From Squalus acanthias (lineage: Eukaryota): a DNA stretch of 64,000 nt. The first letter of the stretch is position 1. Every line of letters starts with the position of its first letter. The notes below the pieces were generated by a model. The model was not told where the DNA came from, did no database searches, and saw only the letters and a program-made list of their open reading frames with translations. Shown piece after piece: positions 1 through 64,000 of this stretch. A program made the translations under genes and the position numbers. Where the stretch lies: the NCBI GenBank assembly GCA_030390025.1, contig CM059427.1, forward strand, positions 57,598,001 to 57,662,000. Direction: 5' to 3'.

Positions 1-2594
1 GAGACAAGACTTTCGAGTTGGATAATACTAGCGTGGAGCTTAAGGGAGACCGGCAACTTCATGTTCCCCCTACCTCTTGATGTTCTTATATACAACAATT
101 AAAGGTGGCCTTCTCCAAGGAGTGAAAAGCTTGTAATTTTTAAGTCCTTTCCAGTTCATTTGCAATATGCTGCATCCCATCACGCAAGCAGAAAAGTAAT
201 CCTTGGATATCGTAAGATGAAGGAGCATACGCACAGTTGCAGATATATTCTATCCCTGGCTGTCAGCAAGTGACTATCATGTAGCTAGGTTGTTTTACAA
301 GGATTTTGTATGTCAAGATGTTTAAGATGCGAGTGCACTAAAGGTTTCAATTGCAAGTTTCAGACTGAATGTGCGCCCTACTGGTGTATAAGTACATGTA
401 ATAAGCCACTGATAGGAAAGAATTGTAAGGTTGAGAGAGGCTTGGCATGGACCAGTACTAAATGTGAAACACGTCAACAGGTAATACTTTGTGCCATGCA
501 CATTTGAGCCATCTACCTGGTAAATGGTAAATAGTATAACCCTGGCAGCTTCCTTAAAAAGTGTGCCAGCTTCTTCTATTCTGTTCCTAGAACCTACTGT
601 ACACAGTGCGGATTCTAGCTGTCACCACTTGCCTGGTATGCTATATTGCTATCCTTTGAGGACAGTACTCAAGAATGCCAAAATCCTTCTTGCACCCACT
701 TCATAGGAGCAGCACCTGTAGCTCACCAGTCATGACAGGGTTCACTTCACCACTTGCTCACAGACTCCGTTTTCTACCTCTACATTTCTTTAGTTTGCCA
801 CTTCATTCCTGTCTGGAAAGGATGAAAAATGAAGTTGTTGCAGCCTTAGGAAAGAGTTAAACCATTTGTGGCACCACATGCAGCCAAATGCGTTCTGCAA
901 CCCTTTAAGTACTGATGATATGCCAATTAACTGCCTCTCCCAAACCACTTAGGTGAGCTCCTGTTAGCAGGCTGAATCTGGGCCAGGATTTTGTCATGCA
1001 TAGATAATTAGGCCTGACCCCACAAAAATCAGCGAGGTCAGCACAGTGCTGTTCTGGTGAGGACAAATCTTCCTTCGTAAACCGTGTGAAATTCTAAGCA
1101 TTCAATCATTTTCACCTAACTTTTCACTCAAAATTTCCATCAATGTACGCATCATGAAAAAAATTGGCATTAAGTATTTGCAAACGCTGGTCATGATTTC
1201 CTGAAACAGGTAGCTAATGAAATTTCCCCTCATTAATCATATACTACTAATTCTTTTTTGAAGCAATAAAATAACAAATAAATACAACGTATGCAAAACA
1301 GAGCTCATACCACTACTCTTCATAATGAATTCAGAAGCTGCTGTGGCAATTAGTGAAACAGTCTCATGACTAAAAAAGAAACGCAAAATAAAACTCTAAC
1401 CTATCAGATACCTAGCAACATCCACGAGTTTAATCTGATTGCAGTTTCACTCTACAAAATGTTAAACAACTGTATTGCCAAGTCAGTGGGCAGACACATG
1501 TGACAAAAATATTTCATGACAGGAAATCATTATTAAACCTGGTGGTTTTCTGGTATTTCTGTTGTGGAAATTTCTCTGTAATTTTTTCAAGGTTTGTGCC
1601 ATGTGTTCTCTCTTAATCAAACTTTGTTCTGCCACAGCAAAATTTTCAAAGTTTAAAGAAGTCCCTACCTGTTGAACTGAAAAATTCTTTAAAATGTACG
1701 TGCACAGGTTCCGGGGATGAGGTCAGTCGTTCTATAAAAGCACCACAAAAAACTGTCCTCAAAACCATAACCACAGCATTTCGCTAGAGATTTTTTAGCA
1801 TTGTACCTGGAAACTCAGCCTGTGTTGGGCACTAACTTGTGCTCAATTTTTGCTGATGATGACTTCAAATTAGTTATCTGACAAAACACACTTTGAAACC
1901 TATTCAATCATTTTTTTTTTTTTTAAATTGAGCCAAAAATACACTTGCTATGGGCAAGGGTAACAGTAAGAGCACGGTACTGTGACTGCAGGGATTTTCC
2001 CCTCCCACACAACGCTGTTAGTCACCTCATTTTAAAAAGTTTCGTAATCGGTAATACAAACTAAAACTGCTTAAGTAATTGTTCTGGATGAAGCATCTTT
2101 CAAATGTTTCAATATTCGATGTAGAGTCCTCCCCAGAAACACAGGAAATGGGGGAGGGGGAAAAGGAAAGCATGAGCAATGATTTCTACGCGTGGATTTG
2201 GGGGAATGTTAGTACCCACTGTAGGTATGATCTCTTAATTCTTTGGAAGATGTTCAAAGTCCACGTACAAATAGAATGTAGTCATCATCTTGAGTGGGAA
2301 AATCGCATGGATCTCTGTTTCTTCAAGAGTTAAGTGGCCAAATGATCTTACCCACTTTGCTGTATATGACTCCGCATTCTGCGGTTTGCCCTTAGTTTGC
2401 CTAGTAGGGAAGCATTAAGTAATAGTAAGAGCGCTGAAACATAAACAGTAAAATGGCTCCAAGTATCACCAGGTCAGAAAAAGAAATTATGGCAAAGCTG
2501 GGAATGAGCTTGGTAGGTGTAAGTTAAACTTTTTTCAAAGAATGAGGAAGACCAGATCTTAAGTAAGTATTCCAACATTAATCCTTATTCATTT

Positions 2595-3042
2595 GGCTCA
2601 GCTTGGTTCAATTGATAACACACTCAGCTCGGAGTCTGAACGTTACAAGTCCAAACTCCACTCTCGGCCTTGGACACATGATATAGGCTGACTCTTTAGT
2701 ACAGTACTGAAGGAGTGCTATATTGTTGGAGGTGCTACTTTTTGAAGGAGACATTAAACCGGATCTCTATCTGCCTGTTCATATGGATGTAAAAGATCCC
2801 ATGGTACTATTCGAAGAGCAGAGAGTTCCCTTGGAGTCCTACTAGGTATTGTTCCAACATCCAACACCATTTGAAATAGATTAACTGATCATCCATCTCA
2901 TTTACTGTTTGTGGAACTTTATTTAGTTGCCACGTTTACCAACATAACAGTGGCTGCACTTCAAGAGCAATATATTATATGTAAAGCATTTGGGACATCC
3001 TGAGACATGATCAGCTGCTATATATATGCAAGTTCTTTCTTT
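2595..3042 (+). mobile_element. DeuSINE (SacSINE1/AmnSINE1-like): tRNA-like head, Deu domain, L2-like tail
   Basis: Deu-type core ...ggatgtaaaagatcccatggtactattcgaagagcag... and tail ctatatatatgcaagttctttctt. Homologous to copies at 39635 and 50005. Confidence 0.75.
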
Positions 3043-3197
3043 TATTTAACATCCAACATAAATAGAAGCATACTAATGTAGTATAAAAATTGGCAGTGGG
3101 TTGGTTCAGAGGTCCTACACCTTCAAGAGCAGCATACTGCTCCTGGTTTATGCTTTGTAAGTGACTCTGACAGGCCTTTCTTAGGTTGTCTAAGAAG

Positions 3198-3477
3198 TAG
3201 GGTTGCCAACCCTCCAGGATTGACTCGAGTCTCCAGGAATTATAAATGAGTCTCCTGCACACATGCTGCGAGCAACCCAGGGAGAAAAAAAAAAGTCGTA
3301 AGGGCATTAAAAGAAGTATGTTTTTCATTTTCTTTGAACATTTTCGCTTATTAGTTATAAAAAATATTGGCAATGCGGGGGGGAAAAAAAGGCTGTTTGT
3401 CCGGACTGACTAGTTGGAGATGGGAGGTCATGTGACAAAATCTCCAGGTATACATCCAACCAGAGTTGGCAACCCTA
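3198..3477. mobile_element. Non-autonomous hAT-type MITE (280 bp)
   Basis: Perfect 13-bp TIR TAGGGTTGCCAAC / GTTGGCAACCCTA. The 8-bp flanks CTAAGAAG and CTTAGACG (6/8 identical) fit a decayed TSD. Confidence 0.8.
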
Positions 3478-4784
3478 CTTAGACGTGACCACTGCATGAG
3501 TAGAGAGTTCAAACCTTCCCTATCACAAGCAGATGCACTCCATTACCCAATTTGAAACTTTGTATTTTGTAATGGATTTTATCATGGTGTTGTTCCCAAA
3601 GAGAGAACTGTAGCAAATGACGTAGGCCGAAAGGCATGCCTCTTACTTACTCCTTGGGATAATTGGCCTATCCTTCATACAAACAAACAAAAAATGACTG
3701 CACACATATCTTGATTGTGAATATAATTTTTAGAGTACTTTTTTTTTTAGGGGCAGGCCTTGCTAAACTCCAACATCAGGACTTCAGAAAAGCTTTAAGA
3801 AGGAAAGCTTTTACCTTCTGTTGCCACTGCCATTATGGCCACGAAATGGTCTGTGCATTCCCACATAGCAAGACAGGAAAGGGAAGCTTTATCATTAACC
3901 TGATAATGCCAGGTCAGCGGACAGGAAGAGAGGGTTGTACTGAGAAACACATTTGCTTATGCAACGAAGTTTTATTTATTATATTTGGTATAAATTAGAT
4001 ATAGATTAGATATAGATCCAGATAACTGAAAAACTGCTGCTGAAATGACTGCTTGCAAGCCCGCCAATCCAGTCATATTTATTGCTTTGCTTCAATTGCT
4101 TTAGGATGGTTTAACCTGCAAAAATATTCTTGCCACAAGTAGTGCAGACCTGTCTGCAGCATGTGGCGGATGGATCGTGTGTGATTTTAATTTTTCCACA
4201 AAGTGTGCATGCTCGTATGGGAAGCTCTTCTTTCTGCAAACATAATCGGTTCTCCAGTATTCCCAATGACTCCATAGCTACCCAGCATGCGGCAACATTA
4301 TAGCTCAAGTGTGCGGAAATCCAATCCGTTGTCGGAAATATCTGCCCACTACGGGAGGCGCTAAGTTTAAACAGTAAAAGCCTGCTGCACTCCAGCGAAT
4401 TAACAGCAGCTACAACAAACAATAAAAAGCAAACTGGGGGAAAAAAAAAGTAAAATCTCTCGAAAGGCTGATGACACAAATCACCAGCACAAACCAACCT
4501 GGCACTCAGAGCCAGCAAGCAGAGCGCTGCATCACTGAAACTTGAAGTGGAGCATTCCACTGGCACCTCCGGCTCTGTTTTGCCAATAAAATAAATTTCT
4601 TAAAGAAACTATTCATAAGCATTTTTAACAAGCCATAATGAAAAAAAAATAACACCCATGGTACAAAACAGACACACCACTTGGCCTCGGTTCTTCACAA
4701 AAACATACCACCGCCCCCCATCGTGTATCCTCTATAAACGTTTTACAGCACTGCAGCATGACTTTATAAGGGAGAGATGTACTT

Positions 4785-4827
4785 GGGGGGGGGGGGGGGG
4801 GGGGGGGCGGTGGGGTGGCGGCGGGGG
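4785..4827 (+). repeat. G23 homopolymer plus G-rich extension
   Basis: G run at 4785-4807 followed by cggtggggtggcggcggggg. Confidence 0.9.
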
Positions 4828-7078
4828 AATAAAACAGCCACCATCTCCCACAACTCTCCTTAAGGGATTAAAATCTTGAATTCGCCTCACTCCCCCAACC
4901 CTCTGCCCCCAAAGATCCTGGGTTTTACTTCCATGAGACCTGGTTCCTTCCAAAACTATCCTGAAGCATCCATTCTTTGTGTTAAAGTGTGGGCTGCGAG
5001 TGTCAGCAGCCTGCTCACCCATGTGGGGCGTCACAACTAAACATGACTCATTTCTTCAACCGATGTTGACAGTTGTACATTTTTAGCCGGAATCACTAGA
5101 TAGTGTTCAGAGGAGTACTGATTCCGCCCCCCCCCCCCCCCCCCGAGCCAGAGGTGCGGCCAACTGTAGCATGCTTAATGTCGCCATAGCGGAGATCAGT
5201 TAGCTCGGTACAGAGGAGTGATGAGAGAAAAGGCCTTCTGGAGGTTAAATGTCCTCTGTTGGCTATTTGCAATGAAATCATGAATGTGATTATAAAGAAT
5301 GCATTTAGGATATTGCTAGAAAGAGTGGACAGAGGAAATGTTCTCCCTGTTCTTTATGGCCCAGTTCCGCACTACATCATGTATGTACCAAATGAGCCAT
5401 CAGGGGAGCAAAACCTTAATTGCTACAGTGCTTTACTAAATCAGGACACTGGGAGTATCATGTTGGATTAAGATGCAAATAACCAATAGATGACTTTTTT
5501 TTAAATATCTCAACCAGGTAACTGGAGAAAAATGCCTAATATGAGACAAGGCAGTTCTTTGCTAAGGAGGGAAAAAGGCAAGTCCACCAATGGCACTCTT
5601 GCACCATGTCTTAGCAGCGAGTTACAGAATGAACCTTGGGGCCAAATTGCTCATGGTCAAGCTCTGGTGAGTGGTAAAGAAGTAAATTTAAACAATTACA
5701 TTTCTGACATGTTAATTGGACAGAATCACTGTAAACAGAAAATAAACTTGCCCGATAGTTTTGTTCAATTTCCTCTGGAGCTTTAACATACACTTGAACT
5801 GCTTTCTGTTATAACATCTGTAAAATGATTTATTTTTCTGATTGATGTTTTCCATTTCGTTTTCAGACTGGTAATACTGGTTGGTACTAAATAGAATTCA
5901 CTAATCTTACTGAAACCAAGAACAATTCTGTGTTCACAGTATTCCCTGGACAAACTTAAAACAAAAATGGGATTCAGGTTTTGCATTTAAAAAAATGGCT
6001 GTACTCCTCAGAGGGCTACATCTGGATAACTTAAAGTTAAATTAGCTCCAGGTGTAGGTTAATAATGAACGACTGGAAAAGGGTAGCATACAATGGAGCT
6101 TAAAGAGCAAATGTCACCACCAATATAGATTTTAAAAATGAATTAGTTAAACGTGGACACCCAAAAGTGATGACATCATGCATCCATTTTGAAGTTCATG
6201 AGATTGATTTATTCAGCTTTCAGTCCTCTTTTTCGCAAGTAGTGGTGTGTCTTGGAACAGAGTGATGACCAATGCGTCGAGGTAGTTGATGTGTGATCAC
6301 ATTCACAATGAAAGATTAACAATTATAATGTGGTCACTCCAAGTTCTATCGACTGATAAGTCGTAGTTGATTACTGGGGAAGAACACTATTAATATATAT
6401 TTGAAAGAAAGAATAGGTTTCCCCCATGTCTTTGTTCATTTTTCTTCTACTCTAATGTATTTTCCATTTAAACAGTAGATTCTGATTACATCATCAGGTG
6501 AAGAAACTGGGAGGATGCGTCAGCCCTACAGCGTATGGGAGCCAAATTAACAACAAGAGACTTAGTCATTAACCCAGGGGTCTACAATGATCTTGTCATT
6601 TCAATTGCATACATTAATTCAGCTTTCTGACAAGGTCAGGCTCAGTATCTCCAAGCCAGTTCCCACATGATGTCATCGGCACTCCCTATATATTTTTTGT
6701 AAATGGATAAATAAAAAGTAACAGCAGTAAAAAGGTGCTTAAAATTTAATCACAATCGTTTTCAACTGATCAATTTTAGAAAGGGCACGGACGACAACAT
6801 TCTCTTTAATGCAGTGTCTTTCTAAATCAAAATCGCACATTGGAAATGAACAGCTTTCATCACATTTTAATACTCCTTCTGCCATGAAAATATTCAATAA
6901 ACAAGAAGAGTGTTAGAGAATGTGACAGTTACTGTGACAAAACGTTTGGCACAATATTGACACTGAAGATTGAGTTAATAAAGCTTTAGAAAATGTATAG
7001 GGAGTTCCCCAGCTATCCTACATAATAACCACTTCCAAGATAATTAAGCTCTTGCGGCCCTCCCCTGTGTTCGCATAC

Positions 7079-7257
7079 CTGTAATTTTCACTGGGTGGTA
7101 TGGTCTGCATGAAGTAGAGTGCAGCAGTACGGGCTCTCCAGTGCCATTTCTTAGCTGTTAAGGTAAAGACGGAACATCCCTCGATCTCCTCTTGAAGTAG
7201 GTCAAGCAGCTGTTTATGGGAACCCCCATAAAAGGCTTCAATCATTAGGACACTCAT
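7079..7257 (-). CDS. GTDC1: GTDC1 (QTMAN, queuosine-tRNA mannosyltransferase) first coding exon; whole exon 7079-7288
   Basis: [60 protein letters not shown] matches the GTDC1 N-terminus (FYGGSH and KKWHWRAR motifs). Acceptor ttttactcatAG at 7290-7289, donor GTatgc at 7078. The position downstream of ZEB2 is syntenic. Confidence 0.95.
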
Positions 7258-9844
7258 AGTGGCACTGGTATACGCATGCTACAAGTACCTATGAGTAAAA
7301 TAAAAATTTAAATGAAGTTCGCTGTTATTGCGAGTGGCAGGGAAATGTTCATTTTATAAAACTAGAATGGAAATTGGTATTTTTCATGTAACAAATGAAG
7401 CAAAGCCACATTTTAAAAAGCCAGTAACAATACGACACATCATAAAGGTTAGCCACATAACACCAAACATAGGAGAGTAGCTTTCCCTGGTGTGCCACAT
7501 TGTTTTATCAGTATCAATGGCAAGCTAAATCCAATAGCACAGTTTGTTCTCTGGTAAATCGTGCACCATCATTACTCCCTAGCTTTGCTTTTTGAGAGCC
7601 ACAATACCCGCAGTGCCTTGAGAACCACTCTGCAGAAATAAAACTATAAGACCAGCAGTTCTATGTTAACAGGACTCTTTTTGCCATGGAAGATCTGTTC
7701 TTAACCAAGCATTTCACCTCAGCAAGCTACAATGTTTTTTAATTCCTGCATTTCTAGAAAAAGGAATACCCACAAAATTACACTGATGAGCACCTGCAAT
7801 GTTTCCCAGCACATGACCCACTGGACTGTTGTGCGACAACTTAAATGGTCTTCAGTCGCACTTTACGGCTGTAAATCATATGAAAACCTGCATTATGTCA
7901 TCACTCTGCACCAACCAACGTTGGCACTTCAGGACAGGTGGTTGCTTAACTCAAATTCAATCTCCTTTATAATTCAGTACTGTTGGCGCCAAGAGAGAAA
8001 AAAAATTCTAACAGGTGCGTACTTAAATCTGACGACAACTGGTGTCACTGTATATAAAACTCATCAAAATATTAACAAAACGGCCTTTTTGTTAAATAAA
8101 ATTCTTGAGTGCCTAACAGCTGGGTCAGCTTCACCCTTGCTGTGGTAGGTAGCTTCCTTCTCCTCTCTTTCACACAGACTGTGTTAAACGTACTTTTGCA
8201 AATAGATTTAAAATATTTTGCTGTAAAAATGATTTATACTCTAACATAACACAATAATGCCATGGCCCATTTCCTTAAATGCAATAGTTCCACGGCAATG
8301 TATTATTAGATTACTGTCCTGTCTCACCTCATAAAAAACAATAATGAACTTGCAGGTGTGTATTACGATAAGCGATGCACCTAAGGATTACTTTAGGCAT
8401 TTGAATTCCCTTGATATAGTACTTAAATTAATCATGCTACATTATTAAAGAGATCGCATAGTACCCCATAGTTGGCTTACTGTACAAGGGCTGAATTTCA
8501 TAATTTAGTTAAAGGTCGTGTAATTATAAATATCAGTCACCATCATTTTTATAGGATTTTAAAATGTATTTTGCTACACTGAAATTGCATTTTAAAAGAA
8601 TCAACATATTACAATACCACAGGCTTATATTAGCAGTAGCGCCAGAGTGTAGATCTGATTGTGGCCATTCTGAAATATGATCTGTGTAAAATTAGAAAAA
8701 GATACCATCTCTTTAATAATGATCACCTTTAAATTCATCGTTGCTTCAATAATACCAATCCAAAGTGTATAGTAAATCTCAGATTTTAAAAAGGTAATCT
8801 CTTCCCGCCAGCCTGGCCTTCGCACCACATTGTTATGAATATACTGTCTTTGTGGATTTGTTTATTTAGCTGGCACTTGATGCTGCACAAAAATATATCT
8901 CAATTCCATCAGTTCACTTTTGAGTTGCTTTGAACAAAAAAAAGAACCCAGAAATTATAGGTGGCAATGTTACTGGACAAACACGTAATACATTGAGGAC
9001 ATTGCTCTGCCCACTACTTTTACATGAGTATTAATGCCTCCATCAAAAAAGCAGACAGAGGAATGGTACACAAATAGATATTTCCTGTCTCACAGTCATG
9101 TTCTACCACTTTTTTCTGTGTGCAAGGTTAGTAAAAATGGTCTTGGTTTAAACCGAGACACACCTGGTCAGAAAGTACAGGGGTGACAAAGCCTTAGAGA
9201 TAGATGCTTTAGTTGATTAGAAAAAGGAAGTCTGGTGGCTAAATGCCGGTCACCCACCCACACATCTTCATCTGGAAATCCCATAGCTGCATACCTTTCC
9301 GTTAGTGTCACCAGAATGGCCGGATGATGTTTAAAAATATGCACAGTTTACCATACCACGTAAAGTATTAGAACTTTACTTTAAAGTTTGTCCATGTCAT
9401 CCTGTTTTAATAAAATGTGTATCATGAGAAATCAATTACAATAGTTAAATCAGCCCTTCATGTTTATGACATGGATTCATGTGATGCTACTCTCTTTAAA
9501 ACTGCTTGATTGTCAGTTAAGTAAGGCTACAATGAAGCATCATTATTGCCTTAGGCTGAAATATTAAAACAAAAGCACATGATTTTGCATACCTAAAGAA
9601 AGGATCCATCAATGCAAGATGTATGGCCACCAAGAGATTCCTGTCCTTTGATCCTGAAGTAAGCACATTATTCTGTTTGTGACTAGATCCGTATTCTTTA
9701 CATTAATCCCTGTTCATTGAGAAAACTGGGACATTTATTTATAGCAATTATCAAAGTGCTTTCATGCACCTATGACATACTTCCTACATTTCCACCTATA
9801 GCATCATGTAAGCAGAATTTGATCACTATTAACTGATGCTAACA

Positions 9845-10262
9845 ACAACTTGCAGTTAACACTGTAAAACATCTCAAAATGCTGCACAACGTCACCAGAT
9901 AAAATTTGACACCGAGCCACATAAGGAGATATTGGGACGGGTGACCAAAAGCTTGGAAAAGCTTGGTCAAAGAGGTAGGTTTTAAGGACCATCTTAAGGA
10001 GCAGAGAGGTAGAGAGGCAGAGAGATTTACAGAGGGTATTCCAGTGCAGAGGGCCTCAGCAGCTGAAAGCCAATGGAGGAGCGAAGGAAATCGGGGATGT
10101 ACAAGTGGCCAGAATGGGAGGAACCCAAAGTTGTCGATGGGTTGCAAAGCTGCAGAAGGTTACAGAGATAGGGAGGCGCAAGGCCATGGAGAGATTTGAA
10201 TACAAGGATGAGTATTTTAAAAATAGAGGTGTTGCTGGACCGGGAGCCAATGTAGGTCAGCA
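9845..10262 (-). mobile_element. L2 LINE 3' fragment
   Basis: Minus strand encodes IFKILILVFKSLHGLAPPYLCNLLQ and has the same 3'UTR as the L2 at 22679-23532. Confidence 0.85.
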
Positions 10263-10502
10263 AACACAGGGAAACATTAGTTTGTGTTGCAGAGGAAATT
10301 TATTTTATTGGATGTTCTGCTGCAACATGTAACTTCAACCCACAACAGTTATTTTATATTCGACTTCCAGCATGTTTCCATAACATCCGTCACATTTGGA
10401 CACGAGCAATAAAGAGGTTGCAAGTAGTCACACTACTGAAATGTCCAGAGTGTTTACCCTGTTGCCTCGCATCCCACCCCCACAAGCTTGTAAACAGATT
10501 TA

Positions 10503-12916
10503 CAGGAAACTCTTTGGTATCCGGCATCGACGGGACCGGGGTGGTGCCGGTTGAATAAAAATTCCGGATGATGGAGAGGGTTATCTACCGAGGTTATTTT
10601 TAACAAACAAAAATAAAAAAATCAAGAAATGTGCAGTGTACATTAATTGGGTACTCACCTACAGAATGTTGTGTTAAATGGATGGTGGAAGATGCTTGAT
10701 TAAGTACAGTACTGCCAGTTGAGGGTAATCCATAACTCTTTAATTACTTAACAGTAAAACAAAACTTATTAATGACTGTATACAGTACTGTAGTTGACTG
10801 TACACTTATTCCAAGTCAACTGGTTCATCAGGAATATCCATGCCAGCTGGGTCATCAGGATCATGCACTTCCACAGATTCTTCAGGCACTTCCGCTGCTT
10901 CGACTCTTTTGGAAGCTTTCTTAAACATGTTGCGGATGTCGGCTTGCTTAGTGGACTCTTGCCTTTTCTGTAGAAACGTGGAATGCAGAATATGGAGTTG
11001 CATAACTTCTTGGGCAGAGTAGCAAGGCTGCCTTTCAGCAAATTGGAGGATTGAAGAAAATCCTTCTGCAGCTTTAGCCCAAGAAATCATCTTCTCTTCA
11101 GAAATCTCATCCTCTTCACTTTCCATCTCACTTTCCTTTTCTTTCTTTGGATTTAAAACACTCTCAATTATTTCATCATCACTTAGCATGCACAACAGCA
11201 ACTTCTCTATCTGCATCAACCCACTGCTCGATATCACTTTCACTGAGGTGACGTAGAGGGTTTGCTGGGCCTACATTTTTCACCATGCCAGCCATTTCCA
11301 TTATTGTACTCTTCTTGGGACGAACACTGAACCCATGAAATTCCTCCTCTGAAGAAGAACCTCCAGCAAACATTACAGAAGGCCACAATTTGCACCAGGC
11401 TTGCCTCAGAGTGTGACCTTTCACCAAGTTCCAGGAACATGCAACATTATAGATGGCATCTTGAATACTGTATTCCTTCTGAAATGCGTGAATATTGTCA
11501 TCTTGGTTTATCAGTTTACGTAGGAAGTCTTTCTTGCAATGACACTTCAGATTTTGGATAACGCCCTGGTCCATGGGTTGTATGAGAGAAGTTACATTTG
11601 GTGGCAAATAAATGGTGAAAATATTTCCCGAAACCAACTCGGATTCATGCAGATGGGCTCTACAATTATCAAGCAATAAAATGCATTTGCTATCTTCAGG
11701 TTTCCCTATTTTACGGAAATGTTCCCTCACAGATGGAACAAAAATATGATGGAACCAATAGGAGTAGATTTCCTTATCCATCCAAGCATTTTTTGATCTT
11801 TGTACTCAACAGGTAAGTGCCTCACATTTTTAAATGCACGGGGATTTTTATACTTCCCAATAACAAGAAGTTTAACCCGGTGTGATCCAGCAGCGTTTGC
11901 ACATGTTAGCACGGTTACACGATCTTTATTTTTCTTGTAACTTGAAGCATTAGCCTCACTAGCCCCAGCAAGCGTTGATTCTGGCAAAAACCTCCAAAAT
12001 AAGCCAGTTTCATCAGGATTATATATCTGTGCTGGTGACAAATCATGTTGCTGCACAATCCGATTGAAATAATCGCAGTATTCTTCTGCGGCGTCGTGAT
12101 CAGCTGATTTCTTCTCCCCGGAAATATCGAGTCGTCGTATCCCGTGCCGTAACTTGAAGCACGTTAGCCATCCCTCGGAGAAAGCACACTTGTCAGTGAG
12201 CTCCATCCTTTTGTAGAAATCCTTCGCTTTCTCGATTAGCATGGGTCCGGAAAGTGGAACACCCTCTGAACGCTTAAGAGAAAACCACTCAAAGCACAGT
12301 ATCCAGCTCTTCAAGCTTAGGCTTACGAAGCGTACGCCATTTCTCTACACTCTTAGATGTCTCCGAGCTCGAATAAAACTTGAGCAGCTTATCCTTCTGC
12401 GATTTGATGTCGTAGATTGTTGACGAACCGATTTTGAATTCATTCATAATGTTGATAACGCTTCTCTCCCCTTTCTAGTCGTTGGCATATCTCGATTTTC
12501 TGTTTTAAAGTTAACACCACTCTCTTCCTTTTGCTTGGACCAGCTTTTGGGAATTCCATAATGCAAGATGGGGGAGATAATTCCCGATAAAGAGGGAGAG
12601 ACACACAGAAAAATGCTGGCTAGGAAAAGACTACCAGCAGCGCGGGAGACACAGAGTAAAATGGCGGATCAGAAGAGACTACCGGCAGTGCGGGAGAATC
12701 AGACTCCTGTTATTGCGGTGTTCGGGCTTCCGACAGTGCCAGGAAGCCGAGTAGTGGCACTTTGGAGAACTACCCCCACTGACTAACTCGGCGTTCGCGG
12801 GAAACTCGGACTCGGCAACATTGCTGGTTATTGGGGAGGAGTTTTCGGAGTATGAATTTTGCCGGTTAATAGAGAATTCTGGATATTTTAGGTGCCGTTT
12901 AAATGAGAGTTTCCTG
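10503..12916 (-). mobile_element. Full-length Tigger/pogo DNA transposon (2414 bp)
   Basis: TA dinucleotides at 10501-10502 and 12917-12918. Imperfect TIRs begin CAGGAAACTCT...CGGCA. Contains an internal transposase. Confidence 0.93.
10806..12559 (-). pseudogene. Frameshifted Tigger transposase (CENP-B/Jerky-like HTH plus DDE_1, DD32D)
   Basis: Starts MEFPKAGPSKRKRVVLTLKQKIEICQRL, then GPMLIEKA...[31 protein letters not shown] and [12 protein letters not shown]. There are 32 residues between the second and third D. The product is split over at least 4 frames. Confidence 0.9.
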
Positions 12917-15149
12917 TACTTAAATAAAAAGAAATCAGAGAGGTCTCCTTGGTGCCAACTGATCCATGGAAATATATGAAGGCTACATCAGTCTGTACGT
13001 TCTCCCATGTTCAGCACTATATATATATATATCTTGAAAATGTCATACTCTTAGCAGAATAGCAAAGTGGGAAGAACTTAAGAATTGGGCACAATTATGT
13101 TCCTCCATAACAATAGAAATCTAGGCCTTAATTCTCTAATAAGGAAAGCCGACATACACACCAAATAAGCACCATTATTAGTAAGTTGCACTTAGTTATT
13201 CCTGCATCTCTTTTAAAGATGCAACACCGTGAAATAAAGTCATCACAAGAACATCACTTTTTTTTTAGGCGCTCTTTCTCCTTTGGGAAAACAGGATGCA
13301 ACAACAAGATTTCACTGTAGTCACACGTACAGAATTAACCAAACTTTCTTCCCCATTGCATCCCCCACTGGTCCTGCTAACCATGCACACCCTATTCTAA
13401 TCATGCGGAGAACAGACAAAACTCAGCAAACAAGCGACATCAACAGTAAAATAGGCAGCCTTGTGGTTGGCAACACCATGAGTCGGCTACCTGCGAGGAA
13501 CTGGCAACTTTCATCAATGCAAAATTCTCAGTTTAATGGGGGGAAAAACGCAGATAAAATATCCATTATTTGGAAAAAAGAACAGAAATATAAACCCTTT
13601 AAGTATTTCTCTAAGCTTTTGTTGCGTCAAATTATTTCCCATCTATTTAGCAGGGCAAAGATCAATCTGTGTTCTGTACATACTTTAGTCTTGCTATTTG
13701 TGAAACATCCTGTATTAACAGAACCTCGCATCACTTTTATTCATCCTGTACAGAATAACATATGCAGCCATTACTCATGGCTTTGATAAAACATCAAATT
13801 ACAGCTAGATGGGTAATTTTTTGTTAAAGAAAGAGAATGGAAGCAAAACCAACAGACCTTGTGAATAGCTTTGATATAGTTAGGTTGCCTTTGTGACTCA
13901 CATTAAAACTAACAGAATTATCAATCATTAAATAAGCAGTCAGCACTACTAGAGGTAGGCACACCATCATAACGTAGTCCATGCAGCTGGCCACGATTGA
14001 CTGACAGTGCATCCCGTTACAATCTTCCAAAAGTACAAGTGTTTGGACCAAGAAAAATCCATTCAGCCCATCAAACACATCCCCTCTTTAGACCATGTAC
14101 AATTTATCTCATTGTGTACTTTACACAAATCAACTTCCTGTCAAAGGCAACCACAGGTAAATCTCTATACAGATCTCTGTAGAAATGTCTGAGAAATTTA
14201 CCTCGACTTCCCCTTCGCCCAAACCAAGTAAAACTCCAGAACATTAAACTAACTTTACAGTTGCTTACAACTCTGACCTTGTTGCATTCCACAGATAAGA
14301 GGATCACTCTTCAAATACAATGACAAATAGTTTATCACCATTGTTTCAAAAAAATACATTTTCTGTTATACGGCAGAACTAGATGGATTTAGTCCAGACC
14401 ACTACTGCTATGCTACAATGCATCAGTCTTGGCAATCAGAAGTTGGACCTTTTTGGCTCAGACTTGAAGAAGGCAAAACAGGGGGACAAATGTAACAAAG
14501 ATAAGTGTCTCACAGATTTAACCCTTGCCGTTCCTGGGAGCACAAGACGACTTGGAAAAATTATACAGGGAAAGCATAACTCCTGGTTAAATATTTGATT
14601 GTTAACTCTGTATTTGAGCCCCTGCAATTCTAGATGACAGCATTTTCTAGGGGCAAGAATCCACAGGCTGTATGAAACTTGACCGCTACTATTTTGTCGA
14701 TAACTCCGTGATGTTGCAAATTTAATTTAGAAGACTGCAGATCACGTGCCATACATCACCATAACAGAGCTTGTATAAACACGTGGCCACAAGTTAAACT
14801 ATGTTACCTCTCTCTTGGTAATAGGCAGCTGACTCCTACTATACTTCTGGAACAAAATACAGATTAAAAACTGCTCTCTGTGTACTAAGGACCAGCCACT
14901 GGTACGAGACTAATCAACGTGAAGAAAAAATACTGTTACAACAACACTGAGGGATGGTTCGGAGCCTGCAGGCAGATGTTTCTGCAACTAAGGGCAGGCT
15001 GGCAACAGCATTAGTAATAAACTCCATCACTCAGAAACCACTTGGTCAGCTTGAGCTAAACCATTGATCTCAACACACCTATTAAAATTTCTATAATTAT
15101 TTAAGAAACCTACATTTCTCCTTTAAAATCCTCATTTTTTTTTTTTACT

Positions 15150-15570
15150 GCTAGCAACCCCCACCACTACCCCGCACTCTGTCACACACCAAGTTTCTCC
15201 CCGACATATAATCGCTTCTCTTTCTTTAACCTCTGCACCGAATGACTCCTCCTCCTCCTAGGTCATTGCAATTTTCATCTCAGCTCCCCTTGGGCACTCT
15301 TCTCCGAATTCACTGACCTCCTATCCTCTAAATCTCTCCCGCCATATAAATTCTCCCACCCATATCCATGGCTATGCCCTCGATCTCGCATTCTCGATTA
15401 GCCTCCCTACTCCCGTGGTCCCAATCACCGACAAGGCTATGTCCAACCATTTCCTTAATCCTTCATCACCCACATCCCCTTACTCTCCTGCAACCCCAAT
15501 TCCTTTCTCCCAAGTTGCTTACAACTGCAGCTTTAAACTCCAAAATATCTCGCTTTTGGCCTGCCATATG
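15150..15570 (+). mobile_element. L2-type LINE endonuclease-region remnant
   Basis: Decayed PTHIHGYALDLA...ITDKAMSNHF, resembling the APE C-terminal TH..G..LDL...SDH motifs. Confidence 0.6.
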
Positions 15571-15890
15571 CCTTAGTGAGTATTTAGAAATGCATGCGTT
15601 AATCAAGGTTAGGCAGCACGGATTTATGGTCAAGTTGCATTTGACAAACGTAACAATTTTTTGAAATGACGAATTGGATAGATAGCACAAATCCAGTAGA
15701 TGTAGCATATATTGATTTTCAGAAGGTGTTCGTTCAGGTGTTTCGAGAGAGGCTGGTTAGTAAAATTCAGGTGTATGGTACAAGAGAAAATGTAACAGCA
15801 TGGATAGAAAATTGGCTGATGGACAGTAAACAAAGAGTTAGGGTAAAAGGTTGTTGTTCAGACTGCAGAAGGGTTGAAAGTGGTTTACTC
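15571..15890 (+). mobile_element. CR1 LINE RT fragment
   Basis: Encodes QHGF...VDVAYIDFQKVF...WIENWLMDSKQRV. Confidence 0.8.
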
Positions 15891-16365
15891 TGCTTCAAAT
15901 ATTTATCTAGTTTTCCCCTAAGATACAATGGTGTCTGCAACAACCATTCCACAGGGCAGAGCACTCTAAAATCTCTTGGCCTTCACTGCTCCACTGGAAA
16001 TAGTACCAGTATCTCAAATCTAGTTTGCCATCCGTAGCATAGAATGGTTGCTGCAGAGACCATTGTATCTTTTCGGGGAAAACTAGAAAAATATTTGAAG
16101 CAGAGGAAGATATAAAGCAGAGTACGGGGTGGTGGGATTAGTTTTGGATTGATCTAGCAAAGAACTGACACAGATGGGCTGAATGGACTTCTATGCTGTT
16201 AACCTTCAAGGTTCTATCTTTGCAGCTGCCAATTTGCTTATTCACTTCCTCTTCTCCACCTTTCATGCTCTCTTCCCCAACAAGATCTTCACCATCTTCC
16301 ATCAAAGTTGCTCCTCCTGGTACAGTCCCCACCATCGCTCATGCAAGTCCAAGGGGCACAAACTT

Positions 16366-17948
16366 TTTTTTTTATTTTTTTAATTCATTCACAGGATTTA
16401 TTGCCCATTCCCGATTACCCTCGAGAAGGTGGTGGTGAGCCACCTTCTTGTATACAACTGAGTGGCTTGCTAGGCCATTTCAGAGAGCAATTAAAAGTCA
16501 ACCACATTGCTGTGGGTCTGGAGTCACATATAGGCCAGACTGGGTAAGGACGTCAGATTTCCTTCCCTAAAGGACTTGAGTGAACCAGATGGGTTTTTAC
16601 GACAATCCGGTAGTTTCATGGTCACTATTACAGATACTAGCTTTTAAATTCCAGATTAATTTAATTAACTGAATTTAAATTCCCCAGCTGCCATGGTGGG
16701 ATTTGAATTCATGTCCCCGGAAGGCTTTCGATAAGGTCCCGCATAAGAGATTAGCGTGCAAAGTTAAAGCACATGGGATTGGGGGTAAGCTACTGACTTG
16801 GATAGAGAACTGGTTGGCAGACAGGAAGCAAAGAGTTGGAATAAACGGGTCTTTTTCCGGGTGGCAGGCAGTGACTAGTGGGGTACCGCAGGGATCGGTG
16901 CTAGGACCCCAGTTATTCACAATATATATTAATGATCTAGACAAGGGAACTAGATGTAATATCTCCAAGTTTGCAGACGACACAAAGCTGGGTGGGCGTG
17001 TGTGCTGTGAGGAGGATGCAGAGAAACTCCAGTATGATTTGGACAGGCTGGGTGATTGGGCAGATGCATGGCAGATGCAGTATAATGTGGATAAATGCGA
17101 GGTTATCCACTTTGGTGGCAAAAATAGGAAGGCAGATTATTATCTGAACGGCAATAGATTGGGAGAAGGGGAAGTGCAACGAGACCTGGGTGTCCTTGTG
17201 CACCAGTCGCTGAAGGTAACCATGCAGGTGCAGCAGGCGGTTAAGAAGGCAAATGGTATGTTGGTCTTCATAGCGAGAGGATTCGAGTACAGGAGCAAGG
17301 ATGTCTTGCTGCAGTTGTACAGGGCCCTTGGTGAGACCACATCTTGAGTATTGTGTGCAGTTTTGTTCGCCTTATCTGAGGAAGGATGTTCTTGCCATGG
17401 CGGGAGTGCAGCGAAGATTCACCAGACTGATACCTGGGTTGGCAGGAATGACGTATGAAGAGAGATTGGGTCGATTAGGCTTATATTCGCTAGAGTTTAG
17501 AAGAATGAGAGGGGATCTCATTGAAACTTATAAAATTCTAACAGGACTAGATGCAGGAAGGATGTTCCCGATGGTGGGGGAGTCCAGAACCAGGGGTCAC
17601 AGTCTAAGGATAAGGGGTAAGCTATTTAGGACTGAGATGAGGAGGAATTTCTTCACCCAGAGAGTGGTGAACCTGTGGAATTCTCTACCACAGAAGGCAG
17701 TTGAGGCCAATTCATTAAATATATTCAAGAAGGAGTTAAATATATTTCTTAAGGCTAAAGGGATCAAGGGATATGGGGAGAAAGCACAGACAGGGAACTG
17801 AATTTGGATGATCAGCCATGATCTCATTAAATGGCGGAGCAGGCTCGAGGGGCCGAATGGCCTACTCCTGCTCCTATCTTCTATGTTTCTATTAGTCCAG
17901 GCCTCTTAATTACTAGTCCAGTAACATAACCACTATGCTACCGTACCC
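16366..17948 (-). mobile_element. tRNA-derived SINE (parts 16366-16720 and 17891-17948) interrupted by a CR1
   Basis: Minus-strand head GGGTACGGTAGCATAGTGG (A box), then the CR1, then GAATTCAAATCCC (B box). The tail gctcaccaccaccttctc...gggcaataaa-polyA is shared with the LINE family at 37388-38933. Confidence 0.75.
16721..17890 (+). mobile_element. 5'-truncated CR1 (HER1-like) LINE, RT C-terminal half plus 3'UTR
   Basis: KAFDKVPH...GVPQGSVLGP...KFADDTKLGG...RPHLEYCVQF...TRGHSL...RRNFFTQRVVNLWNSLP, with one frameshift near 17330. The 3' end is cctactcctgctcctatcttctatgtttct. Confidence 0.95.
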
Positions 17949-18113
17949 AATAAACTTGAGTGCACCTGGTTCCCAACTGGCTTCGCCATTCATTGCCAGA
18001 TCTGGCTCGATCCGATTAAGGTTTACCAGGCCTCAATTTTTTTTGCAAAAACTGCCCACTATTCTAGGATCATCAAGAAGAGCAAAGATAAACGCAAGCT
18101 CCTTTTCTCTACG

Positions 18114-18466
18114 ACCATAGGAACAGGAGTAGGCCATTCAGCCCCTTAAGCCTGTTCCGCCATTCAATTAGATCATGGAAGATCTATACTTCAACTCCAT
18201 TTACCCATCTTTACTCCATATTTCTTGATACCCTTATCTAACAAACATTTATCAATCTCCGCATTGAAAATTTCAGTTGGCCCAGCATCCACAGCCTTTT
18301 GGGTGAGCGAGTTCCAGATTTCCACTACCCTTTGTGTGAATAAGTGCTTCCTGATTTCACAAACTCTAATTTTAACATTATGCCCCCTTGTTTTGGATCC
18401 ACCCATCAGAAGAAATAATTTTGCTGTGTCTACCCTATTGAATCCCTTCATCATTCTAAAGACCTC
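18114..18466 (-). mobile_element. CR1 3' fragment
   Basis: Encodes EVFRMMKGFNRVD...TRGHN...FTQRVVEIWNSL and carries the CR1 3'UTR. Confidence 0.88.
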
Positions 18467-18655
18467 AAAAGGCTGTGGATGCTGTGTCAATTGGAATTTT
18501 CAAGGCTGAGATTGATAGATTTGTGTTCGGTAAGAGTATCAAGAGATATGCAACAAAGGTGGGCAAATGGAATTGAGATACAGATCAGCCATGATCTAAC
18601 TGAATGGCGGAAAAGGCTTGCGGGGCTAAACGGTACTACTCCTGTTCCTATGTGT
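18467..18655 (+). mobile_element. CR1 3' fragment, inverted relative to its neighbour
   Basis: Ends gatcagccatgatct...tactcctgttcctatgt, the CR1 terminus. Confidence 0.85.
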
Positions 18656-20834
18656 CCCTCTGCCTCCATGTGAAGGCTCTGCTGGTCCTAGTGTAGCTGT
18701 CATTGTGAGGTTAAACTCCACTTGAAAACTGTTTTGCTCTGTAGTTAAAAGGATTAGACAGTTTTTAAAATGTAATTTTATAACAGTAATTGATTTTTGC
18801 TTACAGATCAGTGAACAGGTAACAGGATCTAATGGTGATAATAAACAAGGAAAGTGTGTGCAGATTACAAGCTTTACAATACACGTCTTTATTTCAGCAC
18901 CCACCATTACCTCAAGCCAAAATGGCAACAAGCATAACAAGAACCCTAATACACATGCGTACAGATAGTACATTATGAGATTTGGAGGCAATATTTTTCC
19001 TTCAGTGAAAATACATGGAATGGAAATACCAGCCCATTGTGACATCCTGTGAAGATCTGGCAGTACCGTGAAAAAAAATTAGGGGGAAAAGAAAGTAGAA
19101 AAACTGTTACACACACTTAACAAGAAAAACAACTTGAAGTGGAATCAGTTCTATTTCAATTGTGGTAACAATAACTTACTCACACCAAGTGCTTCAGTGA
19201 ATGATATCACCTGCCCAATTGTGGAAAAAAAAACCAGGGGATATCAATTGTGACCAGACCTACATCATCAAGTTTATTCTCAATTTTATTAAACTTAATA
19301 ACCTCAAAAGAATCCGATTTGTTTTTTTAAATAATTACTTCAAGTGCAAACCAGTAACAACTTATTTTCAAAACTGTGAACCTTCTGAGAAAAAGCAGAA
19401 ACAAACTTCTGGGAAAATAACCCCTACCTCAAGCTGGATGTGAGTTTTTTTCAGGCAATCACCTGTATGAATATGTTTCCACCCCGAGAGGTTTTATACT
19501 TGAATTGTGTCATGGGTATCATTAAGTGGGTTGAGCGGCATGGTTTTAGTGTGGGCAGGGTGAGTCCACATACATTTCAAAGGTTAGCAAGTTATTTGGT
19601 TTCCGAGAATATGCTGCCGTTTCACTCCTCGAGTTCACGCAGTCAGAACTTGCAAGAAGAAATTCTACTGTGGCAAACCTCCCCTTGAAATAAAATTTCA
19701 CAAGCTACGAGCTTAAAACCACACGACATGGACATCAGACGAACAACCTAATCTGAGTCACCAATAACAGTGAACTGTACTACAATTTTGAGCCATTTTG
19801 AAACAGGACATTCCAAACTTGGAGCATCTCTCAATACAAGACTTTAAACAGCACCTCATTCATGCAACTATCAGCAGAGAAGGAAAGGAAATTCACATTT
19901 TGAAAGTCATCTGGGAGAATCAATACTCAAAGGGTTATTTTAATTCTTACTTTTTCTTCACATTATTCAGGGCTTACACAAACCATTCGAGAGAAAGTAA
20001 ACAGGCAACCTAGCTTGATAACTCTGCCAGTGATGCTCTTGTGCCACCTACATGCAAGAGCAACCCATGGTGACTCACCTATGATTCTTCTCTCCCCACC
20101 TGTGAAGTGCCACAATATAGAAATTACCATTAAGAAATTAAAGATGCAAACCCACATCCTAAAACTCCACATCACAGCATCTTTACACCTCCATACTACC
20201 CATGGTATTGATCATCTTTGCAGCTACAACGAGAAAGTAACAGAAGTTATCATAAACATTCTTCTATCCTGGACTGGGTACAATGGAAGAAAAAAAAAAT
20301 CTAATTATGGAAATTCACAATTACTAACTTAAATTATAATGTCCTTTTATGCATGTGGAGGATGGATTGCAATAAAAACTGACCATATGTAAACAGCGCC
20401 TGTTCACTTATAATATTCTGCCAACATAATTCAAAAATTCTTCCACTGTCTTATTTTAGAAACAATGGACACAGAGTAGACTGTATGCAAATTTCAAGGA
20501 GTTTCAGCAAAGTAGAGTGAGATTATTCCTTAGCTCCTGATAATGCTCCCCCTGAGAAATTGTGTGTATGTTGCAGGTTGGAATGGAAACACATTACTTA
20601 AATGGCTGAATTATTCAATTTAATTTTCCCTAATAGAGCTTAAAATTAATCACAAGCCAATCCAGGCAATTTTTACTGAAAGATTAGTACACTGCATCTG
20701 CCCCATCTGTGTACCAATTGCAATCGCTCAGTACATTGGTTTGTAGTACTATAAGCAAACTAACAAGCACCAGCATTCCATCTATTTAGACTGGGACACA
20801 ACAGTTATTGCAAAGATAAGGTTTTATAAAGGAT

Positions 20835-22678
20835 TAAAAACAGAAAATGCTGTAAATACTCAGCAGGTCAGGCAGCATCTGTTGAGAAACAGCACAATGG
20901 GCTGAATTTTCCGGGGTGATAGCGGGCGAGATCGGTGGCGGGTCGGGTGGGAAAGTTGTTATTTTTGACAGCGGGTCGGGAACCCGCTGTTATCTCGCTC
21001 CCACGCACCTTTCCCCCAGGGGTGTCTGTCATCATGGAGCCGACCTGACCAGCAGCAGCGGGGGACCCAATTGAAATCATTATAAGGTAGTTTACAGACA
21101 ATTATTCCCCCTACTTTTTAAATTTCCCTGCATGGCCACGGGATTCACGCAGCTTGGGAAGCACGTCTGTCAACCTGAGGCGTGAGTTCCGCGGCCATTG
21201 CTCCTGCTGATTACTTGACAGCATGGAAAACAAACCAAAATAAAAACATGTTGATTACATCAGCTAACAGATTGATGGAGATTCTGTTCTACATGAAAAG
21301 CTACTGGTAAATGTTAATTCAGAAATTCCTGAAGGGATGCAAGTACTACCCTGGATGGTGAGGGAAATACATTTTTCACTGGCCATTCTCGGTGGTTGCC
21401 TTCCAACTTAACAGTAATTGCAGTGAATTGGTCTGCACTATAAAAAGTGACATATACCATTTAAATAAATGTGTGTGTTGTTTCTGGTCAGGTTTTTCTC
21501 AACGTATGCTGTGATTGTCCAGTTACACATTAAGTCAAGTCGTCAACTGTAAATTTCATTCTCATCACTCATTCCACTGGTTCAATTTGCTTTCAGTCCC
21601 TGAATATGACTAATTTAATTTTTCAGTCTGAGACTTTAGGGTGAATTTCTGCAGAGGTTCCCTCATTTGTCCATTGTTAACTTCAACGGAAGAGCTGCAG
21701 AAATCCCAAAAACACATTGTAAGCACCACTTACACTGTTTGTCAGGGATTCCGCAGCTCTTTCACTGAACTTGCATAAGATAGTAAATCCACCTCTTTAC
21801 AATTACATTTAAAATCTGCTTAATTTTATGTATTACCTATACACATACATATTTTATGTGTACCAGTTACTGATACAAAAGTCTATAGATTTATGACTAA
21901 AGCACCAATAACTTCCCAATTAATGTACTTTTTTAATTATGTTCTTGATCGTATTTGTAGATGGCATCATATTACTTAATGATATTATTTAAATATTTCT
22001 TTGACACTCATATATAACTTTTATTATATTATTGTACAGTAAAGATTCAACACCCACTATGTTAGATTAAACTTAAAATTTAATGTGGCCATTGTCCCTT
22101 TATTAATCCCGGCTTAAAACACATCATGAATGACATCACCAGACCCATTCCATCTAATTGGGCCGGGTAACGTACTGGGCGGGCTTAATAGGTCCATTAA
22201 GGAGAGTTCATTTTCTACAGCAGGATGGAGCCAGCAGCGGGGTTGCGACCCGCCACGGGCACCGGCAGCACTGGAGCCGCTAAGGTAAGGAAAATTCCAG
22301 CCAACGTTTCAGGTCAATGACCTTTTGTCAGAACTGAAAGATGTTAGAGATGCAACAGGTTTTTGACCAGTGCAGAGGCAGAGAAATTGGGTGGGGGGTG
22401 GAAAGAGGAGAGGAAAGAACAAAAGGAAAGGTCTGTGATAGGGTGGAAGGTAGGAGTGATGAAATGACAAAAGGGAATATAGTGCAAGGCAAAAAGGGGT
22501 AGTAAAGGGACAAGTAAAGAAACAAAAGATGGGTCTGGAAGAGGTGTAAATGGCAGCAGCAGAACCATTACTAGCACCTGCTGTCCGAAAAAATGGGAGC
22601 AGTGGGTATGATCTGAAATTGTTGAACTCAATGTTGAGTCCGGAAGGCTATGAAGTACCTAATCAAAAGATGAGGTCC
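20835..22678 (-). mobile_element. Penelope-like element 3' end (parts 22303-22678 and 20835-20898) split by an insertion
   Basis: Minus strand encodes LIF*LGTS*PSGLNIEFNNFRS (C-terminus typical of PLE GIY-YIG ORFs), then a pyrimidine-rich UTR and cagttCTGACAAaaggtcattgacctGAAACgtt. It resumes after the insertion as ...cagatgctgcctgacctgctgag. Confidence 0.75.
20899..22302. mobile_element. Non-autonomous TIR element (PIF/Harbinger-like), ~1.4 kb
   Basis: Termini GGGCTGAATTTTCC and GGAAAATTCCAGCC, GC/CpG-rich ends and an AT-rich interior. It interrupts the Penelope-like unit. The superfamily is inferred only from TIR style. Confidence 0.65.
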
Positions 22679-23532
22679 TCCAATTAAATATTGAGAAGAC
22701 CAAAGCCATTGTTTTCGGTCCCCGCCACAAACTCCGTTCCCTAGCCACTGACTCTATCCCTCTCCCTAACATTTGTCTGAGGCTGAACCACACTGTTCGC
22801 AACCTTGGTGTCATATTTGACCCTGAAATGAGCTTCCAACCACATATCCGCAGCATAACTAAGACCGTTTATTTCCACCTCCGTAACATCGCCCGTCTCC
22901 GCCCTTGCCTCAGCTCATCCACTGCTGAAACCCTCATCCATGCCTTTGTTATCTCTAGACTTGACTATTCCAATGCATTCCTGGCTGGCCTCCCACATTC
23001 TACCCTACATAAACTTGGTCATCCAATACTCGGCTGCCCGTGTCCTAACTCGCACCAAGTCCCGTTCACCCATCAGCCCTGTGCTCGCTGACCTACAATG
23101 GCTCCCGGTTAAGTAACACCTCGATTTCAAAATTCTCATTTTGTTTTCAAATCGCTCCATGGCCTCACCCCTCCCTATCTCTGTAATCACCTCCAACCCC
23201 ACAACAGCCCCCACCCCCGAGATATCTGCGCTCCTCTAATTCTGCCCTCTTGAACATCCCTGATTATAATCGCTCAACCATTGGTGGCCGTGCCTTCTGT
23301 TGCCTAGACCCTAAGCTCTGGAATTCCCTCCCTAAACATCTCCGCCTCCCTTTCCTCCTTTAAGACGGTCCTTAAAACCTAGTTCTTTGACCAAGCTTTT
23401 GGTTATCTGCCCTAATTTCTCCTTATATGGCTCGGTGTCAAATTTTTTTTGTCTTATAATACTCCTGTGAAGCGCCTTGGGACATTTTACTACATTAAAG
23501 GCACTATATAAATAAAAGTTGTTGTTGTTGTT
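22679..23532 (+). mobile_element. L2 LINE 3' portion
   Basis: Encodes LNIEKTKAIVFG...VRNLGVIFD...YFHLRNIARLRP...LIHAFVISRLDYSNA and ends ataaataaaa(gtt)n. Confidence 0.92.
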
Positions 23533-23659
23533 CCTTGAGTTCCTGTAGAGATTCATTAGAACAGAGTAGGAGGCTGAGGACAGAGATCTCAGAGTGGAAG
23601 TGGGACAGTTCACTTCCCATTTTAATTCTCCGTCCCACTTCCACTCTGACCCCTCTGTG

Positions 23660-25010
23660 GTCAGCCACCTACACTGTGGTGGATGTGAGGTAGAAGCAGA
23701 GACAAGCAATATTGTAGAGGTGGAAGTAAGTGGCCTTGGTGAAGGATTGACATGGGGTTTGAAAATTAGCTCTGGGTCAAACAGGACATCAAGGTTTTGC
23801 ATGGCCTGATTCAGCCTGATCAAGTGTCTCCGAGGGGATGATCAGTGGCAAGGAGCAAGGTTTATTGCAGGACCAGAAAATGATGGATTCAGTCCCCCCT
23901 CACCTCCAACCAAGTTGAAGGAAATTTTGATTTTGTCGATAATTTAATGTTAGACGGGCAGTCTGACAGCATATAGGTAGTTGTGGGGATTGAAGGAAGT
24001 GAAGAGGTAGAGTTGGGTGTCACGGTATACATACAGAAGCTGACCCCTTGCCTGTAGATGATGTCACCATAGGGCAGGATGTAGATAATAGATGGATGCC
24101 ATGGATAGATCCTCAGGGGACTCTAGAAGCCATTGCTGGAGATATGAATAGGTAGGAGTGGAACCACACAAGGATAGTATCATGTTGCTGGACAGTGGAG
24201 GAGATGGTGTGGTGGAGGACGATGGTGCGGTCATCCTTTTGAAACTGCAGAGAGATTAAGGAAGACGAGGAGGGATAACACACTGCAGTCACAGAGTATA
24301 TCAAATGTGACTTTTTCCTGGTACTGTGAGCAGGACAGAAGCCAAGCTGAAGTGTTTCCAACCAGCAGTTTTGTGGAAACAAGGGCAAAATAGTTGGGAG
24401 GTGACATGATGTTCGAAAACCCAATGGAGCTGTGATTGGAGAGGACTGATCGGTCAAAATTGGGATTTCTAAGGAAGGATTCATGATTAAAAAAAGGATG
24501 GCGCCTGAGCAAAGAGAACCATTAACAATGGCAGCAAGCACAGGGGCCACTAGAAGTCACCGAGTGCTCAGAAATTGAGTGGGCAGTGGATGAAGGGAGT
24601 AGGAGACGGATCTCATGGAAAACGTGAACTTGGAGAGGGCAAGGAAGGTTAAGACAGAAACTGCAGAATGAGGTAGGGTGGTTAAGCGACCACAGAGTGT
24701 TTGGCAGCATGGGGAGGTGGAAATGAGGAGTATATGGCAGCAGAGGGAGCTGCAGGAATAGTCTCAATCTTAGAGGCAAAGAATTTGTGAGCTCTTTGGA
24801 TTTGGTATTGGAGGAGACAGTAGTGGGGACAGGAATAAGGGGTTTGAAAAGGGCATACATCATGGGGAGGAAGAGGCTTTGTTGTCCTTGTGCTCAAATT
24901 AAACCTGGAATAGAAGGATCTATCGGAGATGTGCAAGGCCCAGTAGTGCTGAACATGGTTGAGCCAATGAATAACTGGACCAGTCAGTGCTTGGTGCACT
25001 CAGGTTAGTG
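23660..25010 (-). mobile_element. Decayed L2 LINE fragments
   Basis: Minus strand has QNLDVLFDPEL and RT-like GF.P.HST...LNLSA remnants. Confidence 0.65.
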
Positions 25011-25699
25011 GCTCTCACAGACTTAAGGTGGCAAAGATGGGACTGTAATGGGAAAACAGCTACAATGTGATAAAGTGATTGGCATTGGGGGTTCTTTGCG
25101 CTACGTGATTTATTCTGCTCGTAGGATTTTAACACCATTGGAATTTGTTGTATCCCAACGATTCCTGCATACTTTGATCCTTCTCCTTCACAGCTTTCCT
25201 ACAACTCTATAGCTTCTTTTATAATGCTAGCCAGTTCACAGCAGAGTGACCCAAGTACGCCATCCTCTCACTTTTAGGCTTAAGCCATGCAGTCTGTCTC
25301 GGTGTAAATTGTGCTGCAAATTTGATCCGGACTTTCAGCACGTATGGATGTATATGTTTGGCCAGCATACACCAGCACACGTGCAATAGTGAACCGACCA
25401 CAAGCCCCTCACCCCCTTCAAATCAAAATCACCACCCACAGCCAGCTGCATGCTGAAAAAGTGACGAGGGAGCCACAGTATGTCTGGGACAGCACATTTG
25501 CTGGAGTCACAGCGGCGGCAGTCAGGAAGATGTAGCCAAAACTAGGTGCTCCCGACTGTCCGTCTTAAATCCGGCAGGTTTAGGTTTGCCTTGCTGCCAG
25601 CTGTGCCAGACCAATGTGTTGGGACCTAGAGGCATAACGTCAATATAAAAGAAGTTTGTGAGTGCATAGTCCTGTGACAATAGTGGCCAAAGGATCAAC

Positions 25700-26650
25700 A
25701 TGACAAGTCATTCAACTTCTTGTTCTGCTGCGAAATACTAGAGGAAATGTAAAGCCCCATTGCTGGCAATATTATTTGGTGATAGACTGCCAGTCTGCCA
25801 GTCTCTTTGGCAACTCTGGTCCTTGCAATCAGCTTTTGGAAATAAGTCCAGTTATTTATGGTTTCTTTCTCTCTGACTTAATATATTCTCCACATCTGTA
25901 TTCTGCAATAGGTTGATAAGCATGTTCCCGGAATATTCTCTTTTTTCCAAATTGTTTTGGTGGGCTATCTCCAAATTTTGAACAGCGGGAACGAAAGAAA
26001 CTTCATAAAGAAAACCAAATCAACATCTTGTTGCATTTGGTAAGCTGCAGAAATACTTAGTGATTGACTGCTGTTCGAGGTAGCAATTTGTCTTTTGAAT
26101 GTTTGTTTCCAAGATCATGTTGTCAACTAGGTATTTCCAATGTGACTACTCAGGATGTCTTAGCAATGCGCTCATGAGCAGTGCATATAACCACGGGCTT
26201 AATTTAGTTCTGGGGATGCCTGCTCTAACATTCTACCAAATAGAAAAGGTGTCAAGCTTCACTTGTTGTCAATGCTCAGTAAGGAGTAATGCTATCCACT
26301 ATTTTTATTAATCTCCACGTCAATTAGTTTGTTAATGAGCCTCTGATGATCAAAACGGTTAAAGATGTATTTGAAATCAAAAATGCACACTATCCTCGAG
26401 TTCAGATGGCTTTGTAAAAAAAAAAGCCTATGCGACCATATGGACAAGATTGAAGACCCATCAATTGGCTGTCTATTTAGGCATTTTTTTTCCTGTTGGA
26501 TTTCGTGTTCATTTTGAATTGTTGGACTGAGTCGACAGAAACGTAGATATTGGATCGTGTGCTTTGGACTTCTTTGCTTAATGTACAATGGCTGTTAATC
26601 TTTTTCTGTTATTTATCTGTGAAAGCAAGACATTTGCGAGGAGGGCCTGA
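25700..26650 (-). mobile_element. Ancient, heavily decayed non-LTR RT remnant (CR1/L2 superclade)
   Basis: Ordered motifs across frames: IFDFKYIFNRFDHQRLINKL, AGIP-RTKLSPWLY (cf. GVPQGTKLGPWLF), WKYLVDN (cf. WKYVDD) and CNKMLIWFS. Confidence 0.6.
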
Positions 26651-27529
26651 AAAAGCACTGGTACTTTAGGATATTCTAATGGGATCCAAGTTAGAGCTTC
26701 ATAAGAACTTATGTATTTCTTTCCGATAACTTAAGAGTGCATTCACACTACAGTTACCAGCCAAGATCTGTAGCGGTAATTCAGGTTCAAGCCAGGCCGA
26801 ACCACATTCAAATCGCCTGCCTCCTGCTTAGCTGAAATTTGCCCAGGAGAGAGCTGGATACAGACATGGGCAATACACTTTCAAAAGTTCAAGATGGAAA
26901 TGTTTAGAAAGTTGGAGAACCCCCACCCTCTAAATACTTAAATTAGGGGTAGATGAGTTTACATAGTGCTCAGGAGGTCTAACTAGCCCCTCCAAGGAGT
27001 CTCATTCTTATATCCGGAGTCAAGTCAGGTCCTGGATCCCTACTTACACTCTCAGTTTAAGATTGGTGCAAAGCTCAAATCACTTTACATCAAAATTAAA
27101 CTGGGAGTGTGAATGCCCCATTTGAGACCAGTTTAAAAATGTCTGTAATGAACACGTATTCTTTGAAACATACATATTTTTCATTTAAAGACCCAAGCTC
27201 TTCACAGTCTTTGTAAGTAGTATGAGAGCGCTTTCTAATCCTATACCAGTAGCTCTTACTCTTATAAAGCCACAGTCCCAACATGACAATATATTTATAA
27301 CAATATTACAAACATTATTAAGCTTTTTTCTTTCTTCTGCAATAAACATTTATCTTAAGAAAAGATTGTGGCTACTTTACTCATTTTTGATTAATGTGTA
27401 ATAATTGTGATTACTTAGATTTTCTGTCATAACAGGAGAATGGAAACACTAATTATAATGGCATTTTCAGTTCATTATCTGACCAGTAGATTAAACACTT
27501 GTTATCACACCTAAATTGAACATAATACA

Positions 27530-28418
27530 GACCCTAATATTCCACAGAGGTTCCACTCCCACCATAAATTCAGCAGGAGATCCGTGGAACTCCCAGGAAA
27601 ACAGCAGAGATCTGCTTATGCTGGAATAGGAATTTCCCTAATGCCTTGTAAGGGGTGGCACTTCCATCCGTTCCTTAAAACAGGCAGGGGCAAGGCCTCA
27701 TTAACCTGAGAATTCTTGCTTCTCAGACAGGACTAGGTGTGTTTGGCAGCTAGTACACGGAGCGAATGGAGGTATAGGAGTCAACTTGAAAAAGTTTAAC
27801 ATCCCCACCGACACCTGGGAATCCCTGGTCCAAGATCGCACAAAGTGGAGGAGAAGCATCTGGGAAGGCGCCGAACACCTCGAGTCTCTTCGCCGGGAGC
27901 AAGCGGAAGCCAAGCGCAAACAGCTGAAGGAGCGCACGTCAACCCAAGCACCCCACCCACCCGCCCCTTCAACCACCGTCTGCCCCACCTGTGACAGAGA
28001 CTGTAGGTCCCACATTGGACTCAGCAGTCACCTGAGAACTCATTTTTAGTGTGGAAGCAAGTCATCCTCGGTTCCGAGGGACTGTGTAAGAAGGAGTTTA
28101 CGCAAGAGCGAATGTGAGCCCCATCAGTGGGCCTGACCCCCACCCCCTGAAGGCTTACAATTAAAAAAAAATGTATTCTACCAGATCTTCTCTATATGCG
28201 AGGGCCGAGGAGAATGCAGCCTAAGTTGAGGGGGGGGGGGGGGGGGTTTGGCCAACGCTTCTTCCCAAGGGCACACCAAAGTCGGAGTTTCCTTCGGTTA
28301 GGGCAGGTGGGTACCAGAGATGCTAATGAGGTGCCCTCCCACTAACCCCAGCAGGGTCAATGCTGGTGGACATTGTCAGGTATGATCCCATCATCACCAC
28401 CTGAGGAATTTCAGGGCC
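27530..28418. mobile_element. Probable Harbinger-like MITE containing an RTE insertion
   Basis: Imperfect inverted termini GACCCTAATATTCC and GGAATTTCAGGGCC. The left end resembles the small element at ~21638-21795. Confidence 0.45.
27783..28094 (+). mobile_element. RTE-clade LINE 3' end
   Basis: LKKFNIPTDTWESLVQDRTKWRRSI...CPTCDRDCRSHIGLSSHLRTH: the W...DR..WR motif plus terminal C2H2 finger typical of RTE elements. Confidence 0.85.
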
Positions 28419-28794
28419 ATTTTCCATAGGAGAGACATCACACAACAGAAACTACTTTTTCATGAACAACCAGCAGTTGAAAAAAAAATCATTTGAATCT
28501 GGTACTCAGCTGCAGTCTGTAAACGCTGCATAATAAATTAAAGCGGTTACAATATTTCAGTCAAAGCTAAACTCTACCGAGGCACCGATTTTGGTATCAC
28601 AGCAAATCGATCAACTTCTGATGCTTAGGTAACGCAGAAACGAATGTTCCTGATGCCCAGCATGCAACCAGAACATATAAGTTGGTCTCTTGTGAACATC
28701 TGTTGCACGGTTTAACTGGAAAACTGACTTCCACAGAGGGTGCAAATCCCAGGCAATAAGAAATGGACATTTGTCTTCTTACCCCAATAGCTAC

Positions 28795-29010
28795 ATAGTG
28801 GGCCCTCAGGGAAGCATGCTTGACCCTATTCTATTTTTGTCTTCATTAGTAACCCTGTAATATCCATCAAAAGTGACATTATTCTCTTTGTTGAGGACAC
28901 CGCCCCAAATAGAGTGGTTAACTTCACATCTGGAAAACAAGCAACTGAATCACTGCAAAACAGATATAAACACAACTGGATAGTGGGCAGACAAATAGTT
29001 TTTCCATTAT
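28795..29010 (+). mobile_element. Old LINE RT remnant
   Basis: GPQGSMLDPILF...IILFVEDT (cf. PQGSVLGPILF...LFADDT). Confidence 0.55.
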
Positions 29011-31672
29011 AAGATAGCAAGATAAATCAATAATTCTGTTGAGAAAGATTGACCAGATGATGCCCACCCACTTCAAGGATTCCAAACTCCCTTCAGTTAC
29101 AAAACTCAGTTCTCAGTTTGCTAACTGAATCTGATCCATGCTTGGACAAAACAAGTGGCAAAGATTGGTGGAAAATAGACAGAAACCACAAAAAATCCCC
29201 AAATCCCTATTTGTCACAGATAACAGCTTCAATATTTGACAAAGCCTGCATCTTCCCGATCACGCTTCAGGAAGAACAGTTCAAAGCCATGTGGACCACT
29301 AGCGTTCATAAGAAAGGTCAACGGTTTGCTAGAATCCATCCTTTTCAATAGCAGTTCTGTGTCAGTTAGCCCACTCCACACCTTCAGTGGAAGTGGGTGC
29401 ATGAAGCCCACATATACGGTTCCACGAAAATTGCTTCTAATCAGTACTTGAGTGCTAAACCTGCAGGTGTCTGTTTTAGCACCTCCAGGCAAGTTCAAAT
29501 TATGATCAGCAATTAGGCCCAAAACTGCGTGCTAAAACCAGACTTTCAAACAGGCGTGTCTTATTAGCAGAGCACCCCTTTTCACCAAAATAACCCCCCC
29601 AAATCTCAACCTTGGAATTTTCCTACGGCTGTGAAGCAGGAGATTCACATCCAGCTGGTGTGAGCAGCCAATGAGAATATCCTGACAGTTTCTGAAGAAA
29701 AGGACAACTCGCACATCGGGTGTATGATTTAATGCCACCCGCACATGAAATAAATACTAGCAGCCCTCATTGTAAACCCTGGGAGATCACATTCAGTGTG
29801 GGACATCCTGTGGTGAACTAAATGCCATCTGAGCAGAGCCTGTAATACAAATGGGGTATTAATGTCTCAGCCTGATAAAAGTTACACCACAAAAGGTTGA
29901 CCTCTTGCTTTTTATTCTGCTAAAACTGCTGCACCATCAGACTACTTCACCATTCAATGCCTCCTCCCTCTCACTATTAGAAGTTTCTCCACCCCCCCCC
30001 CCATTTTTGAGTGACAGCCAACAGCAGTTATCCCACCAGTAACAGCACCCCCAAATATAAAAGGGTCATCCTTAAGTCTGCTGTAACCTGAATAATTTTG
30101 CAATACTGAGAAGGGAAATCCTTCAGCACAGGAGTCGGAACGTCAGCCTACAGTCCTGCGGAGGTTGGGGAGGGGGGGGAATAAAGAAAGAGAATGTAAG
30201 TGAGAAAGAAAGGAGCGGGTAGGAGGACAACAAATGGACAAGTCTGATGTGCAGCTAGGAAGACTGGTGCAATCATTGATTGACAGGGCTTTCACTTAAA
30301 AGTTGTACTCATGGTCCAGAGTTTCCCCATAATATACTGGCCTATTAACTAGGCCAGGTACAGCATAGCCAAATGCAGAGTAAAATTCTGCCCACTCTGT
30401 CAACAATTGCCTTAATCCCAACTTCAACTGCTGCACTGCTGTATCCTTTTTCTATTTTCCACACCAATCATCCTTGTGGGCTTTGAGTAAAATAGTACTG
30501 ACAAGTTGTGACAAATTGTGGACAGATTTGCATTATGCTCCCATGCCAACTAGAAATCAGGTTAGAATTTCTCAAGCTCATGCCATGCAAAACATACAAG
30601 AGTCAGCAGAGGCATTCATCAAATCAATCCATCGTAGATTCTAGTCCAAGTTCCAAAAGTGAAAGTACAGATGCTGAACCCACTGCAATATGAAGTATCT
30701 CACCTTCATACTGCAACAGGTTAACAACCACCCTTTCAATTCTGGAACCTGCTTGGTAGTGCAGATGGGAGGTACTATAGCACAATGTCTCTTGTGGGTC
30801 CATACATCAGCACGCAATAGCATTAGGGACATTGAGAAAAATAACACACAAGCATATAACTCACAGTAACTTTCAAGAACTCATTTGTCATACAAGTTCA
30901 ACCAATACTCATTTTTTGTCTGAATGGATGGAAACTCTAATTCAAACTCGTCTCTTGTAGATTTCAATCAGCCCATAATCTCACTGCCAATATAAAGCAG
31001 GTTTCAAGATGAGCAAAACTACCATATTCAACCAAGATATGTTTTGGGCATAATAATTAGCAGAGTACCAGCAGGAAAGGCTTTATTTTTACTGCCTTTA
31101 AATCTAGTTTAAAAATGGTAACTCAATTTCACGGTCAAATATCCTGCCCAACTTTCCAACCACATCAGGAAAGTTCCACAGTACCCTACATTAAGTGCTG
31201 TGTGTGATTGACACTGGCTATAAAACTGTGTGGTCAACATTTATGCTGAAGCAAACAGACATTAGGCACATAGCCTACTCTGCTTAAGTGGATGGCTGAT
31301 TACCTGCAAGTAGGCTGTTACTGAAAGTGTATTTTTTTTTTAAGAGCCAAATTCCCCATTCACTTCAATGGAAACCTTTTGAAGGTAATTTTCTCTTAAA
31401 GAACGAAACTCCAACTATTGAGCCACTGAGCATTTATTTATAAATGTATCCGATATGAATTCTTCCAAAATGTCTACATATCAAAATTTAAAGGCTCCTG
31501 TCTGTAGAAACCTGCTAGCCTTCCATTTACTAAATACTAAAAGCTTGCTACTAGGGTATTCCATCAGCTTTTAGTGGAAAGTATTTCTACCCCACCCCCC
31601 CACACAGTCTTCATAATGTTTATTAAATACAAGCAGAACTCCCAGTGTTGCTCAAGGTGAGTCAGATAATAT

Positions 31673-31831
31673 AAAAGCAAGATGCTGGAAATCTGAAATA
31701 AAAACAAAGTGCTGGAAATACTCAGCGGGCCAGCCAGCATCTGTGGAGAGAGAAACAGAGTTAACGTTTCAGATGGATGACCTTTCGTCAGATGCTGCCT
31801 GACCTGCTGAGCTTTTCCAGCACTTGCTGTT
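31673..31831. mobile_element. 159-bp Penelope-derived foldback retroelement with a 15-bp TSD
   Basis: Direct repeat TGAGTCAGATAATAT at 31658-31672 and 31832-31846, with ~40-bp imperfect inverted arms. Homologous to 20835/22303, 52105-52240 and 55680-55862. Confidence 0.85.
31759..31791 (-). ncRNA. Minimal hammerhead ribozyme-like motif (probably damaged)
   Basis: CUGACGA-a-AGGU-caucc-AUCU-GAAA-CG-UU-AACU. Core boxes and stem II are present, and stem III is palindromic ACGU. The 5' strand of stem I is lost in this copy. Confidence 0.6.
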
Positions 31832-34119
31832 TGAGTCAGATAATATGCTGCTTTATACCAAGAAGGTCGACATGAACTTTACTCGAATAAAGCTTTTGAA
31901 ACCTGTCCTCTAGATTTTCTTCAAATTATCAAATTCAAACTTTTAATAGAGGCCGAGGCCTTTAAGTAAAAACATTAATGAAGGTAATCAAAAGATAGCT
32001 TTATAAAGTTTAAATTGCGTTACTGTGAAATATTTAACTTCTGTATGCCTTATGTTAAGAAACCTAATTTTGAACATTAGAAATTCCAGTAACAATGACG
32101 AGACCATTTCTTTTTCTCTTCAATAAAATGGGATGGCAAACGCGTGATGTACAGGAAGTTAAGTGCTATATGCAAGACTTTTAATAAATTATAGGTTGAT
32201 AATGAAAATTGGTACAGACTAATTAACCAAAGGGAGGAAAGCGAAAGCTTGCAACTGGTCCAAAGCTACTAACACAAGTTATCCCAGACCGCAAATACAT
32301 CCCTTAAAAAGTCTCAACTGCAGGAAGTTCACTTCACTATTGGAATAACAGAGCTCTTTGGAGGAGCTAATAACTTAGATTTATATATAGGCTTTTCTGC
32401 AGGATTGTGTATGTGCATGCAAGGTCAATTTTGATCCTTGTATTTACTAGACTATTTAAAAACCTAGAATTCCCTTCCCTTTTAATATCTTTTGAAGTCC
32501 TTACCCACCTTTACAGCACTGTAACACATCAACTACCACAGCATAGTCAATATATTTTGACTATCACACTCTAAATTCTTCAAGTGTTCTAAAACACATT
32601 GCTAAATAATTTTAATAGTTTATATTTATTCTTCATAAAACCACTGCTGATTGCAAGTTTTGGGACTTTTTTGAAAGTTTCTCTTCCACAGAAAATGAGT
32701 TACGCTTAAATGTTTTAAAATTAAGTGAGTTTTCACTGGTTTAAAATCCTCCTGGCAGTTGCTGAGACAAAGGAAGTAGTGATGCATTAATGAGTCAACT
32801 ATCCTTACTGTTATCCACAATGACCAAGGGTAACAGGACATCTGTCATCTTGCTTCAGACTTCCAATCAGCCATCAACTCAATACAGTATTTTTGGGCAG
32901 CCAGCAGGGGATTGTCTGCTGAAAATACACTCTTGGGAAGGAGGAGGCCAGTTCAGTCGACAGGCCGAATGGCAAATACCTGAATGGGGAAGAAGTCAGG
33001 GGGACAGTCCTCCCACCTCCTGGGAACACATGGAGAAAAAGGATAAAGAGACACATGTAAAGTCTGAGTCCCCAGTTAGGTCAGACAAGGGAGCTCAGCC
33101 TAGCAACTTACCATCTTAAGCTCAGGGTCAGTCAGAACCAGAAAACTCACCAGGGAAAGCTAAGTTAGCCCACTAACGTGGGATACTGTAGTGTAGTTTA
33201 TTATTTTTTTAATTTCACAAGGAGGGGTTTGAAGTGAAATGAATTTTGATTGAAACTGTCCCTCTGTACATTCGCTTGCTTTCTGTAAAATAAATCAGCT
33301 TAAGGGTTCGTTTCTGGCCTAGTCTCACTAAAGTGTTTTCAATCCACCTATTGAAAGGTTGAAGTGCATGTGATGGCACGTGGGAAGGACAATATCCAAT
33401 TTATTTCACAGGGGGGGGTACTACTGATACAACTGTATGATTAGATATTGGACAGTGCAGCAAACTCCTGAATGTAAGAAGCAGATAGCACTTACGGGAA
33501 GAACCAACACTGAGAATAACTAAATAAATTCATAACACTGTTATTGTGGTAACTTACTGATGCACTTCACAGCGGCTCACTGTGAAAAGCAGTACAAGAG
33601 CCTGGATTCATCAGGTGATGCATAAGAAATAAAAAGCATCTTGTACAACCCAAGACCCAAACTCCAGGCAAGCAAAAGGGGAGTAAATATTAACTTTGCT
33701 TTGCTCGACCGTCTCCACTGAAGTTGCAAGCTGCAGTTCACAGATAGCTCCCTGTACACCACAAAGTACCACCACCCTGCATTGCTATCAGTGTTTGACG
33801 TCACAATTACGTGCTTTTGTCTGAGCACATCATCCAGTACAAATCCTAGCCTATAAAAATATACTCATTTTACTGATCTGGATACCATAAAACAAATGCA
33901 TGAGCAATTAAACCTGCACATCATGTTCTTCTTGATATTGCAACACAGTAATAACACTGAAAGACATCTAAACTCTTTCATCTGTGCACGCTTTTTCTGC
34001 AAACCACGTCTTCCACACAAGTTCCTTTTGCCAGGCGTATGCTCCAGTTTGAGTAGACTTTCCCAGCATAATTAAAAGCCCAGCCCATCTCATTTTTGCA
34101 CTGTGTGGTGATCAGTAGT

Positions 34120-34420
34120 GAGGATTCTCACTTCCCGTGACACAGCACAAAAACAACCCTAACCAAAGTGACAAATGCCATCCTCTGTGATTGCGACCCT
34201 GCATTATCCCTCCTCGTCCTCTGCAACCTTTGACATGGTTGACCATACTATTCTCCTTCAGCGGTTTTCCTTCATTATCCAGTTCAGCGAGAGTGACTTT
34301 GCTTGGTTCATTCTTACCTATCTGATCGTAGCCAGAGCATCTCCAACAATAGCTTCTCTTCCTTCCCCTGCAACGTTACCTCCAGGGTGCCCCAAGGATC
34401 TATCTTTGGCCCCCTTCTCT
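34120..34420 (+). mobile_element. L2 RT fragment
   Basis: Encodes SATFDMVDHTILLQR...GVPQGSIFGP across frames. Confidence 0.75.
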
Positions 34421-36420
34421 AGCAGCAGCTGGGATTGGCAGCATTCATTTCAGATAGAAAACCAGCAAATGCTGACCAACAGTTTCCTAAAAGGCTGTTA
34501 CAGCCCCGAACGCTGGCCTATGACATGCAATTACAAAAAAAGCAGTGGGGCAAAGGGTTATCATAACTCATGCTGCAAGTGTATCCAACATTCTACCACT
34601 TGTATAGTGGAAGATTATTGCTAAAATTGTGGAAATTTTCCCTCTTTTCTTCCAGGGTTTCGTAGATATGTACTGGCAATCCCCACTAATAAACCTAATC
34701 ATTTGTTGATATACTTGTTACAGAATCACAGAAGTACTCTTCTCACATTCACAGAGGCATTCTTCTTCCATCTCTTCCTTCAGTTCATGTCAGCAATTTA
34801 CTCACCCACCCCAACCCCACATCAGTTCATACTATCAGTCTTCTCACTTTTCACCCCACAATTTGCACTGGCACTCTTCTTCCCTTCGCTCTCTTCTCCC
34901 TCAGTTCAAGATGACACCTATCTCTCTCTCACCTCAGTTGACGCATCTCACTAACTCCCCACTTGTGACTCAAGTTTGAACTTGCTAATCTTAACCATCA
35001 GTTCACTGTGGCTCTCTTCTCCTCCCTCAGTTTATGGTAAGCACTTTTCACCCCCTTGTTCCCTACAAACATGCTAGCACACTTAATCCAACCCTTTACT
35101 CAATGCTGGCAGCTTTCCGTTCACCCCATGCTTGTGTCGTTCAACCCATCCTCCCAACATTTCCCACTGGCACGCGCCACCAAGCATCCTTCTCAGTGGC
35201 ACTCCCTGGCTCCTACCTCCTGCTGTTCCGATAGATGAAATATTGATGTGGGCAGGATTCTCGTGATTATACTACAACCTTGTACATCTACCCCATCAGC
35301 TCAGTTGGCAGCACTCGGTCCTCTCAATCAGAAGGTTGTGGGTTTAAGCCCCACTCCAAGCCTTCAGTACATAACCTAGGCTCACATTTCAGTGCAGCAC
35401 TGTATCGAGCTTGCACTGCAGGGAAACAACCTTCCCCAAACAGCACAGAATTACTTCAAAGGCAACTGTGAATTTAATTAATAGAAACAAAAAAGAAATC
35501 ATAACTAAGATATAGTAGCATTTTTCACTACATCCGAAAACACAGCACCATTGAAATGTTTCAGTTTATTTCCCGAATACTAATACGGTAATCATTTGTC
35601 ATAATGTTCCCTTTGGGAGCCATAAGAAAGCACTGTTATAGTGAAGGGCAAGTTGCAATGAAGTGCTGGGAACTCCAGCTTACTAATAATTATTTAGCAA
35701 AATTACTAATTTACCTTATGATTCTTGGGGAACATTACCTAACGCTAATGATTCAGAAGCTTTTAGGGAGCCATAAATAACATGCTTTATTTTGGAGGTG
35801 GCGGTTAACCTACTGCATAGTAACTGTAATGAGGAAATGGTCTGTACAGTAGGTCCTTTACTTTCACTTTCCTTTCCATTAGCCAGCATTACAAGTAGCA
35901 AAACTTTGTACTAGAATATTCGGTATATTGAAAACTAAAGGAATTTTACTATTTGGAGTTCAGACGTGTCAAGACTCAATTCATTTTAGTTTAAAAAATG
36001 TAACTTATTTTCATGCATCTCGCTCTGAAAAGTTAATCCAATTCCACATGTTTAAATAGGTTTGCAATTCCTCTCACTTGTTTTGAAATTCATAATTCTT
36101 ACCACTCACAATTCTCCAATGTCAATAGCTGGGCATTCAAATTTTTCAATACTGGGGATGCTTCAGTTTTATGAACCAGATAAGGAAAAAACAGAATTTA
36201 TACTATGAAGAAATCAATCGCTGGTGCCTTACACAGCTTAAACTGCACTTTATAAAATCCAGTTAATTCCTTATTTGTAATATACTACAAGTCTTGCGTA
36301 CAGAGTGCACTTCCTGAAACACGTTCCTGTCGTCCTGCCTGTCGTGCTTAAACTTATCTATTTTACCTCTGATTAAATTGTCCTGCTCGCTCTCCAAGAT
36401 AAGCAGTGCTATTCTTCTTT

Positions 36421-36860
36421 TCATAGAATCATAGAATGATACAGCACAGAAGGAGGCCATCCGGCTCTTTGGAAGAGCTATCCAATTAATCCCACGCCTC
36501 TGCTCTTTTCCCATAGCCCTGTAAATTTTTTCCCCATCACGTATTTATCCAGTTCTCTTTTGAATGTTACTATTGAATCTGCTTCCATCACCCTTTCAGG
36601 CAGCGCATTCCAGATCACAACAACTTGCTGTGTAAAAAAATGTTTCTCTGGTTCTTTTGCCAATCACCTTAAATCTGTGTCCTCTGTTTACCGACCCTTC
36701 TGGCACTGGAAACCGTTTCTCCTTATTTACTCTATCAAAACTGTTCATGATTTTGAACATCGCAATAAATTTCCTCTTAACCTTCTCTGCTCTAAGGAGA
36801 ACAACCCCAGCTTCTCCAGTCTCTCTACATAACTGAAGTCCCTCATCCCTGGTACCATTT
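36421..36860 (-). mobile_element. CR1 3' fragment
   Basis: Encodes SYVERLEKLGLFSLEQRRLRG...FFTQQVVVIWNALP, with a (TTCTATGA)n tail at 36421-36436. Confidence 0.9.
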
Positions 36861-37387
36861 TTATTACACTTGCCTCTGAATGAATCTTTCCAACTCCATC
36901 TCCAAGATAGAAAGCGCTGTTCTTGAGTGCCACCCACCTGAGGCTTGTGAAAGTCAGGCGTCCCCCCTGGCGCCTCTCCTCACTCCACATTGTCGTCTCT
37001 AGCAATGAGACATTCCCACCGACCCAACAGCCGGTGGTTTCACTTTTCTCCCTGCTGCCAGATCCAAGGATACCACTAGTATTATTCTCAACCCAGATCC
37101 CCTCAGTAATTGCATATCCCAAGACTATATCCAATGCTCCCATACCCCAGAAACTCCAAAATCTAAGACCTCCCTTTTCCAAAACTGCAGACTACGAGAC
37201 AACCCCAGTACTCAAAAACACCAGGACCGCCCCCCAACCCGCTCCAGTATTCCCATATGGCAAGAACCCATGCCCAATTATCCTATAACCTCCTCCCATC
37301 AGTGACGCCACCATCCCCACTTCTACCAAACAGCATCAACCCACGTAACCCTCCCAGTCTTTACAAACCAGATCTCTCCCCATCTAC

Positions 37388-38933
37388 AGACCCAAAGGCT
37401 ATGGGCCCTGACAACATCCCGGCTATCGTGCTGAAGAATTGTGCTCCAGAACTAGCCGTGTCTCTAGCCAAGCTGTTCCAGTACAGCTACAACACTAGCA
37501 TCTATCCGACAATGTGGAATACTGCCCAGGTATGTCCTGTCCACAAAAAGCAGGACAAATCCAATCCAGCCAATTACCGCCCCATCAGTCTACTCTCAAT
37601 CATCAGCAAAGTGATGGAAGGAGTCATCGACAGTGCTATCAAGCAGCACTTACTCACCAATAACCTGCTCACTGATGCCCAGTTTGGGTTCCGCCAAGAC
37701 CACTCAGCTCCCGACCTCATTACAGTCTTGATCCAAACATGGACAAAGCAGCTGAATTCCAGAGATGAGGTGATAGTAACTGCCCTTGACATCAAGGCAG
37801 CATTTGACCGAGTCTGGCATCAAGGAGCCCAAGTAAAACTGAAGTCAATGGGAATCAGGGGGAAAACGCTCCACTGGCTGGAGTCATACCTAACACAAAG
37901 GAAGATGGTTGTGGTGGTTGAAGGTCAATCATCACAGCCCCAGGACATCGCTGCAGGAGTTCCTCAGGGCAGTGTCCTAGGCCCAACCATCTCCAGCTGC
38001 TTCATCAATGACCTTCCCTCCAACATAAAGTCAGAAATGGGGATGTTCGCTGATGACTGCACAGTGTTCAGCGCCATTCACAACTCCACAGATAATGAAG
38101 CAGTCCATGCCCGCATGCAACAAGACCTGGACGACGTTCAGGCTTGGGCTGATAAGTGGCAGGTAACATTCGCGCCACACAAGTGCCAGGCAATGACTAT
38201 TTCCAACAAGTGAGAGTCTAAACACCTCCCCTTGACATTCAATGGCATTACCATCGCCGAGTCCCCCACTATCAACATCCTGGGGGTCACCATTAATCAG
38301 AAACTTAACTGGACCAGCCACATAAATACTGTGGCAACAAGAGCAGGTCAGAGGCTAGGTATTCTGCGGCGAGTGTCTCACCTCCAGATTCCCCAAAGCC
38401 TTTCCACCATCTACAAGGCACAAGTAAGGAGTGTGATGGAATACTCTCCACTTGCCTGCATGAGTGCAGCTCCAACACAAGAAGCTCGACACCATCCAGG
38501 ACAAAGCAGCCCGCTTGATTGGCACCCCATCCACCACCTTAAACATTCACTCCCTCTACCACCAGCGTACCGTGGCTGCAGTGTGTACCATCTACAAGAT
38601 GCACTGCAGCAACTCGCCAAGGCTTCTTCGGCAGCACCTCCCAAACCCGTGACCTCTTCCACCTAGAAGGACAAGGGCAGCAGGCGCATGGGAACACCAC
38701 CACCTCCAAGTTCCCCTCCAAGTCACACACCATCCTGACTTAGAAGTATATCGCCGATCTTTCATCATCGCTGGCTCAAAATCCTGGAAATCCCTCCCTA
38801 ACAGCACTGTGGGAGTACCTTCACCACACGGACTGCAGCGGTTCAAGGCGGCGGCTCACCTCCACCTTCTCAAGGGCAACAAATGCTGGCATTGCCAGCG
38901 ACGCCCAGGTCCCATAAACAAATTTAAAAAAAA
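37388..38933 (+). mobile_element. 5'-truncated LINE (CR1/Jockey superfamily, distinct from the HER1-like CR1) with a nearly intact RT domain
   Basis: KAMGPDNIP...NYRPISLLSIISKVME...QFGFR...LDIKAAFDRVWH...GVPQGSVLGP...MFADD. Premature TGA at 38211-38213, later frameshifts, A-rich tail. Confidence 0.93.
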
Positions 38934-39164
38934 CTCCAAATGGCAGCATTCGTCACAAACCTTTCAAGGTCCAGCACTCCTACCCATATTGTAACAAGCC
39001 TACAATCACCCCCAATGTTACCCAAGCTTTGGATCCCTATCCCTGGATTGTTAAACCCCACTCCACAGTGCTTCCACATACCCATTACCTATCTGCAACC
39101 CAATAATCTCCCTACCACTTTCTCACCCGCCCCCAAACCGCCCCTTCCCCGCCGAGATTGAATG

Positions 39165-39455
39165 TTATGCATTCAGTCTCACTCCAGGCTTTGAGCAGAC
39201 ACTTCAGCAGAACAGAGAGTTCTCCCAGTGTCTGAGCCAAAATTCCTCCCTCAACCAAAACCATCAAAACACAGATTAGCTTTCATTAGTCATTCACCTC
39301 ATTTGCTGTTTGTGGAACCTTGTGGTATACAACTGGCTTCCACATTTGCCTTCATATCAAAAGTTACTGTAGTTTAAAATTAATTAATTGGCTGTAAGCA
39401 CTTTGAGATGTACCGAGAATGTGATAAGATGCTATATAAATGCAAGTTCTTACCC
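39165..39455 (+). mobile_element. DeuSINE partial copy
   Basis: Deu 3' half plus the tail gctatataaatgcaagttctt. Confidence 0.65.
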
Positions 39456-39634
39456 TTTGCTTTCAAAATAGGAAGAGAAAAATTTAGTTTGTAACTAACC
39501 CAACTCGCCAGGAGCAACATGATGGGCTATCTGCATACAATAGACCCTTTTCCCCCAACAAAACTATGGGAATATGCAAATTTGCCAGAAGAGCACTGGA
39601 ATAATCAAGGCTGGAGGTGACAAAGTGTCAGGGT

Positions 39635-39940
39635 CGGCCTTGGCTCAGTAGAAGCACTCTTGCCTTCGAATCAGATGGTTGTGGGTTCAAGACCCACTCC
39701 AAAGACTTGAGCACATAATCTAGGCTGGAACTTCAGTACAGTACTGAGGGAGTGCTACATTGTCTGAGGTGCCATCTTTCTGATGGTAATATAAACCGAG
39801 GCCTCATCTGCCCTCTCAGGTGGGCAAAAATAAATCCCATGGCACTTTTCGAAGAAGAGCAGGAGAGTTCTCCCCGGTGTCCTTGCCAATATTTATCCCT
39901 CAACCAACACCACTAAAACAGATTATCTAGTCATTATCTG
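39635..39940 (+). mobile_element. DeuSINE (head plus Deu domain)
   Basis: A box tggctcagtag, B box ggttcaagac, and aaaccgaggcc..tctgccctctcaggtgg...cccatggcacttttcgaagaagagcagg. Confidence 0.8.
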
Positions 39941-39944
39941 AACG

Positions 39945-41040
39945 TGATGGCCTCGATCTTCCCAATGTTTAACTGGAGGAAAATACCGCTCATTCAGACA
40001 GAATATCGGAGGAGCAGTCATAGGGGTAGAGAGAGGTAGTGAAGTAGAGCTGGGTATCGTGAGCTTACATGTCTCAATGTCTGTGGAAGAGGTCACCAAG
40101 GGGCAGGATATAAATGACGAAGAGGAGCAGCTAAGGATAAATTCTTAGGTGAGTCCAGGGATAATGGTGTGGGGGTGCAAAGAAAAGCCTTGGCCGAAGA
40201 TGCACTGGCTATGATTGGACAAGCAAGAGTGGAAGCATTCAAGGGTTGTCCCATGGAGTTGGATAATAGAGGAGAGGTGTTGTAGGAGAATGGTAAAATT
40301 GATTGATTAAAAGGATGCAGTGAAGTCGAGGAGGCAAAATACTCTACGATCACAGCCACAGAGAATGTCATTTGTGAATTTCATTAGAGCCGTTTCAGTG
40401 CTGTGGCAAGGGAGAGATGCACAAATTCATCTCTCAAAAGGACACATTCAGATTTCAGAGTTTCAAACATGGAGTTTCAGGAAACATGGGCACTGATTTA
40501 GGAGGAGACATATTCAGGAACTTTGAAGAGAAAATGGAGGCAGGAAATTGGGTGGTAGTTTGCAAGAACAGAGGGGTTAAGGATTGTTTTTTGAAGAGGG
40601 GCTAATGATGGCAGTTTTGAAAGGGATGGGGGGGTGGGGGTGGGGGGGAATAGTTCCTGAGGAGAGGGAACTATTTGCAATATCAGCTAGCATGGGGCCA
40701 GAGGGGAAGTTGGGTGGTTAGCAGTTTAGTGGGAAGGGGTAAAGGGAACAGGTGGTAGACCTGCTTAACAAGATGAGCTTGGAGAGGATGTGAAGGGAGC
40801 TGAGAGAAACTAGAGAAAGTCATAAGTCAGTGCTTGACCAGGGGGGAGCCTAGGAGGAGGTTTGGTCTGGTGGGCAAAAGGAAGACAGGGAAGCAGCTGA
40901 ACAGATGGTCTCAATCTTAGTGACAAAGAAGTCCATGAGCTCCTTGCACTTGTTAAAGGTTAGGATGGAGGGGACAGGGAAGAGGTAGTGATGAAAAAAA
41001 GCCACGGGTTAAGTTTGCTCTCCAGGATGATCCTGGCATA
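39945..41040 (-). mobile_element. Decayed L2 LINE
   Basis: Minus strand encodes LNPSVLANYHPISCLHFLFKVPEYV and other L2 RT remnants. Confidence 0.7.
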
Positions 41041-41044
41041 ACTG

Positions 41045-41505
41045 ACCAACATTCAGGCTAGGGCTGATTAAGTAGCAAGTAGCATCGCACTACACAAGTG
41101 CCAGGCAATGACCATCTCCAACAAAAGAGAGCGCCTAACCATCTCCCCATGACATTCAATGGCCATCGTCAAGCCCCCATCACCAGAAACTCAACTGAAC
41201 CAGCCACATAAATGCCATGGCTACTAAAGCAGATCAGAGGCTGAGTATTCTGCAGCGAGTGGCTCACCTTCTGACTCCCCAAGCATCTCCACCACCTACA
41301 AGGCACAACTCAGGAGTGCGATGGAATAATATCCACTTGTCTGGATGGGTACAGTTGCCACAACAACACTCAAGAAACTCAACACCATCCGCTACTTCCA
41401 CTCTTGCTTGTCCAATCATAGCCAGTCCGCTTGATTGGCACCCCATCCATTAGCTTAAATATCCATCTCCACCACCACTAGTGTACCATAGCTGCGGTTT
41501 GTATT
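41045..41505 (+). mobile_element. LINE fragment, same family as 37388-38933
   Basis: Aligns to ~38125-38600 (cacaagtgccaggcaatgac...cgcttgattggcacccc). Confidence 0.8.
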
Positions 41506-41509
41506 ATTT

Positions 41510-42415
41510 ACATTACATAATATTTACAGCACAGAAACAGGCCTTTTGGCCCAACAGTTCCATGCCAGTGTTTATGCTCGACACGAGCCTCCTCCCGCCT
41601 TTCTGCATCTAATCCCATCAACATATCCATCTATTCTTATCTCCCTCATGTGTTTATCTCGCTTCCCCTTAAATGCATCTATGCTAGTTGCATCAACTAC
41701 TCCTTGTGGTAGCGAGTTCCATATTCTAACCACTCTCTGGGTAAAGAAGTTTCTCCTGAATTCCCTTTTGGATTTATTAGTGACTATCTTATATTTATGG
41801 CCCCTAGTTCTGGTCTCCCTCACAAGCAGAAACATCTTCTCTTTGTCTACCCAATCAAACCCTTTCACAATCTTGAAGACCTCCATCAGGTCACTCCTCA
41901 GCCTTTTTTCCAGAGAAAAGAGCTCCAGCCTGTTCAATCTTTCCCGATAGGTATAACTTCTCAGTTTTGGTATAATTCTAGTACAGGAAACTCTCGTTTA
42001 AACGGCACCTAAATATCCGGAATTCTCTAATAACCGGCAGAATTCATACTCCGAAAACTACAGTATACAGTTGTTTATAAGTTTTGTTTTACTGTTAAGT
42101 AATTAAAGAGTTATGGATTACCCTCAACTGGCATTACTGTACTTAATCAAGCATCTTCCACCATCCATTTAACACAACATTCTGTAGGGGAGTACCCAAT
42201 TATACTGCACGTCTTGATTTTTTTATTTCTGTTTGTTAAAAATAGCCTCGGTAGATATACCTCTCCGTTATCCGGAATTTTTAAATCAACCGACACCATC
42301 CCGGTCCCGTCGGTGCCGGATACGAAAGAGTTTCCTGTACATCTTTTTTGCACCTTCACCAGTGCCTCTATATCCTTTTTATAATATGGGGACCAGAACT
42401 GCCTACAATACTCCA
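41510..42415 (-). mobile_element. CR1 3' fragment interrupted by a Tigger MITE
   Basis: LEYCRQFWSPYYKKDIEALVKVQKR, then the MITE, then RLELFSLEKRLRSDLMEVFKI...RRNFFTQRVVRIWNSLP. Confidence 0.9.
41984..42337 (+). mobile_element. 354-bp MITE, internal-deletion derivative of the Tigger family at 10503-12916
   Basis: TA at 41982-41983 and 42338-42339. The first ~76 bp match the reverse complement of 12840-12916 and the remainder matches the reverse complement of 10503-~10795. Confidence 0.93.
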
Positions 42416-44044
42416 ACTAGCGATGGCATTCAATGCTAGCCTCGCCAGCCAAAAAGGCTGCGGGAGATGGCAAGATCGAGAGGATGGCCAAGAAAGTGGG
42501 TAGGAGAGCTTATATTGAGGGAGAGATTTAGTGAGGACAGTTAAACAGTGAAATCAGACGAGCGAGGGCAAGGCGAGTTGAGATGGAGACTGAAATCACC
42601 GAGGTGAGGAAGGGATCAAGCTCAGCTGAGATACATTTCATACAATTAAAGGGTGGAAAAATTAAGAAGTCTAGTTCAGAACATGTTAACAAACCACTCC
42701 CATTGTTTAGACTCTCATACAAAGACCTCTTTACAGTGCTCCAACTTACAGCATCCTAAACTCAACAGCAGCACTCTAAAGTAAATAAAGTGGTGCCGTT
42801 ACCTTCAGAGGCAGCACAACGCCATTGACCGCAAAAATGGCCACAGGTGAGCCATATCGGCAAGCGATGCAGTTTCCCAATCACACTGACTTGTATAGGC
42901 ATGTCCCAGCAATGAGGGAAGGTCTTGCTGGTCAGATATAAAGTTGCAAACAGCATATGGACAATCTTGCACATGTGCAATGGTTTGTTTGCTGCCAGGT
43001 CTGCTGTAAAATACACAACACAATATAAATGACCTAATTCCACAGTATCAGGAGCTGCAAGGTTTACAAAGTTCTGTACTATAGACAAAGTAGAAATCCC
43101 TTGATTGTATTACAATTTTAATACTACATTTCAACTTTTACTCTACATGAAATATAGTATATACATAATACTGATCCTCTATTTTCTGAAAATTGTATCT
43201 TTGTAAACTGCACATTTATACCTCCAAATGTAGGTATTTCTATAATTTTGCACTCAAGGCCATATGCCTATTTTTCTCTTGCACATGCACCCATTGCTGT
43301 TCATTACCAAAGGCTCCAACTGTACAGCCTCCCCAGCCTAATGTGATACCAACCATTTTTCAAAAGGAAACACAAATACATAAATTAAGAGAAATCCACG
43401 GTTTAATTAAATTTGTATTAAGCTCCCGAATAATCCTAGGCGCTATGATTAAAAACACTACTTATACTATTTATCAATATGTAATTCACCCTTTATTTTA
43501 TAATATTTACAATTTTATACATTCCTGCATGCTACTATTAAAAAATGACATGATAATACAGCAGATTCTATCACGAGATTCAATACACCCTTAGGTCCCA
43601 GGTCATAATGCACCTTGTCACCTTCCAACAGCATTAGAAAACCTTCACATCAAATTGTGTACATCCCATTGGCAAGAAAATGATCTCAAGTCAAGAATTC
43701 ACCACTACCAGAGAAACCAGTTTAAATGTCACACTTAATACTTTTATTACTGGCTGCACAAACAATCATTTTCCTTCTCACTCTCATAAAACCTCTGCAA
43801 AGGTGCAACTCAGGAATTACATTTTACAGTATGTAGAAATAACTAAGCTTCCCCAATGGCTCCATTGGTAAGTGCACTGCCCCGAGTGGAACTGAGTCAT
43901 AGTCATCCCAAGTTTATTTTTAGCCAGTAGAGTAGTTTAGGATACTTGTATAATCCCCAAATTTATGATGGCCCCCCAGTCTATGTCTGTATCTCATCTT
44001 GTCTGGTTTGATCCTTGGTCTGTACTAAGCACCCTGCTGGGACA

Positions 44045-44458
44045 GCAACCCATCCACCACCTTAAACATTCACTCCCTCCAACACCGGCATACCGTGGCT
44101 GCAGCTGTGTACCATCTACAAGATGCACTGCAGCAACTCACCAAAGCTTCTTCGGCAGCACCTCCCAAACCCACGACCTCTTCCACCTAGAAGGACAAGG
44201 GCAGCAGGCGCATGGGACCACCACCACCTCCAGGTTCCCCTCCAAGTCACACACCGTCCTGACTTGGAAGTATATCGCCGTTCCTTCATCGTCGCTGGAT
44301 CTAAATCCTGGAACTCCCTCCCTAACAGCACTGTGGGAGTACCTTCACCACACGGACTGCAGCGGTTCAAGCCACCACCTTCTCAAGGGCAACTAAGGAT
44401 GGGCAATAAATGCTGGCCTTTCCAGCGACGCCCACATCCCACAAACGAAAAAAAAAAG
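44045..44458 (+). mobile_element. LINE 3' end with poly(A), same family as 37388-38933
   Basis: Highly similar to 38525-38930 and ends in an A-run. Confidence 0.9.
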
Positions 44459-45384
44459 TAGAGGTTTCACAATTCTCAACATTCCTAGACTAGTGAGGCA
44501 AGAAAAAAAAAGTCAGCCACACTACCAACTCCTGATCACTATCCAGTGAGCCCTGCTGGCAGTTCACACATGTGAACAGCTGATGAGTATCAGGTTAGGA
44601 TCTGTTATTATCCTTCCATTGAGGAATAACCGATGAACACTGGCTTTCTACACACGTGCATGAAGAATGGCATGTGGGCTCGATGTAGGAAGGCTGATAT
44701 TCTCCCTATAATTGTACCCAGCGAGAGTCAGCACCTTCAGAAAGGGCCGAACAAAACTGGGATGAAACAATAAGTACACTTAGGGCAATACTCCAAGTGA
44801 TGGGATCAAATGATGTTCATAAATCACACAAGCTTTGTTCTCAGCTGCTGATATCATCTCAACCACTTGACTAGATGACTACCCTATAATTTAGAGGTAT
44901 CCATTATCCTCTACGGAATATGCAGGATTGTGCCTGTCCTGGTAAACACAATCCATTGTTTTTCAAAAAAAAATATCAATTCCGACCATATGACAAACCA
45001 CACATTACTTTTTTTCTAAAAACCCTCTTCCTAGCATATGAAGTAAACACATGGTCAAAGCTCAGTAGCATTAATGATGGTGGTTACAGAAATCACTAGA
45101 ACAGAAAAGCTCAACAATGAAGATCACAGAAGATGGTATAACTTTATGTATAATAAAATAAAACAGATGAGTTTGTTACAGGCCGTAACATAATCTCAGG
45201 GATATGACTGCTTTAGTTATAATCAACTGAATTACTGCATATCAGGACACAGCCCCATCTATGTTTTCCTCTTTGATTCTGTACAATTATCAGAATATGT
45301 AGATTGTTGCTCTGTAATTTTGTACCTTCTATAGTAATATTATATCTCTGTCAAACACACTCACTGTTCTTTGGAATTTGGACA

Positions 45385-45610
45385 TGAGTCTAGGTTCGGA
45401 TCGGTCATGGCCCTGTGGGTAGTGGAGCGGGCCCAGGGACCGTGTAGCCTGATTCTGCTCCTATTTCGTGTGTGCAATTCTGTTAGATGCAGGAGATGGT
45501 TCTGTGATAGTAGATAGGCGGTTAGGATCAGATCAGCCATGATCTTATTGAATGGCGGAGCAGGCTCGAGGGGCCGATTGGCCTACTCCTGCTCCTATTT
45601 CTTATGTTCT
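45385..45610 (+). mobile_element. Two tandem CR1 3' termini
   Basis: gatcagccatgatc...ctactcctgctcctatttcttatgttctt, preceded by a more decayed copy. Confidence 0.75.
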
Positions 45611-47439
45611 TAATTGGCAGCAGACGTTGATTTGTGGCCTATGCAGGTACAAGTTGCTATGCTGCTATCGTCACCAAAAGCCACCTGGGAACTTTTTACA
45701 CATTTTTCTAATTCACTTACTCATTTATTTACTCTATCCATATATACATAGCGAAATGTTCTTAGTCTCTGATATTACAATCTCATTTTGTTACCTTGGA
45801 ATGGATTGCACCTTTAGTTGTAGTAAACTTCCCTCCCACCTCTCCCCCAAAAAATCTCAGCCTATTGTACAGAGAAGCAACCAACTGAACTGCTTTCATA
45901 ATAATTTACAGGTCATTGTTTCTATGACTGTTGCTTATTTTGCAAAGTCTGATCGATCTTACTTATTTTGAACACATTATTAAATTGTTCATTGTCAAGT
46001 CACTTGCTACAGGTTGTATTCTAACTATTGCGTGTAATCATCTTCCCAAAACCAGCAGAGGAGAGTATTTAGTAATGGGTGAGTTAAAGGGGCATTCTCA
46101 TCTTGTAAGACAATTTACCAGGCTAGTAAACAGGAGAATGTGACAAAATCAAAAACGCAGTGACAATCTCAAGGCACTACTGGCACCACAAAAGCTTTTG
46201 GGAGGTCAAAAATGTGTTGGGTTTGTGCTGCGGCAGATGTAGCATGAATTTCCTGTAATAATCAACATGGTAGCACAGCCCTGTTTTCAGGAATTACTGC
46301 TCTACATACCAAAAAAACTAGCACAGCCAACCCCAAAGATTCAGAAACAGGATGCAAGTTACTTGGGGGGTGGGAAATTACAAAAAATATTTTTAAGCCA
46401 TTTACTCATTTTTCTTTTTGCATGGCAAAGTCAAGCCAATGTGAAGTAAAGACTAGATTTAAAAATCCGCTACAAAATGCACATACGTTGTTAACTCTAG
46501 ATTGGTGTCAGTATAAATCTCATCTTTCCAGTCGATTGTTTGACTCTGGGATTAATCCACATTTGGTACCATATAAACATGAAGCCACTGTCACTTCAGA
46601 GTCCTTCCGATGGAGGCCACATGTATCCTGGCAACAATTACTGTCAATGTGGTAACATGAGGTGATTTCATCAGCATGCTTGTTGTGCGCATTGCCAACA
46701 AATACTATACATTGACTGAGCTTCTCTGTAGCGTCAAGAGGGCAATGTCATCGATACTTTCTAGCTTGAAAATGAGAAATTCTACTAGTTGAGAGTGTAA
46801 AACAAAACCAGAGAGAATTACATGGCTCTTTTTTAAAAAGATACATTTTAAGGGCAAAGCTTTAGCACCAACCTAGTGTAAATATTTTGTATAGTTTAAA
46901 AATAAAAGGCTCAGACAAGAGCAATATAGTTTACTGAACTTTTTGGTAAAATAAATGCTACATGTATCACCATTAGCCAGGTTCACCTCCCCAAAGGAAT
47001 TCTTTCCCACTTGGATTTGCTTTTTAATATCCTTCCCCCTGCCCCCACCAATTTTCTCCTCTCCACTCCTGAAGGCGCTACTTTTGCTGGGGTACAACAC
47101 CCCTGGTTCCAGTCCCCCTCCTGCTGCTCATCAAGTGATCATGTGCAATTCCAGACTCTACGCATCAGCAGGCTATTCCATTGTGCATGCATCACACCTG
47201 ATCCCTATCCTACCTTCATTCGATGTCCATATATGTGCATTTTCCCAAAGGGTTCACTGCAATAGTGACCAAAAAGGGAAAACGGGATTGATTTTTTTCT
47301 CCTCCCTCTCCCAGGAACACTCACAAACTGTCGTTCCCCTTCTGCCTCCCCAAATTAGAACAGCTAACTAGCACGGAGCAGGAATCAAACCGAACTTCAG
47401 AATATGCATGGCGCAGTAGCCATTTATTTACCCCCATAA

Positions 47440-47820
47440 TTACCTCTCAGAAACCTCTCAAAGCACATATAACGAGCTAATTTGAAGTGCAGTGATTGTT
47501 GTTTGATTGTAGGCAAACACAGTCATTAAGCTCAGGATTCCATGAGCAACAACGAAACGAATCCCTGGTTAGATTTTGCTACTGCAAAAGTGAGCAGTAT
47601 TGGCCAGGACATTAGAACTTCCTGTTCTTCAATAGTGCTCGTTGAGCTTTAATATTCACTAGAATAGGTTGGGGAGGCCTCAGTTTATCGTCTCATCTGA
47701 AAGCGGCACCTCCAACATGCAGCACCAACTTACTAGAATGGGGCCTGGAGTATACACAGTCCTGGAATGAGGCTCGAATCCACAACCTTCTTATTCAGTG
47801 TCAAGGGCGCTGTCAACCTA
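47440..47820 (-). mobile_element. Decayed DeuSINE
   Basis: The reverse complement shows a SINE head (gaaggttgtggattcgag) and Deu-like core. Confidence 0.55.
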
Positions 47821-49732
47821 GAGAACCTGACACCAAATTTACCTACTAGACTATCAAGAGAGCTTCGTGTGGATATCGTATTCTCACTTTAAAGGCCTTT
47901 CTCACGGGCTCTATAAAATCGCCTACTTAATTTCCACATGAATAACTGGAAAAAGCAGACATACAAACAATTTCTAATTGCTTTTGTAATGGTATTGCAT
48001 TGAGTGCACATAGGGTTGAATGACAGCATGGCAATGACAAGGAACGACTTGGCAGTGCTTTAAACTGATTTTTAAAGCTGAAATGCCATTTCGCTTCTGT
48101 GGATTTGTAGACACAAATTTCAAAACTTTAAACGTTAACAGAATCTTGTTTGAAGCCCAAGCGTTTAAAACGATCCAAAACATTATCTGCTATAAAAACT
48201 GCTGCACGATCCCATTTCAGCCATTCTATGAGCTGCTTGCACACACAGATTTTCTATTTGCAAGCCAGAAATTGATGACAACGCCCTACAACGGGCAGAT
48301 ATCGAACCCAAAATGAAGTGAAATCATGTGGTGCAATTTTGATGTGCTTCTTGTAAACAAGGCTTTTGTATTCCAATTACGGTCTGAAAAGTGAACCATG
48401 ATACTCAATTCTGTAACTATTCATACCAGTATTAAGATAGTTGAAGAAAAATCAATCCAGTCTTCTAATAATTAATTACATTAACGAGTAACTTGAGTCC
48501 TTCACAAACATTTACTAAAAGCAGGGTCATGCTACAGCTCTAAAAATAAAAATGTATCCAAATCATTTTCTCCCCCTTCTCAAGCCAGTGACTCTTGCTG
48601 GGATATAGTTCCAGAAGTATCAGCACCCACCCCCAGTAACTCACCCGAGTAGCTATACTTCATGCATGAGCCAGCCAGCAAGAGTTGGCAGGCTATTCGA
48701 CTACGGAGGTGGGGGGCATCGCAGTGGAGCCCAATAAGAATTTCGTAATTTTAATATATTAGGTCTTCAAAAAAAAAATGTGCAGTGGTAATGCACACCC
48801 CAAAGAAAAGGAAATAAACTCTAGCAGATGTATAACCTTTTTTTTTTTAATGGCACCAGTTTATTTAGATTCAAAAAAAAAATGTTTCTTGGATGGCACA
48901 CAATATGCATTCTGTTTGAAATTATCTTCTTACGTTCAGACATTCAATGCTGTTTTTTACATTATTAATTGGATGCGAAATACACCCCACCCTCATGATT
49001 ATAAAAGACTCTTCGCTATGGCATTCTCTCCTTTATTGCACTCTTGGACTTTTGATTCTATATTTTAAAGGTTACATTTTTATAATATACTATGGAACAT
49101 TTAATATAACATATACCTCATTAGAGCATGTGAAAGCTTAGCTCCTGCACACATTATAATGAGAACAGAGAGATTTTCAATAACATTTAAATGTTAGCAA
49201 AGGATAGAAATACTATAGCTCCTGAGTATTCAGGCACTAGTGCTATAATAAAATTATTTAAATATTTTACTTTCCTCAATGAGTTTGAGACAATCAGCTG
49301 ACTGCAGAAAAATACTCTTTGCTGCAGCATAAACTTCAGCAAAGATCATGTTTTTTTGAATAAACACCATAAACTCCGCTCTCTGGCCAGTGACTCCATC
49401 CCCTTCCCCGGCCGCCTCCGCAGGCTGACCCAGACCATGCGAAACTTCGGCGTGTTGTTCAACCCAGAGGTAAATTTGAAACTTCACATCCTATCCATCA
49501 TCAAGACCGCTTACTTCCACCTCCACAGCATTAGCAGCCTCTGCCCCTACGCCTCACCTCCACTGTCCCTGAAGCCCTCATTCACCCTTTTTGCCATCTC
49601 TACACCCGATTTCTCCAAGGTCCTCCTCGCCAGCCTCCCGTCCTCCACTTGCTCAAAACTCAGCTACCCACATCTTGTCCCACTCGCTCATTACTCCCAA
49701 CCTCACTGACTCCTTATCCCCTCCAACACAAT

Positions 49733-49920
49733 GGTGGTAATTTTAACCTGACCCACCCAGTGGGAAACTGGCAGGATCAGAGCTGCAGCCCGTTTTACAC
49801 CCTCGCTGATTTTACTTCCCATCGACTCCAATGAAGTGTGAAATCGAGCGGGGTGTAAAGCGGGCGGCCAATCTGATCCCATCAGTTTCCTGCCTGGCAA
49901 GTCAGGTTAAAATTACCCCC
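49733..49920. mobile_element. Palindromic MITE (188 bp)
   Basis: TIR GGTGGTAATTTTAACCTGAC / GTCAGGTTAAAATTACCCCC. Symmetry extends to a central CCCATCGACTCCAATG core. Confidence 0.85.
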
Positions 49921-50004
49921 ATTGAATTTAAAATCCTCATCTTTAAATCTTTCCTTGGTCTTGCTCCGCCCAAGCTCGAAAACCTCCTTCAGCCTTAGAT
50001 ATCC

Positions 50005-50428
50005 ATGGCTCAGTGGTAGCACTCTCACCTCCAGAGTCACAAGGCTGTGGATTCAAGTCCCACTCCAGAGACTTGGAACGCATAATCTAGACTGCTGCAA
50101 TGTCAGAAGTGCCGTCTTTTGAATGAGATGTTAAACTGAGGACCAGTCTGCCCTCTCAGGAAGATGTAAAAGATCACATGGCACTATTTCGAAGAACAGG
50201 GGAGTTATCCCTGGTGTCCTGGCGAATATTTATCCCTCAACCAAACATCACTACAAGAGATTATCTTGTCATTATCACATTGCTGTTTGTCGGACTTTGC
50301 TATGTGCAAATTGGCTGCCATGTTTATTACAACAGTGGCTACACTTCAAAAAGTACTTCATTGGCTGTAAAGCGCTTTGGGACATCCTGAGGTTGTGAAA
50401 TGCGCTATATAAACGCAAGTCTTTCTTA
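50005..50428 (+). mobile_element. DeuSINE, near full length
   Basis: tggctcagtggtagcactctc head, Deu core and cgctatataaacgcaagtctttctt tail. Confidence 0.85.
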
Positions 50429-50825
50429 TATCCTGCCTCCTTCAGTCCTCAGTCTCTGGCCATTTGTGTAACCTCTCCTCACCCTCCCCCTTTGAGCCAT
50501 CAGTGTCAGCAGAGTTTCCACACTACTCTCTGGAATTTCTTACCTAAACCCCTACATTCTACACACAAGTATCTTACCTAAAGCTCTCCAATTCTCTCCA
50601 CTTTTAAAACTCAAAATTCATCTTTTCCACCAAGCTTTCAATCACCTCTCCTAATTCTCACTCCATTGTACATTCCCTTTATCTATTTTTCCGCTTTCCC
50701 TTCCCAATGTAAATTGCCTTGGGACATTTTCTACATTAAAGGCCTTGTATATATGCAATTTGTTAATGAGCAGGTTTTTTTTCCCCTGCTCCCTAATCTT
50801 CTCCCTTTTTTTGTTGAACTTGCTG

Positions 50826-51185
50826 ATTTTTTTTAATTTATTCATTAATTCATGGGATGTGGGCGTCGCTGACAAGGCCAGCATTTATTGCCCATCCTAA
50901 TTGCCCTCGAGAAGGTGGCGGTGAGCCGCCTTCTTGAACCGCTGTAGTTGGTGAGGTGAAGGTACTCCCACATTGGTGTTAGGGAGGGAGTTCCAGGATT
51001 TTGACCCAGCGACAATGAAGGAACAGCGATATATTTCTAAGTCAGGATGGTGTGTGACTTGGAGGGGAACTTGGAGGTAGTGGTGTTCCCATGCACCTGC
51101 CGTCCTCGTCCTTCTAGGTGGTAGAGGTCGCAGGTTTGGAAGGTGCTGTCGAAGAAGCCTTGGCGAGTTGCGGCAGTGTATCTTA
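50826..51185 (-). mobile_element. LINE 3' end, same family as 37388-38933
   Basis: Reverse-complement match to the 44125-44458 sequence. Confidence 0.9.
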
Positions 51186-52104
51186 GTGCTGGGCTAAGAT
51201 TTTATGTGGCCAAATCTAGCATTGCTACACCATCCCAGCTCAGACCTGCCAAGTCTGTACAGACCATGTATTGAAGTTTGAATTTTCCTGGTCAGGCTGG
51301 CTTAGTGACGCATCAGACATTGTAACTATACTGAATTTTTTGTAATCATGAGCTTTATAACAAATAAATACTTGGCTAATGTGATGTACCATACATATCA
51401 CAAGCAATATTTTTAAGTCAAATAGCTACCCATATTTGTTCCATCATTCCTTAAGAACCTTTCCTTCCCTTTTGCTGCATGTATTATGCCATTACAGGAG
51501 GCTATATTTACAATAATTCAGTATAAATTCCTATTTGATTTCTTGGCTCTAATGACAGCACCAACTCTAACCCCAGTGTTGTGCATTCCAGACAGGCACT
51601 AGCCCTCTGCTGTAATTATGATTTTGTAATGTAATCATATGGAATGATAAATGTATATATTATATAGACACACACACAGCCTATGCTGGAAATTTTAAAG
51701 ATCAAAAGGTCCCTACTGGAAGACTAAGCCCAGTGTTATACTGGGTTTAAAATAGACAGATGATTAGTCAGTCATAAGACTTAGCAGATCCGTCAGCATT
51801 TGCTTATAACAATTTAAAGTGTTACTTCAGGGGGCATTCTAATTCAAAAGACTCAAGAGCACCATCAAGAACTTGCATTTATATATCACCTTTCATGACC
51901 TTAGGACATCCCAAAGCACTTTACAACCAAAGGAAGTACAGCAAATAACACTGACCTATAATATTAAATACAGCGGAATCCACTTATACGGAATTGGTCA
52001 AGATAAGAACAATAGATCTGTATATAAAAAAGCTACCAATACCACTGATTACTATTAGAGAAAAGAAGCAAACTAACAACTAGAGAGAAAAAGCAAAAAA
52101 CTAG

Positions 52105-52240
52105 ATTTCTGGAATCTGAATAAAAACAGCAAACGTTGGAAACAGTTCTGACGAAGAGGCTACAACATAAACATTCCCTCCTGTTTTCTCCACAGATGCT
52201 GATCGATCGGCTGAGGATTTCCAGTAATTTTTGTGTTTGT
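52105..52240 (+). mobile_element. Decayed Penelope-derived foldback unit
   Basis: cagttCTGACGAag...ctgttttctccacagatgctg...ctgaggatttccag. Confidence 0.65.
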
Positions 52241-53129
52241 AACACCAATATATACGTATTACCTCCGCTTAAACTACCCTCAGTAATCTATAGGTCACTT
52301 CCTTGCAGTACCAACAAAATATTACGATACCCTTTGGCAACAGTAGCACTTCTGCACTATTTAAGAAAGGTAAATTATTTATATGATATAGAAAAAAAGT
52401 GTAGAATTACTCTAATGTTCTGCAGCAGTCCATTTATGCAATGATTTTGAGTTTTATTCTGAATACTGCAAAGACATTCCTCACTCAAAGGATTATAGGA
52501 ATGTTAAGAAATTACTTTGAACAATACCCATAGAAAAATATTTTGGGTCTCATCTAAATACTGGATTAAAATATCTAATGTACAAATTATATAATCTTAC
52601 ATGTCTTGATCTTAACTTTCTCATCTATAGTATGGTTGAGTGCGAGTTAACCTAAATAAGATCCCATATCCTCAGGAATTGGATGGCTCTTCCAGAATGT
52701 TTTGAAAGAATGACAGACCTGATGACAGTTAATTACAAATACTCACCCCCTCAGTAAAGTTTCATGCAAAACTTGTATTTTTCAAAATTCACTGTGCCAG
52801 CAATTCTGCTGTATTTTGTATAAACAACGAACATTGTTATTTGTGCTGATGTAAGTTCGAATGTATTTTACAGAAACATTAACTGCAATCTGGGCAGTGA
52901 ATGTCAATTCCTCGGTTAGATGGAGGCTTACTTTGGGTCAGCAAGAGTGGCAATTCACAATTACAATTATTAATGGGTGCGTTCAATGTCATTACATTTT
53001 TGAAAGCACATCTCTCCAAATAAGCCCCAACTCAGTCAAAACCAGGAGTAAAAACTGTGCACGGAAAAAAAAAATCTCATTATAGCAGCTTTGCAAATAT
53101 TAAAACTGAGAGAATGCTTCTATCCCCCG

Positions 53130-53530
53130 AATCACCTCCGTGCACGCACCCTGTCTCAGCGGCACCTTCCAAGCGAGACCGAGGCGCTTCTCTCGGCCTA
53201 GTTAACCCCCACCCCCAAACCGAACCAAAATTCACCAAGACTGAATGCCCAGGCTTGTCTCCAGGTCCCGGTACAACGCTGACTGCACCCTGCGCGCGGC
53301 TGTGGTTGCTCAGCGGCCCGAGCCCAGAGCGCGAGCTGCCAGCCCACCTGTCACTCAGTCACGGCGTCTCCCACACTCCCTCCTTCCGGCAGTTCCGTCA
53401 CCATGGCAGCCGCCGCGCGCGCGCGCGCGTGCTTCAGGCACCATTCCGCGCGCGCGAACCCCAGGCACTTTTTCGCGCGAGACCCGCGCTGCCTCCTCCC
53501 CCTTTCCCCACGCAGCAAGTTTTAAAGCGG
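53130..53530 (-). promoter_or_regulatory. CpG island, probable GTDC1 promoter and non-coding first exon (candidate donor CAG|GTGGG, exon end 53348)
   Basis: The most CpG-dense non-transposon segment of the window. It contains (CG)8 at 53414-53429, E2F-type TTTCGCGC at 53471-53478, ETS-type CCGGAAG (minus, ~53382-53389) and X-box-like GTCACCATGGCAGC at 53397-53410. The GTDC1 ATG exon has a splice acceptor, so an upstream exon must exist. Confidence 0.72.
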
Positions 53531-53541
53531 AACCATCCTTC

Positions 53542-53729
53542 AAATGCAAAAAAAAAGTGCCTTTTTTATGCAAAAATAACACCCCGTGCCTTTTTTATTA
53601 TAATACTAAATGCAAAGAAACCCATACCTTTTTTTATTATACTAAATGCAAACAAACCCGTGCCTTTTTTTCTATAATACTAAATGCAAAAAGAACCCGT
53701 GCTTTTTTTCCCCCTCTATAATAATACTA
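53542..53729. repeat. AT-rich minisatellite, about 5 imperfect copies of a ~36-45 bp unit
   Basis: Approximate unit AATGCAAA(n)AAACCCGTGCCTTTTTT(T/C)TATAATACTA, in tandem directly beside the CpG island. Confidence 0.85.
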
Positions 53730-55679
53730 GTTTTGCAGCAGAAAAGCGCTCTTCAATGCCAGCTGCTCATTCTGTCAGATTTGAATGCACCGAGTTAAAC
53801 GTCTTCCTCCGCGCTCCGGGATTGCTGTTAAGTCTTGACAATCAGAGTGTGGAAAGGAACCGCTATCTGTTGGCGGCTGCATTTAAAAAAAACAATGTCA
53901 TGACGACAAAACAAAAAAGAATAGGAGAAAAAAATGTGCAACAGAAAAATGAAATTGTCCTGATTCCATCTGTTGAACACAGTGAATTTGCTCTCTAGGG
54001 CACAGCATAAGCTGTATAGTGTTGCACAATTGTAGCTGCATCCAAAACGGGTTTCTTCTTCTGTTGTGCATTTTACGTATTTTCTTGTATTTTTAAATTT
54101 GGCGTGAGTGGGTGTGTATGCACTACATAAATCTTAAGTTCTTTCAGGATTTCTCAAAAGATAACCAGTTCCAGGTTGATCCCCTTTGCCTCCATTTACT
54201 TCTAAAAGCAACCAACATTTTCCTATTCGGTCCAAAGAACTGACATCCCAAAATAACGCTGCCAACTTGGTTCTCCACCAGCTAATGGTAAAACCATAGT
54301 GCACGCTAAACCTGTGAAAAGGTCAAATGTCAGTGCAGTTTGATATATTTGGGTCTCATATTATGTTAAATTGATGCAGATAGTTTGCATTAGGTCTGCT
54401 TCTTTACTGTGGTGGTATTATTAGCATAGTAAACTCTTTAAGTCATTGCCAGGAACAGACCACACCCTAAGTCAATTGAGAGAATGTGAAAGTGAGTGCT
54501 GGAAATAGAGCCCAATGAAACGTACTGCTGGATATAAAATGCCTGCCTTTACTCCATTTTATTTTATAGGCAAAATAACTTTATTCATGTTGTTTTATTG
54601 TTTATTTGACATAAGTTTGAGATTCCTGTTTATGAATAGGTTTGAAGATCATCAACTAGATTTCTGACCTTTTGTCCTCACAGTTTCCAATGTTGGGAGT
54701 CCTGTAAAAAGTTTATCCCACAATCTCCTGGGGATGGAGCTATCCTTTTTAGCATTTGACGTATTAACCTCTCATCATGACATTTCTAGGATCATTCTAA
54801 ATAATTTGTGTGGGTCGCTGGCTAATTATGTGTAAATATGTGTTACTATATTAACATTGACATTTTGGGTTCCAAGTCCCGGTAAATTTGAAGCCAGTAA
54901 TGGTGGTGAAGTCCTGACGTCAGAAGTTGCTTGGCTTATTTTCCAACTCTTTTATGCACAACTACCTTTAGAAAAGAGCCTACAGTTTATCTGACCCTTT
55001 TGAGGTTTACTGGTTTTCAGAAGCAGTTGTACAACATAGATAAGTACACGTGTTAAATAAATACTGTTGGCACTCACTAAACCCCCAAGAACACAAGTCA
55101 AACTATTGCATTGGTCCTAGTTAACACCTAAAACAGTCTTTAGCATTGTAAGCATGTAGAAAGGATTTGGGGACGAACCAAATCTTAGAATACTCCACTG
55201 TATAATAAATAGGTGAGCTGTCTTTTTTAAAACAGCTCTTTTAAAGTGGAATGGTACAGAATTGGTACATAATATCCATTATAAGCAACACTTTCTTTGG
55301 AAAGAATTTTGGGTTTCAAATTCTTCATTGGAATAATTCTGTAATTAATTGTAGGATAACAGATGCCTGGGATTCAAGGTACCATTCAATTGAGCAGTTC
55401 TGATGATGTCAACTATGACAGCAACATGCAAGCTGGTCACCAAAAACAGAACCCCAAAATCGAACTATGAGCTTAATCTCACTACCAGCTATTTGCTATT
55501 CTTTATAAGAGTCCTTTCTTACTGTAGAGTAGTGGGCCCAGTAGGGCACATTAAAAGTGATACAGATGTGGGAACTGAAGGTATTTGTCATCCTGTAATT
55601 GGTACTACAACATATTTCTGTAGCAGAAAACATGAAATGTCCTGAATACATGAAAAGAAAGTCCACAAAAGTAAAAACA

Positions 55680-55862
55680 CAATATAAAAACAGAAAATGC
55701 TGGAAGTACACAACAGATCAAACAGCACCCAAAAGAAATTTTGTTTTAATGTTTCAGATGAGCTACTTCCTCAGAACTTATGATATCCTCACAAGGAGTC
55801 CCTCCTGAAGTGTTTTTTCTTTTTCAGATGCTGCCTGACCTGCTGTGCATATCCAGCATTTA
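55680..55862. mobile_element. Decayed Penelope-derived foldback unit
   Basis: aaaaacagaaaatgctggaagtac ... cagatgctgcctgacctgctgtgcatatccagcattt. Confidence 0.65.
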
Positions 55863-58800
55863 CTACAGAAAAATAACCTGAAAACCATATATAACTAATC
55901 ATTTGTGCCTTGGGTACCAATGATAGTTAGGAAGAGTGCATTATTAATGATTAAATAAAGCATTTTCAAATCTGTACCATTCCACTTTAAAAGAATTACC
56001 ATTTTAAAAACAGTTCCGTTAGTTGTGTACTGTAGGTACACCATTGAATCAATATGATTTAATGCTAGTATCAAATTAATACTGTTACGGGTCTATTGAA
56101 CAATCACATTTTCATCAATGCTGGTCTGATATTCCTGTGCCAAGGCCATTTATGATATGGATGTCCATGTATATAAATTTAAATTTTTGTTACTTGCAGT
56201 TCAGGCCAGTTTAGATACACGGCAAGAGCGCACTTTTAAAAGAGGAAAGCTCTCTGACAACAAAAACTGCATGTGGAGTTTTTAATAAACTTTAAATTAT
56301 CCTGTTTATTGTTCGAATCTCATGACTTAAACAGTATATTGTCTTTTTGTTCACTTGGAGAATTTAAGAATGTTTTCCCACATTCTCCAAGTTTTTTTAA
56401 AAACATACTTTAATAATGCTTTCTTTTACTGTGTTGTGCATTAATGTTAAACTATTTATGTGTCATGCAAATTATAATATCAATAAATTAGTGTCAAAGC
56501 AGTTGGAACTGTAACACAGCACTTTTCTCCTCAAGGAAGTCACTCTCAAAGGAAATTATACATTCGATTAAACTGAAGTGACCCTGTTTATAACTTGTCT
56601 TGTGTGGTTTAACAGTATTTAGTCAGTGTTGTGCATATTAATTGTGCTTTATTGATTACAGCCGAATGCATCCGGCATATGTTCTAGAAATTGTTTACAG
56701 CTTGTACAATATTCCCTCAGTTGAATGTGATGTACAAAGTAACTGTAGTGTAACTTGCTGAGGAGTTACTAAACTGCATTCATATCATATTCAGATCACA
56801 AGTTGAAACATCATTCTCATCACACCATCATTTGATCAATGCATGTTTTGTAATAATTTACTCAAGTAAACTTTTGTGTCCCTCATTCTTCAAATTCTCT
56901 GAATGACAATCTTCCTCATCCCATTCAGTGCAGATCAATTCTACACTAACATTTCTGTTCCAGTTGCATACACATCATTAGACCCACTGTAAAATGCATT
57001 TAACTTTTGTGACGTGACCATGTGTTAGGACCTAAGATTGAAATTCTAATTTCAGTAAGAATCCCATTAATTTTGGTAGCAACGCAGCTGATGGTAACAG
57101 CAACTACAGATGCTGTTGTGCTTTTACAGCAGAAGAAAACAAATTTATTTAGTATTAGCTTTTGTATTGCTTTATTGAATTTTTTAAAAGAAGCAATCTG
57201 AAGCATAACTACAATCCAAATCATGAACTATGTTTCTTGAAAAAGTAATGTGGACTGTTTAAATTGTATAGACTTCATGGCTTGAATGTTAAATGTAGTT
57301 CAATCATTTGTTGAAACCGAATAAATCACTGCTGGTCCATTGTAAAATTTGTTCAAAACGTTGATTTTATGCCGTTACCATACGCACAGCTGTGTCAAGA
57401 CTTCTTTAAAATTTGATGGAACAAGGCGACATGTCTTCGTTGTCTTTTATTAGATCACTATTTATAAACCCTGCCTTTGCTGCATTCTTGTTTAATGTGT
57501 TAATGACAGCATTCATGGGCTTTCTTCAGAAATGTTCACTCACACGTCCACACAGAATCCAATCGACTCTTGAAATCTTACTTCTATTTTTATCACTTTA
57601 CAAACCTTGCTATCCGTGTCCTGATGACAAACATGCTGAAGTATGAAAATAAATAACATCTCCTTATACATGTTAGAACAGAGTACGGAACAACTGCTAA
57701 ACCATTTTGAGATTGTTAATGTTTTATCTGTTTCGTGATTTCCCACTGTTGGATGGGGAATTCAACTTATCTTTTTAGAGTGATCCAGAGGGGGTCATTT
57801 AATGTAATATTTTATATTATAGTGAATATAGGTAGTAACAAGAAGAAATCTGCTGTTGTATTAAGGGTCAGGCTGGGGGGGAAAATCAATTGATCTACTT
57901 TTTCCTCTCCTTAGAGAGATTATAATATTATTATTCTCAAGGATTCTTGTGTGCTTATTCTTACAACCAAGCGTTATTTTAAAATCAATCGATCGTAAAA
58001 CAAATTACAGAACAAAATGAAAAAAAACTTACATGGCAAAGGGTTTAAAAGCTTCACTTTATACTGTTTTATGTGCACTTTGACTGAAACATGTGTGTTT
58101 TACTTCTGTCTTTTTTTAATGCTTTCCCATCGCTATTGATGTTCAGTGAAAATATTACCAAAATGCTTGGGGCATTCTCCAACAGACATATAATGATCCT
58201 TACTATTTTTATTCTTGCAATTATGTCCAAGCTATTTCACAGATCTTCAGAGAACACCTTTAACAACAGTCCTGTTCAAATTGCTGTGCAAATTCAAATC
58301 TGTCAATATATTATTCTGCAGTAAAGCATTAAGGTACTGTATTTTATCACCCTTTAATACGGCAATCAAGTATAACAAAAATGACTTGTAAAAATGCTGC
58401 AGGGAAAATATTTCTGAATATTTACTTTGACTCTATTTTCCTAATGTCACGAGAAATGCATCATCATCCCTATACGGTGTCAAATCTGGTCTAGCAAAGA
58501 ACCTGCTACTGCTGCCTTGGAGCAACTGAGGACTCTGAATGTTCAAAGTAATGCGTTAAAAATCACTAATGATGGTTTAAGGATGGGTCCTCGCAGGTTT
58601 TTCATATGATAGGGCGACTGGTAAAATCTACCTCTTATAATTTGAACAAATTGCCTGGCTAATACCAAAGTCCCAAATGCTGCTTTCCATAGTGCACTGC
58701 AGCTTTAACTAAGTAAAGTTGGATGTGAGATCGAAACTACTTTTGTTGCTTTCTCTATGAATTCAAGGCATTTCTTCAGACGTTACCATTAATCTAGAGA

Positions 58801-60283
58801 CTGGATTGTGTTCTTCTATTATTGGGAATGCAATAAAACGTGTGATCTTACAATAATGATTTCACTCATTTAGGTTCTGTGACTTTGCCTTAATAAATTT
58901 TTAAAAATTAAGAAAGTGTAAGCGAAACACTTGATTAAAAAGGAGTTGTTCACTGGGAAGTTATCGGTCTGTTTGTGGAATGGTTGTACCTGCAATGTTC
59001 TTAAAATGGAAAAAATATAGCCGACGATAAGGGAAATTAATATTAGTACGGACACTTCTATTCAAACACACATTATAAATACATATTATGAACCATTTAT
59101 GGGTCTCAGAATATGAACTTTAAGAAAAATGTGATTATATTTTAAAGTGGATAGTGCTGAAGTATGCTTTAACGGTCTTGCTTACGTATAGAGCTGAATG
59201 GCTGAAAAGAATTTTACAACCCCAGGCAAGCCTGACATTACCTTTTTTAATTGGATTTTGTAATGGATGTCTTTTAAAAGTCTTCCTCTCAACCTGCACT
59301 AGTAAGAAAATTGATGTTTTTTTAAGACACCAATCAATTAATTGGTATATTCCTGAGATCAACTTAAACGAGCTGTAAAAGCCGTTTCAAAATCAATGGT
59401 TTGGCAGTTCAAAAAACTGCATGTCAATCACAATCACTGGTCTTTTAGTTATCATCTGATCTCCGATTTGTCTTCATTACGTGTAATGTATCTTAATTGC
59501 CTGCTGGAAATTCAGACTGTAGTGTAACCAGATCCTGGTTACAATTCAGGGAGACACTATTCAAACCACCACTGGCCTATTGCTGTGAGAACCCCACTCT
59601 CTTTATTTAAAAAGGCAGCATTCCATTTTGTTAGCCTATGCAGTCTGTATGATGAAATGATAAAGCTGTGTGCATCGCACAACTTTCAAAGTACTCTATC
59701 CTTAATCAAAAGCTCAATATTGATTTTCCTTCAAATTAAATCCTGTTAATAAAATCTAGATAGCTTATTTAAAAGAAGCCCCTACTTTATGCACCAGCCA
59801 TGCTACATTTCTTGATGGTACTTTACACCTTATTAGAAGAGTGGATGAGAGAAATAATATACCCTGTAGGTTTGGCTGCAGATCACCTTTAAAACCCAAA
59901 TCAACTAAATACAGGGCAACACAAGGAATAAATCTCCTTCATGCAATGTCAGTTTTATACAATGTGCCCAGTCCTCATTTAGTCTGTTGCTTTCCTCTCA
60001 GCAAGCTTATGAAATAAATCCAACCATATAATTTTGTTTATTTTGAGATGGTGAGAGAAATATAAAAGTGGACATTGAGTGAAATAAATAGGACGACAAT
60101 ATAAATTTAAGTTAATAAATATTTTTTTGTTAACAATGCTGTGGATGAAACTGTAATTCTTCATGGTTTGAAGACAATCCTACAGTTAGGAAGGAAACAC
60201 TATACATTATTATGCACATCAGTTTGCTGCAGTGATGTCCATAGAACCTTAAGCTGCACGTACAGGTCCTAGTTTGGCTACAT

Positions 60284-60289
60284 TTTATT
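60284..60289 (-). terminator. Candidate proximal polyadenylation signal (AATAAA) of ZEB2
   Basis: Plus-strand TTTATT about 1.44 kb downstream of the stop, just past the miR-200 site cluster. Confidence 0.55.
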
Positions 60290-61039
60290 CGAGCATGGTC
60301 ATTTCCAAGAGAAATTACAAATTGAAAATTTAATAATACTTTTACAAAGACAATTCAGGAAAGATTTCTGTCATGGTATCATACATTGTATTTTAACAGT
60401 CCCTCTTTTTTTTTTAGCTAAAAAACAGATGAAGAAAGTGGAATTTTCAGTTGAAAATACAGTGTTTTCACAAGATCGTATCAAAAGTTCTCAAATTTGG
60501 AATCCAGTAATTGGAAAACAAAATAAAATAATAAATTGAAAATTCGTATCTCACAATTAATGTTTGAAAACACAATAAATGCTCTTCTCATTACGTAAAA
60601 TTTGCCCAAATGATCAACCTCATGTTCCTTTACTAAAATATATCTATATATTGAAGAACTATAATACTGTACACTACAGTATGAAATAAATAAAATTAGG
60701 AAATATAAAATGAGCAACATAAATAAATGTTATTTGACCTAAAATAAAATGAATGCAAATTGTTGCAAAGTTTGGTGTAATACTGACAAGTTAATGAACA
60801 AAAAAAGTACAGAAAATTGCACAAACATATGTAAACTAAGGAACTGCTGCCTAGAATCTAATACTGACATGGGTGCTTCAAAGAACAGGGTGAGCTGTTT
60901 AACACTGAAGCTGGTGCAAGGTAACTTTAGTTACCTTTTTTAGCACTATACAAGGATGGCACTTGCAGAACACACAGATTAAAGGTTTGCATATAAGGCT
61001 TTTTAAAACCACCTTTCAAAAGGCTTTCTCCATCATTTG

Positions 61040-61040
61040 C

Positions 61041-61080
<40 letters not shown>

Positions 61081-61097
61081 TACTCTCACTCTTTCTA
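61040..61097. repeat. (CT)n microsatellite, (AG)n in the ZEB2 3'UTR
   Basis: Seen directly in the sequence. Confidence 0.95.
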
Positions 61098-61728
61098 TTC
61101 CTTCATAGCTGGGCCACTTTAAGACTTCAATGTCTAAAAAATCACACATGCATCATTTCATGATCCTTCAAAAAATTCTTGGAACCTAAAACATTGTGTG
61201 GTTGCAGAAACGGGCCTAATGACTGGGTCAAACTACAAACAATTCACTAAAATACTGTTGTTTACTTATACAGGTATGGGTAGAAGCACAGGCATTACAT
61301 TTTCAAGTTACTGTTGTGTGATAATATACATAGGTAGAAACATAGACAATACATTTCTTTTTAGAATTTTGTGTAGTAATACAAGTGGCATGTAATGCAA
61401 TATACTCCACTATTTTGTGCTAAAAAAAACTATTAACAGAAGGGTAATTTAGGCTGCTGGAACCACACATTTTTTTAGGCCCTAACACTGAACATTTTTT
61501 TTTGCATAATGCAACTCTTCACAACCCAAACTTGACTAATTCCTCCTAACACTGTCTCTTTTTTTTTCTTTTTTTTTCCTTTTTTTTGCATCTGACAGAC
61601 TGCCCCATCTGTCCAACACTCAGGCTTCCAGGAAGCATCAGGCACGTGCATGTACAGCTTAACACAGCAGTGTTTCAAGCAAGTAACAATACTACTGGAA
61701 GAAGTAGGAAGCTAAAATGCAGTAGTTA

Positions 61729-62303
61729 TTATATGCCGTCTTCCACATTGTCTTCATGTTCTGATTTGGTTTCCGTTTTCTCGTCAACTGAGCTATCGTC
61801 CATTGAGTGGTCACCATTCTCCTCTTCGTCTCTTATTGTATCCTGATCCGTATCCATGCTTTTATTTTCACTCTCTTCTTCCTCTTCGTCAAATTCCTCT
61901 TCCCCTTCTTGCCTTACTAGTTTCTCTTCATCCTCTTCGCCTTCCTTTTCCTGCTCTCGTTCACTCTCTACCTCTCTTGACATGCTTTCTCGCTCCTCAG
62001 AGTCCGAGTAGCCCTGAGGAGTAATGCTCTGTAAGTAGGGCCGATTCATCAGTAGCTCTGCAGGTTCTAAGTGGCCCTTCTGGCGGGCCTCTCGTTCAGC
62101 TGCTTCCCTTTCCTCTGCCTCCCGTTTGCAATAGGAATATCTGTGGTTCATGTGCTGCGAGTAGGACCCTGAGTGTGAGAAGCGTTTGCCGCACTTGTCA
62201 CACTGATACGGTTTCTCACCAGAGTGCAGTCGTGAATGTTCAATAAGATGGTGCTTATGTTTAAATGCTTTCTTACAAATTTGACATTGATGTGGGCGCT
62301 TTC
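61729..62303 (-). CDS. ZEB2: ZEB2 terminal coding exon: two C2H2 fingers plus acidic C-terminal tail
   Basis: Acceptor ttttcattatAG at 62305-62304. Reads (G)[71 protein letters not shown]...EDNVEDGI, with stop TAA at 61731-61729. The tail matches ZEB2 rather than ZEB1. Confidence 0.97.
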
Positions 62304-63002
62304 CTATAATGAAAAAAACACAAGCAAGAAAACAGATTAAGATATAATGCTAAAATGTTCTAATATGATTTAACAACCTTCTAATAATTTAGATACCTTT
62401 GGTGCATCTCCAAGCACATGTCAAAGTGTCAGAAATCTTCAAGTGTTCAGAATTACTGTCAATCATAACTGTCAAAGGTACTACGGATCATTTCTCTGCC
62501 CTGAAGCTAAACAATGTTTTGAGTACAGACTGTCTGTACTTTTGAAAAGATAATTTATGATTTAATAAAGTAAAATATTTAAATGTTTTCGCAAAAATCA
62601 CTATGAAGATTCTCAAGTTACTAAAAGGGAGGATTCCTGTCAAAAGTGGAAAAGTAATGATTTTTTTTTCCAGATAGCAGCTGTAATGACAGAAAAGAAT
62701 GAGATATATTTATAACAACATCAAGTTATGATACGCGCTTCATTTTTAACCTATGTAATTGAGAGTATCTACTTTGGCATTTCAGCCAACGTGTGACCAG
62801 AGTTTGGAACTTGGAGCCTTGGCCAAGCAAACATCTGGCTAATTCCACACCACAAATAGCACTGGAATGCATTCAACACCTTCCATAGCTGCAATACTTG
62901 AAGCATAATTCAAAAATAGACATGACAGCAAATCCCTGTCAGTCTAATACCACAGGACAAAATGGAGAACAGATTGGGAAGGGATTGATGAAACAGGATG
63001 AA

Positions 63003-63043
<41 letters not shown>
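63003..63043. repeat. (TG)n(TA)n compound microsatellite in the ZEB2 last intron
   Basis: Seen directly in the sequence. Confidence 0.95.
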
Positions 63044-63050
<7 letters not shown>

Positions 63051-63356
63051 AGAGAATAAAATGAGGGGGGGAAGGAAAATAAGTTTAAAATATATTAAAA
63101 TTGAAAACTGGATGAAGGATTTGGACAGGAAAGAAACAGTACAGTGATGGTGCCAATTACAGTGCAAGTGTTACATCGTAAAGTCCCCCACCCTTAAAGA
63201 TGTAATGTCATACTTCTCATCCCAACCCCATGAATAGATGATTCCACAGCTTATATCCTTAACACCGTATCATGTTAAATTGCCTTAATAAAAACTCTCT
63301 TTGTAAAATAAAAACATTGTTGAACCATCACAGGGAATAAAAAGTAATCACTTTTA

Positions 63357-63620
<264 letters not shown>

Positions 63621-64000
63621 CTAAGATAACATACATTTTTATTAGAAAACCCACTGACCTCCAACACAAATAAATACCTTTCGCTGTCTCTTGTGATTTC
63701 ACAATAGGCAAATGCAATACCATATATAAAACATTTAATTTACAAGGCTCAACTCTGAAAAGGCATTAAACCCGAGAGTCAAATGAAAGAGATTTATACA
63801 TGTATTAAATGCACAAGGTGAGTTGTGTGTATGTGTTTACTGGTTTTGTAAAATAAATTTATCTCAATGCCGAATTCTTTAACTGGAAACTGCAAAAAAA
63901 AACTATTAGTTACTGATAAGGTTTACTGTGTAAGTAGCCTTGTGAGTAACTGCCTTGTGACATTCTTTTAAATTATCAGTACTGATTACACACTTGCAGC

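Follow-up and report, generated by a model that had tools for sequence, protein, structure and literature searches.

A miniature head-to-head Penelope-like insertion with a broken hammerhead ribozyme downstream of ZEB2 in Squalus acanthias

The window analysed here is a stretch of 64,000 nucleotides of the Squalus acanthias genome (GCA_030390025.1, contig CM059427.1, positions 57,598,001 to 57,662,000) which carries the last exons of ZEB2 on the minus strand at approximately 62.3 and 63.5 kb, beside an exon that matches the ZEB2 homeodomain structure 2da7 (E 5e-32). About 30 kb downstream of these exons lies an insert of 159 bp (31673-31831) between two copies of a 15-bp target-site duplication (TSD) at 31658-31672 and 31832-31846, which are identical at 15/15 positions. 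A preliminary description of the sequence recognised a 159-bp foldback with a perfect 15-bp TSD and a hammerhead core, which is confirmed by the identical 15-mers and by the ribozyme boxes on the minus strand at 31791-31763. Fifteen is also the modal TSD length of related units. Where four related units had been counted in the window there are three other insertions, as two of the pieces (20835-20892 and 22303-22680) belong to a single copy on the minus strand (20835-22680) that is split by an insertion of about 1.4 kb (20893-22302) directly past its cleavage triplet. The two pieces align to the family reference at -55 to +29 and +33 to +95, and the copy consists of the C-terminus of an ORF, a 3' UTR and a pLTR; the link to a Penelope ORF that had been noticed there holds, with a tblastn match at 22609-22680. 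The remaining two insertions are older mini-foldbacks of the same family, one on the plus strand (52089-52238) with a tailed arm and a body start at -5 (identity 75/95 and 46/54), the other on the minus strand (55674-55864) with a body start at -4 (identity 79/102 and 43/49).

The 159-bp unit derives from a Neptune-like Penelope element and is an inverted insertion in which both pieces are truncated at the 5' end. In the numbering used here, 0 is the C of the CUGA box and the predicted cut lies between +28 and +29. The longer piece, or body (31673-31792, minus strand), runs from -1 to the outer 3' end of the pLTR and agrees with the family reference at 116/123 aligned letters; it terminates in a PLE tail (31673-31695, minus strand) that lies beyond the inner RT start, aligns to the reference from +98 onwards and has a 9-nt deletion. 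The inverted arm (31789-31831, plus strand) covers pLTR +48 to about +92 and has no tail. Arm and body are joined at a 4-nt microhomology (31789-31792) common to the end of the arm (+48) and the start of the body (-1), which is one of only two such microhomologies available between arm ends +15 to +59 and body starts -8 to +2. Read along the minus strand, the order is the 43-nt inverted arm, CUGACGA, stem II, GAAACGUU, about 65 nt of repeat that include the partner of the arm, and the tail, with the part from CUGACGA through GAAACGUU located at 31791-31763. The inverted arms of about 40 bp that had been described correspond to the 43-nt piece at 31789-31831 and its pairing partner in the body; they are unequal, the tail being present on the body only. 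The predicted fold of the unit is a long hairpin of -67.7 kcal/mol (z -6.65), a stability reached by 0/200 shuffled sequences. The copy has drifted, with 7/123 letters changed and two deletions.

The body contains the remnant of a minimal type I hammerhead (31759-31791, minus strand) in which the core boxes are intact and the predicted cut falls between 31763 and 31762. The composite ribozyme of the preliminary description agrees with the majority letters of 93 exact-core copies, and a structure-based scan of fetched loci identifies a second family that differs in stem I, in stem II and in the palindrome of stem III; a minor subfamily whose closing pair is G-C gives 424 matches. Across 11 hand-picked copies from the two families, 96% of cells are paired and 7/9 pairs are changed on both sides, and slid controls collapse, a covariation that reflects few independent events in a search which required pairing of stem II and not of stem I. 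With its boxes kept and its pairs covarying at the family level, as had been anticipated, the motif appears on sequence grounds to be a genuine hammerhead of the minimal type I kind known from PLEs, with a palindromic stem III. An Rfam scan of the window finds a hammerhead in 0/13 weak matches at E<=10, and for an intact natural copy the prediction favours an alternative structure at -9.1 kcal/mol over the hammerhead at -5.9 kcal/mol. The window copy itself is damaged, as previously noted. Its stem I retains one Watson-Crick pair and one G-U out of four and lacks the 5' strand, its stem II contains one C-C mismatch as well as a new G-U, and its CUGA box is predicted to pair within the long hairpin, which would bury the core. 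Since the inversion junction has replaced the 5' strand of stem I, the copy is predicted not to cleave.

Minimal hammerheads are known from PLEs as dispersed motifs derived from truncated copies (PMC4209133; review PMC6765202). Like these, the family motif is of type I with a 4-bp stem I, a single unpaired base before stem II and a palindromic 15.2-16.2, and is scattered as single motifs, in the thousands, that stem from truncated copies (PMC4209133). It differs in having a stem II of 5 bp and a 10.1-11.1 pair that is A-U, G-U or G-C, and the window copy differs further in having lost stem I. The accessible text of PMC4209133 does not name cartilaginous fish among the hosts of PLE hammerheads.

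The position of the unit approximately 30 kb 3' of ZEB2, and the AP-1 heptamer which its TSD duplicates, might suggest a regulatory or ribozyme element that has been retained near this gene. The heptamer had been noticed before and is indeed present; the window holds 9 such sites, and there is no evidence that the one in the TSD has a role. Retention is opposed by the broken ribozyme, by the drift of the copy and by the fact that an AP-1 heptamer is expected in about 0.1% of 15-mers by chance, while TSD-flanked copies number in the thousands. The window copy is likely to be inert debris.

The parent of the unit is represented by a fetched long copy (P0001) with an open frame of 878 codons that matches RVT_1 (E 2.6e-5) and GIY-YIG (E 5.1e-4), both below the Pfam cut-offs. 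Its GIY-YIG core contains a cysteine pair, and a C-x4-C-x2-C motif is located in the linker upstream of the GIY-YIG motif. A CX2-5CxxC motif in the RT-EN linker is characteristic of the Neptune clade and is shared with Nematis (PMC8557442), and the linker motif accordingly points to a Neptune-like parent. The hammerhead of the window unit recurs about 275 bp after the P0001 stop codon, so that the Penelope origin proposed earlier is borne out by a copy in which RT, GIY-YIG and ribozyme are found together. P0001 has the same layout as the window unit, with 14-bp direct repeats, a short tailed inverted arm and a body of 3.1 kb. Partial tandems are evident from 762 tail-to-ORF junctions, and 21/27 of those that were placed extend back through the ribozyme. 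The parent family has the make-up of an EN+ Penelope-like element, namely an ORF with RT and C-terminal GIY-YIG, a hammerhead-bearing pLTR and partial tandems. The 3' ends of 98 arms, taken from the first 100 places of one search, fall into two groups near +97 (54 arms) and +133 (44 arms), which match the 30-40 bp tail of PLEs (Craig et al. 2021) and the two RT starts that have been measured in vitro (PMC11167929).

The ribozyme is abundant, as the preliminary description had supposed, with 22,360 exact copies of a 32-nt core in the 3.7-Gb genome. The same description took the foldback for a member of a non-autonomous ribozyme-bearing family, which would be MITE- or retrozyme-like and whose units the PLE protein would copy whole. 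The recurrence of the exact window junction in 30 copies and the similar size of related units would be expected of such a family. A similarity search with the window unit also returns many look-alikes, and such a search selects for them. The 30 copies nevertheless amount to 0.13% of the core copies, and their ends are variable. With 0-30 nt permitted at the junction, the number of matches rises to 236 with many different joints, of which the window junction accounts for 10 of the first 100 listed (by eye); the comparison of junctions that had been proposed to distinguish a family from truncated insertions hence reveals a continuum of differing joints. In the exact-junction copies the majority letters of the arm match those of ordinary pLTRs at 52/52 columns and agree with those of the body throughout, both letters occur at the two varied core positions, and the tail of about 36 nt belongs to the arm in 18 copies, to the body in 11, to neither in 1 and to both in 0. 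A second subfamily has a related junction with its own letters in both arms (loci L017, L019 and L020). The same ends, junction and private variants that a MITE-like family would share across many copies are not found, and the head-to-tail tandem with a complete hammerhead in each unit that defines a retrozyme is replaced here by a single head-to-head unit with a broken ribozyme. The recurrence of the junction is accounted for by a stop hotspot at the 5' edge of the ribozyme combined with one of the two best microhomologies. Given the small share of copies, the junction continuum, the reciprocal tail layouts and the lack of arm variants that separate the foldbacks from ordinary pLTRs, a clonal foldback family is not supported; copying as a unit is largely refuted and must be regarded as highly improbable. 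Tiny foldbacks of all sizes are common, with 29/98 arms joined to another short arm, which extrapolates to thousands in the genome. Such stubs are probably assembled anew each time an insertion takes place, from two DNA copies that were primed separately, and many of them may go back to a short RNA template consisting of the pLTR alone.

The unit is very probably a single, very short PLE insertion in which two overlapping pLTR pieces are placed head to head, likely by twin priming. As read from the end patterns, the GIY-YIG endonuclease would nick both strands about 15 bp apart and each nick would prime reverse transcription on the element RNA, with one cDNA beginning at the outer start (+133), which yields the tail, and the other at the inner start (about +97). 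In the window unit the outer cDNA would have stopped where many others do, at the 5' edge of the hammerhead, and the inner cDNA would have been extended by about 45 nt, after which the complementary 3' ends of the two cDNAs may have paired across 4 nt, with repair closing the insert. Two-armed units (n=72) carry one tail in 68 cases, no tail in 4 and two tails in 0. As 28/74 units were found through similarity to the window unit, the collection is biased toward its layout, and two of the 30 similarity loci lack the core and two the arm. Among pattern-selected informative units alone (30 exact-junction and 28 others, minus 5 with a body cut short), two tails occur in 0/53, compared with 10.7 expected from independent starts (P 7e-6). 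A TSD of 13-18 nt with a mode of 15 is present in 40/74 units, and a simple finder detects none of at least 13 nt in the other 34/74. These samples were drawn from the first places along a single contig and depend on exact motif matches, and thus lean toward young copies. The simplest reading of the tail and TSD data is twin priming from two nicks about 15 bp apart.

The reciprocal tail counts of the exact-junction copies fit two opposite-strand cDNAs from staggered RT starts, and neither a clonal master nor snap-back alone would fit them. In a snap-back, a cDNA extended to the 5' edge of the ribozyme would fold on the 4-nt microhomology and copy itself into the arm. Self-priming at palindromic junctions has been proposed for PLEs (PMC3846280), and it accounts for the microhomology, the identity of arm and body and the layout of the window copy. 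However, it cannot produce the 18/30 arm-tailed copies, in which the body cDNA has no tail and the arm cDNA no ribozyme, and many junctions have no overlap or contain extra bases. Snap-back is consequently an improbable general source of the units; it could yield the body-tailed layout, so that the mechanism of the window unit itself is not fixed. Within a single copy, arm and body have 8 derived letters in common, compared with a mean of 1.6 and a maximum of 6 in 2000 shuffles, and gene conversion within the hairpin could be the source of such agreement. Twin priming by L1 likewise gives rise to an inverted piece, a TSD and microhomology at the junction, as seen in the window unit. The two L1 pieces are successive parts of the RNA, whereas the pieces of the window unit overlap and begin at two fixed internal sites.

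The arms of the family stop preferentially at the 5' edge of the ribozyme. Ends at -5 to +1 are found in 21/98 arms, or 4.7% per nt compared with 0.58% elsewhere (8.1-fold, p 3e-11, the interval having been chosen after the data were seen), and the bodies of all three foldbacks in the window start within this hotspot (-1, -5 and -4). Genome-wide, matches end at -2, -3 and -4 in 1,254, 1,848 and 1,456 copies, of which sampled loci represent true junctions rather than point changes in 26/30, 27/30 and 23/30, and at -5 and -6 in at least 1,175 and at least 720 copies. The peak is broad, from -2 to -6 with no cliff, which does not support a sharp single start at -4. In the second family, 9/24 copies end within about 12 nt of the core (by eye). 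A possible origin of the foldbacks after insertion, through the collapse of long inverted copies by deletion, would have a parallel in the microhomology-mediated deletions reported for PLE copies (PMC3846280). Simple stubs with no inversion nonetheless stop at the same place, directly against their TSD, which indicates that the stop arises at insertion, and a product that was formed after insertion or retained for a function has scarcely any likelihood.

Several other accounts of where and why the arms end were considered. Arms that end at the ribozyme cut site show no excess (2/98 ends in +27 to +31, 0.45% per nt). A limit on RT length is rejected because arms with and without a tail reach the same stop, the hotspot holding 12/32 ends of tailed and 10/40 of tail-less arms. 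A cap-derived extra G is seen at 1/26 TSD-bearing ends and is not supported. A short first exon that copies would share and that splicing would join to the AG at -4/-3 is not found upstream in 90 loci (by eye), the second family has no AG at this position, and in RNA contigs splice ends are seen at none of the 15 joints inspected out of 49. Edge stops occur in 1/21 pLTRs that run into the ORF and in 31/107 terminal copies (Fisher p 0.025), in a small sample of one subfamily in which 27/30 sampled loci out of 762 ORF-linked copies were placed and 21 reach the ribozyme. A plain structural block is weakly disfavoured by this difference. The rarity of edge stops in ORF-linked pLTRs suggests either a short linear template whose 5' end lies close to stem I, for which the chances are close to even, or an early failure of synthesis at a time when the ribozyme region is still bound by the enzyme, which is a reasonable possibility although not the expected outcome. 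Public RNA contigs from 24 runs are uninformative on strand, start and level, the element being covered by the contigs of four runs. The literature searched, which lay largely outside subscription journals and covered PLE hammerheads in sharks, twin priming in PLEs and truncation at the ribozyme, yields no report of a stop hotspot or of tail counts.

A broader and tentative proposal, on the doubtful side, is that the family uses two RNA templates, with a linear pLTR transcript giving rise to stubs and a circle or multimer to long copies, and a dimeric enzyme leaving one tail per insertion. The linear transcript would start at the first bases of the hammerhead, at an initiator-like site near -4, and would be primed at its own 5' pLTR to yield stubs of about 100-140 nt and hairpins. 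These would make up roughly a quarter of all copies and would go back to a pLTR RNA that in effect resembles a SINE. The long copies and the partial tandems would stem from RNA in circular or multimeric form, without an end at this place, and the dimeric enzyme would prime both strands from starts 36 nt apart with one tail per insertion. If true, this would constitute genomic evidence for the circle model of the PLE hammerhead and for obligate twin priming.

In most respects the window unit is ordinary. An inverted truncated copy with a tail of 30-40 bp on one end is in print (Craig et al. 2021; PMC3846280), and the inverted pLTR with one-sided tail and TSD, as well as dispersed PLE hammerheads, are already known. 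The unit has the features of EN+ PLE insertion units, with a head-to-head inverted truncated pLTR, a 30-40 nt tail on one end, a TSD and microhomology at the junction (Craig et al. 2021, bioRxiv 2021.04.23.441226 / PMC8557442; Arkhipova et al. 2013, PMC3846280). It differs from them in that both halves are cut within the pLTR and no ORF is left, and the TSDs of its family measure about 15 bp compared with 8-10 bp in rotifer PLE copies. An experimental parallel is offered by PAc, a Poseidon element of Anolis which has two tail-defining RT starts downstream of the hammerhead, nicks and extends both strands, as demonstrated for this element only, is predicted to form a dimer and shows no sign that cleaved RNA serves as template (Frangieh et al. 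2024, PMC11167929). PAc belongs to a different clade, its ORF starts in stem II whereas the ORF here apparently starts after the tail, and the available text reports no end hotspot at the edge of the ribozyme, unlike the present family (PMC11167929). Non-LTR retrozymes, which are also reported from one chondrichthyan, are similarly non-coding, PLE-derived and equipped with a type I hammerhead, but consist of units in head-to-tail tandem, each with its ribozyme intact (bioRxiv 10.64898/2026.07.22.740005). The function of hammerheads in PLEs has been called unclear (Craig et al. 2021), and the hammerhead is dispensable in vitro (PMC11167929).

The unit is best regarded as a real but ordinary miniature PLE insertion of modest mechanistic value, and the locus itself is minor, being one among thousands of dead stubs. 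For the annotation of repeats it serves as a warning that such hairpins should not be called MITEs or miRNA precursors. Taken together, the stubs preserve in the genome a record of the transposition cycle and offer a test of how PLEs jump, in the form of three testable numbers: there are never two tails, both tail layouts occur at one junction, and the stop lies at the 5' edge of the ribozyme and not at its cut. These end statistics bear on the origin of the inverted ends of PLEs and on the role of the hammerhead.

The ZEB2 gene lies on the minus strand at one edge of the window, with its last exons at 62286 and 63506 and its large zinc-finger/homeodomain exon just outside (1116-3215 of the fetched locus L147), so that most of the window is located downstream of ZEB2. 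Two hairpins within the window give weak matches to Rfam miRNA families, one at 30643-30754 and the other at 23579-23659, inside a rearranged remnant of the Penelope-like element (PLE) ORF. The split PLE copy is interrupted directly after the cleavage triplet by an insertion of about 1.4 kb (20893-22302) with GC-rich, loosely inverted ends; this insertion is likely a DNA transposon or MITE of some age.

A second PLE-type family has a hammerhead copy approximately 8.9 kb upstream of the window (L148:1143-1151) and further copies at loci L145, L230 and L237. Its hammerhead shows full covariation, and it has two 3' ends about 37 nt apart and head-to-head foldbacks, both of its own.

The ribozyme-bearing end repeat (pLTR) carries a branch-point-like motif, a pyrimidine tract and an AG between about -20 and -3, counted from the C of the CUGA box, and this series ends at stem I, as does the D. 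virilis Penelope intron (PMC4209133). No spliced form was seen in the 15 of 49 RNA-contig joints displayed or, by eye, upstream of 90 loci.

At three loci (L094, L095 and L102; genome contig G000 C1, ~6.99-7.13 Mb) PLE ends are enclosed in tandem units of ~1.7 kb and were amplified together with them. Contigs from several RNA runs join the 5' part of the PLE ORF to its 3' region (L181:1662-4511 and 2478-4445), which suggests derivatives with internal deletions. Some tail-to-ORF tandems are short, with a spacing of 260-390 bp, and may be retrozyme-like.
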